Positions 1-33,189 of a DNA stretch of 33,189 bases are shown here, in pieces. This DNA comes from Methylophilaceae bacterium (GTDB taxonomy: Bacteria > Pseudomonadota > Gammaproteobacteria > Burkholderiales > Methylophilaceae): positions 1 through 33,189 of the forward strand of contig JANNBX010000006.1 in the NCBI GenBank assembly GCA_031385945.1, in the 5' to 3' direction. Numbering within the stretch: the stretch's first letter is position 1; each line of letters begins with the position of its first letter. The notes beneath the pieces were generated by a model, which was not told the DNA's origin, ran no database searches, and saw only the letters and a program-made list of their open reading frames with translations. A program made the position numbers and the translations under genes.

Positions 1-71
1 AATGATATGAAAAATGGGGCACGGTTTGTGAAGCCTGCTACGTCTAAAACATTTAAACCACGATAAAACAT

Positions 72-515
72 ATGATTTCTGTACGCCCAATAGCTCAATC
101 AGACTATGCAGATTGGTGTATTTTATACGCAGCCTACGCCGAGTTTTATCAAGTCACTCAAACAATCCAAATGCGTGACCAAGTTTGGTCTTGGCTACAT
201 GACTCAAGCCATGAGGCAAGTGGTTTTATTGCAATAAATAACCAAAGCGTGGCTGTCGGTTTAGCACATTACCGCTCGTTTTCTCGCCCACTTTCTGCGT
301 CTATTGGCGGATTCCTTGACGACTTGTTTGTAACACCATCAGCTCGTGGTGGCAGAATAAGCAAAAAGCTCATCGAAGCTGTCGTTATGGTAGGTAAAGA
401 AAAAAATTGGTCGGTTATTCGTTGGATTACTGCAGACAGCAATTACCGTGCACGTAGCACATACGAAAAATTAGCAACTCAAACTAAATGGGTTACTTAC
501 GATATCAAACTATAA
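72..515 (+). CDS. GNAT family N-acetyltransferase
   Basis: 147-aa ORF with ATG start. The N-terminal 'RPIAQSDYADW' and central acetyl-CoA-binding-like 'GGFLDDLFV...ARGGRISKKLIEAV' region fit the GNAT fold. Confidence 0.6.
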   Translation: MISVRPIAQSDYADWCILYAAYAEFYQVTQTIQMRDQVWSWLHDSSHEASGFIAINNQSVAVGLAHYRSFSRPLSASIGGFLDDLFVTPSARGGRISKKLIEAVVMVGKEKNWSVIRWITADSNYRARSTYEKLATQTKWVTYDIKL

Positions 516-548
516 AATCCCTCGCCGCAACATCTCATTTTTAGTACT

Positions 549-621
549 GTCATTCTGAGTGAAACGAAGAATCTAGATTTTATTAGCTGCGTAATGGATT
601 CTTCGTTTCACTCAGAATGAC
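549..621. repeat. Perfect 25-bp inverted repeat (stem 549-573 / 597-621) with a 23-nt loop. Intergenic stem-loop with no T-tract.
   Basis: Read directly: 'gtcattctgagtgaaacgaagaatc' ... 'gattcttcgtttcactcagaatgac' are exact reverse complements. Confidence 0.8.
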
Positions 622-644
622 GCGAAATATATAATGTTAGTCAA

Positions 645-1091
645 ATGAATTATATTTTCGCTTATTTTTGGGCAGCTCCCACTAGCCTAATAGGCTTAAT
701 GATTGCCCTACCCAGTCTTATTTCAGGCGCTAAAACGCAACGTATCAGTGGCGTGCTAGAAATCACTGGTGGTTTTTGGCTATTTACTTCAAAGTTTTAT
801 CCATCATTGCTACATTTTGATGCCATCACGTTTGGCCATGTCATTATTGCTAAAGACACCAAAATTTTAAGCGTTTGGCGTGAGCATGAGCATATTCATG
901 TGCAGCAATATTGCCGTTGGGGAGTGCTGTTTTTGCTGGCTTATCCGTTAGCGAGCTTGTGGCAATTCATCCATCATCGTCACCCGTATTGGCATAATCC
1001 ATTTGAGGTTGAGGCTTACACTAAAGCTGCGCCGCATGCGCCCACTCAATATCAAAACCAGCATCAAAAATCAGCACCGAAGCCAAAATAA
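645..1091 (+). CDS. Small integral membrane protein with an HExxH motif (possible DUF3267-like putative zincin).
   Basis: 148 aa with two hydrophobic segments, 'REHEHIHVQQY' HExxH motif and a His-rich 'FIHHRHPYWHNPFE' stretch. Confidence 0.45.
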   Translation: MNYIFAYFWAAPTSLIGLMIALPSLISGAKTQRISGVLEITGGFWLFTSKFYPSLLHFDAITFGHVIIAKDTKILSVWREHEHIHVQQYCRWGVLFLLAYPLASLWQFIHHRHPYWHNPFEVEAYTKAAPHAPTQYQNQHQKSAPKPK

Positions 1092-1149
1092 CTAACGCTG
1101 AACTATCGTTTGTGTTTAATGCTCTTAACAGCATCTTGTGGAGAAAATA

Positions 1150-2013
1150 ATGGCTTTAAATTTAACTAAAAAATTGTTCAGTGCACTAGCTATTGCAGCA
1201 CTGTTATTTGCTGGCAGCGCTTATGCTGAAAAAGGCTTGCTATGGAAAATGGAAGCGCCAAGCGGCAAAATCAGCTATTTATTTGGCACCATGCATGCAG
1301 ATGACGCGCGCATTAACGATTTTTCGCCAGCCATTCAAGACGCGATGAAAGCCAGTGAAACCTACATGATGGAAACGCTACCCGCGCGTGACCCTTCTAT
1401 TTACTTTATGCCAGAAGGTACGCTGCTTAAAAACTTATTGACTGATGCCGAGTACGAAAAATTCAAAACACTCACTGAATACCATGTGATGCATGATGAA
1501 GCGGCGAACCGCATGAAACCTTGGCTGCTGGCGGTGGTGTTTGATTTACCTAAGCCAGATACTGGGTATTCGCAAGATGCGCTGCTTTACCATTTAGCGG
1601 AATCGCAAGGTAAAGAGGCGTTGGGTTTGGAAGATACGCTAGAGCATTTTGCATCACTTGATGCGCTCACACTTGACGAGCAACTCACTATGCTACGTGC
1701 GGTGTTGAAGCGCACACAAGCGGATAAAGAGCGTGATTATGAGTTACTGTTAAACGCTTATTTAACGGGTGACGCTACGGAAATTAACAAGTTAGATGAC
1801 AAAATTACAGGCGGCATGCTACCCAAGGCGTTATGGGCAAAAATGCGCGTAAAATTGTTAGATGAGCGCAACGTGATCATGGCAAAACGTGCTGCAGAGC
1901 AGGCGAATAGTGCGCCAACGTTTATTGCCATGGGAGCATCACACTTGCCAGGGGATAACGGCGTGATTGCACTGTTGCGCAAAGCACAATTTAAATTAAC
2001 GGTGATACAGTGA
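1150..2013 (+). CDS. TraB/GumN family protein, periplasmic.
   Basis: N-terminal signal peptide and a 'YLFGTMHADD' motif typical of TraB/GumN (Tiki-like) proteins. The tracked ORF starts with GTG at 1138. The ATG at 1150 has a GGAG 8 nt upstream and is the preferred start. Confidence 0.6.
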   Translation: MALNLTKKLFSALAIAALLFAGSAYAEKGLLWKMEAPSGKISYLFGTMHADDARINDFSPAIQDAMKASETYMMETLPARDPSIYFMPEGTLLKNLLTDAEYEKFKTLTEYHVMHDEAANRMKPWLLAVVFDLPKPDTGYSQDALLYHLAESQGKEALGLEDTLEHFASLDALTLDEQLTMLRAVLKRTQADKERDYELLLNAYLTGDATEINKLDDKITGGMLPKALWAKMRVKLLDERNVIMAKRAAEQANSAPTFIAMGASHLPGDNGVIALLRKAQFKLTVIQ

Positions 2014-2089
2014 GGGTTAAATGCTTTGTAAACGATACCCTAATCGATACGTTTAACTCTAGATGATGAAGTAAGATCGGGGTTTTTAA

Positions 2090-2623
2090 ATGAACAACTT
2101 ATTATTAGCGTTAGTGGTGTTAAGCGTAACGGCTTGTGCAAGCACGCAAAACAAGCCACAGCTTCAGCGCTTAAATGCTGAACAGCTAGCCGCTACGACA
2201 GTACCAGCAATCCCTAAAATGAGTTTGCAAGATGTAGTCACCATGTCAAAAAGTGGTGCAACGGCGGATGCCATTATTGCTAAATTAAATGCCAGTAACA
2301 CCAGCTTTGATTTAACGCCATCGCAAAGTTTAGAGCTTGCTAAGCAAGGTGTTGACGTAAAAGTGCTCGACGAGATATACAAAACGCATGAACAAATTGT
2401 GCAAAATAAACACGCAGAAGCAGTTAACCAGCAAATGAAAGCAAAACAAATGGCTGAGAAAAAGCTAGCAGATGAAAAATCAAACCGCCAACGTAGTGAA
2501 AATTGGTGGGTAAACCGTGGCTGGGGTTACGACCCATACTACGGCAGTCTTTATTTAAACCAAGGCTTTGGTGGCTATAGACGTGGCTTTGGCAGTAATT
2601 TTGGCTACGGATTTGGTTGGTAA
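2090..2623 (+). CDS. Hypothetical lipoprotein with a Gly/aromatic-rich C-terminus.
   Basis: Lipobox 'LSVTAC' and a C-terminal 'GWGYDPYYGSLYLNQGFGGYRRGFGSNFGYGFGW' tail. Confidence 0.55.
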   Translation: MNNLLLALVVLSVTACASTQNKPQLQRLNAEQLAATTVPAIPKMSLQDVVTMSKSGATADAIIAKLNASNTSFDLTPSQSLELAKQGVDVKVLDEIYKTHEQIVQNKHAEAVNQQMKAKQMAEKKLADEKSNRQRSENWWVNRGWGYDPYYGSLYLNQGFGGYRRGFGSNFGYGFGW

Positions 2624-2640
2624 ATAACTGTTTAAACTAA

Positions 2641-2668
2641 AAAGCCAGCTTGATTGCTGGCTTTTTTA
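2641..2668 (+). terminator. Rho-independent terminator downstream of the lipoprotein gene.
   Basis: 'aaagccagc ttgatt gctggct tttttt' is a GC stem followed by a T-run. Confidence 0.6.
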
Positions 2669-2889
2669 TGCTTAATTTTCTATGGTATTATTTTTAGATA
2701 GTTAATCTCACAAATTCGTCATACCAGCGGAGGCTGATATCTAGACAAGTTTCTGGTGAATGAATTATTCTTTATTTAAACATTCCTGTGCATCATATTT
2801 GTCTGGATTCCGACCTCCGTCGGAATGACAGTTACTTAAATTGGTATTTAAATCTCAACGCTGCCACTTCTTAGAAAGCTTGCTGTACG

Positions 2890-3309
2890 ATGCGCCAACT
2901 GACTACTCAGATTACTGTTAAAACCCATGGCAAACGCCTTTATGACATTACGCCTGAGGTGCTGACTTGGGTTAAAAATAGCGGCTTTAAAAATGGCTTA
3001 CTAACGCTTTATATTCAACATACTTCAGCGAGTTTATTGATTAACGAAAATTATGACGCAGATGTGTTGATTGATATAGAAGCGTTTTTTGCACGTTTAG
3101 TGCCAGATGGCGACAAGCTATTTATCCATACCGTTGAAGGTATTGATGACATGCCCGCACACGTAAGAAGTGCGCTTACGCAGACTAGCATTGGCGTACC
3201 AGTGATTGATGGAAAATTAGCGCTTGGGCAATGGCAGGGTATTTTTGTATTTGAACACCGTTTACAAGCGCAACATCGGCGGGTTTTATTGCATATAATT
3301 GGCGAGTAA
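2890..3309 (+). CDS. yjbQ: YjbQ/UPF0047 family protein (secondary thiamine-phosphate synthase-like).
   Basis: 139 aa. The N-terminal 'ITVKTHGKRLYDITPEV' and C-terminal 'HIIGE' are characteristic of the YjbQ family. Confidence 0.65.
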   Translation: MRQLTTQITVKTHGKRLYDITPEVLTWVKNSGFKNGLLTLYIQHTSASLLINENYDADVLIDIEAFFARLVPDGDKLFIHTVEGIDDMPAHVRSALTQTSIGVPVIDGKLALGQWQGIFVFEHRLQAQHRRVLLHIIGE

Positions 3310-3310
3310 A

Positions 3311-4567
3311 TTACCTGGCTATGCACCAACTCATGGGGTCAAATGGTTTGCTGTTATGGCGTAGCTCAAAATAAACGCCATTACTCTCATTGCCCCCGCT
3401 GTTGCCCACATTAGCCACCGTATCACCAGCAGTTACGCGCTCACCAACTTGTTTTAACACGGCTTGATTATTGCCATAAATACTCATGTAGCCACTGCCG
3501 TGATCCACAATCAGCACATTGCCAAAACCACGCAACCAATCAGCAAATACCACTTGGCCACTGGCGATACTTTTTACTTCATTGCCCTCAGCGGCTTTAA
3601 TAAATAAGCCGCGCCATGAAACGCCGCTCTCTGCGCGGGCTGAGCCAAAGCGGTTCGTCACACTGCCGCGCACTGGTAAATTGAGTTTGCCACGCAGGCT
3701 TGCGAAACGCACACCATCATCATCGGCACTTGGCAACGTATCGTTATTGGCAACCACTTGGTTATTTGGCTCTGTGGTATCGGGTGCAGATTGATTCGTT
3801 TTTTTGGTGCGCGTTTTTTTGACTTTTTTCGGCGGAATCACTTTTGCTAAACGCTCTATCAATTGAGATAAACGTTGCTGGTCGCGCTTTAGCTTATTGA
3901 TTTCATTACGTTGGCTTTTGATTTGTGTCGATAGCGCACTCAACACCTGATTTTTTTCTTGTTTTTGCGCTTGCAGGGTTTTTCGCTCTTCTTCTTGCGC
4001 GAGTTTTAACGCAGTGATCTCAGCCAAGGTTGCGTTGGTTTGGTTATTTAATTGTGTGATTTTAGTTAAACTACCACGCAAACTTTCAATTAAATCTGCC
4101 CGCGCTTTTGAAACGTAGGTGAAATAATGCAACTCGCGAGAAACCGCATTAGGGTCTTGATTTTGCAATAAGGTTTGTGCGTAGCTTTGTTTGCCATGCA
4201 AATATTGCTCATAAACCAGTGCGCCCAAGCGTTGCTGTTGCTGGTTAATAGCCGCTTGTGTGCCATCTTTTTCAGACGCCAAATTGCTGAGTTTAGACTT
4301 GTGCTCGCGACCCTCTTTGTCTAAATCATGCAGCTTTTTATTAGCCTGGCTAATGGCTTGCTCGCTGGCTTTAAGCTCATCTGCAGCGTCTTTTCTGGCA
4401 GATTGCGACTCATCAAGCTCTTTGGTGAGTGCTTCAATTTTTTGCTGAATTTCACTTAAATCTTCACGGCTTTTTGCTTTGTCTGCGCTATTAGCCTGCT
4501 GGGTAAATACCCCAAACACTAACAATAACACAGAGCAAAATAGCGAAAAATTACGCAAACTGAACAA
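3311..4567 (-). CDS. envC: Murein hydrolase activator EnvC-like protein: coiled-coil plus a C-terminal M23/LytM domain.
   Basis: Signal peptide, a long Gln/Lys/Glu coiled-coil, and a C-terminal 'VLIVDHGSGYMSIYGNNQ...VGNSGGNESNGVYFELRHNSKPFDP' LytM domain. It sits next to gpmI as in enterobacteria. Confidence 0.75.
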   Translation of the reverse strand: MFSLRNFSLFCSVLLLVFGVFTQQANSADKAKSREDLSEIQQKIEALTKELDESQSARKDAADELKASEQAISQANKKLHDLDKEGREHKSKLSNLASEKDGTQAAINQQQQRLGALVYEQYLHGKQSYAQTLLQNQDPNAVSRELHYFTYVSKARADLIESLRGSLTKITQLNNQTNATLAEITALKLAQEEERKTLQAQKQEKNQVLSALSTQIKSQRNEINKLKRDQQRLSQLIERLAKVIPPKKVKKTRTKKTNQSAPDTTEPNNQVVANNDTLPSADDDGVRFASLRGKLNLPVRGSVTNRFGSARAESGVSWRGLFIKAAEGNEVKSIASGQVVFADWLRGFGNVLIVDHGSGYMSIYGNNQAVLKQVGERVTAGDTVANVGNSGGNESNGVYFELRHNSKPFDPMSWCIAR

Positions 4568-6107
4568 GGCTGTTACCTGTCATTTGTGCTGGTTTTGCTA
4601 CACCCATCATATAAAGCAAAGTGGGCGACAAATCTGACAATGCACCTGTTTCGCTCATGGTAGCTGGCCGGCCAATATATAAACATGGCACTAAATTGAG
4701 CGTGTGCTGGGTATGTGGTTGCTGGTTAATTTCATCAAACATCAGCTCCACATTGCCATGGTCTGCAGTAATAATCACCTCGCCACCAATCTTTTGCATC
4801 GCTGCAACCACCCGCCCAATGCATACATCGATGGCCTCAACCGCTTTAATAGCGGCACTTAAATCACCCGTGTGCCCAACCATATCGCAATTGGCAAAGT
4901 TACAAATAATAGCGTTATACTTTTGTGCCGCAATCACGGCCTCTAAGTTTTCAGTGACTTCAAACGCGCTCATTTCGGGCTTTAAATCGTAAGTGGGTAC
5001 ATCAGGTGACGGCACTAAAATGCGTTCTTCACCAGCGAATACTTTTTCTTCGCCACCATTAAAAAAGAACGTTACATGCGGATATTTTTCAGTTTCGGCA
5101 ATGCGCAACTGCGTTAAACCTAAGTTAGATACATATTCGCCAAAGGTATTACTAATATCAACTTGCTCAAAAACGGTAGTCACGCCGATTTCATTTTTGT
5201 CATGCTCGGTGAGCGTGTAATAGCCCCCAAGTTTGCGCACATGACGACGGTGAAAGCCATCAAAATGTGGCGCAAGCAAAGAGTGTGTGAGCTGACGGGC
5301 GCGGTCTGAACGGAAATTCATATATACCACCACATCGTTATCTTGCAAAATACCCACTGGTTTGCCATGTTCTAATAGCACCGTTGGTTTTACAAACTCA
5401 TCGTTTTCTTCTCTTGCATAAGCGGCCTCTAAACCTTGCAGGGCAGATTCAGCGTTAAATTCTGCAATGCCTTCGGTAATTAAATCATAAGCAATTTCAA
5501 CGCGTGGCCAGCGTTTATCGCGGTCCATTGCGTAATATCGGCCACAGATTGTGGCAATTTTTACACTACCCTTGCCTAATTCGTTAAGCGCATCGCACTC
5601 TGCTTCTAAGGCCGCCAAATAAGGCTTAGCACTAATGGGCGGCGTATCGCGGCCATCTAAAAATGCATGCACAAACACCCGCGCTACATTTTGCTCTATA
5701 GCCAATTGCATCATGGCGTGAATATGGTCTTGGTGGCTATGTACGCCACAATCTGAAATTAAGCCAAAAATATGCAAAGCGGCATTATTCGCCTTTGCTT
5801 TTTGAGTGGCCTCAAGTAATTTTGGGTCGCTAAAAAAACTACGCGTTGCAATCGCATTATTGATCCGTTCAAAATCCTGAAACACCACACGACCCGCGCC
5901 AATATTGAGATGTCCTACTTCTGAATTACCCATTTGACCTTGCGGCAAGCCAACAAAATTTTCACTGGCGTTAATCAAAGTATGCGGGTATTTCGACCAA
6001 AGTGCGTCCCAATTTGGCTTATTGGCGAGCAACATGGCGTTGTCTTTGCTCGTCTCACTCCAGCCAAATCCGTCTAAAATCAATAATGCTACAGGGGTCG
6101 TTTTCAT
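4551..6107 (-). CDS. gpmI: 2,3-bisphosphoglycerate-independent phosphoglycerate mutase.
   Basis: 518 aa with 'LILDGFGWSE' N-terminus, 'SDCGVHSH' and a 'TADHGN' metal-site motif. Confidence 0.9.
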   Translation of the reverse strand: MKTTPVALLILDGFGWSETSKDNAMLLANKPNWDALWSKYPHTLINASENFVGLPQGQMGNSEVGHLNIGAGRVVFQDFERINNAIATRSFFSDPKLLEATQKAKANNAALHIFGLISDCGVHSHQDHIHAMMQLAIEQNVARVFVHAFLDGRDTPPISAKPYLAALEAECDALNELGKGSVKIATICGRYYAMDRDKRWPRVEIAYDLITEGIAEFNAESALQGLEAAYAREENDEFVKPTVLLEHGKPVGILQDNDVVVYMNFRSDRARQLTHSLLAPHFDGFHRRHVRKLGGYYTLTEHDKNEIGVTTVFEQVDISNTFGEYVSNLGLTQLRIAETEKYPHVTFFFNGGEEKVFAGEERILVPSPDVPTYDLKPEMSAFEVTENLEAVIAAQKYNAIICNFANCDMVGHTGDLSAAIKAVEAIDVCIGRVVAAMQKIGGEVIITADHGNVELMFDEINQQPHTQHTLNLVPCLYIGRPATMSETGALSDLSPTLLYMMGVAKPAQMTGNSLVQFA

Positions 6108-6155
6108 GATGAATATTCAAAAATAATCGGTAGCTGACATTGTATAATTGCAAGC

Positions 6156-6665
6156 ATGAAATTACTTGATAAGTTGTTAAAAAGTTTTAAAAAGTTGATT
6201 CGCGTGAAAAGCTTAAATGCTGCTGAAAGCTTGCAAACACGTGGCTTCGACGCGGGTGAATATTACTGGCTGTTTGCAACACCCGTACATTTGGTTTTGC
6301 AACGCGATAGCTTTAGCATGGCAGAACCACTTGTGTTAACGGCTGCTGAACATGAAAGCTTGTTAGCCACTTTAAATTTGCATTTTAAAGAAGATAGCTT
6401 ACAGTTTTTTGAGCACGCATCTACTTGGTTTTTACGCTTAAAATATGACCCGGAAATTAGTACAGTTGCGCCACAAACACTGGTGAATCGCGACATTCAA
6501 GCGTATCTGCCAAGCGGCGCTGGTGCGGCTAAATGGGCGCAACTGACGAACGAAATACAAATGTTATTGTTTGAACACCCTGTCAATATTACGCGTGAAA
6601 ACCAAAAACAATTCACGGTGAATAGTGTGTGGTTTCACGATTTAGGTTGTATAAAAGATGACTGA
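6156..6665 (+). CDS. Hypothetical protein, translationally coupled to recJ.
   Basis: 169-aa ORF with ATG start. A perfect TATAAT sits at 6143-6148. The ORF overlaps the recJ start by 8 nt. I do not recognise a family. Confidence 0.45.
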   Translation: MKLLDKLLKSFKKLIRVKSLNAAESLQTRGFDAGEYYWLFATPVHLVLQRDSFSMAEPLVLTAAEHESLLATLNLHFKEDSLQFFEHASTWFLRLKYDPEISTVAPQTLVNRDIQAYLPSGAGAAKWAQLTNEIQMLLFEHPVNITRENQKQFTVNSVWFHDLGCIKDD

Positions 6666-8370
6666 AATTGTACAAAGGCAATATGATACAACAGCCGCCG
6701 CCAGCTTAGTCGAAAATGGTGTAAATGCAGTGCTTGCCAAAGTATTAAGCGCACGTGGTATTGTTGAAAAATCGCAACTTGAAAGCCACTTAAGCAATCT
6801 ACTGACGCCAGACAGCCTTACGAATAATGCGCAAATGGCGGTGTTACTGGCTGATGCCATTGCGGCGAATAAAAGCATTTTGATTATTGGCGATTACGAT
6901 GCAGATGGCGCCACAGCGACTGCCGTGGCGATGAAAGGCTTGAAGGTTTTTGGTGCCAAGGTTGATTTTTTAGTGCCAAATCGCTTTGAATACGGCTATG
7001 GCTTAACGCCTGAAATCGTTGATTTAGCCGCTACGCTACAGCCCGATATAATCATCACTGTGGATAATGGTATTGCCAGTATTGAAGGCGTTTTGCGCGC
7101 TAATCAATTGGGTATTCAAGTGCTGATTACCGACCACCATTTACCAGCGGAAACTACGCCTGCCGCCACTTGTATTATTAACCCCAATCAACACGGCTGT
7201 AACTTTAAAAGTAAAAACCTAGCAGGCGTAGGCGTGATGTTTTACTGCTTGCTGGCCTTACGTATTGAGCTACGCTCACGCGGTGCGTTTGATAGTAAGC
7301 CAGAGCCAAACTTGAGTAGTCTGTTAGATTTAGTCGCCCTTGGCACCGTGGCAGATTTAGTGCGCCTAGACGATAATAACCGCATCTTAGTTGAGCAAGG
7401 GTTGCAGCGTATTCGTGCAGGAAAATGCTCTGCAGGCATTACCGCATTGCTAAATATTGCAGGTCGTAGCCCACAACATGTGACAGCTCAAGACTTAGGT
7501 TTTTACGTAGGGCCAAGGCTCAACGCGGCTGGCAGACTAGATGATATGCGGCTAGGTATTCAATGTTTGCTCGCTGAAACAGAGCATGAAGCCAACACAT
7601 TAGCCCAAGAATTACACGACTTAAACGCTGAGCGCCGCAATATTGAAGCCGACATGCAAGACGGCGCGATGTTAGCGCTAGATAATTTAGACATTAAAGA
7701 CCAATACACCATCAGCATTTATCAAGCTGACTGGCATCAAGGTGTGATTGGCATTTTAGCCTCACGCATTAAAGAGCAGTTTCACCGCCCTGTGATTGTG
7801 TTTGCTGATGCGAACAATGGTGTTTTAAAGGGCTCTGGCCGCTCAATACCAGGCTTTCATCTGCGCGATGCGCTAGATTTAGTGACCAAACGCAAGTCTA
7901 ATTTGATACAAAAATTTGGTGGCCATGCCATGGCGGCTGGTTTAACCATTAGCCAAAATGACTTTGCTGAATTTCAAACAGCTTTTGAATCAGTTGCCAG
8001 GGAGCTGCTCAACGAAGCTGATTTAACAGCCGTGATTGCGACAGATGGCTCAATTTCTAGCACAGACATGACACTTGAAACTGCACAAATATTAGAAACA
8101 CAAGTGTGGGGGCAAGGCTTTGCTGAGCCTTTGTTTTACGACACGTTTAAGGTGGTAAGCCAAAAATTGTTGGGCGAAAAGCACTTAAAATTGCTGCTAA
8201 AAAAAGATGACCTGCAAAAAAATCAAACACAATTTGATGCCATATTTTTTAAGCAAACTGAGTTTCTGCCCGATGTCGTCAGTTTGGTATATCAATTTCA
8301 AACCAATACCTTCAGAGGCTTGCAAACGCTACAACTCATGGTGAAATATGCCGAAAATGCCAACCCATAA
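6658..8370 (+). CDS. recJ: Single-stranded-DNA-specific exonuclease RecJ.
   Basis: 570 aa with DHH motifs 'IIGDYDADGATATAV' and 'ITDHH' and a DHHA1 region 'GGHAMAAG'. Confidence 0.9.
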   Translation: MTEIVQRQYDTTAAASLVENGVNAVLAKVLSARGIVEKSQLESHLSNLLTPDSLTNNAQMAVLLADAIAANKSILIIGDYDADGATATAVAMKGLKVFGAKVDFLVPNRFEYGYGLTPEIVDLAATLQPDIIITVDNGIASIEGVLRANQLGIQVLITDHHLPAETTPAATCIINPNQHGCNFKSKNLAGVGVMFYCLLALRIELRSRGAFDSKPEPNLSSLLDLVALGTVADLVRLDDNNRILVEQGLQRIRAGKCSAGITALLNIAGRSPQHVTAQDLGFYVGPRLNAAGRLDDMRLGIQCLLAETEHEANTLAQELHDLNAERRNIEADMQDGAMLALDNLDIKDQYTISIYQADWHQGVIGILASRIKEQFHRPVIVFADANNGVLKGSGRSIPGFHLRDALDLVTKRKSNLIQKFGGHAMAAGLTISQNDFAEFQTAFESVARELLNEADLTAVIATDGSISSTDMTLETAQILETQVWGQGFAEPLFYDTFKVVSQKLLGEKHLKLLLKKDDLQKNQTQFDAIFFKQTEFLPDVVSLVYQFQTNTFRGLQTLQLMVKYAENANP

Positions 8371-8755
8371 AACGCTTAAATTAGTAGCTCGCTGGTTTGT
8401 ATTCACTTGGTTTTTTATCGGCGGCATCGCGCATTTCGCATACCCTGAGCCATTTTTACGGATTATGCCGCCGTATGTTCCATTTCATTTGGCTTGTGTT
8501 TATATCAGTGGTTTTTTTGAATTGCTGGGTGCGCTTGGCTTATGGGTTAAGCCGGTAGGCGGGCTTTATATAAGAGAGTTGGCGGGTTATGGTTTGATGC
8601 TGCTCACCGCTATTGTCACACTGGCCAATATACAAATGTTCCAGCATCCTGAGCTGTTTCCAAGCATTCCTTACTGGGTGTTGGTCATTCGCTTCCCCGT
8701 GCAGGGATTGCTGATTTGGCTGATTTGGTGGGCTTCACGCGAAGACACTACATAA
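8348..8755 (+). CDS. Small polytopic membrane protein (DoxX-like).
   Basis: 135 aa with 3-4 hydrophobic helices ('WFVFTWFFIGGIAHF', 'ISGFFELLGALGLW'). The family assignment is tentative. Confidence 0.4.
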   Translation: MPKMPTHKTLKLVARWFVFTWFFIGGIAHFAYPEPFLRIMPPYVPFHLACVYISGFFELLGALGLWVKPVGGLYIRELAGYGLMLLTAIVTLANIQMFQHPELFPSIPYWVLVIRFPVQGLLIWLIWWASREDTT

Positions 8756-8771
8756 ACCCACCAGTCAATAC

Positions 8772-11857
<3,086 letters not shown>

Positions 11858-12109
11858 TTAATGATTTTTATAAGTGATTATTATTTAATCGTATCTACAT
11901 TGATTATAGACGATAGCAGTAATTTTTTAAGGTCAGGTGAAAACTTTTAAAAAGACATAAGAACTTGTGGAAAACCAGCACATTTAAAGCAGTTGATGAT
12001 GTACCAACATTCAGTAATTAAAAAAGGGATTTAGTGATTGAAGCTGAAATTAAGCGATTGAAGCTGAGACTAGGTATTTAAAGGCAGGATAAGGCGGTTA
12101 AATACAGGA

Positions 12110-12901
12110 TTACGCGATTATTTCTTGCTCTTGTAGCTGTCGTAAAATACCTTCGCCAAAAGTGATTAAGGCTTGTGTATCTGCCTGACTTTCCATAACT
12201 GCTTGGCTAGCTGGGTCTTGTTTGTTGGCAGTTGTAGCTAAATTAACGCTGAGTTGTGTGAGCGCCTCAACACCTGTGTGTGGTTTATCTTTTAAAATAT
12301 GGAGTAGCTGAGCGGTGAGTTCATTTAGCTCAACAAATTGCACTTTAAATGCAGCGTTACGATATACCACCAAAAATATTGGCTGACTTAATGGTGCTGT
12401 GGGCTTATTTTTTGCAGATATTTGATGTACCGCAAAGTGGTATTTCACAAGCGCTATACTTGGGTTAACAACAATTTTTTGTGTCATTAAATCATGATTT
12501 TTAGGACTATTTTCACCACCAAAAGGAGCTGTTTGCATGCTGCTGACAGCCAGCTCTAGCCACTCGTAGTGCGCTAAACTGGTTAGGTAAACGGGTAAAT
12601 TTGGCTGTGTCGTTAAATAATTAAAAAAGGTTTTTGGAATATCTCTAAATAGTGGGCTTTGGCTAGGATAATGTGCAAAAAAATCGCGTACAAGCTTGCG
12701 CCAAGCGCGCTTGCCAAGTACCAATTGTAAAACTGGATAACAGGCTGAGACGCTAGAAAATATATTATTGAAAACAATTTCTGTATAAACCGCCATACGT
12801 TTTTTATCAACTTTAGCAGGTGCTTTATGATGTTTTGGATCACGTATATGCGCACAAAAAGCTTGTTGATATGCCTGAAAACTAGGGTGCTCTAATGCCA
12901 T
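12110..12901 (-). CDS. DUF2063 family protein (HvfC/BufC-like MNIO partner, putative precursor-binding/DNA-binding domain).
   Basis: The N-terminal 'FQAYQQAFCAHIRDP...RMAVYTEIVFNNI...YPSQSPLFRD' matches the DUF2063 signature. The start ATG lies 2 nt after the DUF692 stop. Confidence 0.75.
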   Translation of the reverse strand: MALEHPSFQAYQQAFCAHIRDPKHHKAPAKVDKKRMAVYTEIVFNNIFSSVSACYPVLQLVLGKRAWRKLVRDFFAHYPSQSPLFRDIPKTFFNYLTTQPNLPVYLTSLAHYEWLELAVSSMQTAPFGGENSPKNHDLMTQKIVVNPSIALVKYHFAVHQISAKNKPTAPLSQPIFLVVYRNAAFKVQFVELNELTAQLLHILKDKPHTGVEALTQLSVNLATTANKQDPASQAVMESQADTQALITFGEGILRQLQEQEIIA

Positions 12902-12903
12902 GA

Positions 12904-13815
12904 TTAAGCGCTTGCGAGTAATGGTTGAATGGCTTGATATTGACGTTGTAACACTGCTATTTGATTGATTTCATGCATTAAAATTGGTAAAGCAGGAATA
13001 TTAGTATCACGCTCTAATAAAGTAGGGAAAACACCATAAAGTTGATAGGCTTCTTCTAGCAATGCCCAAACCTCGGGCACAACATCCTGTGCGTGCGTAT
13101 CAATAATTAAGTTATCTGCCTCACGATCATGCCCAGCAATATGTGCATAAACAATACGCTCACCAGGAACACCGCGCAAAAATACGTGTGGGTCAAAACC
13201 AAAATTCACACTATTCACATAAATATTATTGATATCTAAATGCAAGTCACAATCTGCCTCACTCAATACCGCATTTAAAAAAGTTAGCTCATCCATGCTA
13301 GAAATAGGCGCTTCCGCATAGTAAGAAGTATTTTCAATAGCAATTCGTCGCTCTAGCGTGTCTTGTACTTGCTTAATGCGGTTAGCCACATAAAACACGG
13401 CTTCTTCTGTAAACGGTATGGGCAGTAAATCATGCATATAGCTCGGTTTACCTAAGTTTAAGTCACTGCAGTAACTCAGATGCTCAGTGTAGAGCACGAT
13501 TTTATGCTGGTTTAAAAAGCTTTTTACTTGCTGTAAAAAAAACGTATTCAGTGGGTCTGGCCCACCGAGAGATAATGATAAGCCGTGACAGGTAAGTGGG
13601 AAGCGTTCGGCAAGCCAAGCAATTTGAACTGCTTGTTTACCGCCCGCTTCTATCCAGTTTTCTGGTGCAATTTCTAAAAAACTAACATGCTCAATTAAAT
13701 CACTTTCAAATGCAGCTTGCAGCGGAGCAATTAACTCGCGCTTTAAGCCAAAGCCTGCACCTTTTAGCAGAGCCACATTTTTTGAGGCCGAATGAGTTTG
13801 ATTAGTTAGCACCAT
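12904..13815 (-). CDS. DUF692 multinuclear non-heme iron oxidative enzyme (MNIO; MbnB/HvfB/BufB-like).
   Basis: The N-terminal 'GAGFGLKRELI' and a TIM-barrel xylose-isomerase-like 'HLDINNIYVNSVNFGFDP' region are typical of DUF692. It sits between a Cys-motif precursor and DUF2063. Confidence 0.85.
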   Translation of the reverse strand: MVLTNQTHSASKNVALLKGAGFGLKRELIAPLQAAFESDLIEHVSFLEIAPENWIEAGGKQAVQIAWLAERFPLTCHGLSLSLGGPDPLNTFFLQQVKSFLNQHKIVLYTEHLSYCSDLNLGKPSYMHDLLPIPFTEEAVFYVANRIKQVQDTLERRIAIENTSYYAEAPISSMDELTFLNAVLSEADCDLHLDINNIYVNSVNFGFDPHVFLRGVPGERIVYAHIAGHDREADNLIIDTHAQDVVPEVWALLEEAYQLYGVFPTLLERDTNIPALPILMHEINQIAVLQRQYQAIQPLLASA

Positions 13816-13846
13816 TTATTGGCTATTCAATTATCTAGCAATTCAG

Positions 13847-14173
13847 TTATTTTTTGTCTGAATGGCAAGAGCCTTCTTTCATTTTGTCGGCTTTCATTTC
13901 ACCATGGCATGAGCCTTCTTTCATTTTGTCGCCCATTTTTTCACTTCCGCATGATGCTTCGGCGCCTTTTTCCATTTTTTCAGATTTAGCTGCGCCACAT
14001 TTACCAGTGCCACATTTGCCGTCTTTCATATCTTTGGCGTCTGCTACCATATAGCCTGATGTAAGTGCTTTTAATGCAAATGGATTAGTTGCTGCTGAAA
14101 CTTGCGTAGTGGCAATAGATGCAACAAAAGCGCCGCCAATAGCCAATGCAATAGCTGTTTTAGATGTGTTCAT
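13847..14173 (-). CDS. Exported Cys-motif precursor peptide (HvfA/bufferin-like MNIO substrate) with Met/Lys/His-rich tandem repeats.
   Basis: I refined the start to the ATG at 14173, with an AAGGAG RBS 7 nt upstream. The Sec signal peptide is 'MNTSKTAIALAIGGAFVASIATTQVSA'. The mature region 'DGKCGTGKCG...EASCGSEKMGDKMKEGSCHGEMKADKMKEGSCHSDKK' has 5 Cys in G/S-C-G/H motifs. It lies immediately upstream of DUF692. Confidence 0.7.
   Translation of the reverse strand: MNTSKTAIALAIGGAFVASIATTQVSAATNPFALKALTSGYMVADAKDMKDGKCGTGKCGAAKSEKMEKGAEASCGSEKMGDKMKEGSCHGEMKADKMKEGSCHSDKK
13865..13950. repeat. 42-nt tandem direct repeat inside the precursor gene, encoding 'KMKEGSCH' units.
   Basis: 'gagccttctttcattttgtcg' recurs at about 13870 and 13911. 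The protein shows KMKEGSCH-GEMKAD-KMKEGSCH. Confidence 0.75.
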
Positions 14174-14292
14174 GTGAAACTCCTTAAGATATATTAGATT
14201 TGATAACTCAAAAATCAGTTGCCTGTTAACGTCATTACTTGCAGTTATACGCATTCAATATTGAGTTAGATTCAACTAGCTTCGTTTTGAGA

Positions 14293-14547
14293 CTAAACCG
14301 TATTTGACTGATTGATTGCTTGAGTTACTTTATCGTGTACCGATTGCGGTAGGCGTATTTGATTATCTGATTCAATCGCTGTAGTCGTTTTACGTACACT
14401 TTTTTGTATCAACTTAAGTTGATTAGCAAAACGTGCACAAAATTTACAAATCATCAAATGTAGTTTAAGTGAGCATTTTTCACTAAACGTTAATCGACGA
14501 TCTAAATTGTGAGATAGCAACTGGCTGGCTTGTTTGCAACTTAACAT
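14293..14547 (-). CDS. Small soluble zf-HC2 (ChrR-like zinc-binding) anti-sigma factor.
   Basis: The 'H-LMI-C-KF-C' H-x3-C-x2-C motif plus further Cys residues, and no TM helix. The ATG at 14547 lies 1 nt after the sigma stop TAG. The tracked ORF begins at a TTG at 14559. Confidence 0.6.
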   Translation of the reverse strand: MLSCKQASQLLSHNLDRRLTFSEKCSLKLHLMICKFCARFANQLKLIQKSVRKTTTAIESDNQIRLPQSVHDKVTQAINQSNTV

Positions 14548-14548
14548 A

Positions 14549-15130
14549 CTATTTTTCAACCTCCAGCCAATGAATTTCTAAACATTTACGTAACCCCATT
14601 CGAGCGCGATATAGCATCACCCAAGCATTGGTCGTGGTGATGTCTAGTTCCTTACAAATAGTTTCGTTATCTTCTTCAATCACTTCACGCAGCATAAATA
14701 AAGCGGCTAATTTTTTAGGTAGTTTATCCATACAACTCTGTAATACACCTAAAAATTGCTTTTGTTCCAGCTCACCTTCTGGCGCATTCCAGCCCATCGG
14801 TGCGTCTATCCAATGGCCTTCATCATCAAAAAAGTCGTCTGCACCAGCTGTATCTGGAATATTTTCTTCATATACTAAAGCAGTGGTTTTCACTTGCACA
14901 CGCATCACATCAATAATTTTATGTTTCAAAATACCAGTCAGCCAGGTGCGTGGGCTAGACTGCTCAGCAAAGCTGGGACTTTTAATAGCGGCTAAGAACG
15001 TTTCTTGCACCACGTCTTCTGCTTGATGTGGGTCGCGTAAACGCGCTAGGGCAAAGCGATATAGATAGTCCCCGTGCTCGTTGAGCCAGTCATGGGCGCT
15101 AGCATTTGCAGCTTTATTAGTAGTGTTCAT
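14549..15130 (-). CDS. ECF-subfamily RNA polymerase sigma-70 factor.
   Basis: 193 aa. Region 2 'DVVQETFLAAIK' and the region 4 helix-turn-helix 'NAWVMLYRARMGLRKCL' are characteristic of ECF sigma factors. Confidence 0.8.
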   Translation of the reverse strand: MNTTNKAANASAHDWLNEHGDYLYRFALARLRDPHQAEDVVQETFLAAIKSPSFAEQSSPRTWLTGILKHKIIDVMRVQVKTTALVYEENIPDTAGADDFFDDEGHWIDAPMGWNAPEGELEQKQFLGVLQSCMDKLPKKLAALFMLREVIEEDNETICKELDITTTNAWVMLYRARMGLRKCLEIHWLEVEK

Positions 15131-15195
15131 AGGCGTATTGAAGCATAAAAATTAGGTTATTGCACCCCGCCTATTATATTGGCATGACAGTTCAC

Positions 15196-15630
15196 TCAGG
15201 TCGCTTTACTGTGCATACAAGCTAGGTAAGCGACTGCATCTGGTTGGTTATTTGTGCGCTGCGCTTGCCAAATAGTTTCTGCTAAACAATCCATTAAGTC
15301 ATGTTGCGCGAGCATGGCGTCTTGATGCTTAATTAACAGCGCTTGATAATGCCCTGCAATACCAATAGGCTGGTTAATTTGTACTTGCTCTAAAATAGAT
15401 AAATGTAGACTCATGTGCAAAAATGGATTGGTTTCACCCATCTCAGGGTAATAAGCTTGGCCGCGATATTTTTCAGGCTGGTTCAGTACTGTGTGATATT
15501 CCGCGTGCATGATCATCACTTCCACTGCAATTTTCTCAAGCGGCGTGAGGTCGGTTTGTGCGTTGAATTTAGCCCATGCGTCAAAGAAAAAGTCGCGTAC
15601 TTCGTCACGGCTAGGGTTAAATAATGCCAT
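15196..15630 (-). CDS. DUF1841-like hypothetical protein.
   Basis: The 'MALFNPSRDEVRDFFFDAWAKF' N-terminus recalls DUF1841. The start ATG lies 1 nt after the upstream gene's stop. Confidence 0.4.
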   Translation of the reverse strand: MALFNPSRDEVRDFFFDAWAKFNAQTDLTPLEKIAVEVMIMHAEYHTVLNQPEKYRGQAYYPEMGETNPFLHMSLHLSILEQVQINQPIGIAGHYQALLIKHQDAMLAQHDLMDCLAETIWQAQRTNNQPDAVAYLACMHSKAT

Positions 15631-15631
15631 A

Positions 15632-16510
15632 TCAATGCGCCTTAAAGAGTGCTAATACGCTAGTATTACTGCGTATAACGCAGGGTTTATTGCTGTCAAG
15701 CGATGGAACAATTTGGCCGTTACCTAAAAAACCTAACATTGGTAAATTACCGTAAATACTGTGAATCATCTTTAGTTTTTCATCCATTAAGGGTCTGGCT
15801 AACTTGGCAGATGTCTGCGTGCAAAAAGATAAGTCTGAAAGTGGTGAAAAGAGTAGTGCAAAGTCAGCTGATGCATGACTTGAATATTCTGCCGGGTGCG
15901 AGTCAAAAGCAAAGCTTGATTTTGAATCAGCACTAGAGTCAGTTGCAGAACTCAAATGAGATACAGGACTTAGATCAGTATTTGAGCTGGGTAATTGCAT
16001 GTTTTGCAAACTCACTTCAACACCAGTCATGGCTTTTTGTAAGTATGATTCTGGCGCACCTTTACCGTTTTTCCAAACGGTATAACTACCAAAACCAGTT
16101 GCATCGCCCGCCACCGCTCCAAAACGCATGCCTTGTTGCGTCATCCAAGAAGTATTAAGCGCGTGTGGCGCGGTAATGGTTAATATAGGTTGATTGGGCA
16201 GATTATCTGCAGGAATTGCCCACTGTAAGCTATCATCAATCACCAATACTGCAACGCCTGCGGCGTCAGTTACCCAATCTTCTTCAGTAAAAATACAAGG
16301 CGCCATACAACCAATAATTTGTGTAGTTTGTGCTGCAGCAGCAGCGGCTTGAATAGTGGCTGGTAGGTCTTTTGCAAAGTCAGGTGTTAACAATAAAATA
16401 ACACTGTTTGCACTGACTAAATTAGCGCGCGCTAATGCTGCTTGTATTGTTTTTTTAACCAAATCAGGTGTGGCAGTATGGCTAATACCGATGCTGCTAG
16501 CTACTTTCAT
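15632..16510 (-). CDS. Hypothetical protein (FIST-like?) with a Ser-rich linker, translationally coupled to nth.
   Basis: 292 aa. Its ATG overlaps the nth stop (ATGA). The N-terminal 'ASSIGISHTATPDLVKKTIQAAL' and C-terminal 'GFLGNGQI' weakly resemble FIST N/C domains. The central S/D/A-rich low-complexity segment is unusual. Confidence 0.35.
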   Translation of the reverse strand: MKVASSIGISHTATPDLVKKTIQAALARANLVSANSVILLLTPDFAKDLPATIQAAAAAAQTTQIIGCMAPCIFTEEDWVTDAAGVAVLVIDDSLQWAIPADNLPNQPILTITAPHALNTSWMTQQGMRFGAVAGDATGFGSYTVWKNGKGAPESYLQKAMTGVEVSLQNMQLPSSNTDLSPVSHLSSATDSSADSKSSFAFDSHPAEYSSHASADFALLFSPLSDLSFCTQTSAKLARPLMDEKLKMIHSIYGNLPMLGFLGNGQIVPSLDSNKPCVIRSNTSVLALFKAH

Positions 16511-17139
16511 ACAGTTTTTGCCTTATATTCACATAAGTCAGCAATCACGCATTCGCCACATTTAGGGCTACGCGCTGTGCACACGTAGCGACCATGCAAA
16601 ATTAGCAAATGATGCGCGTCTTTCATAAACTCAGTGGGTATGGTCTTCATGTATTTTTTTTCAACATCTACAACTGTTTTGCCAGTCGCTAGTTTTATAC
16701 GATTACCTAAGCGAAACAAGTGTGTATCTACCGCAATGACTGGCTGACCAAACGCTGTATTTAGAATAACATTCGCAGTTTTTCTACCTACTCCTGGCAG
16801 GGCTTCTAGTGCTTCACGCGTATTTGGAACGATAGATTGGTGTTGGTTAATCAGTATCTCGCATGTGGCTAATACGTTTTTAGCTTTGGCGTGATACAGC
16901 CCAATAGTTTTAATGTAACTTTCAAGCTGGCTTAAGCCAAGCGCAAATATCGCCTCTGGCGTGTTGGCCACGGGGAATAATCTCGCAGTAGCTTTATTTA
17001 CACCTACATCAGTTGATTGAGCCGATAACATCACAGCTATGAGCAGCTCAAAAACTGAGTCTGCACGTAATTCGGTTGTAGGATTTGGAATACTAAGGCT
17101 TAAACGCCGAAAAATTTCAAACCTTTTTTCAGCGTTCAT
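16507..17139 (-). CDS. nth: Endonuclease III (DNA-(apurinic/apyrimidinic site) lyase).
   Basis: HhH-GPD 'LPGVGRKTANVIL' and a C-terminal 4Fe-4S 'C-x6-C-x2-C-x5-C' motif. It follows rnfE as in E. coli. Confidence 0.9.
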   Translation of the reverse strand: MNAEKRFEIFRRLSLSIPNPTTELRADSVFELLIAVMLSAQSTDVGVNKATARLFPVANTPEAIFALGLSQLESYIKTIGLYHAKAKNVLATCEILINQHQSIVPNTREALEALPGVGRKTANVILNTAFGQPVIAVDTHLFRLGNRIKLATGKTVVDVEKKYMKTIPTEFMKDAHHLLILHGRYVCTARSPKCGECVIADLCEYKAKTV

Positions 17140-17145
17140 GTTGTG

Positions 17146-17817
17146 CTAAGCCACTTGTGGAGTTGGCAAACTTGCTAATTTTTCAGCTTTGCGTAGCTCA
17201 ATATAATTACGGCCTGCAATTAGCAATGCTAGGCCAATAAACGCGCCTGGCGGCAACACCGCGAGTAAAAAGCCATGATAATCAGGAATCACCGTTAGAA
17301 CAAACTGTTTAGCTGACTCACCAAGCGCTAAATCAACGCCTGAAAACAAAGTGCCTTTGCCAATAATTTCGCGCATGCCGCCTAATATTGATAACACAAA
17401 TGCTAAGCCTAAACCCATCATCAAACCATCAAGTGCTGATGCTGGTGTTGGGTTTTTAGCAGCAAACGCTTCAACACGGGCAAGCACTATACAATTAGTA
17501 ACTATTAACGGTATAAATATGCCGAGCACTTTGTGCAAATCGTGTGCGTATGCATTCATGCCTAAATCAATAAAGGTCACTAGTGCTGCAATAATTAAAA
17601 TAAACACTGGAATACGAATTTCGGCAGGCACGTAATTACGCACAGGTGAAACAGCTGCGTTACTCGCCATCATCACAAACGCTGTTAGTAAGCCTAAGCT
17701 AAAGCCGTTTACAAACGTGGTAGTCACCGCCAGTGTGGGGCACAAACCCAAAAACTGGACCACGCCCGGGTTTTGCTTCCATAGTCCGTTATTGATAATT
17801 TCTTGATACTTATTCAT
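17146..17817 (-). CDS. rnfE: Rnf electron transport complex subunit E.
   Basis: 'VVQFLGLCPTLAVTTT' and polytopic membrane topology. Last gene of the rnfABCDGE order. Confidence 0.9.
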   Translation of the reverse strand: MNKYQEIINNGLWKQNPGVVQFLGLCPTLAVTTTFVNGFSLGLLTAFVMMASNAAVSPVRNYVPAEIRIPVFILIIAALVTFIDLGMNAYAHDLHKVLGIFIPLIVTNCIVLARVEAFAAKNPTPASALDGLMMGLGLAFVLSILGGMREIIGKGTLFSGVDLALGESAKQFVLTVIPDYHGFLLAVLPPGAFIGLALLIAGRNYIELRKAEKLASLPTPQVA

Positions 17818-18466
17818 GGCTCACTCCACCTTTTCCTACCTTTAAGTGTTCACTAAAGAGCTCGTCTTTATTTTCGGCATAATATTGCAGCGCTTTATGC
17901 ACCGCTTTGACCACCGCTCTAGGCGTTATAGTTGCGCCCGCCATGTAGTCAAATGTGCCGCCATCTTTTTTAACTTGCCATTCTTTTTCGTTTTTGGTTT
18001 GGAGTGACTGTTGATCAAATTGCTTAATCCAAGTGTCTCGCGCTATCTCAATATAGTCGCCCAAACCAGGGGTTTCTTTGTGCGCTAATACCCGCACGCC
18101 ACTTAAGCTACCGTCATATTTCACTGCAATTAACAGCTTTATATTACCGCTGTACCCGTCAGGCGCAACTGACTCTAAAATGACAGCAGCGGGCTGGTTA
18201 TTGATACGTGCACGGTGCACGGTTAAGTCAATGTCGCCTAATAAATCTGTAGGCGCTATTTGAATCGTGTCTTTCAATAAGTCGTTATCGTGTAAGTTTT
18301 CAGGCAAAATTTGGCGAAAAAGATCCATGCGTGCTAATGCTTCACTTTGCGCAATCGGCGCTTTGGTGTTTTCGTTAGTAATAGCCAAAATAAACGTGCC
18401 CGCTACGCCAAACACAATCATCACTAGCGCGGTTTTTAATGCGTGTTTAACCATATTATTTTGCAT
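17810..18466 (-). CDS. rnfG: Rnf electron transport complex subunit G (FMN-binding).
   Basis: N-terminal TM helix and an FMN-attachment 'ETPGLGD' motif. Confidence 0.85.
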   Translation of the reverse strand: MQNNMVKHALKTALVMIVFGVAGTFILAITNENTKAPIAQSEALARMDLFRQILPENLHDNDLLKDTIQIAPTDLLGDIDLTVHRARINNQPAAVILESVAPDGYSGNIKLLIAVKYDGSLSGVRVLAHKETPGLGDYIEIARDTWIKQFDQQSLQTKNEKEWQVKKDGGTFDYMAGATITPRAVVKAVHKALQYYAENKDELFSEHLKVGKGGVSHE

Positions 18467-19475
18467 GGCCGAATACTCGCGGTTGTGTGTAGGTGTCTAT
18501 CAACGGTACACAAATATTAAAAATAATTACAGCAAAAGCTACGCCATCTGGGTAGCCACCTAGCACGCGAATCAAATAAGTGAGCACACCAACGCCTGCT
18601 GCAAAAAATAATTTACCGTTAGGTGTAGTTGGCCCAGAAACAGGGTCGGTAATAATAAAAAACGCTGCAAACATGGTTGCACCACTAAATAAATGGAACA
18701 GCGGGTTTACATAATGATTAGCATCCGCCAAGTAAAACGCGCCAGATACTAGCGTGATTGCTGCTAAAAATGCCACAGGTAAATGCCAACTGATAATTTT
18801 TTGTTGCAATAAATATATGCCACCTAGCAAATATGCAAAGGTGACAAACTCATTGCCTTTGCCGCCAATTGCGCCAAAAATCGGTGCGTTCATCACATCT
18901 TGTGCAGTGTGATTCAGCGTTAATTGTGTTTTTAAGTAATCCAATGGCGTGGCTGATGTCAGTGCATCAATGGCTACACCCATAGGCAAATGCCCTGCAA
19001 ACATATAATTGAGCTGCTCTGCAAAACTCAATTGTGTTTTGATTAAAGCCAGCGGTGCCGCCCAGCCACTCATCAGTAGTGGAAACGAAATCAACAAAAC
19101 CGCATAGCCAACCATAGCAGGGTTAAATGGGTTATAGCCCAAGCCGCCATATAGTTGCTTAGCGATCACAATCGAAAAACTCACACCCACTACAATTAAC
19201 CACCAAGGTGCTAGCGGCGGAATAGCCAACGCCAATAACCAGCCTGTTACCAGCGCACTACCGTCCATTAAAAATGGCTTTATTGGACGATTACGCAACT
19301 TCAACATCAGCGCCTCAGAGCCAAGTGCGGTAATGGTTGCCAGCAAAATAGTCACCAATATAGCCGGGCCATACACATAAACGTAAGCAATAATGCCTGG
19401 AATCAAGGCCAGTGCTACTTTAAGCATGATGACGCTAACTGAGGGTGCAGCTGATAAATAAGGTGAGCGTGACAT
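18456..19475 (-). CDS. rnfD: Rnf electron transport complex subunit D.
   Basis: 339-aa polytopic protein of the NqrB/RnfD family. Confidence 0.9.
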   Translation of the reverse strand: MSRSPYLSAAPSVSVIMLKVALALIPGIIAYVYVYGPAILVTILLATITALGSEALMLKLRNRPIKPFLMDGSALVTGWLLALAIPPLAPWWLIVVGVSFSIVIAKQLYGGLGYNPFNPAMVGYAVLLISFPLLMSGWAAPLALIKTQLSFAEQLNYMFAGHLPMGVAIDALTSATPLDYLKTQLTLNHTAQDVMNAPIFGAIGGKGNEFVTFAYLLGGIYLLQQKIISWHLPVAFLAAITLVSGAFYLADANHYVNPLFHLFSGATMFAAFFIITDPVSGPTTPNGKLFFAAGVGVLTYLIRVLGGYPDGVAFAVIIFNICVPLIDTYTQPRVFGHAK

Positions 19476-19677
19476 TATGTTATTTGGTTTCTTTTTAAAA
19501 TCATGGTTGTTACCTCTTTGAACGACTAATAAATTCGTTTTAAGTCATTTCAAACTGTTTGATTCTGACAATAAGTTAGCATTCCAAAATTGCTAAAGCT
19601 ACTCAATGTTGCCATCTCGAAATACCGTAAGGCGTCAATCTAGCCAGCATACAAGCAAATAGTGATGAGCGATATTA

Positions 19678-21783
19678 TTACGAATCAGCCGCTAACTTAG
19701 CTGCTTTGGCAGCTTTAGCACGCTCAATTGCGGCAGCTATTTTCATTTGCTTATCATGCTGTTCTTGTTCTACCGAACTCACTTGCGAAACAACTGGCGC
19801 AGATACTTTTATAGCTGTTTCAGCAATGGCTTCAACAGCCTTTTCATCATCAACTTTAGTGGCTTTATCCATATTTAACGCAGACTCAGACTGCTGATTA
19901 GCCGCCTGTTTAGCCGCTTTTGCCTTGGCAATTGCAGCGGCTATTTTGGCTTGCTTAGCTTCTGCGTCAATGTCTGATTGAGTAGTTATTTGCGGCGCTA
20001 CATCAGCTAACTTTGTGATAGCTGGCTCTGTTCCACCAATAGCTGCAACTTTTTCAGCCGCCGCTTCACGTCTTGCATCTATCGCTTTTATTTCTGCTTC
20101 TACTGCGCTTGTAACTTCTGCAACGTTTTTCGGCGCATCACTTTGCGCAGCTTTTAATGCTTTTGCGCGCTCAATAGCGGCGGCAATCGCAGCCTTTTTG
20201 TCCTCAATTGCAGGCGCTACTGCTAAATTAGCCTCTGCAGCCACATCTGATGGAGCAGCGTCTATGGTATTAAGTACTGTAACTTCTTTTTTAGCGGCTG
20301 CCTCTTTAGCAGCAAGTCCTTTAGCCGCATTACGTTCAGCACGTTCTGTTTTTTCGCGCTCAATGCGCTCCAATTTAAAATCATTACGTTCACGCGCAAT
20401 ATCTGCCGCTTCTTTAGCGCGGTCTAGTGCAATAATTTCACTTTTACCAAAGCGATAATATTGCACCAAAGGAATATTGCTCGGACACACGTAGCTGCAA
20501 GCACCGCACTCAATACAATCAAACAGCTTGTATTCGCGAGCTTTTTCAAACTCGTTACCTTTGGCAAACCAGTAGAGCTCTTGCGGTTGCAAGCTCACTG
20601 GGCAAGCATCTGCGCAACGTGCACAACGAATGCAAGGCATTGCTGGCGGCGGCTCTGCAAATAAAGCTGGGCTTGCCGCAATAATACAGTTAGCTGCTTT
20701 GGTGAGCGGCACGGCCATGTTTTCACGGTTAAATGCAGGCAAATCAAAGCCCATCATTGGGCCGCCCATAATGTAGCGATTAACACTTGGTTTAGCGCCG
20801 CCTGCGGCTTTAACTAAATCACCCACTGGTGTACCAAATAAAATCTCAAAGTTTTGTGGTTGCGTCACATCACCCGTCATTGAAACAATACGGCTCAGTG
20901 ATGGCTCACCAAAATCAAAATAACGGTGTAGTGCTAACACAGTCGCCACGTTAAACACCTGTATGCCTACATCAGTTGAGCGTTTGTCTGATGGAATTTC
21001 TAAACCTAACAATAAGTAAATCAAGCGACGCGCATCGCCACTAGGGTAAAGCGTTGGTACTGTTTTAACTTCCATTCCGTCAATAATGGCAGCGCGCATA
21101 CTTGCTGCGGCTTCTGGCTTATTGTCTTCAATGCCAATCAATACGCGTGTAGCACCCAATAAATGTTGGGCGATTGCGATACCTTTTATAATTTCATCAG
21201 CGCGTTCACGCATGAGCATATCGTCACAAGTAATATAAGGTTCGCACTCAGCTGCGTTAATCACCAGCGTATGCACACCTGATTTTCCTTGTGCATTCAA
21301 CTTAATATGCGTTGGGAACGTTGCGCCACCCAAACCGACAATGCCTGAAGTGCGTAGCTTTTTCACCAACTCTGCGCGTTCGGTATTGCGCCAATCGGTA
21401 GCTGACTTTTCAATCCAAGCATCGTGGTTGTCAGGCGTTAAAATCATACATCTATCAGGCAAGCCTGACGGATGCGGAATAATACTGTCTTCAATTGCAC
21501 TTATTACGCCTGAAGTTGGTGCATGTATAGCCGCAGAAACGTTGCCATCAGCCTCGGCTAATAGCTGGCCTTTTAATACTTGCTCACCAACATTCACTCT
21601 AACTTTAGGCATGTTACCCACGTGTTGGCGTAATGGCAGAATCAGCCTTTCAGGCATTGGTAGTTGCGCGATAGGCAGTTGTGTTGATTGTGCTTTGTTT
21701 TCAGGCGGATGTACGCCGCCATGAAACGGGAAAAACTCCTTGGCAGATTTCAACAAATTAGCGATATTTACAAATGCGTTCAT
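19678..21783 (-). CDS. rnfC: Rnf electron transport complex subunit C with a long Ala/Lys/Glu-rich repetitive C-terminal extension.
   Basis: Two 4Fe-4S motifs (CIRCARCADACP, CIECGACSYVCP) and an NADH-binding-like core. The C-terminal ~250 aa is low complexity, as in E. coli RsxC. Confidence 0.9.
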   Translation of the reverse strand: MNAFVNIANLLKSAKEFFPFHGGVHPPENKAQSTQLPIAQLPMPERLILPLRQHVGNMPKVRVNVGEQVLKGQLLAEADGNVSAAIHAPTSGVISAIEDSIIPHPSGLPDRCMILTPDNHDAWIEKSATDWRNTERAELVKKLRTSGIVGLGGATFPTHIKLNAQGKSGVHTLVINAAECEPYITCDDMLMRERADEIIKGIAIAQHLLGATRVLIGIEDNKPEAAASMRAAIIDGMEVKTVPTLYPSGDARRLIYLLLGLEIPSDKRSTDVGIQVFNVATVLALHRYFDFGEPSLSRIVSMTGDVTQPQNFEILFGTPVGDLVKAAGGAKPSVNRYIMGGPMMGFDLPAFNRENMAVPLTKAANCIIAASPALFAEPPPAMPCIRCARCADACPVSLQPQELYWFAKGNEFEKAREYKLFDCIECGACSYVCPSNIPLVQYYRFGKSEIIALDRAKEAADIARERNDFKLERIEREKTERAERNAAKGLAAKEAAAKKEVTVLNTIDAAPSDVAAEANLAVAPAIEDKKAAIAAAIERAKALKAAQSDAPKNVAEVTSAVEAEIKAIDARREAAAEKVAAIGGTEPAITKLADVAPQITTQSDIDAEAKQAKIAAAIAKAKAAKQAANQQSESALNMDKATKVDDEKAVEAIAETAIKVSAPVVSQVSSVEQEQHDKQMKIAAAIERAKAAKAAKLAADS
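19680..20440. repeat. Low-complexity GC-rich repetitive DNA encoding the RnfC Ala/Lys-rich tail.
   Basis: 'KIAAAIERAKAAKAAK' and 'AAIAKAKAAKQAA' units recur. The opposite strand gives an Ala/Ser-rich spurious ORF. Confidence 0.6.
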
Positions 21784-21809
21784 TCAGTTCTTTGTCAGTT
21801 TCTCAATGT

Positions 21810-22373
21810 TTAATGTAAAGTCATACCGACTGCTTTAATCGGTATCACTGGGTGTTTCCATTTCCAATTATCAGGTGTTTCACCAATCGGCTCCATGGTA
21901 ATGCAGTCCACTGGGCAAGGCGCCAAACAAAGCTCGCAGCCCGTGCACTCGTCAGCAATAATGGTATGCATGTGTTTTGCAGCGCCTAATATTGCATCGA
22001 CTGGGCAGGCTTGTATGCACAATGTGCAGCCTATACAAGTTGCCTCATCGATAAACGCCACGGCTTTTGGCTTTTCAGCACCATTTTCAGCATTTAGTGG
22101 CTTGTATTCCACGCCCATTAAATCAGCTAGCGCCCTAGCGCCTGCGTCGCCACCGGGTGGGCACTGATTAATGTCTGCCTCACCCGACGCAATAGCAGTG
22201 GCATAGGGTTTACAACCTGGATAACCGCATTGACCACATTGCGTTTGCGGTAAAATCGCATCAATACGGGCAACTAAAGGGTCACCTTCCACTTTAAATT
22301 TGAGCGCCGCATAGCCCAAGCCTAAGCCAAGCACTACACTTAATCCCACCATCACATATATTGCAATTAACAC
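21810..22373 (-). CDS. rnfB: Rnf electron transport complex subunit B (ferredoxin-like).
   Basis: N-terminal TM helix, a Cys cluster 'CGQCGYPGC' and two 4Fe-4S ferredoxin motifs. Confidence 0.9.
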
Positions 22374-22389
22374 AATTAACCTGCTCTAA

Positions 22390-22980
22390 CTAAACGCGCA
22401 CTAGGCCGCTAAAGCCCATAAATGCTAGGCTCATTAATCCAGCGGTGATAAACGCAATAGCTGGTCCTTTAAAAATAGCAGGTACGTCAGCCGCCTCCAT
22501 ACGCTCGCGCATGCTCGCAAACAACACCAACACCAGCCAAAAACCCATTGACCCCCAAAAACCGTACTGTAGTGATTGCCATAAATTATGTTTAAGCTGC
22601 ACATTGAGTAATGGAATACCTAACACCGCACAATTAGTCGTAATCAGCGGTAAATAAATGCCTAACATTTGGTACATCGCTGGTTGCGATTTTTCCATGA
22701 TCATTTCTGTGAGCTGCACCATGCCCGCAATCACCACAATGAAAGTGAGTGTGCGTAGATAAAAGAGTTCAGGACCAAGCAAATATTCACTAATCAAATA
22801 ACTAGTGCCTGAACCTAAGGTCAACACAAAAGCAGTAGCCGCACCCATTGCAATGGATGCTTCAAGCTTTTTAGACACACCCATGAATGGGCATAAGCCT
22901 AAAATTTTCACCAACACAATGTTATTCACAAGCACTGTGCCGAGCATGATAATAATAAATTCCTGTGCTAAATCTTGCAT
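22390..22980 (-). CDS. rnfA: Rnf electron transport complex subunit A.
   Basis: 196-aa polytopic NqrE/RnfA family protein. First gene of the operon. Confidence 0.9.
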
Positions 22981-23224
22981 ATATTCACGTAATTTAATTG
23001 TTATAAAGAAGGGCTATTATACCGCGTTTGGGTGCACCTTGAATCGCCACGCCACGCACTATATAAGCCTGTATATAAAATCACAAATACTTAGTAGTTA
23101 CATATTTATAACTATAGTTACTATAGGTTCATCACGTATAAGTGATTGGATAATGAGTGGTTTTAAAGCGGCCAACGACTTTTTCAGTTAAAATATGACG
23201 TTAATTTATTTTTAGAGTTCGCAC

Positions 23225-24118
23225 ATGTTGCAAGTAAGTCCAAAGTTGCAAGGTAGTTTGGTCGCAATTGTTACCCCCATGTTTGCTGATGGTAGCCTTG
23301 ACCTTGACACACTCAAAACCTTGCTCGATTTTCATGTGAGTGCTGGCACTGATGGTATCGTCATTGTTGGCACCACGGGCGAGTCGCCAACGGTCGATTT
23401 CGATGAGCATTGCTTGCTCATCGAAACCACAGTTAAGCACATCAACAAACGTATACCGGTTATTGCGGGTACAGGTGCCAACTCAACGCGTGAGGCCATC
23501 ACACTTACGGCAGCGGCCAAAAATTTAGGCGTTGACGCTTGTCTTTTAGTCGCACCTTACTATAATAAACCTACACAAACAGGCCTTTATCAGCACTTTA
23601 AATCAGTGGCTGAAGCGGTTGATATTCCACAAATTTTATATAACGTGCCAGGCCGCACAGGTTGCGATATTCAAAATGACACTACCTTACGTTTAGCTGA
23701 AATCAGCAATATTGTTGGTATTAAAGACGCCACAGGTAATATTGAGCGCGGTATTGATTTAATTAACCGCCGCCCACAAGGCTTTAATATTTACAGTGGT
23801 GATGATGGCACTGCTGCCGCACTCATGCTCATGGGTGGCAATGGCGTTATCTCTGTAACAGCAAACGTAGCACCGCTACTGATGCACCAAATGTGCAAAG
23901 CGGCATTGGCGAATGATGTCATCCAAACCAGACAGTTAAACGCTAAATTAGCGAGCTTGCATCAAAAATTATTTATAGAAGCAAACCCAATACCCGTGAA
24001 ATGGGTATTAGCCAAAATGGGCTTGATTAACCACGGTATTCGTTTACCATTGGTTCAATTATCAGCACAATATGAACCGTTATTACAGAGCGCTATGCAT
24101 AGCGCCGACTTAAGCTGA
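23225..24118 (+). CDS. dapA: 4-hydroxy-tetrahydrodipicolinate synthase.
   Basis: '[10 protein letters not shown]...[16 protein letters not shown]' and the catalytic-Lys region 'IVGIKDATG'. Confidence 0.9.
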
Positions 24119-24127
24119 GGCTATTTT

Positions 24128-25408
24128 ATGACACTAACTATAAAAAGATACACACTAGCTAGCACTATTTTGCTGAGTTTATTCTTGAGCGCTTGCGACT
24201 CTATTCCTTTTGTTGGGAGCATGCTCGACCCTGAGTCTGACTATAAAACAGCAGGTCGTGCGCGCCCACTTGAAGTGCCACCAGACTTAACTTCGCTATC
24301 TACTTCAGACACTTATTCAGTACCAGGCGGCTCAACAACCTACTCTGAATACTCGCAAGGTCAGGCTGCGCCTACTGCTACAAAGCAAGCAATGCTCACC
24401 AGCCCAGAAGGTGTGCGCCTAGAGCGTGCAGGTGCGCAGCGCTGGCTAGTTGTGCAGGCTGCGCCTGACAGAGTTTGGCCGTTAGTACGTGAGTTTTGGA
24501 ATGACTTAGGCTTTGCAGTGCGTGTCGAAAACCAAGAAACTGGCGTAATGGAAACAGAATGGTTAGAAGCAGATAAATTAAAAGCAAAAAGTGATTTAAG
24601 TTTTTTAGATAAAACAGATAAATGGCTTGACCGCCTCAATGGTTTAAACAATAAACAAAAATTTAGAACCCGTATTGATGTTGGTACTGAATCTGGCTCA
24701 ACTGAAATATACATGACGCACCGCAGCATTAGCGATGTTGAATCAGATGACGGTTTAAACCGTGTGCGTACAAATTTAGGCGTGGTTTCAACAGGCTTTA
24801 AACTCAATAAAAATGATTATAAAAATGATGATGCGCGTGCAAGCGCTGAAGATTTAGATGCAGAATTATTACGCCGCTTAATGGTTAAACTTGGTGTTGA
24901 AGAGAAAAAATCACAATCTATTATGACAGCTAGTAGCGTTGCCCGAGCAAGCCTAGATGCCAGTAAAGAAGGTGCCGTTAATTTAAGCGTCAGCGACCCA
25001 TTTGACCGTGCTTGGCGTCGTGTTGGTTTAGCACTAGACCGAATCGGCTTTGTGGTTGAAGATAAAAATCGTGATAAAGGCGTATTTTATGTGCGATACG
25101 CCGATAACGATGCATCGCTTAATGCTGAAAAGAAAGATAAAGGCTTTTTAAGCTCGCTTAAATTTTGGAGTAACGATGACGAAGACGATAAAACACCAGC
25201 AAGCAGAAACACTAAAGAAACCGGCGTAAAAGCAGAAGAAGAAACTGGCGGCTTATTTAGCAAAAAAACTAATAAACAATATTTAGTGAAAGTAGATCAA
25301 TCTGAAATTAGTCCGACTGCAATTAGTGTAGTTGACAAAGATGGTGCGCCAATACAAACCAAAGCAGCACAAAATATTCTAGGTTTACTATACGAGCAAC
25401 TTAAATAA
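24128..25408 (+). CDS. bamC: Outer membrane protein assembly factor BamC (NlpB) lipoprotein, with an extended charged C-terminus.
   Basis: Lipobox 'LSACDS'. It sits immediately downstream of dapA as in E. coli. GAGG RBS present. At 426 aa it is longer than E. coli BamC. Confidence 0.65.
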   Translation: MTLTIKRYTLASTILLSLFLSACDSIPFVGSMLDPESDYKTAGRARPLEVPPDLTSLSTSDTYSVPGGSTTYSEYSQGQAAPTATKQAMLTSPEGVRLERAGAQRWLVVQAAPDRVWPLVREFWNDLGFAVRVENQETGVMETEWLEADKLKAKSDLSFLDKTDKWLDRLNGLNNKQKFRTRIDVGTESGSTEIYMTHRSISDVESDDGLNRVRTNLGVVSTGFKLNKNDYKNDDARASAEDLDAELLRRLMVKLGVEEKKSQSIMTASSVARASLDASKEGAVNLSVSDPFDRAWRRVGLALDRIGFVVEDKNRDKGVFYVRYADNDASLNAEKKDKGFLSSLKFWSNDDEDDKTPASRNTKETGVKAEEETGGLFSKKTNKQYLVKVDQSEISPTAISVVDKDGAPIQTKAAQNILGLLYEQLK

Positions 25409-25436
25409 ATTGTGCACACTGGGCTAGGTTAAAGCG

Positions 25437-26207
25437 TTGCGCTTCGCATCGTTAGGTAGTGGCAGTAGCGGTAATGCGCTACTGGTACAAGAGGGAAACA
25501 CTACTGTTTTACTCGATTGTGGCTTTGGTTTAAAAGAAGCAATTACTAGGCTACAACGCTTAAATATCAGCGCAGACCAGCTCACTGGCATTATTGTTAC
25601 GCATGAACACGATGACCACGCAAGTGGCGTTTTTAAGCTAGCAGCGCAATACAACACGCCAGTTTGGCTCACCCACGGCACATTTAAAATGTCATCACGT
25701 TACCTACCCAGTAAAGTGAGTAACTTAGTACATATTATTGATAGTCAAACAGAATTTACTATTAACGACCTGAGTATTCAACCCTTTACTGTGCCGCATG
25801 ACGCCCGCGAACCCGTGCAATACAGCGTGAGTAATGGCCAGCATAAATTAGGCGTTTTAACAGACGTTGGCATGACAACCCCGCATATTAACAAGCACCT
25901 AAGCGGATGTGATGCATTAGTTTTAGAATGCAATCACGATATAGAGATGCTCGAAAAAGGTCCGTACGCTAGATCGCTCAAACAACGCGTGGGCGGCGAT
26001 TTAGGTCACTTAGATAATCAAAGCGCGGCTAAACTACTGAGCAACTTAAATAATAATAAGCTCAAGCACATGATTGCAGCACACCTAAGTGCTAAAAATA
26101 ACACCCCAGATTTAGCGCAACAAGCGCTGGCAAGCGTACTTAATTGCGAAAAAAGTTGGATCGGTGTTGCAGACCAAGCAATGGGTTTTAATTGGCGAGA
26201 GTTTTGA
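25437..26207 (+). CDS. MBL-fold metallo-hydrolase.
   Basis: 'VTHEHDDHASG' H-x-H-x-D-H motif. TTG start, so the start is uncertain. Confidence 0.7.
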   Translation: MRFASLGSGSSGNALLVQEGNTTVLLDCGFGLKEAITRLQRLNISADQLTGIIVTHEHDDHASGVFKLAAQYNTPVWLTHGTFKMSSRYLPSKVSNLVHIIDSQTEFTINDLSIQPFTVPHDAREPVQYSVSNGQHKLGVLTDVGMTTPHINKHLSGCDALVLECNHDIEMLEKGPYARSLKQRVGGDLGHLDNQSAAKLLSNLNNNKLKHMIAAHLSAKNNTPDLAQQALASVLNCEKSWIGVADQAMGFNWREF

Positions 26208-26400
26208 TTGGCGAGAGTATTGATGATTGATGATCTAGTGTTAAATTATTATTTGTAATGATTGATAGATTCAGACTATTTATGACAATAAAAAATTAAT
26301 GGCACTAAAATCAGAATTCTATCAATTAAAAAAACTAAGATATATGGCTAATTTAAAAGTACGTTGAAAGCCAACTCAATTACAAAAGAAAAAGTACATT

Positions 26401-26430
26401 AAAAAAGCCGACATATAGTCGGCTTTTCTT
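26401..26430. terminator. Bidirectional rho-independent terminator between convergent genes.
   Basis: 'aaaaaa gccgac atata gtcggc ttttctt' is a stem with A-run and T-run flanks. Confidence 0.6.
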
Positions 26431-26454
26431 CAAACTAGATTATTAAAAATCTAA

Positions 26455-26694
26455 TTATTTTGCAGCTTCAGCAGGAGCAGCTTCAGCAGCTGGTGCTTCA
26501 GCAGCAGGAGCAGCTTCAGCTGGCATTGCTTCAGCAGCAGGAGCAGATTCAGCAGCTGGTGCAGCTTCAGCAGCTGGAGCTTCAGCTGGCATTGCTTCAG
26601 CAGCAGGAGCTGCTTCAGGAGCAACAGCTTCTTCTTTTTTACATGCAGTTAGAGCTAAAGCCAATAAAGCAGCTAATAATAGTGAACGTGTCAT
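26455..26694 (-). CDS. Small lipoprotein built from Pro/Ala/Glu repeats ('PAAEA' units).
   Basis: I refined the start to the ATG at 26694, with an AAAGGAA RBS. 'MTRSLLLAALLALALTAC' is a lipobox. The rest is about 10 PAAEA(M)-type repeats, encoded by gcagc/ttcagc DNA tandem repeats. Confidence 0.55.
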   Translation of the reverse strand: MTRSLLLAALLALALTACKKEEAVAPEAAPAAEAMPAEAPAAEAAPAAESAPAAEAMPAEAAPAAEAPAAEAAPAEAAK

Positions 26695-26864
26695 TTTAAT
26701 TCCTTTTAACATTAGTGAGATAACAAAACTTTTTTTCGAAAAAAAACTTATCAAATAGGTTTAGCTATGTGAATGGTCAGGATTTTACCAGCAAATTAAA
26801 AAAAAACCAGTGTTTTTGTGGCTAAGCGGTCATTTGTAAATCAATATTGAACTTAAATACAACA

Positions 26865-27779
26865 TCAATCTACTTTTATCATCACTTTTGTATTTTGATA
26901 GCTGCTATTTTGTGATTGACGCAATATTTCACCACTGACTTCATCGCGATTTTGCATGAGCTGGCCTAAATCAAGCCAATCGCCTCTATTCACGCGTACT
27001 GTAGTGTTTAGTTCTTGAAAATCAATATGGTCCACTTGATTTTGTTTTGTGTTTATTTGGGCGATTCTTGGTGTAACTTCTAATTCAATTTGATTACTTG
27101 TTGTATTTTCACCAACTATGCGCGGTCTTACTGCAAAGCCCGTGGTAATTTCGCGAAAATCAGTCACATTTTGGCTAACCATATAGCGCTGAGTAATAGT
27201 GATCCAGCGCTGTGTAAACGGCATTATCTGCCCAACTCTGATAAACGATTGCGCACCATCTTGCACGTTCACAAACTGCTGACTGCGTGTTGTTTGTTGG
27301 GTATTGCGCGCATTGGCATCAACCCCCAAGCCATGCTGTTTGTCAACACGTATACCAGTTGACTGGCGCGTGAGGGTTTGTCCATTAGATTGTGTCACCG
27401 TATTATTTTGGCGTGGTACATTAATCTCCACATCGCCCACACGTTGGCGACCCGAAATACCAACATTACGTTGATTACTCTCACTCATATCGCTATTGCT
27501 AATCGTAATTCTCAAGTTTTGACGCGCAACATCAAGCGTTGCTAGCATGCGCTCTATGTTGGTTAATGTGTCGGGGCTCGCGCGGACAAATAAATTGTAA
27601 TCTGAGCCTGTGACCATTTCATCAGCATGTATCAGCGGCATTAACGTAGGAATCACATCATTTGCGCTACGATATTTTAACGAGATAATTTTAAATTCAG
27701 TTTCAGCGCTCACTGAGCCAACAAAAAGGCTATGAAATAAAAGCCAGCTGATTAACAAAATGTATTTGATTATGTTCAC
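26865..27779 (-). CDS. Exported secretin-like protein: secretin_N-like domain plus a partial secretin C-terminal-like region.
   Basis: Signal peptide, then 'FKIISLKYRSANDVIPTLMPLI...LFVRASPDTLTNIERMLATLD' (secretin N-domain pattern). The C-terminal 'IELEVTPRIAQ...TTVRVNRGDWLDLGQL' resembles the secretin core. At 304 aa it is far shorter than canonical secretins. Confidence 0.45.
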   Translation of the reverse strand: MNIIKYILLISWLLFHSLFVGSVSAETEFKIISLKYRSANDVIPTLMPLIHADEMVTGSDYNLFVRASPDTLTNIERMLATLDVARQNLRITISNSDMSESNQRNVGISGRQRVGDVEINVPRQNNTVTQSNGQTLTRQSTGIRVDKQHGLGVDANARNTQQTTRSQQFVNVQDGAQSFIRVGQIMPFTQRWITITQRYMVSQNVTDFREITTGFAVRPRIVGENTTSNQIELEVTPRIAQINTKQNQVDHIDFQELNTTVRVNRGDWLDLGQLMQNRDEVSGEILRQSQNSSYQNTKVMIKVD

Positions 27780-27801
27780 GGGATAACTCTCAAAATAACC
27801 A

Positions 27802-28335
27802 TTAAAGCCCTACATGTGTACTCAAGCTTGAGATGGTTGCGCCATCTACTAACTCTTCATAACGCTCTAACAAAGCATTGGTTTCAGCCACGTCATCAAA
27901 CACATATTTAAAGCGTGCTTGGTCAATATGAAAACGCCGCAAATAATGACTTTTATCTGCCAAAATAAAAGCGTCTAGCGCATTTTTTGCGGTATCTGCT
28001 GTTTCATAAATCGTGATGGAATGACTATAAATTTTCAGCAGATTCAATAGCCTGGCGCAGCGCTCGGCAATAAATGATTTGTCGTGCACCACAATGGTGA
28101 GCTTGTTGGCGCGGCTTTTAGCTAAAAAGCTGCGCAAGGCATCAGTGACCGCCGTACTTTGATAATCCCCCCGCGATAAATTGGGGTCAAATATCAAGAG
28201 CTCTTTTTCTGCACGCTGAATTAATAACAATGTCGCCGCTTCAAAGCTGCGCTCGCCCTGTAAAATCACATTAGGTTGCAAGGTATCGAGCAAGCCGTGG
28301 CTGGCGTTGTGTGTTTTATTGAAGTCTTCACTCAA
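27802..28335 (-). CDS. Hypothetical protein.
   Basis: 177-aa ORF between roxA and the secretin-like gene, with short intergenic gaps that suggest co-transcription. No recognisable family. Confidence 0.4.
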   Translation of the reverse strand: MSEDFNKTHNASHGLLDTLQPNVILQGERSFEAATLLLIQRAEKELLIFDPNLSRGDYQSTAVTDALRSFLAKSRANKLTIVVHDKSFIAERCARLLNLLKIYSHSITIYETADTAKNALDAFILADKSHYLRRFHIDQARFKYVFDDVAETNALLERYEELVDGATISSLSTHVGL

Positions 28336-28346
28336 TTTACATTCCC

Positions 28347-29474
28347 CTAATCGTTAAATTGTAAATAACCAGCTAAATACCATTCGTGCAACGCTTGTAA
28401 ATCGTCAAACTTAGCCACCATTTCAGGCGCTAGGTGCCTGCTATTAGCTAGCTCTATCAATGCCTGTTGGTTTTTTGACATCAATAATATTTCGCCATTC
28501 AAATAAAAATACGCGCCTTGAAATAAAGCCATACTTTTTAAATCTAACATTAAGCCTACTTTGGCTGCCTGCTCAGCAAATTTTTTAAGCGACAGCTTTT
28601 TATTCGCTTCAAAATAGAGTTGCGGCTTAGGCTCGGTTAAATAACGGCCTAAAAAGTCGGCAACGTTTTCTGAGTGCCAAACCAATTTATTTAGAGTGTT
28701 ACTCACTTTATCTACCATCAACGTGCTGATTTCAGCAGGCGCTACCTGCAAGGTTAAATCTGCATCTTGATACAAGCCATCAAGCTCACATTTATCTTGC
28801 ATATAATTCAAAAACTCAATGGCTAACTCTTGATTTGACGGCGCTCTAAAGCCAATTGAGTACGTCATACACTCGCCCACTGCCACACCCCAATGCGCGT
28901 ATTGTGGCGGCAAATAGAGCATATCACCCGCTTCAAGTACGTATTCTTCTTCCATTTTAAAGTGTTTAAGTAGCTTTAATGGCGCACCCTCAACCAAACT
29001 TAAATCTTGTTGATTACTCCATTGCCAGTGCCGCTTGCCCTGCCCTTGTAACAAAAATACATCGTAAGAATCGACATGCGCACCTACGCCACCGCCATCT
29101 GGCGCATAGCTCACCATCAGGTCGTCTAGCCTTGCAGTGGGGATAAAATTAAACTGGCGCAATAAATCATAAGCCTCTGGAACATGGTGATTGACCGTTT
29201 GCACCAATAATGTCCAGTTTTTATCGGGTAATCGCGCAAAATCGTCATCGTCAAACGGGCCGTCTTCAACTTGCCACTCAGAATTTTCATGGCGAATCAA
29301 ACGCGATTGCACTTCACTCTCACAACTCAAGCCTGCAAGCTCATCAGCACTGAGTAAGCCGGCAAAATTTGGAATGGCTTGTTTGATCAGTAAGGGTTTT
29401 TTTTGCCAATATTGGCTTAAAAATTGCTCAGCTGAAATACCGCCTAATATTGTTAACTTTTGATTATTTTTCAT
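28347..29474 (-). CDS. roxA: Cupin-4/JmjC ribosomal protein L16 Arg81 hydroxylase (YcfD/RoxA-like).
   Basis: The N-terminal 'FLSQYWQKKPLLIKQAIPNF...ELAGLSCESEVQSRLI' aligns with E. coli YcfD. 'HVDSYDVFLLQGQGKRHW' is a His/Asp Fe(II)-site region. Confidence 0.7.
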   Translation of the reverse strand: MKNNQKLTILGGISAEQFLSQYWQKKPLLIKQAIPNFAGLLSADELAGLSCESEVQSRLIRHENSEWQVEDGPFDDDDFARLPDKNWTLLVQTVNHHVPEAYDLLRQFNFIPTARLDDLMVSYAPDGGGVGAHVDSYDVFLLQGQGKRHWQWSNQQDLSLVEGAPLKLLKHFKMEEEYVLEAGDMLYLPPQYAHWGVAVGECMTYSIGFRAPSNQELAIEFLNYMQDKCELDGLYQDADLTLQVAPAEISTLMVDKVSNTLNKLVWHSENVADFLGRYLTEPKPQLYFEANKKLSLKKFAEQAAKVGLMLDLKSMALFQGAYFYLNGEILLMSKNQQALIELANSRHLAPEMVAKFDDLQALHEWYLAGYLQFND

Positions 29475-29548
29475 GTCAATATAATAGCTTAATACGCTAT
29501 TAAGCCAATAATACGCTAGAATGAAATCAAACTTTTACGAGCAAATTT

Positions 29549-30013
29549 ATGTTGCAAGTTAATCACCCAGCACCTGCTTTCACCCTTTTTAACGCTGATA
29601 TGGAGCCAGTTGCTCTATCTGAATTTCATGGGAGAATAGTTGTACTCTATTTTTACCCCAAAGATGACACACCTGGTTGCACGCTTGAAGCCATAGAGTT
29701 TAGTGATTTAGAAAATGAATTCACGGCACTCAATGCTGTGGTAATTGGTATTAGCCATGACGATTGCATTAGCCACGGCTCGTTTAGAGATAAGCATGGT
29801 TTAACAGTACAACTACTTGCGGACGAAGACCATAAAGCCTGCGAAAAATATGGTGTATGCCAAATGCGCGAAAAAGAAGGCAAAATGGTAAAATGCGTGC
29901 AACGTTCTACTTTTATTATCAATAAAGCAGGCGTGCTGAAACACATGCAGTATGGCGTAATACCTAAAGGCCACGCTGCTGAAATACTAGAAATTATTAA
30001 AACCTTAAATTGA
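29549..30013 (+). CDS. bcp: Thiol peroxidase / peroxiredoxin Bcp.
   Basis: 'VVLYFYPKDDTPGCTLEA' peroxidatic Cys motif. Confidence 0.85.
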   Translation: MLQVNHPAPAFTLFNADMEPVALSEFHGRIVVLYFYPKDDTPGCTLEAIEFSDLENEFTALNAVVIGISHDDCISHGSFRDKHGLTVQLLADEDHKACEKYGVCQMREKEGKMVKCVQRSTFIINKAGVLKHMQYGVIPKGHAAEILEIIKTLN

Positions 30014-30025
30014 AAGATTGTTGCT

Positions 30026-30505
30026 ATGCAAATTGCCATGAACACAGTGGTTACCATGACCTACGAATTAATAAACTCTGATGGCGAAGTGCTTGAAGCG
30101 AGTCAAGAGCCAGTAAGTTATTTACACGGTGGCTATGACAATATTTTCCCAAAAGTAGAAGAAGAAATTCACGGCAAAAATGTGGGTGACACTGTCACAA
30201 TTAGCCTGGAACCTGCTGATGCATTTGGTGATTACGACGAAGAGCTAGTGCAAATTGAACCTGTTAGCGCGTTTCCTGCGGCTGATTTAAAAGTCGGTAT
30301 GAATTTTGAAGGTGAAGACGAAACTGGCGAAATTATTTTGTACACAGTGACTAGCATTGCTGATGGCAAAGTGGTGGTTGATGGCAACCACCCATGGGCA
30401 GGTGAGCGTGTGATTTTTAAAGCGACGATTAAAGATGTACGTTTAGCAGGTCAAGAAGAAATTGGTCATGGTCATGTACATGGCGCCGGCGGTCATCACC
30501 ACTAA
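30026..30505 (+). CDS. slyD: FKBP-type peptidyl-prolyl isomerase / metallochaperone SlyD.
   Basis: The N-terminus aligns with E. coli SlyD ('MKVAKDLVVSLAYQV' vs 'MQIAMNTVVTMTYEL'). C-terminal His-rich 'HGHVHGAGGHHH' tail. Confidence 0.85.
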   Translation: MQIAMNTVVTMTYELINSDGEVLEASQEPVSYLHGGYDNIFPKVEEEIHGKNVGDTVTISLEPADAFGDYDEELVQIEPVSAFPAADLKVGMNFEGEDETGEIILYTVTSIADGKVVVDGNHPWAGERVIFKATIKDVRLAGQEEIGHGHVHGAGGHHH

Positions 30506-30538
30506 AATTAAGCATTTCATGCGGCACACTACGGCGTT

Positions 30539-30600
30539 GCGTCAATTATTTTTAACCTTGCCGTACTAGCGTACTGTCTGCGGCTAAAAATAATTGACGC
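30539..30600 (+). terminator. Long AT-rich hairpin downstream of slyD: 16-bp perfect stem and a 30-nt loop.
   Basis: 'gcgtcaattattttta' (30539-30554) and 'taaaaataattgacgc' (30585-30600) are exact reverse complements. The loop contains a direct repeat 'cgtact...cgtact'. Confidence 0.45.
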
Positions 30601-30706
30601 GCCTTGTATTGTATCCACCTGAAACGCTTAATTAAAATGTATTAAATGCGGTTAGTTATAAAAATAATGCTGTAAACCATTGCTTTACATCATCGGGGAG
30701 AACACC

Positions 30707-31570
30707 ATGCTTTGGAAAGACGGCAGACGTAGCGACAACGTGGAAGATGAACGCGGCTCAAGTGGCGGCGGTATGCGTATTGGCGGCGGCAAGCTGGGCA
30801 TTGGCACCATTATTGGCGTGTTAGCTGTGAGTTATTTCACTGGTCAAAATCCATTACAACTACTGGGTATGCTGCAAAATAGCGGCATCACAGGTGGTAC
30901 TCAGCAAACTGAACAAGTACCGCAATCAGCCGAAAGCAACGAACAAGCAGATTTTGTATCGGTCATTTTAGCCAGTACTGAAGACACTTGGCCAAAAATT
31001 CTTGCGCCATTTAACAAAGAATACGTACAACCAAAACTAAAACTATTCACAGGTCAAACAGAAACAGCCTGTGGTGCAGGCCAAGCGGCAATGGGCCCTT
31101 TTTATTGCCCAGCCGACCAAAAAGTGTATTTAGATTTAGAATTTTTTGAAGACTTGCAAAACAAAATGGGCGCAGGTGGTGACTTTGCACGTGCTTATGT
31201 GATTGGCCATGAAATTGGTCACCATGTGCAAAATTTACTAGGCACCTCAACCAAAGTGCATCAAGCACAACAGCAACTTTCTGAAGCTGAAGGCAATCAA
31301 CTCTCCGTTAAGTTAGAGTTGCAAGCTGATTGTTATGCAGGCGTTTGGGCAAAAAATGCTAATAGCCAAAAAGCATTGCTAGAAAGTGGCGATATTGAAG
31401 AGGCAATCAATGCAGCGGCCGCTGTGGGGGACGATCGATTATTGCAATCTGCAGGACGTGCGGTAAACCCAGAAAATTTCACCCACGGCTCATCAAAAGC
31501 GCGTATGCAATGGTTTAATACGGGCATAACAACAGGCGATTTAAATGCCTGTAATACGTTTAAAAGCTAG
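30707..31570 (+). CDS. ypfJ: YpfJ-family putative neutral zinc metallopeptidase.
   Basis: I refined the start to the ATG at 30707, with a GGGGAG RBS. 'MLWKDGRRSDNVEDERG' matches the E. coli YpfJ N-terminus. 'VIGHEIGHHVQN' is an HExxH motif. Confidence 0.8.
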   Translation: MLWKDGRRSDNVEDERGSSGGGMRIGGGKLGIGTIIGVLAVSYFTGQNPLQLLGMLQNSGITGGTQQTEQVPQSAESNEQADFVSVILASTEDTWPKILAPFNKEYVQPKLKLFTGQTETACGAGQAAMGPFYCPADQKVYLDLEFFEDLQNKMGAGGDFARAYVIGHEIGHHVQNLLGTSTKVHQAQQQLSEAEGNQLSVKLELQADCYAGVWAKNANSQKALLESGDIEEAINAAAAVGDDRLLQSAGRAVNPENFTHGSSKARMQWFNTGITTGDLNACNTFKS

Positions 31571-31593
31571 CTTTTAGTTAGCTTCCAACAAAA

Positions 31594-32340
31594 ATGATCA
31601 TTAAAAAGCGCTTATTCATGTGTTTGATGAGCACTTTTTTATTGGTAGTTACTGTTTTGCTAGCAGGTTGTGCCAGCACTAGTGACGCACCCATTAATGG
31701 TAAAACTGTTCCAATTCAGCAAGACCAGAGCTCATTTGAGCAGCTCGCCAAAAACGATATAGACCGCATGGCAGATATAGAAATGCGCGAACACGAACTC
31801 AGCTTAAAAATACTCATGTTAAAGTTATACAAACGTAACCCTGACGAACATCATAAAAATGGTGTTAAAAATGCTGAAGATATGGTGAATTTGATTTTTA
31901 CGCCAGAGCAAACTTGGGATTTTGCAGCGCTTAATCACGCTAAAGATATTGCCGCCATACATATTGCATTTGCGCCAGAATACACAGGAGACCGTGTGCT
32001 GGCATTGATTACGGGCCTATACACCATGCTAGTTAAGGCGCATGGTGGTCACACCCAATTTTACGCAACCACTAATTTAGACGCACAAAATATTTACAAC
32101 GCCGCTAGAAATATTGAAATTGCCGTATGGAAATTATCAAATAATCGTGATGTTAACGGCAAACTTTATTTAATCACCAATGAGATTAATGCTACAGAAC
32201 CTAACTTAAGTTTTGAGCGCGAATTTGGAAAAATGATTGGCAGAACCGATTTATTCGCCATTAGCCTTGCAGAAAAGTCGCAAAGATTGGTCACTAGAGT
32301 GATTCAAAACTTTGCGACTATGTTATTTCTACCTTTTTAG
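31594..32340 (+). CDS. Hypothetical lipoprotein.
   Basis: 'LLAGCAS' lipobox after an n-region 'KKR'. 248 aa. Confidence 0.5.
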   Translation: MIIKKRLFMCLMSTFLLVVTVLLAGCASTSDAPINGKTVPIQQDQSSFEQLAKNDIDRMADIEMREHELSLKILMLKLYKRNPDEHHKNGVKNAEDMVNLIFTPEQTWDFAALNHAKDIAAIHIAFAPEYTGDRVLALITGLYTMLVKAHGGHTQFYATTNLDAQNIYNAARNIEIAVWKLSNNRDVNGKLYLITNEINATEPNLSFEREFGKMIGRTDLFAISLAEKSQRLVTRVIQNFATMLFLPF

Positions 32341-32369
32341 GCAGTCTTAGCTAAATCAACAATTAAATA

Positions 32370-32684
32370 CTAATTGTTGATGGTTTCTTTTGCCTCTTCA
32401 ACCGCTTCTTTTGTTGCCTCTTTAGCCTCACCTGCCGCTTTAACTGTAGCTTCTGCCGCTTTATCTGCAGCCAATTCTGTGGCATCGGCTGCTTTTTCAG
32501 CTGCAGCTTTAGTTTGATCAGCCGCTTCTTTTGCTGCTTCCACTGTGGTGTCTTTCATTTCAGTGAGTGCTTCCTGTGCTTTAGCAGCACTTTCAGCAGC
32601 GGCATCTTCTGCTTTTTTACTACATGCCGTAAAGCCCACGGTCACAATCAGGCCTACTAATAATACTTTTAATAGTTGATGCAT
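32370..32684 (-). CDS. Small Ala/Glu/Lys-rich secreted protein or lipoprotein.
   Basis: Signal peptide ending 'GFTAC', then a low-complexity AEK-rich region predicted to be helical. Confidence 0.5.
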   Translation of the reverse strand: MHQLLKVLLVGLIVTVGFTACSKKAEDAAAESAAKAQEALTEMKDTTVEAAKEAADQTKAAAEKAADATELAADKAAEATVKAAGEAKEATKEAVEEAKETINN

Positions 32685-32715
32685 TTTTAACTCCTTTTAA
32701 GTTCGTATCAATCAA

Positions 32716-33189
32716 TTAAGCAGCTGGCGCTGGCTCGGCTACAAAGATCTCTACACGGCGATTTTTAGCTTTATTAGCAATCGTATCATTGGCTGCCACT
32801 GGCTCGCGAGAACCGCGACCTTCAACATTTATACGAGTTGAGGCTACACCCCTGGCTGATAAATAATCACGCACGCTAATTGCACGGCTAAGTGATAAAG
32901 GATTATTCACAGCATCGCTGCCTGTACTATCTGTATGACCAATAATCGTCACATTAGCATTTGGATTATTCGCAACACCAGTTGCAAACGTATTTAATAT
33001 CGTTCTGAAGCTAGGGCTAATGTCCGCACGGCCAACTTCAAACGAAATATCACTTGGAATATCCAATTTCAAACGGTTATCCGCAGTTTGTGTGACTTCA
33101 ACACCCGTACCAGCTGTTGCTTCTTCCATTTGGCGTTTTTGCTCTTGCTGGCGTTTAGACCACACATTACCCGCAATTGCACCAACACC
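32716..33189 (-). CDS. OmpA-family (peptidoglycan-binding OmpA_C-like domain) protein, 5' truncated by the window edge.
   Basis: 'TIIGHTDSTGSDAVNNPLSLSRAISVRDYLSARGV...NRRVEI' is an OmpA C-domain. The reading frame stays open to position 33189, and the tracked GTG at 33165 is internal. Confidence 0.7.
   Translation of the reverse strand, partial: GVGAIAGNVWSKRQQEQKRQMEEATAGTGVEVTQTADNRLKLDIPSDISFEVGRADISPSFRTILNTFATGVANNPNANVTIIGHTDSTGSDAVNNPLSLSRAISVRDYLSARGVASTRINVEGRGSREPVAANDTIANKAKNRRVEIFVAEPAPAA

Follow-up and report, generated by a model that had tools for sequence, protein, structure and literature searches.

A probable hvfABC-type RiPP operon joined to an ECF sigma/ZAS anti-sigma pair in a Methylophilaceae bacterium

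Gene organization of the locus

Five genes were found side by side in a 33,189-nt stretch of DNA from a Methylophilaceae bacterium (the whole stretch is referred to here as the window). They encode an ECF sigma factor, a small anti-sigma factor, a precursor peptide, an MNIO (DUF692) enzyme and a DUF2063 protein (Table 1). An ORF check of the window placed all five on the minus strand at the coordinates given in a preliminary description of this DNA, and the ORFs and gaps read from the sequence agree with its account of co-directional, tightly spaced genes. The sigma stop codon (TAG, 14551-14549) is separated from the anti-sigma start (ATG, 14547) by the one nucleotide described. The 2 nt reported between the DUF692 stop and the DUF2063 start are also present (TAA at 12906-12904, then "tc", then ATG at 12901). 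The gap from the precursor gene to hvfB is 31 nt, and the order is A-B-C.

Table 1. Coordinates of the genes and features at the locus (positions in the window).
Feature	Coordinates	Strand	Basis
ECF sigma factor of 193 aa with only regions 2 and 4	14549..15130	-	Pfam and TIGR02943
Cytoplasmic ZAS-type anti-sigma factor, 84 aa	14293..14547	-	NF052368 and ZAS motif
Candidate ECF-type promoter, TTGAATC-N17-CGTATAA	14245..14275	-	Motif between anti-sigma and precursor
Precursor, 108 aa	13847-14173	-	Signal peptide and Cys motifs
Predicted Sec signal peptide, residues 1-27, MNTSKTAIALAIGGAFVASIATTQVSA, cleavage after VSA and before AT	14093..14173	-	n/h/c regions
Precursor core, 81 aa plus stop	13847..14092	-	NPFAxKxLxSGYxVA and five Cys
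HvfB-family MNIO (DUF692) peptide maturase, 303 aa	12904..13815	-	NF003818, PF05114
HvfC partner, DUF2063 N-domain and NGO1945-type C-terminal RRE-like domain, 263 aa	12110..12901	-	

Across Methylophilaceae the locus is conserved and syntenic and belongs to the family core (about 70 of 80 species loci), and the nth-FIST-DUF1841 flank is kept alongside the five-gene block. A-B-C adjacency is strict in every locus compared. One locus (L075) keeps hvfABC without the sigma/anti-sigma pair. No DoxX gene was found from nth to the gene after hvfC, in the window and its relatives alike; at a distance of 3.4 kb the opposite strand has a DoxX_2 ORF. DoxX is a frequent but not universal member of HvfABC-type clusters. 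An Rfam search of positions 11800-15800 returned nothing relevant, and a literature search on DUF1841 found no papers.

The HvfB maturase and its HvfC partner

HvfB matches PF05114 (3.9e-96, 321.8 bits) and passes the curated NCBIfam equivalog model for HvfB (NF003818) with 379.8 bits against a cut-off of 360. Its scores against the BufB model NF050167 (257.7 bits, cut-off 310) and the MbnB model TIGR04159 (28.7 bits, cut-off 325) fall below threshold. The match to PDB 3BWW reaches 242 bits, with the motifs HGLSLSLGG, EHLS, ENTSYY, HLDINNIY, HIAGHD, DTH and LLERD kept. The MNIO iron-ligand and catalytic motifs are present, among them D-x-H of site 3 and the ERD motif with its catalytic Asp; the ligand roles are those assigned in the literature (PMC13097082). 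Homology assigns the enzyme to the HvfB equivalog, as a multinuclear non-heme iron oxidase. The oxazolone/thioamide product named for HvfB in the preliminary description is outdated, as HvfA products are now assigned as 5-thiooxazoles (PMC13097082; bioRxiv 10.64898/2026.07.17.739211).

HvfC shows hits to PF09836 (5e-26, 91 bits) and PF22106 (1e-20, 74 bits), passes the curated NCBIfam equivalog NF050145 (247.6 bits, cut-off 142) and matches PDB 3DEE (NGO1945) at 1e-08. With a DUF2063 domain, an RRE-type C-terminal domain and a position next to the MNIO gene it has the features of a PME1 partner, and homology marks it as the DUF2063/RRE partner of HvfB. These HMM and PDB matches back the class proposed earlier, an HvfA/bufferin-type MNIO plus DUF2063 RiPP system with a Sec-exported Cys precursor; the expected DUF692, DUF2063 and Sigma70_r2/r4 domains were all matched.

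The precursor peptide

The 108-aa start (ATG at 14173) is favored over a 135-aa ORF by three observations: AAGGAG lies 7 nt upstream, the homologs share this Met, and the promoter -10 element overlaps the upstream ATG. At the N-terminus the n-region is basic, the core is hydrophobic (Kyte-Doolittle 1.73 over 19 residues) and the cleavage site resembles A-x-A. Among 98 homologs, A27 never varies and A28 hardly does. Conservation of the n/h/c regions and of the site between VSA and A agrees with the Sec signal peptide noted before, and the peptide is probably exported, as are HvfA and the bufferins (PMC11252979, PMC12452194).

The core carries the conserved NPFAxKxLxSGYxVA segment followed by DGKCG, TGKCG, EASCG, EGSCH and EGSCH, and it is rich in Met (seven). 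It is a fringe variant (KCG, KCG, SCG, SCH, SCH) with only one canonical KCGxGKCG pair. A Pfam search found no family for the precursor, DUF2282 included. Its NF050137 (HvfA domain) score of 18.7 bits is just below the cut-off of 19.5, and NF050188 (HvfA) gave no match at E<=0.01; NF050188 is matched by 83 of the closest 98 precursor homologs. The signal peptide and core are conserved in 76 loci and 98 database homologs, and the invariant GKCG Cys residues are kept. The claim that this precursor variant is uncharacterized holds with respect to experiment; in sequence it sits at an extreme of the continuous variation seen in a family that is already catalogued.

The missing Pfam match and the sub-threshold NCBIfam score would suit a reading in which there is no RiPP at all, the small ORF being an unmodified low-complexity periplasmic protein and DUF692/DUF2063 acting on another target. 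We consider this very improbable: A, B and C are strictly adjacent in every locus, homologs are recognized as HvfA with an invariant GKCG Cys, and enzyme and partner both exceed their equivalog thresholds. Homology points instead to the 108-aa product as the Sec-exported, Cys-bearing substrate of HvfB/HvfC.

Which of the five Cys are modified is a separate question. The two SCH sites may stay unmodified because the residue that follows Cys must be Gly or Ala for FonBC, whose turnover is blocked by charged residues at that position (PMC13097082). In that case only DGKCG and TGKCG (perhaps also EASCG) would be converted to 5-thiooxazoles, and the EGSCH Cys would serve as free-thiol metal ligands together with the adjacent His and nearby Met. 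The rarity of Cys-His, seen in 16 of 77 family members and mostly as the last motif, fits such partial modification. On the other side, one Cys-Tyr substrate was turned over by FonBC (PMC13097082), and the E/D-G-x-C frame and 10-residue repeat are equally strict around Cys-Ser/Cys-His and around Cys-Gly. The selectivity position after the catalytic Asp of HvfB (ERD-X) also tracks motif type. It is Thr in the window enzyme, Ser in 23 of 24 loci with Cys-Gly motifs throughout, and Asn, Thr, Ile, Leu or Met in 44 of 45 loci with Cys-Ser or Cys-His, and this covariation spans at least three separate clades. This covariation of ERD-X with motif type suggests that Ser-Cys-Gly and both Cys-His sites are modified. 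Partial modification is a possibility that we regard as rather unlikely.

The ECF sigma factor and ZAS anti-sigma factor

The sigma factor matches PF04542 (Sigma70_r2, 2.6e-15) and PF08281 (Sigma70_r4_2, 2.9e-07) in Pfam and scores 200.1 bits against TIGR02943 (cut-off 162) in NCBIfam. It is distant from solved ECF sigma factors in a PDB search and 63-75% identical across more than 70 Methylophilaceae loci. The anti-sigma factor scores 66 bits against NF052368 ("antisigmaE", cut-off 50); of the two models, zf-HC2, the one foreseen in the preliminary description, falls slightly short in Pfam (20 bits, cut-off 22.2). The protein contains C4-x25-H30-x3-C34-x2-C37 plus Cys25, which satisfies the ZAS-type pattern C/H-x23-26-H-x3-C-x2-C. 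The motif is kept in 73 of 74 anti-sigma homologs, with Cys at position 4 in 70. A hydropathy scan found no hydrophobic or TM segment (Kyte-Doolittle maximum 0.94 over 19 residues), so that the earlier picture of an anti-sigma factor with H-x3-C-x2-C, extra Cys and no TM helix is borne out. It is a small soluble protein directly after its ECF sigma, as in the ZAS class. An identical 84-aa product is already recorded as a called gene, and a PDB search found no relative. Zinc binding, sigma binding and release upon thiol oxidation are likely by analogy with MseR, HrsE and RsrA.

The link between the sigma/anti-sigma pair and the peptide genes had already been reported: ECF/ZAS control of captophorin-type operons was shown experimentally in Neisseria (PMC2893595) and Haemophilus (PMC7907618). 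In Neisseria, sigmaE and MseR share one operon with DoxX, precursor, MNIO and DUF2063 genes (PMC2893595). In H. influenzae, HOCl acts through RpoE2/HrsE to drive the doxX-hvf operon (PMC7907618). The inducers documented for these homologs are oxidants, not metal sensing (PMC2893595, PMC7907618).

A candidate promoter between the anti-sigma and precursor genes

The candidate promoter was located by anchoring on CGTA. The predicted transcription start, near position 14238, leaves some 65 nt to the ATG of the precursor. Exact matches, always with a 17-nt spacer, occupy the corresponding position in 15 other loci, and by PWM 23 of 74 loci score above the 99th null percentile; no more than roughly a quarter to a third of the related loci have a recognizable copy. 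The window copy lies wholly in non-coding DNA; in other loci the -35 element overlaps anti-sigma codons. The motif also precedes a distant hvfA-hvfB-hvfC-doxX cluster (L168). This ECF-type promoter directly upstream of the precursor is independent support for the ECF/ZAS regulation proposed earlier, and we infer that the window sigma factor reads it.

Other signals were considered and set aside. A sigma-70 reading (TTGAAT ... TATAAC) was rejected because its spacer is 20 nt, and generic sigma-70 and terminator scans stayed at chance level. Gibbs sampling of the anti-sigma end plus the intergenic region missed the promoter and settled on the conserved coding sequence for the anti-sigma C-terminus. 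Two-block enumeration, k-mer counts and PWM scans found no autoregulatory promoter upstream of sigma; all that they picked up was conservation due to DUF1841 coding sequence and a very small motif resembling a uORF. Many loci share a PWM hit some 4 kb downstream, which was treated as coincidental; in one of them (L073) it falls within a 907-aa ORF on the opposite strand and its spacer is conserved like coding sequence. A scan of metagenome contigs for the exact motif gave at least 120 hits (among the matches listed, 117 by chance, mostly in low G+C contigs) and was unusable as a regulon test. The same scan yielded the loci L101, L148 and L168.

There is close to an even chance that the pair serves oxidative stress in general and that its ECF regulon reaches further (e.g., to msrAB), with hvfABC as just one target. 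The N. meningitidis and H. influenzae pairs control msrAB and other genes too (PMC2893595, PMC3240639, PMC7907618), and L075, with hvfABC and no pair, also favors a non-dedicated pair. The promoter motif occurs once in the window against 0.11 expected, which speaks against a wider regulon, and the genome sequence behind this count is 33 kb only. Further points for a dedicated pair are that it is joined to hvfABC in about 70 of 80 species and that the Neisseria regulon is very small.

Proposed mechanism and meaning

We put the probability at roughly three in four that the locus is an hvfABC-type (oxazolin or "captophorin") RiPP operon working as follows. The sigma and anti-sigma genes are probably co-transcribed with upstream genes. 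The zinc/thiol (ZAS) anti-sigma factor would restrain the ECF sigma until oxidant or thiol-reactive stress releases it, and the freed sigma would fire the promoter ahead of precursor-hvfB-hvfC. In the cytoplasm HvfC may bind the precursor, probably via the NPFAxKxLxSGYxVA segment, and HvfB would oxidize its Cys to 5-thiooxazoles (-4 Da each). The modified peptide would then be exported by Sec, lose its 27-residue signal peptide, and bind and buffer periplasmic Cu(I), with Met and His as possible further ligands. Homologs provide established precedents for the chemistry, for copper binding and for ECF control (PMC11252979, PMC13097082, PMC11626156, PMC2893595, PMC7907618). Counting against the proposal as a whole are the sub-threshold HvfA score of the precursor with its single canonical pair, the FonBC substrate rule, the missing DoxX gene, the limited spread of the promoter among related loci and the lack of an autoregulatory copy upstream of sigma.

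A main role other than copper buffering, such as oxidant/HOCl scavenging or defense or handling of another soft metal, is improbable. Homologous operons do respond to HOCl/H2O2 (PMC7907618), and the physiological role of EGKCG-type products is described as not yet settled (PMC13097082). Against this, the characterized products of MNIO-PME1 clusters all bind Cu (PMC11252979, PMC11626156, PMC13097082). The precursor core is rich in Met and His, also a point for copper. Such richness is typical of periplasmic Cu(I) sites.

The gene cluster type is already well known, with more than 20,000 examples of the oxazolin/captophorin class catalogued, and is found here in a methylotroph with a slightly unusual peptide. 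Conceptually little is added, as class, chemistry and ECF/ZAS control are already in the literature and two of the genes get their names from standard annotation models. New are the promoter between anti-sigma and precursor, a cluster without DoxX, the fringe precursor and the ERD-X covariation. We propose only tentatively, and with some doubt, that Methylophilaceae HvfB, in which the residue following the catalytic Asp is Thr (or Asn/Ile/Leu) and not Phe/Ser, modifies Ser-Cys-His, giving mixed thiooxazole/imidazole/Met-thioether sites under an internal ECF promoter that is not autoregulated. If so, the substrate rule of 5-thiooxazole-forming MNIOs would be widened in Methylophilaceae, and the peptide would have a metal affinity or specificity unlike EGKCG products. 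Methylophilaceae, which are abundant freshwater methylotrophs, carry the system as a vertically conserved core locus, and the same locus is present in cultured strains of the family. The analysis supplies a defined candidate promoter for the ECF sigma and a natural Cys-Gly/Cys-Ser/Cys-His precursor series, paired with changes in the published HvfB selectivity residue, as a test set for Cys selection.

Comparison with known systems

Methanobactin MbnABC was rejected as a counterpart: the MbnB model is far below cut-off, the partner is DUF2063 and not MbnC, and the precursor has a signal peptide. The bufferins BufA/BufB/BufC with SigF/NrsF-type control (PMC11626156, PMC3511200), whose function is Cu stress protection (PMC11626156), share with the window MNIO plus DUF2063, a Sec-exported precursor and an ECF sigma link. 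The window system is not a bufferin, as its enzyme falls short of the BufB model and it has no DUF2282 or Buf2 precursor; the bufferin anti-sigma is the membrane protein NrsF, whereas that of the window is a soluble ZAS protein.

Fontiphorin FonABC and the "captophorin" class (PMC13097082), and likewise the Buf_EGKCG/oxazolin family (PMC12452194), are also close to the window. The fon genes form a minimal MNIO-PME1-precursor trio without DoxX, like those of the window. Both follow EGKCG-type 5-mer logic, and by analogy a 5-thiooxazole, Cu-binding product is likely for the window. FonB has Phe after the catalytic Asp and needs Gly or Ala after Cys, while the window enzyme has Thr and its substrate shows Ser before and His after Cys.

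The Neisseria operon NMB2140-2145 (NGO1948-1943), with the product gonophorin (PMC2893595, PMC3240639, PMC13097082), brings together the genes seen in the window, namely those for precursor, MNIO, DUF2063 (NGO1945, PDB 3DEE), ECF sigma and ZAS anti-sigma. HvfC of the window is only distantly similar to NGO1945 (38 bits). Cys4 of MseR is essential and C4 is also present in the window anti-sigma, a likeness drawn from descriptions. The -10 elements resemble each other (CGTCTAA in Neisseria, CGTATAA in the window), but the -35 elements (GTMAGBWTT and TTGAATC) and spacers (12-13 and 17 nt) differ. The Neisseria order is DoxX-A-B-C-sigma-antisigma behind one autoregulated upstream promoter; that of the window is sigma-antisigma-[promoter]-A-B-C with no DoxX.

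In nontypeable H. influenzae, HvfA/HvfB/HvfC(/HvfX DoxX) (PMC11252979; 10.64898/2026.07.17.739211) differs from the window in several respects. Three AEGKCGEGKCG units and an N-terminal disulfide characterize its HvfA, whereas the window peptide, which is rich in Met and lacks an N-terminal Cys, has one KCGxGKCG followed by SCG and two SCH. A DoxX protein (HvfX) belongs to the Haemophilus system and is absent from the window cluster. The sigma/anti-sigma genes lie elsewhere in Haemophilus, next to msrAB, and immediately upstream in the window. Window HvfB has ERD-Thr, compared with ERD-Phe in 3BWW, the solved MNIO reported to be 72% identical to HvfB. The two systems nonetheless share the same HvfB and HvfC NCBIfam equivalogs and the A-B-C order, and both precursors carry a Sec signal peptide and Cys in E-G-x-C-G frames. 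As judged from descriptions, RpoE2/HrsE (PMC7907618) and the window pair are also alike in that the ECF sigma is coupled to a ZAS anti-sigma factor that is small and cytoplasmic.

A conserved MNIO cluster with an ECF sigma/anti-sigma pair

As the preliminary description had stated, five co-directional minus-strand genes occupy 12110-15130. One base lies between the sigma TAG and the anti-sigma ATG, and two bases lie between the DUF692 TAA and the DUF2063 ATG. By profile searches there is no doubt about the identity of the sigma factor, the anti-sigma factor, the MNIO (DUF692 iron enzyme) and its partner. The ECF sigma factor (193 aa) matched Sigma70_r2 and r4_2 and scored over threshold for TIGR02943; the anti-sigma factor (84 aa) matched NF052368 (antisigmaE) with 66 bits (cut-off 50). 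The MNIO matched PF05114 (3.9e-96) and the HvfB equivalog NF003818 (379.8 bits, cut-off 360), and the DUF2063 partner matched PF09836, PF22106 and the HvfC equivalog NF050145 (247.6 bits, cut-off 142). The nearest solved structures are 3BWW for the MNIO (Histophilus MNIO, 242 bits) and 3DEE for HvfC (Neisseria NGO1945). Both the observation and the core interpretation of the cluster were right. The anti-sigma motif is exactly C4-x25-H-x3-C-x2-C and is kept in 73 of 74 homologues. Cys4 and the zinc-site (ZAS) cysteines are essential in MseR, the N. meningitidis anti-sigma factor (PMC2893595).

Features of the contig and of related loci
Feature	Positions	Strand	Remark
rnf-like genes, nth, FIST-like ORF, DUF1841	15196-17817, on upstream to ~22980		tight co-directional array into sigma
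DUF1841-sigma spacer with mini-ORF element	15131-15195		
ECF sigma	14549-15130	-	
anti-sigma	14293-14547	-	
candidate ECF-type promoter	14275-14245	-	TTGAATC-N17-CGTATAA, between anti-sigma and precursor
precursor	13847-14173	-	
hvfB	12904-13815	-	
hvfC	12110-12901	-	
sigma-70-like site of SPFH/flotillin-like gene	11930-11903		TTAAAA-16-TATAAT, 10/12
SPFH/flotillin-like gene	10430-11857	-	475 aa, 250 nt after hvfC
DoxX_2-like ORF	8348-8755	+	135 aa, 3.4 kb from hvfC
L168, distant cluster	4204-7744		
L075, natural deletion variant	5001-7602		
L001, HvfB-HvfC in one ORF	6007-7653		548 aa

Relatives were gathered by an HvfB scan with one genome per species. The matches came only from Methylophilaceae and close betaproteobacterial MAGs (62-70% identity). 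About 70 of 80 loci share the gene order nth, FIST-like, DUF1841, sigma, anti-sigma, precursor, hvfB, hvfC, and the cluster is therefore a core locus of Methylophilaceae inherited vertically rather than an island; its G+C content does not stand out. The junctions of the upstream array are 4-nt overlaps or 1-6 nt gaps. A literature search for DUF1841 found no papers. The gene after hvfC is convergent in relatives, which places the operon end at hvfC; the SPFH/flotillin-like neighbour in the window is not conserved.

A search of the cluster for a DoxX gene found none. The DoxX_2-like ORF on the opposite strand (PF13564, 27.3 bits, barely over cut-off) differs from PF07681 DoxX, the usual one of hvf clusters. 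Two relatives show a variant organization. L075 is the only locus in which hvfABC directly follows DUF1841 and the sigma/anti-sigma pair is absent; its precursor is all KCG-type and its HvfB has ERD-Ile. In L001, HvfB and HvfC form a single ORF, stop-free between the two; this apparent natural fusion, or possibly a sequencing error, resembles the fusion engineered in the 2026 HvfBC preprint.

The precursor peptide and its cysteine sites

The precursor was read as 108 aa because AAGGAG precedes the ATG at 14173 and homologues share this start site. Residues 1-27 form a typical predicted Sec signal peptide (K5, hydrophobic core, VSA↓A), and A27 is invariant across 98 homologues. The mature precursor opens with NPFAxKxLxSGYxVA, the best-conserved stretch in the family, also found in L168, a distant and GC-richer cluster from a metagenome scan; HvfC probably recognizes the precursor through it. 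After it come K(M)KDGKCGTGKCG and 10-residue repeats, K(A/M)KEG(K/S/A/N)C(G/S/H)A(E/D), in varying number; E/D at -3 and G at -2 from Cys are nearly fixed in these repeats. The Cys motifs of the window precursor are, in order, KCG, KCG, SCG, SCH and SCH. Two Cys-His sites occur in this precursor and one other only (among 77), and Met makes up 8.9% of the window precursor, about double the family median. A Pfam search with the precursor gave zero matches, and its score against the NCBIfam HvfA domain model (18.7 bits) is slightly below the 19.5 cut-off. Among its 98 nearest homologues, 83 matched NF050188 (HvfA) and 69 matched NF050137. The precursors form a continuum, with that of the window at its fringe.

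FonBC accepts only Gly or Ala following Cys, and FonB Phe250, beside the catalytic Asp249, contributes to Cys-site selectivity (PMC13097082). At this position, the residue right after the catalytic Asp of the ERD motif (ERD-X), the window HvfB has Thr by motif equivalence (3BWW and L168 have ERD-F). ERD-Ser was found in 23 of 24 loci with pure Cys-Gly precursors and ERD-Asn/Thr/Ile/Leu/Met in 44 of 45 loci with Cys-Ser/Cys-His precursors, counts that are confounded by phylogeny. On the HvfB tree, ERD-Ser appears at three or more separate points. Even with this confounding, the covariation suggests that enzyme and substrate have co-evolved and hence that the non-canonical Cys sites (SCG/SCH) are modified.

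A candidate ECF promoter before the precursor

TTGAATC-N17-CGTATAA has a single match within the window (0.11 expected), and it is found at the same position with the same 17-nt spacer in 15 other loci. Scored with a matrix built from 16 loci including the window, 23 of 74 loci, those 16 among them, were above the 99th percentile of random windows. The cultured strains Methylotenera mobilis 13 (L073) and Methylovorus (L008, L025) carry only weak copies. In other loci the -35 overlaps the final anti-sigma codons (Ile-Glu-Ser) and the -10 lies past the stop. The anti-sigma gene of the window ends 44 nt earlier, and the motif there is wholly non-coding; its retention is an argument that selection acts on the DNA element as such. 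A sigma-70 reading of the motif was ruled out by the 20-nt spacer. TTGAATC-N17-CGTATAA has ECF character, and as a whole it resembles the B. subtilis sigmaW consensus, TGAAAC-N16-CGTATA.

The identical motif is present in L168, in an AT-rich island before the EGKCG-type precursor. This locus contains an ECF sigma gene truncated at the edge of the contig, an RskA-type anti-sigma membrane protein of 230 aa, the motif, the precursor, HvfB (ERD-Phe), HvfC and a true DoxX; thus the same promoter motif accompanies a different anti-sigma class.

A search for the motif upstream of sigma found no copy, and many relatives have the stop of DUF1841 overlapping or directly adjoining the start of sigma. Sigma and anti-sigma would therefore be made from transcription entering from upstream genes, and the ECF-dependent promoter, presumably read by this sigma factor, would drive precursor-hvfBC. 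Transcription from it is predicted to begin about 6-8 nt past CGTATAA, close to 14238.

Where a DUF1841-sigma spacer is present (the window, L002, L003, L005, L007, L008, L023, L025-L027, L052, L054, L070, L071 and L077), a conserved ATG(A/C)TT(G/C)AATA lies 5-12 nt before the sigma ATG (ATGCTTCAATACGCC in the window). It reads as a mini-ORF of 3-9 codons (M-I/L-E/Q-...), whose end often meets or overlaps the start of sigma, and may serve in translational coupling or as a leader. A sequence resembling the promoter matrix (ATTGAATCCACTTCATCAATCA..GCGTA) is seen repeatedly some 4 kb downstream of hvfB (L038 9931, L045 11854, L057 9995, L042 10066, L055 11919 and others). It looks more like coding conservation than like a second target; in L073 it lies inside an opposite-strand 907-aa ORF.

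Comparison with known systems

Oxazolin, the product of HvfABC in H. influenzae, is a secreted peptide that binds Cu (PMC11252979). The HvfB product, given as oxazolone/thioamide in the preliminary description, has now been reassigned to 5-thiooxazole, and the whole MNIO-PME1 group (bufferins, oxazolin, fontiphorin, gonophorin) is named captophorins, with >20,000 clusters in RefSeq (PMC13097082; 10.64898/2026.07.17.739211). The Buf_EGKCG/oxazolin precursor family is catalogued with about 2,000 proteins (PMC12452194). N. meningitidis NMB2140-2145 encode DoxX, precursor, MNIO, DUF2063, sigmaE and MseR, and the -10 found here (CGTATAA) resembles the Neisseria sigmaE -10 CGTCTAA (PMC2893595). After HOCl, the doxX operon of H. 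influenzae is driven by RpoE2 with its anti-sigma factor HrsE, a protein of 67 aa (PMC7907618). The link of an ECF sigma factor and a small ZAS anti-sigma factor to hvf-type operons is already experimental knowledge in Neisseria and Haemophilus. The cluster belongs to a well-described system, and its additions to the literature are modest: the absence of DoxX from the cluster, the candidate promoter between anti-sigma and precursor, the Cys-His/Met-rich fringe precursor with ERD-X covariation, and the family-wide conservation of the cluster in methylotrophs.

Follow-up and report, generated by a model that had tools for sequence, protein, structure and literature searches.

A Methylophilaceae gene beside an MNIO maturase encodes a probable HvfA-type metallophore precursor with single-cysteine tail repeats

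A small gene of a Methylophilaceae bacterium encodes a peptide in which canonical GKCG motifs are followed by a tail of Met-, Lys-, and His-rich repeats. This raises the question of whether the tail is an unusual fusion or the normal core of a copper-peptide precursor, and which of its cysteines the partner enzyme would modify. We analyzed the gene within the whole 33,189-nucleotide stretch of DNA, hereafter called the window. The open reading frame (13847..14173, minus strand) encodes 108 amino acids followed by a stop codon (product, MNTSKTAIALAIGGAFVASIATTQVSAATNPFALKALTSGYMVADAKDMKDGKCGTGKCGAAKSEKMEKGAEASCGSEKMGDKMKEGSCHGEMKADKMKEGSCHSDKK) and was assigned as an HvfA / Buf_EGKCG-type RiPP precursor. 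A Shine-Dalgarno sequence, AAGGAG, lies 7 nt 5' of the ATG. The product is parsed as MNTSKTAIALAIGGAFVASIATTQVSA/ATNPFALKALTSGYMVADAKDMK-DGKCGTGKCG-AAKSEKMEKGA-EASCG-SEKMGDKMK-EGSCH-GEMKADKMK-EGSCH-SDKK. A Sec signal peptide is predicted at residues 1 to 27 (14093..14173, minus strand) from the n/h/c order of MNTSK, a hydrophobic core, and VSA/A; this region is kept across the family alignment, and AF2 placed a helix at residues 4 to 26. The conserved leader NPFALKALTSGYMVAD occupies residues 30 to 45 (14039..14086, minus strand). Its residues N30, P31, F32, L37, G40, Y41, and A44 were invariant in the family alignment (A1), and it is presumed to be the HvfC/RRE recognition region. A single canonical Lys-Cys 5-mer pair, DGKCGTGKCG, follows at residues 51 to 60 (13994..14023, minus strand), identified from the sequence and the family logo, in which G at -2 and K at -1 of the pair reached 99% and 98%. 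The tail, residues 61 to 108 (13850..13993, minus strand), consists of a linker, three single-Cys units (EASCG, EGSCH, and EGSCH), and the C-terminal SDKK.

The translated frame contains everything that an earlier note on this DNA had listed as Cys motifs, namely, the DGKCGTGKCG pair, three S-C-G/H sites, and five cysteines in all (C54, C59, C75, C89, and C103). The same note had counted about 8 Met in about 80 residues; the mature peptide does have 81 residues, but it contains 7 Met (residues 42, 49, 67, 80, 84, 93, and 98), and 8 are reached only with the initiator. By direct reading, the Met spacings are only Mx3M and Mx4M, and no MxM or MxxM motif of the CusF/PcoC/CopA type is present in the precursor, contrary to the classical Cu(I) motifs once ascribed to it. 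The AF2 model of the precursor had a mean pLDDT of 45, with values below 50 in the Lys-rich core, which is predicted to be disordered. The Pfam search of the precursor gave no match, including none to DUF2282. Matches of some relatives to the "Decapeptide" family PF25296 scored 25 bits versus a cut-off of 45 and were set aside as a low-complexity coincidence. A 135-amino-acid frame from an in-frame upstream ATG at 14254 was rejected as spurious; homologues begin at MNTSK. The longer 14254-type frame appears in the output of some gene callers (P0270).

The genomic context is that of a maturation operon. All genes lie on the minus strand in the order sigma factor, anti-sigma factor, precursor, MNIO, and HvfC. 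The MNIO (DUF692) maturase (12904..13815) belongs to the HvfB family (NF003818, 379.8 bits versus a cut-off of 360; PF05114, E=3.9e-96), and its HvfC partner (12110..12901) combines a DUF2063 N-domain with NGO1945_C (NF050145, 247.6 versus 142 bits; PF09836 and PF22106). The proposal of an HvfA/bufferin-style precursor was therefore borne out, because the gene is directly 5' of an MNIO that passes the HvfB cut-off and is accompanied by HvfC. On the other side of the precursor are a small cytoplasmic ZAS-type anti-sigma factor (14293..14559) with an H-x3-C-x2-C motif (HLMICKFC; NF052368, 66.1 versus 50 bits; zf-HC2, 20 bits) and an ECF sigma-70 family factor (14549..15130; TIGR02943, 200.1 versus 162.2 bits; Sigma70_r2 and r4_2).

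A motif on the minus strand at 14248..14274, TGAATCTAA-N-CGTA(TA), looks like an ECF-type promoter and is about 75 nt 5' of the precursor ATG. This candidate is the sole match in the 33-kb window, and it was found at 10/10 in 14 of 72 orthologous upstream regions versus 0 of 1440 shuffles. The adjacent ECF sigma / ZAS anti-sigma pair probably drives expression of the precursor. In Neisseria, the anti-sigma factor MseR is small and of the ZAS type, and its operon with sigma-E also contains DUF692/DUF2063 genes. A scan for sigma-70 promoters and terminators gave sites not above shuffles, and an Rfam search over 12000-16000 returned just a sub-threshold SAM-II match (E=0.49). An attenuator between the precursor and the MNIO was considered and dropped because the hairpin in this intergenic region was not significant (z = -1.66). 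DoxX, a common though not constant part of clusters of this kind, is absent from the operon. A DoxX_2-like frame (PF13564, 27.3 bits) occurs at 8348..8755 on the plus strand, behind recJ and 3.4 kb off. The Neisseria pair of sigma-E and its anti-sigma factor MseR (NMB2145) is reported as NMB2144/NMB2145 (PMC2893595).

Next, we examined the relatives of the precursor. A word-indexed protein search returned 314 relatives, and at least 235 loci were confirmed in a scan that took a single genome for each species. Of these, 80 were listed, mostly from Methylophilaceae (Methylotenera, Methylovorus, Methylophilus, and Pseudomethylobacillus), with a few metagenome-assembled genomes labeled only beta proteobacterium, Burkholderiales, or Pseudomonadota. 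Gene order was strongly conserved: in 84 loci, the sigma factor was present in 81, the anti-sigma factor in 83, the MNIO in 82, and HvfC in 76, and the missing genes largely coincided with short or truncated loci. The position of the precursor directly 5' of the MNIO was invariant in about 80 loci. The precursors share one layout of signal peptide, leader (NPFA.K.L.SGY.VAD), (D/E)GKCG-TGKC(G/S), Lys-rich linker, and repeat units, so that one KCG pair is usually followed by four DKAKEGSC[S/H/G] units. The unit consensus is D-K-A-K-E-G-S-C-[S/H/G/N]-A-D-K. In the logo of the tail units from more than 100 proteins, K at -6 reached 95%, E at -3 91%, G at -2 87%, and S at -1 66%, and position +1 was S (47%), H (22%), or G (22%). 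The modal Cys number was 6 (80/112 proteins and 46/76 species-level loci), and the last unit ended in Cys-His in 44%, the commonest ending.

The window precursor differs from this pattern in detail. Its units have 14 residues versus 10 in the consensus, with a 4-residue (G/A)DKM-like insertion that occurs in single copies in P0002, P0008, and P0015. At position -5 its units carry Met, where the family has A in 63% and M in 16%. It is among the three Met-richest of the 112 proteins, with 6 Met in the 64 residues of the core versus a family mean of 3.6%. Because all subfamily precursors share the layout of one pair plus units, the "KMKEGSCH" tail is the clade's own version of the family repeat core and not an unusual fusion. 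The earlier description of an atypical precursor fused to an extension thus does not hold; E-G-S-C-[S/H/G] repeats are standard in a subfamily of more than 300 members and form a continuum with canonical EGKCG. In a DNA alignment with four close relatives, all indels were multiples of 3 and the ...SC(H)xDKK-stop end was kept. The tail is in frame and conserved among relatives, which excludes the frameshifted or degenerate tail that had been named as the finding that would overturn the proposal.

To place the subfamily, we built a profile from 27 members and ran it against 1.84 billion representatives; 1470 matches passed E<=1e-3, and 399 of them passed E<=1e-10. Distant matches showed the same leader, NPF....L.SGY.VA, together with canonical EGKCGEGKCG repeats. 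Every intermediate was found, including single EGKCG/EGSCG decapeptides and Met-rich DKMKEGSCG/MKDGKCG forms (P0145, P0212, P0233, and P0265). Canonical distant members had E (78%) or D (18%) at -3, 96% together, and G (88%) at -2; the tail units differ from canonical units only at -1 (Ser for Lys) and +1 (Ser/His for Gly). The "KCGExKCG_twice" HvfA domain model of NCBI (NF050137) narrowly missed the window precursor, which has one pair only (18.7 bits versus a cut-off of 19.5), and it matched 26 of the 27 family members at E<=1, the best at 3e-08. The HvfA equivalog model aligned over precursor residues 9 to 94. Judged from these alignments, the precursor is homologous to proven HvfA-type precursors, leader included.

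The subfamily appears to have been catalogued already. The Buf_EGKCG/oxazolin family was defined by Antoine et al. in 2025, and their Table S2 lists one such protein in Methylotenera mobilis, WP_015832903.1, found by the authors' HMM, whose accession number neighbors those of the MNIO and DUF2063 proteins of that species (PMC12452194). In the text examined, we found no description of the layout of one pair plus E-G-S-C-[S/H] decapeptides (PMC12452194), and the strings "EGSCH" and "EGSCS" were absent from the examined supplementary text of the two survey papers. The PGAP name of the relative WP_331020060.1 is "hypothetical protein". The motif variant, with E-G-S-C-[S/H] singles and an MNIO lacking a pocket Phe, thus appears catalogued but uncharacterized and is sparsely described, and the window peptide itself is an ordinary member of the Hvf/oxazolin or "captophorin" RiPP metallophores.

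Among the closest known systems is HvfA/oxazolin of nontypeable Haemophilus influenzae (hvfABC), which likewise has a Sec signal peptide, a leader, and C-terminal Cys repeats (PMC11252979). In both, the gene is directly 5' of an HvfB-family MNIO and HvfC, and a (D/E)GKCG-xGKCG pair is present. HvfA has three AEGKCGEGKCG pairs with 6 modified Cys and a DoxX gene, whereas the window precursor has one pair and, set apart from one another, three single-Cys units in which Ser precedes and Gly/His follows the Cys. The window system also lacks the N-terminal disulfide Cys pair and DoxX and has the ECF sigma / anti-sigma pair. In HvfA, every one of the six Cys in the three motifs is modified by HvfBC, with a change of -4 Da each, and the product takes up roughly one Cu(I) for every two modified Cys (PMC11252979). 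Initially described as oxazolone/thioamide, the modification is now assigned by both groups as 5-thiooxazole; HvfA, FonA, and NgoA carry 5-thiooxazoles and bind Cu, and a role in copper sequestration was proposed by the 5-thiooxazole authors (bioRxiv 10.64898/2026.06.05.730506; PMC12668002).

The Lys-Cys captophorins fontiphorin (FonABC) and gonophorin (NgoABC) likewise use an MNIO with a PME1 (DUF2063/RRE) partner and share the E-G-x-C-x 5-mer logic, and a Cu-binding 5-thiooxazole would be expected in the window peptide as well (PMC12668002). For the Buf_EGKCG/oxazolin family, Antoine et al. describe double-EGKCG repeats of 17 residues, modeled as beta-helices, and fusions to EF-hands (PMC12452194). 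Bufferins (Buf1 with DUF2282; Buf2 with 6/12 Cys) and methanobactin also use MNIO-modified, Cys-derived heterocycles as copper ligands. However, the window MNIO scored below the BufB cut-off (257.7 versus 310 bits), and the precursor lacks DUF2282. The MNIO was far below the MbnB cut-off (28.7 versus 325), no MbnC is present, and MbnA is a leader-core peptide without a signal peptide, whereas the window precursor has one.

Whether the tail cysteines are substrates depends on the enzyme pocket. FonBC accepts Ala, Arg, and Thr at substrate position 3 but only Gly and Ala at position 5, and in vitro it required two adjacent repeats (PMC12668002). In an AlphaFold model, FonB Phe250, beside the catalytic Asp249, lies against substrate positions 3 and 5, and Arg15 and Arg16 are placed against the substrate Glu (PMC12668002). 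The window precursor and its subfamily, in contrast, have Ser/His after most tail Cys and an enzyme without the contacting Phe. The window MNIO, which matched 3BWW at E=6.8e-71, carries GLKRE and ERDT where canonical enzymes, including that of the HvfA system, have RR and ERDF; the mapping onto FonB numbering was taken from motif position (R15/R16 in L090). The Histophilus somni MNIO 3BWW, compared by the enzyme alone, has G.G.RR and ERD-F, and L090, whose partner precursor carries four EGKCGEGKCG repeats, has R15-R16 and ERD-F. All of the Methylophilaceae enzymes (81 of 81) showed KR and ERD-[N/T/S/L/I], never Phe. In two further loci, RR was kept with ERD-S (L093, partner of P0228 with KEGSCSADKK repeats) or ERD-L (L094, partner of P0170 with six DAKCSADKK repeats), and the leader and gene neighborhood of both are unlike those of the Methylophilaceae loci. 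L091 was too short to reach the ERD motif.

In three settings, therefore, the Phe is missing where a residue other than Gly follows Cys. This pattern, drawn from few independent lineages, favors Cys-Ser and Cys-His sites as genuine substrates of an adapted pocket. Since the tail units keep E at -3 and G at -2 and the partner MNIOs lack the Phe, the tail cysteines are probably modified too. Within the clade, an MNIO D+1 residue of Ser tended to go with Cys-Gly and Thr with Cys-His, a trend that is phylogenetically confounded and has exceptions in L014 (T) and L015 (S), which have the same precursor, and in L088; this co-variation of D+1 with substrate +1 lends weak support to pocket adaptation.

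In addition to the protein comparison, we examined the repeat at the DNA level. TRF reported a period of 42 nt with 2.0 copies and 85% matches at 13862-13944. Unit 1 (SEKMGDKMKEGSCH; 13904..13945, minus strand) and unit 2 (GEMKADKMKEGSCH; 13862..13903, minus strand) are identical at 35 of 42 nt, and six of the seven mismatches are nonsynonymous. The 21-mer GAGCCTTCTTTCATTTTGTCG is present twice, exactly, so the proposed 42-nt tandem duplication was confirmed. At residues shared by the units with synonymous choices, the same codon was used in 8 of 9 cases; under the window codon usage, the chance of those eight codon pairs matching is about 0.009. A metagenomic contig (L092) that shares about 95% identity with the window across 780 nt has exactly one extra 42-nt unit, and its precursor has 6 Cys versus 5 in the window. 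Its tail reads EASCG / SEKMGDKMK-EGSCH / GEMKADKMK-DGACG / SEKMGDKMK-EGSCH / SDKK. Window unit 2 is a chimera of the 5' half of L092 unit 2 and the 3' half of L092 unit 3, joined within the shared stretch GA(C/T)AAAATGAAAGA. Given the divergence between L092 units 2 and 3 and the family mode of six Cys, the most economical explanation is that slippage or unequal recombination most probably removed one unit in the window lineage. In a second case, P0003 (111 amino acids) and P0271 (121 amino acids), members of one 90% cluster, differ by one 10-residue unit. In the P0014 cluster (90%, 16 members), all 15 listed members have 118 amino acids. The repeat number, which had been called hypervariable, does vary among close relatives, as the L092 and P0003/P0271 differences show, but the uniform P0014 cluster and the Cys mode of 6 indicate that it is variable and not hypervariable.

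Taken as a whole, the data make it likely, in our judgment, that the gene encodes an Hvf/oxazolin-type ("captophorin", Lys-Cys class) metallophore precursor that is processed along its entire core. The peptide would be synthesized with a Sec signal peptide and the conserved leader (NPF..L.SGY.VAD), and the leader would be recognized by HvfC. A cytoplasmic MNIO-HvfC pair would then oxidize Cys within (D/E/T)-G-x-C-x motifs, yielding 5-thiooxazoles at the KCG pair and, probably, at the three tail sites as well. The disordered, Lys-rich product would be exported by Sec to the periplasm, where the thiooxazole thiolate/N ligands may bind copper for sequestration or detoxification; the His and Met side chains may add to this ligation. 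The adjacent sigma / anti-sigma pair probably sets the expression of the system, and 42-nt units may be gained or lost by recombination or slippage. Some observations speak against this explanation: the NF050137 score is just under the cut-off, the operon is without DoxX, and the co-variation draws on few independent lineages, with a loose fit inside the clade.

An alternative that we regard as rather unlikely is that the MNIO converts only the two KCG cysteines and that the tail Cys, His, and Met act as unmodified metal ligands or form periplasmic disulfides, giving a hybrid RiPP/metallothionein-like peptide. The substrate limits of FonBC, with Gly/Ala after Cys and two adjacent repeats (PMC12668002), mean that spaced single EGSCH sites might escape processing. 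HvfA itself carries a disulfide between two N-terminal Cys that stay unmodified (PMC11252979), and the window tail is unusually Met-rich for the family. However, the tail units keep the E-G-x-C frame of proven sites, the Phe that limits +1 to small residues is systematically absent from the partner MNIOs, single EG[K/S]CG units 10 residues apart are common in the wider family, and three tail Cys cannot all form disulfide pairs.

Two other explanations start from the low complexity of the sequence. The frame could encode an uncharacterized low-complexity periplasmic protein that is syntenic with MNIO genes but no substrate; relatives bear the JGI name "uncharacterized low-complexity protein" and the PGAP name already given, and no MNIO is adjacent on the contig of P0145, a distant, Met-rich relative. 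We consider this very improbable in view of the invariant position directly 5' of the MNIO in about 80 loci, the homology to experimentally proven HvfA-type precursors, and the co-variation of precursor and enzyme pocket. Even less credible is a Met/Lys/His-rich tail that is the functionless, frameshifted, or decaying remnant of a recent duplication. Such a remnant would fit low-complexity sequence with unstable 42-nt units, but indels among the five close relatives are all multiples of 3, the SC(H)xDKK-stop end is kept, and the unit logo is strongly conserved in more than 100 proteins. The preferred reading remains that of a metallophore precursor with modified KCG and, probably, tail cysteines.

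A further idea, which goes beyond this reading and which we put forward tentatively, as possible but doubtful, is that loss of the MNIO Phe (Thr here; N/T/S/L/I in Methylophilaceae; S or L in two other loci) would be a natural specificity switch allowing thiooxazoles at Cys-Ser/Cys-His. The His-adjacent sites with Met at -5 might then form a ligand set with a metal affinity or selectivity unlike that of oxazolin, and the number of Cys might be adjusted as units of 30 or 42 nt are added or removed.

About half of the reference genomes of Pseudomonadota carry Hvf/captophorin clusters (PMC12668002), and the finding adds little to what is known of this kind of system. It does provide a large natural set of substrates with Ser/His, not Gly, after the presumed modified Cys, paired with Phe-less MNIOs, and this pairing is a ready-made hypothesis for site selectivity. 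The in-frame change in Cys-repeat copy number between near-identical strains (5 versus 6 Cys) is a natural experiment on ligand number. Altogether, the most useful leads are the enzyme-substrate co-variation and the 5-Cys and 6-Cys alleles.

The operon around the 108-aa precursor gene is bordered by genes whose arrangement was compared with that of related loci. Between hvfC, which encodes the partner protein of the HvfB-family MNIO maturase, and pgm, the window carries an SPFH/Band-7 (flotillin-like) gene (10430-11857, minus strand). Since pgm directly follows hvfC in the close relative L089, the difference reflects either an insertion or a loss. DoxX genes are frequent companions of hvf-like clusters. 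The DoxX_2-like ORF of the window (8348-8755, plus strand; PF13564, 27.3 bits against a cut-off of 26.3) lies after recJ, convergent with pgm, in an arrangement identical to that in L089, and is outside the hvf-like operon. On the other side, DUF1841 and a FIST-like gene (15196-16510, minus strand) stand immediately 5' of the ECF sigma gene. Across the window and the Methylophilaceae loci L002-L084, DUF1841 was found directly 5' of the sigma gene in 75 of 84 and the FIST-like gene in 66 of 84, and neither was present in the related clusters L093 and L094. The two genes are probably clade synteny (rnf-nth-FIST-DUF1841) rather than a component of the system.

Beyond the Methylophilaceae synteny, L094 (1223-4954) contains DoxX, ECF sigma, anti-sigma, two tandem precursors, an MNIO with ERD-L (Leu after the catalytic Asp) and HvfC. 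One of these precursors has EHKCG/DGKCGEGKCG and the other has six DAKCSADKK units. A Met-rich relative with DKMKEGSCG repeats, P0145 (L095:466-798), may be an orphan precursor; no MNIO or HvfC gene was found in the 3.8 kb of flanking sequence on L095. The Methylotenera sp. PB2.3.53 MAG carries the precursor locus twice, as L021 and L038 on the separate contigs PERG01000003 and PERG01000004, which represents either a true duplication or a mixed bin.

The precursor itself varies in repeat number. The metagenomic relative L092 is approximately 95% identical (L092:440-1259 versus 13780-14560); its precursor has one more 42-nt repeat unit and six Cys instead of five. The window allele appears to have arisen by recombinational deletion between units 2 and 3. 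In addition, an in-frame ATG at 14254 would add 14174-14254 (minus strand) to the ORF and lengthen it to 135 aa; the equivalent upstream start is used in some public gene calls, such as the 149-aa P0270, and buries the signal peptide.

The stretch that separates the anti-sigma gene from the precursor contains TGAATCTAACTCAATATTGAATGCGTA (14248-14274, minus strand), which resembles an ECF-type -35/-10 pair and is a candidate promoter. The motif occurs only once in the whole window, and many Methylophilaceae loci have it 5' of their precursor gene, with a 10/10 match in 14 of 72 loci versus 0 of 1,440 shuffles. The small anti-sigma factor (14293-14559, minus strand; 84-88 aa) starts with TTG, overlapping the stop of the sigma gene, and no obvious membrane segment was seen in it. 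Its ZAS motif H-x3-C-x2-C, here HLMICKFC, suggests cytoplasmic sensing of thiol, redox or metal.

Follow-up and report, generated by a model that had tools for sequence, protein, structure and literature searches.

A 304-aa exported protein encoded in a Methylophilaceae contig belongs to the secretin superfamily as a genuine, if minimal, member. It would represent the smallest natural kind of secretin and comes from a large uncharacterised family, which we refer to as mini-secretins; as judged by alignment, the secretin core and both gates are kept. We put at roughly 0.55 the probability that the mini-secretin forms a minimal self-assembling gated ring that does not dock to a platform and that works in a conserved module other than a secretion system. 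An earlier note on this DNA, written from the sequence alone, had the homology right; its observation is partly confirmed and its interpretation partly supported by the analysis below, which covers the whole 33,189-nt stretch (the window). The genes and features discussed are as follows.

26401-26429 (-): terminator-like hairpin, 12-bp stem and T-run, past the lipoprotein gene (consensus scan, pattern match only)
26455-26694 (-): small lipoprotein gene, 79 aa from the ATG at 26694; MTRSLLLAALLALALTAC and an Ala/Pro/Glu-rich tail
26865-27779 (-): mini-secretin gene, 304 aa, GTG start; signal peptide, N3-type domain and double-barrel/gate core
26868-26954 (-): C-terminal segment, residues 276-304; polar helix DEVSRxIL (DEVSxxIL) and last barrel strand KVMIKVD
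26955-27278 (-): inner barrel and gates, residues 168-275 (pIV landmark alignment)
27279-27518 (-): first outer-barrel strand (residues 88-97) and lip-position segment (98-167), aligned to pIV
27519-27698 (-): N3-type (Secretin_N, ring-building) domain, residues 28-87
27705-27779 (-): signal peptide, residues 1-25, MNIIKYILLISWLLFHSLFVGSVSA/ETEF, without lipobox (read from sequence)
27802-28335 (-): DUF7931 gene, 177 aa, TTG start; PF25559 at 66.3 bits; conserved upstream partner
28347-29474 (-): roxA, 375 aa; ribosomal oxygenase with JmjC and winged helix; first gene of the putative operon
29481-29508 (-): sigma-70-like promoter match upstream of roxA (consensus scan, 9/12 matches)

Domain content, gates and family

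The two reading frames described in the earlier note, of 304 and 177 aa, are present at 26865-27779 and 27802-28335 on the minus strand, and the domains it assigned to the longer product were largely borne out. The predicted signal peptide has K5, a hydrophobic stretch at residues 6-21 and a VSA/ETEF junction without a lipobox; the A/xTEFK junction is kept across our family alignment A1, and none of 149 family representatives carries a lipobox. The proposed Secretin_N-like domain matches the Pfam model over residues 30-87 at 27.4 bits, slightly below the GA of 28.2, and the proposed C-terminal secretin core matches Pfam Secretin (PF00263) over residues 157-280 at 36.4 bits against a GA of 27.5. 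PF00263 is also precomputed on nearly all homologues of the protein.

Searching the PDB with the single sequence reached only E = 0.11, and a family profile was therefore needed. The profile built from A1 matched XcpQ of P. aeruginosa best (5.5e-13; residues 57-253 to XcpQ 297-531), along with GspD, ExeD, pIV and PilQ; at the family level the best matches are pIV, GspD and HofQ. An AlphaFold2 monomer model had a mean pLDDT of 69.6, with the N-terminal domain and the C-terminal half at 80-89 and the strands at 210-221, 230-242 and 259-264 at 87-89. Foldseek searches with this model returned 34 significant PDB matches, all of them secretins (InvG at 2.6e-8, GspD, PilQ, pIV); the fold is that of a secretin subunit, N3 plus a double beta-sheet with gate hairpins. 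The structural similarity on which the earlier note had staked its case is thus present. In the lip region (residues 98-164) the model has a pLDDT <50. The NCBIfam equivalog model for GspD (TIGR02517) gave 39.3 bits against a cut-off of 351.35, and no NCBIfam model claims members of the family.

We then compared the protein with pIV of phage f1/M13. In the cryo-EM structure of f1 pIV, N3 spans residues 108-172, Glu185 precedes a beta-lip at 199-234, the Gate-1 hinges are Gly267 and Gly297, and Gate 2 runs from Asp321 to Asn335, with Arg337 following (PMC8563730). Our pIV query sequence agrees with all 16 residues named in PMC8563730. The family HMM aligns to pIV 113-358, and the PHROGs profile phrog_1012 (M13 protein IV) aligns collinearly with residues 25-281 over positions 105-361 of 403 (E = 1.6e-12), placing 257 residues on 257 positions. 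In the HMM alignment D83 corresponds to pIV D171 and strand N88-D97 to 176-185. G183 in the VGQxxPF motif falls on the Gate-1 hinge G267, and G214 in TTGF falls within 1-2 residues of the hinge G297; the window segment TTVRVNRGDWLDLGQL aligns with pIV ATTVNLRDGQTLLLGGL. From the strand-1 acid to the Gate-1 hinge the window protein spans 86 aa versus 82 in pIV, and the Gate-1 loop is 31 aa versus 30. Gate 2 lies at about 240-255 and is followed by a GDWLDLG strand. G183 is retained in 301 of 308 family members and G214 in every one, with Gate-1 loops of 27-35 aa and Gate-2 segments of 12-21 aa. The earlier note held that most of the gated-pore domain is lacking; because the hinges, the spacing and the Gate-1 loops match pIV, this was wrong. 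The parts that are absent are N0-N2, the amphipathic helical loop (AHL) and the S-domain; the reading of the pore as truncated is wrong.

The missing parts lie at both ends. N3 starts 3 residues past the signal peptide, and N0-N2 are therefore absent; the N0 model (type_II_gspD_N0) found no match in the mini-secretin, whereas pIV gave 9.3e-12 in the same scan. At the other end, alignment to the Pfam Secretin profile breaks off at its position 128 of 169, and positions 129-169 correspond to pIV ~363-403, that is, to the AHL and the last strand. An AHL-type motif occurs in 0 of 308 family members, and the conserved polar helix DEVSRxIL stands where the AHL would be. The C-terminal segment has a fixed length of 27-29 aa across the family, compared with ~45 in pIV, and the protein terminates 1 residue past its last strand, leaving no S-domain.

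The segment between the first outer-barrel strand and the inner barrel matches the pIV beta-lip (199-234) and its return in position. Val/Ile residues alternate strictly with polar or charged ones at residues 106-121 and 150-156, a conserved pattern, and the two lip strands are joined by a variable loop that holds a lineage-specific insertion of ~24 aa in the window protein; across the family the segment measures 40-88 aa. It is 1.7% aromatic and 25% charged, compared with 6% and 13% in the same segment of pIV. From this composition, with pIV as the one comparator, we infer a hairpin with a hydrophilic exposed face. Together, a hydrophilic lip face and the absence of an AHL argue against canonical membrane insertion, so that canonical insertion into the outer membrane is probably absent from the mini-secretin, as far as composition set against a single canonical secretin (pIV) can indicate.

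The family is large and widely distributed. A word-indexed search found 465 homologues, and an exhaustive search of 1.84 billion cluster representatives returned 1533 matches at E<=1e-3 and 736 at E<=1e-10, with a median length of 285 aa among the best 150 matches and a family size range of 260-300 aa. In alignment A1, at identities of 40-88%, 30 columns do not vary. Members with a named source belong to Methylophilaceae, Acidiferrobacterales, other Gamma- and Betaproteobacteria, Gallionella and Desulfuromonadales, and carry database labels such as "hypothetical", "secretin N-terminal domain-containing", "NolW" or a generic "GspD/PulD". Literature searches returned no publication on this family, on orphan, short, mini or stand-alone secretins, or on a secretin together with MepS. 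One probable candidate member is P. aeruginosa PA2633, which, if it belongs to the family, would make the mini-secretin genetically tractable. On the PAO1 map we take it to lie a few genes from purB (PA2629) and mnmA (PA2626), which would fit the gene arrangement called type B below. A surface-shaving proteome in which PA2633 was detected lists it as a "Secretin_N domain-containing protein" (PMC8959810), and our searches found no characterisation of it beyond that listing.

Gene neighbourhood and conserved partners

The window contains housekeeping genes only, as judged by Pfam scans of ~40 ORFs: rnfABCDGE, nth, dapA, bamC, recJ, pgm and gpmI, as well as genes for an M23 peptidase, an ECF sigma factor and an MbnB/DUF2063 pair. 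The same scans found no T2SS, T4P, T3SS or Tad genes, in line with the earlier note's remark that no T2SS, T4P or T3SS genes are nearby, and scans of the window ORFs found no phage genes near the mini-secretin. PADLOC reported no defence-system match; a DrmC hit to the DUF7931 protein (E = 0.0039) reflects the PLD fold only. The neighbouring roxA named in that note is real, with Pfam JmjC_2 at 1.6e-35 and ROXA-like_wH at 2.9e-11. Its proposal that roxA, the 177-aa gene and the secretin gene are co-transcribed is plausible from the sequence, because the three share a strand with gaps of 11 nt (roxA/DUF7931) and 22 nt (DUF7931/secretin) and their order is kept in 75-77 of 80 reference loci; each start is also preceded by a purine-rich stretch. 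The small lipoprotein gene, whose product has no Pfam match, is probably the last in the transcription unit, and a consensus scan found no terminator-like site between it and the secretin gene. Promoter and terminator matches in this region are no more numerous than in shuffled sequence and serve as positional hints only.

The 80 reference loci, drawn from GTDB, are all from Methylophilaceae. The order roxA-DUF7931-secretin is near-universal among them, with DUF7931 in 77 and roxA in 75, and a convergent MBL-bamC-dapA group lies downstream of the secretin. From the DUF7931 stop to the earliest possible secretin start the median distance is 3 nt, with a 4-nt overlap in 15 loci, an estimate biased toward short gaps by construction. 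In 64 of 68 loci the next gene downstream, on the same strand, encodes a homologous small lipoprotein with signal peptide MTRSALLAALLALALTAC and an Ala/Pro/Glu-rich tail. Because these loci represent one bacterial family, we examined wider lineages, using annotated contigs and a metagenome scan (80 loci) with a profile of distant members. That profile was the 10-sequence alignment A4; a 44-sequence alignment, A3, was dropped as too divergent. Neither the 12 annotated contexts across phyla nor the 80 reference loci contained secretion or pilus genes. The arrangements found were the following.

Type A, Methylophilaceae and relatives: same arrangement as in the window
Type A', L091: pyrD on the opposite strand, then roxA-DUF7931-secretin
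Type B, an Acidiferrobacterales-like gammaproteobacterial clade: mnmA-purB-x-DUF7931-NlpC/P60-secretin, without roxA
Type B'/D, L159, L173, L143, L153 and L160: purB…DUF7931-secretin, or DUF7931 adjoining the secretin, without P60
Type C, a high-GC betaproteobacteria-like clade: P60 divergent from the secretin, flanked by SBP and a DinG-like helicase
Type E, Desulfuromonadales, Gallionella, a Betaproteobacteria MAG and others: solo secretin genes

Among the divergent loci with at least 700 bp of upstream sequence (n=55), DUF7931 and P60 occur together in 16, P60 alone in 16 and DUF7931 alone in 4, while the other 19 lack both. Of the 44 divergent loci that extend 1.2 kb or more upstream, 2 carry roxA, which is a lineage-specific neighbour. 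DUF7931 can be lost as well: it is absent from Methylobacillus loci L060 and L066 and from many solo members. We considered whether a cryptic DUF7931 lies upstream of solo secretins and rejected this, finding no HMM match in L081 or L083; the 171-aa ORF of L172 encodes a hydrogenase maturation protease (hhalign probability 0.4% for DUF7931), and an iterated DUF7931 HMM found no additional copies. A P60 gene was likewise sought in the window and the 80 Methylophilaceae loci, and none was found.

The 36 P60 and 20 DUF7931 loci were not taken as independent observations, as flanks are common to the loci within each clade: mnmA-purB in one, SBP and the DinG-like helicase in the other. Linkage counts are therefore inflated by shared ancestry, and the shared flanks reduce them to ~3-4 independent contexts for DUF7931-secretin and 2 for P60-secretin. 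The DUF7931-secretin pair nonetheless stays adjacent while its surroundings change, and is found in Gammaproteobacteria without roxA; such adjacency through changing flanks is the usual signature of functional coupling. The earlier note's term "orphan" thus holds as to secretion systems, none of which is nearby, but the gene does have conserved partners.

The 177-aa protein matches DUF7931 (PF25559) over residues 30-162 at 66.3 bits against a threshold of 27, and has neither a signal peptide nor a hydrophobic N-terminus; we conclude that it is a cytoplasmic, single-domain protein of the PLD/Nuc fold. The AlphaFold2 model (pLDDT 88.5) matched the TrmBL2 C-domain best in Foldseek (4.5e-7), followed by Nuc (4.8e-6) and then NucT, Zucchini and PssA; Nuc, NucT, Zucchini, PssA and PLD were all returned at probability 1.0, which identifies the PLD fold. 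The HxK(x)4D (HKD) motif occurs in 0 of 143 DUF7931 sequences, and the family should therefore not be filed as active PLDs or nucleases. We see in it a PLD-fold protein, probably ligand-binding, that either is not catalytic or has a different catalysis. Its conserved residues include C93, H130, Y131, R134, H136, R141, K143 and a C-terminal Gly-Leu. A DUF7931 profile found nothing meaningful in the PDB (YbiT, E = 0.26), and our literature searches found no paper on this domain.

The P60 neighbours are 150-175-aa lipoproteins with a lipobox and the catalytic motifs DCSG and SHVGIY. Their best NCBIfam match is MepS, a murein DD-endopeptidase/LD-carboxypeptidase, at 84-91 bits, below the equivalog cut-off of 186. 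In 36 loci the MepS-like lipoprotein gene adjoins the secretin gene (-281 to +96 bp), co-directionally in 18 and divergently in 18.

Possible roles of the mini-secretin

To our knowledge, all secretins characterised so far serve a multi-protein machine (T2SS, T3SS, T4P, Tad, competence or filamentous phage) as its portal in the outer membrane. The mini-secretin would be exported by a Sec signal peptide and would then consist of one N3 ring-building domain and a complete subunit core, predicted to have four strands each in the outer and the inner barrel as well as both gate loops. Judging from canonical secretins and from PulD deprived of N0-N2, it would most likely self-assemble into a 12-15-mer double-walled ring with a closed central gate. 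As N0-N2 are absent, such a ring should be unable to dock to the inner-membrane platform of a T2SS, T4P or T3SS, and the missing N0 suggests that it is uncoupled from any inner-membrane motor. As the AHL, the aromatic lip and the S-domain are absent too, it is probably not inserted canonically in the outer membrane. It may instead lie under or at that membrane, where a partner lipoprotein may hold it, the candidates being the MepS-like protein in the type B and C clades and the Ala/Pro/Glu-rich one in the window's clade.

In the window's lineage the module would be a putative operon, roxA-DUF7931-secretin-small lipoprotein; elsewhere it would take the form of a DUF7931-secretin pair with other flanks (Gammaproteobacteria) or of a MepS-type lipoprotein gene adjoining the secretin gene (other lineages). 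The endopeptidase linkage suggests a role tied to the peptidoglycan layer, in which the enzyme might make an opening in the wall for the ring, or might itself be positioned or controlled by it. DUF7931 is cytoplasmic, so its physical link to an exported secretin is not obvious. Together these data point to a cell-envelope or peptidoglycan-associated role rather than protein secretion by a known machine.

Several other explanations have to be weighed against a gated ring. The mini-secretin might provide the outer-membrane channel for a T2SS, T4P, competence or filamentous-phage system whose genes lie elsewhere in the genome: secretins are sometimes encoded apart from their own systems, our view of the genome is 33 kb, and the family's best matches are pIV, GspD and HofQ. 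Such a channel would, however, lack N0, the part that contacts inner-membrane partners of the GspC/PilP/PrgH type, as well as an AHL and an S-domain, and its gene would sit in a housekeeping neighbourhood conserved in 80 genomes, with secretion or pilus genes in 0 of 12 annotated contexts across phyla; we consider this quite unlikely. A serious alternative, if one with the odds against it, is a periplasmic ring or scaffold that is not a channel and by which a MepS-type endopeptidase, or some other factor of the envelope, would be positioned, caged or regulated. The MepS-like gene adjoining the secretin in 36 loci, the small Ala/Pro/Glu-rich lipoprotein next to it in the window, and a polar lip and lost AHL suggestive of a soluble outer surface all favour this idea. 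Yet the hinge glycines and gate-loop lengths are strictly conserved, as expected of a gate that opens, and the P60 linkage amounts to two clade-level arrangements, with no P60 gene in the window or the 80 Methylophilaceae loci.

Two further possibilities are effectively excluded. That the gene is a functionless, decaying remnant of a canonical secretin or a prophage pIV gene might be suggested by a product shorter than any characterised secretin and by phage pIV being the best single family match, but conservation makes this very improbable: the family is large and constant in length (736 clusters at E<=1e-10), 30 columns are invariant at 40-88% identity, every member has an intact ORF with a signal peptide, and synteny is stable in a housekeeping region with no phage genes nearby. 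The earlier note's suggestion of a pilotin-like accessory factor for another secretin fits a small, exported, secretin-related protein. Pilotins, however, are small outer-membrane lipoproteins with folds unrelated to secretin, whereas here a lipobox occurs in 0 of 149 representatives and the fold is that of the secretin subunit itself; we give this idea almost no weight.

More tentatively than for the gated ring itself, we propose that the family puts the secretin fold to a use not recognised before, independent of secretion systems. The product would be a gated ring that assembles by itself, lacks the canonical elements for membrane insertion and resides in the periplasm or on the inner side of the outer membrane, working with a MepS-type endopeptidase lipoprotein and/or a cytoplasmic non-catalytic PLD-fold protein. 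If so, the ring could make or guard a defined passage in the cell wall, or pass a non-protein substrate. This widespread 260-300-aa family would be the smallest natural secretin, with the gate kept and the docking and insertion elements lost, and it would be inherited with a cell-wall endopeptidase or a PLD-fold protein in place of any secretion system. As a minimal model, the family could help explain how the secretin core assembles and gates, and it could also reveal a new envelope function. The support is computational; the family should surprise specialists and is experimentally tractable.

Comparison with known systems

Single-domain proteins of the PLD superfamily (Nuc, NucT, Zucchini) and the TrmB/TrmBL2 C-domain share the DUF7931 fold (E from 4.5e-7 to 1e-4, TM ~0.6). 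DUF7931 differs from the single-domain proteins in lacking the HxK(x)4D catalytic motif and in its conserved residues, and from TrmB in lacking an HTH domain; the TrmBL2 C-terminal domain, its best fold match, is itself non-catalytic.

For the secretin, the "NolW" label invites comparison with RhcC1 (NolW) of the rhizobial split T3SS secretin, which is likewise short and exported and has NolW-like (Secretin_N) domains. RhcC1 comprises only the N-terminal part of T3SS secretins and acts with the Tad-type secretin RhcC2 in a T3SS cluster (PMC4311626), and we rejected the label as an equivalence for that reason; as described, RhcC1 is set apart from the mini-secretin, which itself holds the barrel and gate core and has no T3SS context. 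GspD/XcpQ (PDB 5WLN, 5WQ7) shares the VGQxVP gate motif and the N3 domain, but GspD is a 600-750-aa protein with N0-N3, a 51-80-aa lip/cap, an AHL and an S-domain, encoded in gsp operons. pIV (f1/M13; PDB 7OFH) has N0 and a linker (residues 1-107), an AHL (PFLSKIPLIGLLF) and aromatic residues flanking the lip, none of which the mini-secretin has, and its Glu185-Arg337 (E185-R337) salt bridge is not conserved; pIV is phage-encoded, whereas the mini-secretin is chromosomal, amid housekeeping genes. An engineered PulD(28-42/259-660), reduced to N3, core and S-domain, lacks N0-N2 as the mini-secretin does, and it still assembles correctly in vivo and yields dodecamers in vitro (PMC4604470). This construct, made artificially by truncating a T2SS secretin, keeps the AHL and the pilotin-binding S-domain, whereas natural mini-secretins have neither. 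Since this truncated PulD assembles, N3 and the core form a self-sufficient ring-forming unit.

Genes adjoining the mini-secretin

A gene for a small lipoprotein lies 170 nt 3' of the secretin gene on the same strand, and a homologue occupies the equivalent position in 64 of 68 Methylophilaceae loci, with duplication in some (L009, L036, L038-L040 and L043).

26455-26694 (-): small outer-membrane-type lipoprotein gene, MTRSLLLAALLALALTAC followed by ~55 aa of Ala/Pro/Glu repeats

The start of this ORF as listed (99 aa) was placed too far 5', and its product matched no Pfam family. A 79-aa ORF on the + strand (26460-26699) is a shadow of the lipoprotein gene on the (-) strand.

In 36 metagenomic loci (within L092-L171), a MepS/Spr-like NlpC/P60 lipoprotein gene immediately adjoins the mini-secretin gene, being co-directional and placed between DUF7931 and the secretin in 18 and divergent in the other 18. 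The window lineage has no such gene.

L092 5522-5995: P60 lipoprotein gene
L146 5456-5965: P60 lipoprotein gene

Variation in the protein and its putative operon

Relative to Methylotenera-type homologues, the window mini-secretin and its closest relatives (P0002-P0007) carry a Q/N/T/S/R-rich insertion of ~24 aa.

~27288-27488: segment with the insertion (protein residues 98-164); the added residues belong to the loop joining the two arms of the hairpin at the lip position

DUF7931 has been lost from two Methylobacillus loci, leaving 173 nt between roxA and the secretin in L060 (5827-6001) and 121 nt in L066 (5879-6001), and at one locus a 1.2-kb insertion separates DUF7931 from the secretin (L054 3899-5133). 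Elsewhere in the window, a 248-aa ORF (31594-32340(+)) without a Pfam match is kept in 14 Methylophilaceae loci at 53-72% identity, its distance from the roxA operon differing among them.

Neighbourhoods in other lineages

The DUF7931(-P60)-secretin cassette of Gammaproteobacteria lies immediately 3' of mnmA-purB (L090/L092, L095-L115, L159, L173). E. coli has roxA close to purB-hflD-mnmA. These placements suggest that purB…roxA-DUF7931-secretin is an ancient neighbourhood. The surroundings in Gallionella L174 (1351-4983) are a different, signalling-type neighbourhood, where a solo mini-secretin lies 3' of a gene for an AsmA-family protein and of one whose 1210-aa product matches guanylate cyclase weakly, and is followed 3' by an HDOD/HD protein gene. 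P. aeruginosa PA2633, described as 'Secretin_N domain-containing' (PMC8959810), may be a further member of the mini-secretin family.

A separate MNIO locus in the window

A second group of genes on the (-) strand lies apart from the secretin.

12110-12901 (-): DUF2063/NGO1945 partner gene beside the MNIO enzyme gene
12904-13815 (-): MNIO enzyme gene (MbnB/TglH/ChrH-family)
13847-14254 (-): 135-aa ORF upstream of the MNIO enzyme gene, without a Pfam match
14549-15130 (-): ECF-type sigma factor gene upstream of the MNIO/DUF2063 pair

The gene layout across 12110-15130(-) resembles that of a bufferin/methanobactin-like RiPP cluster.
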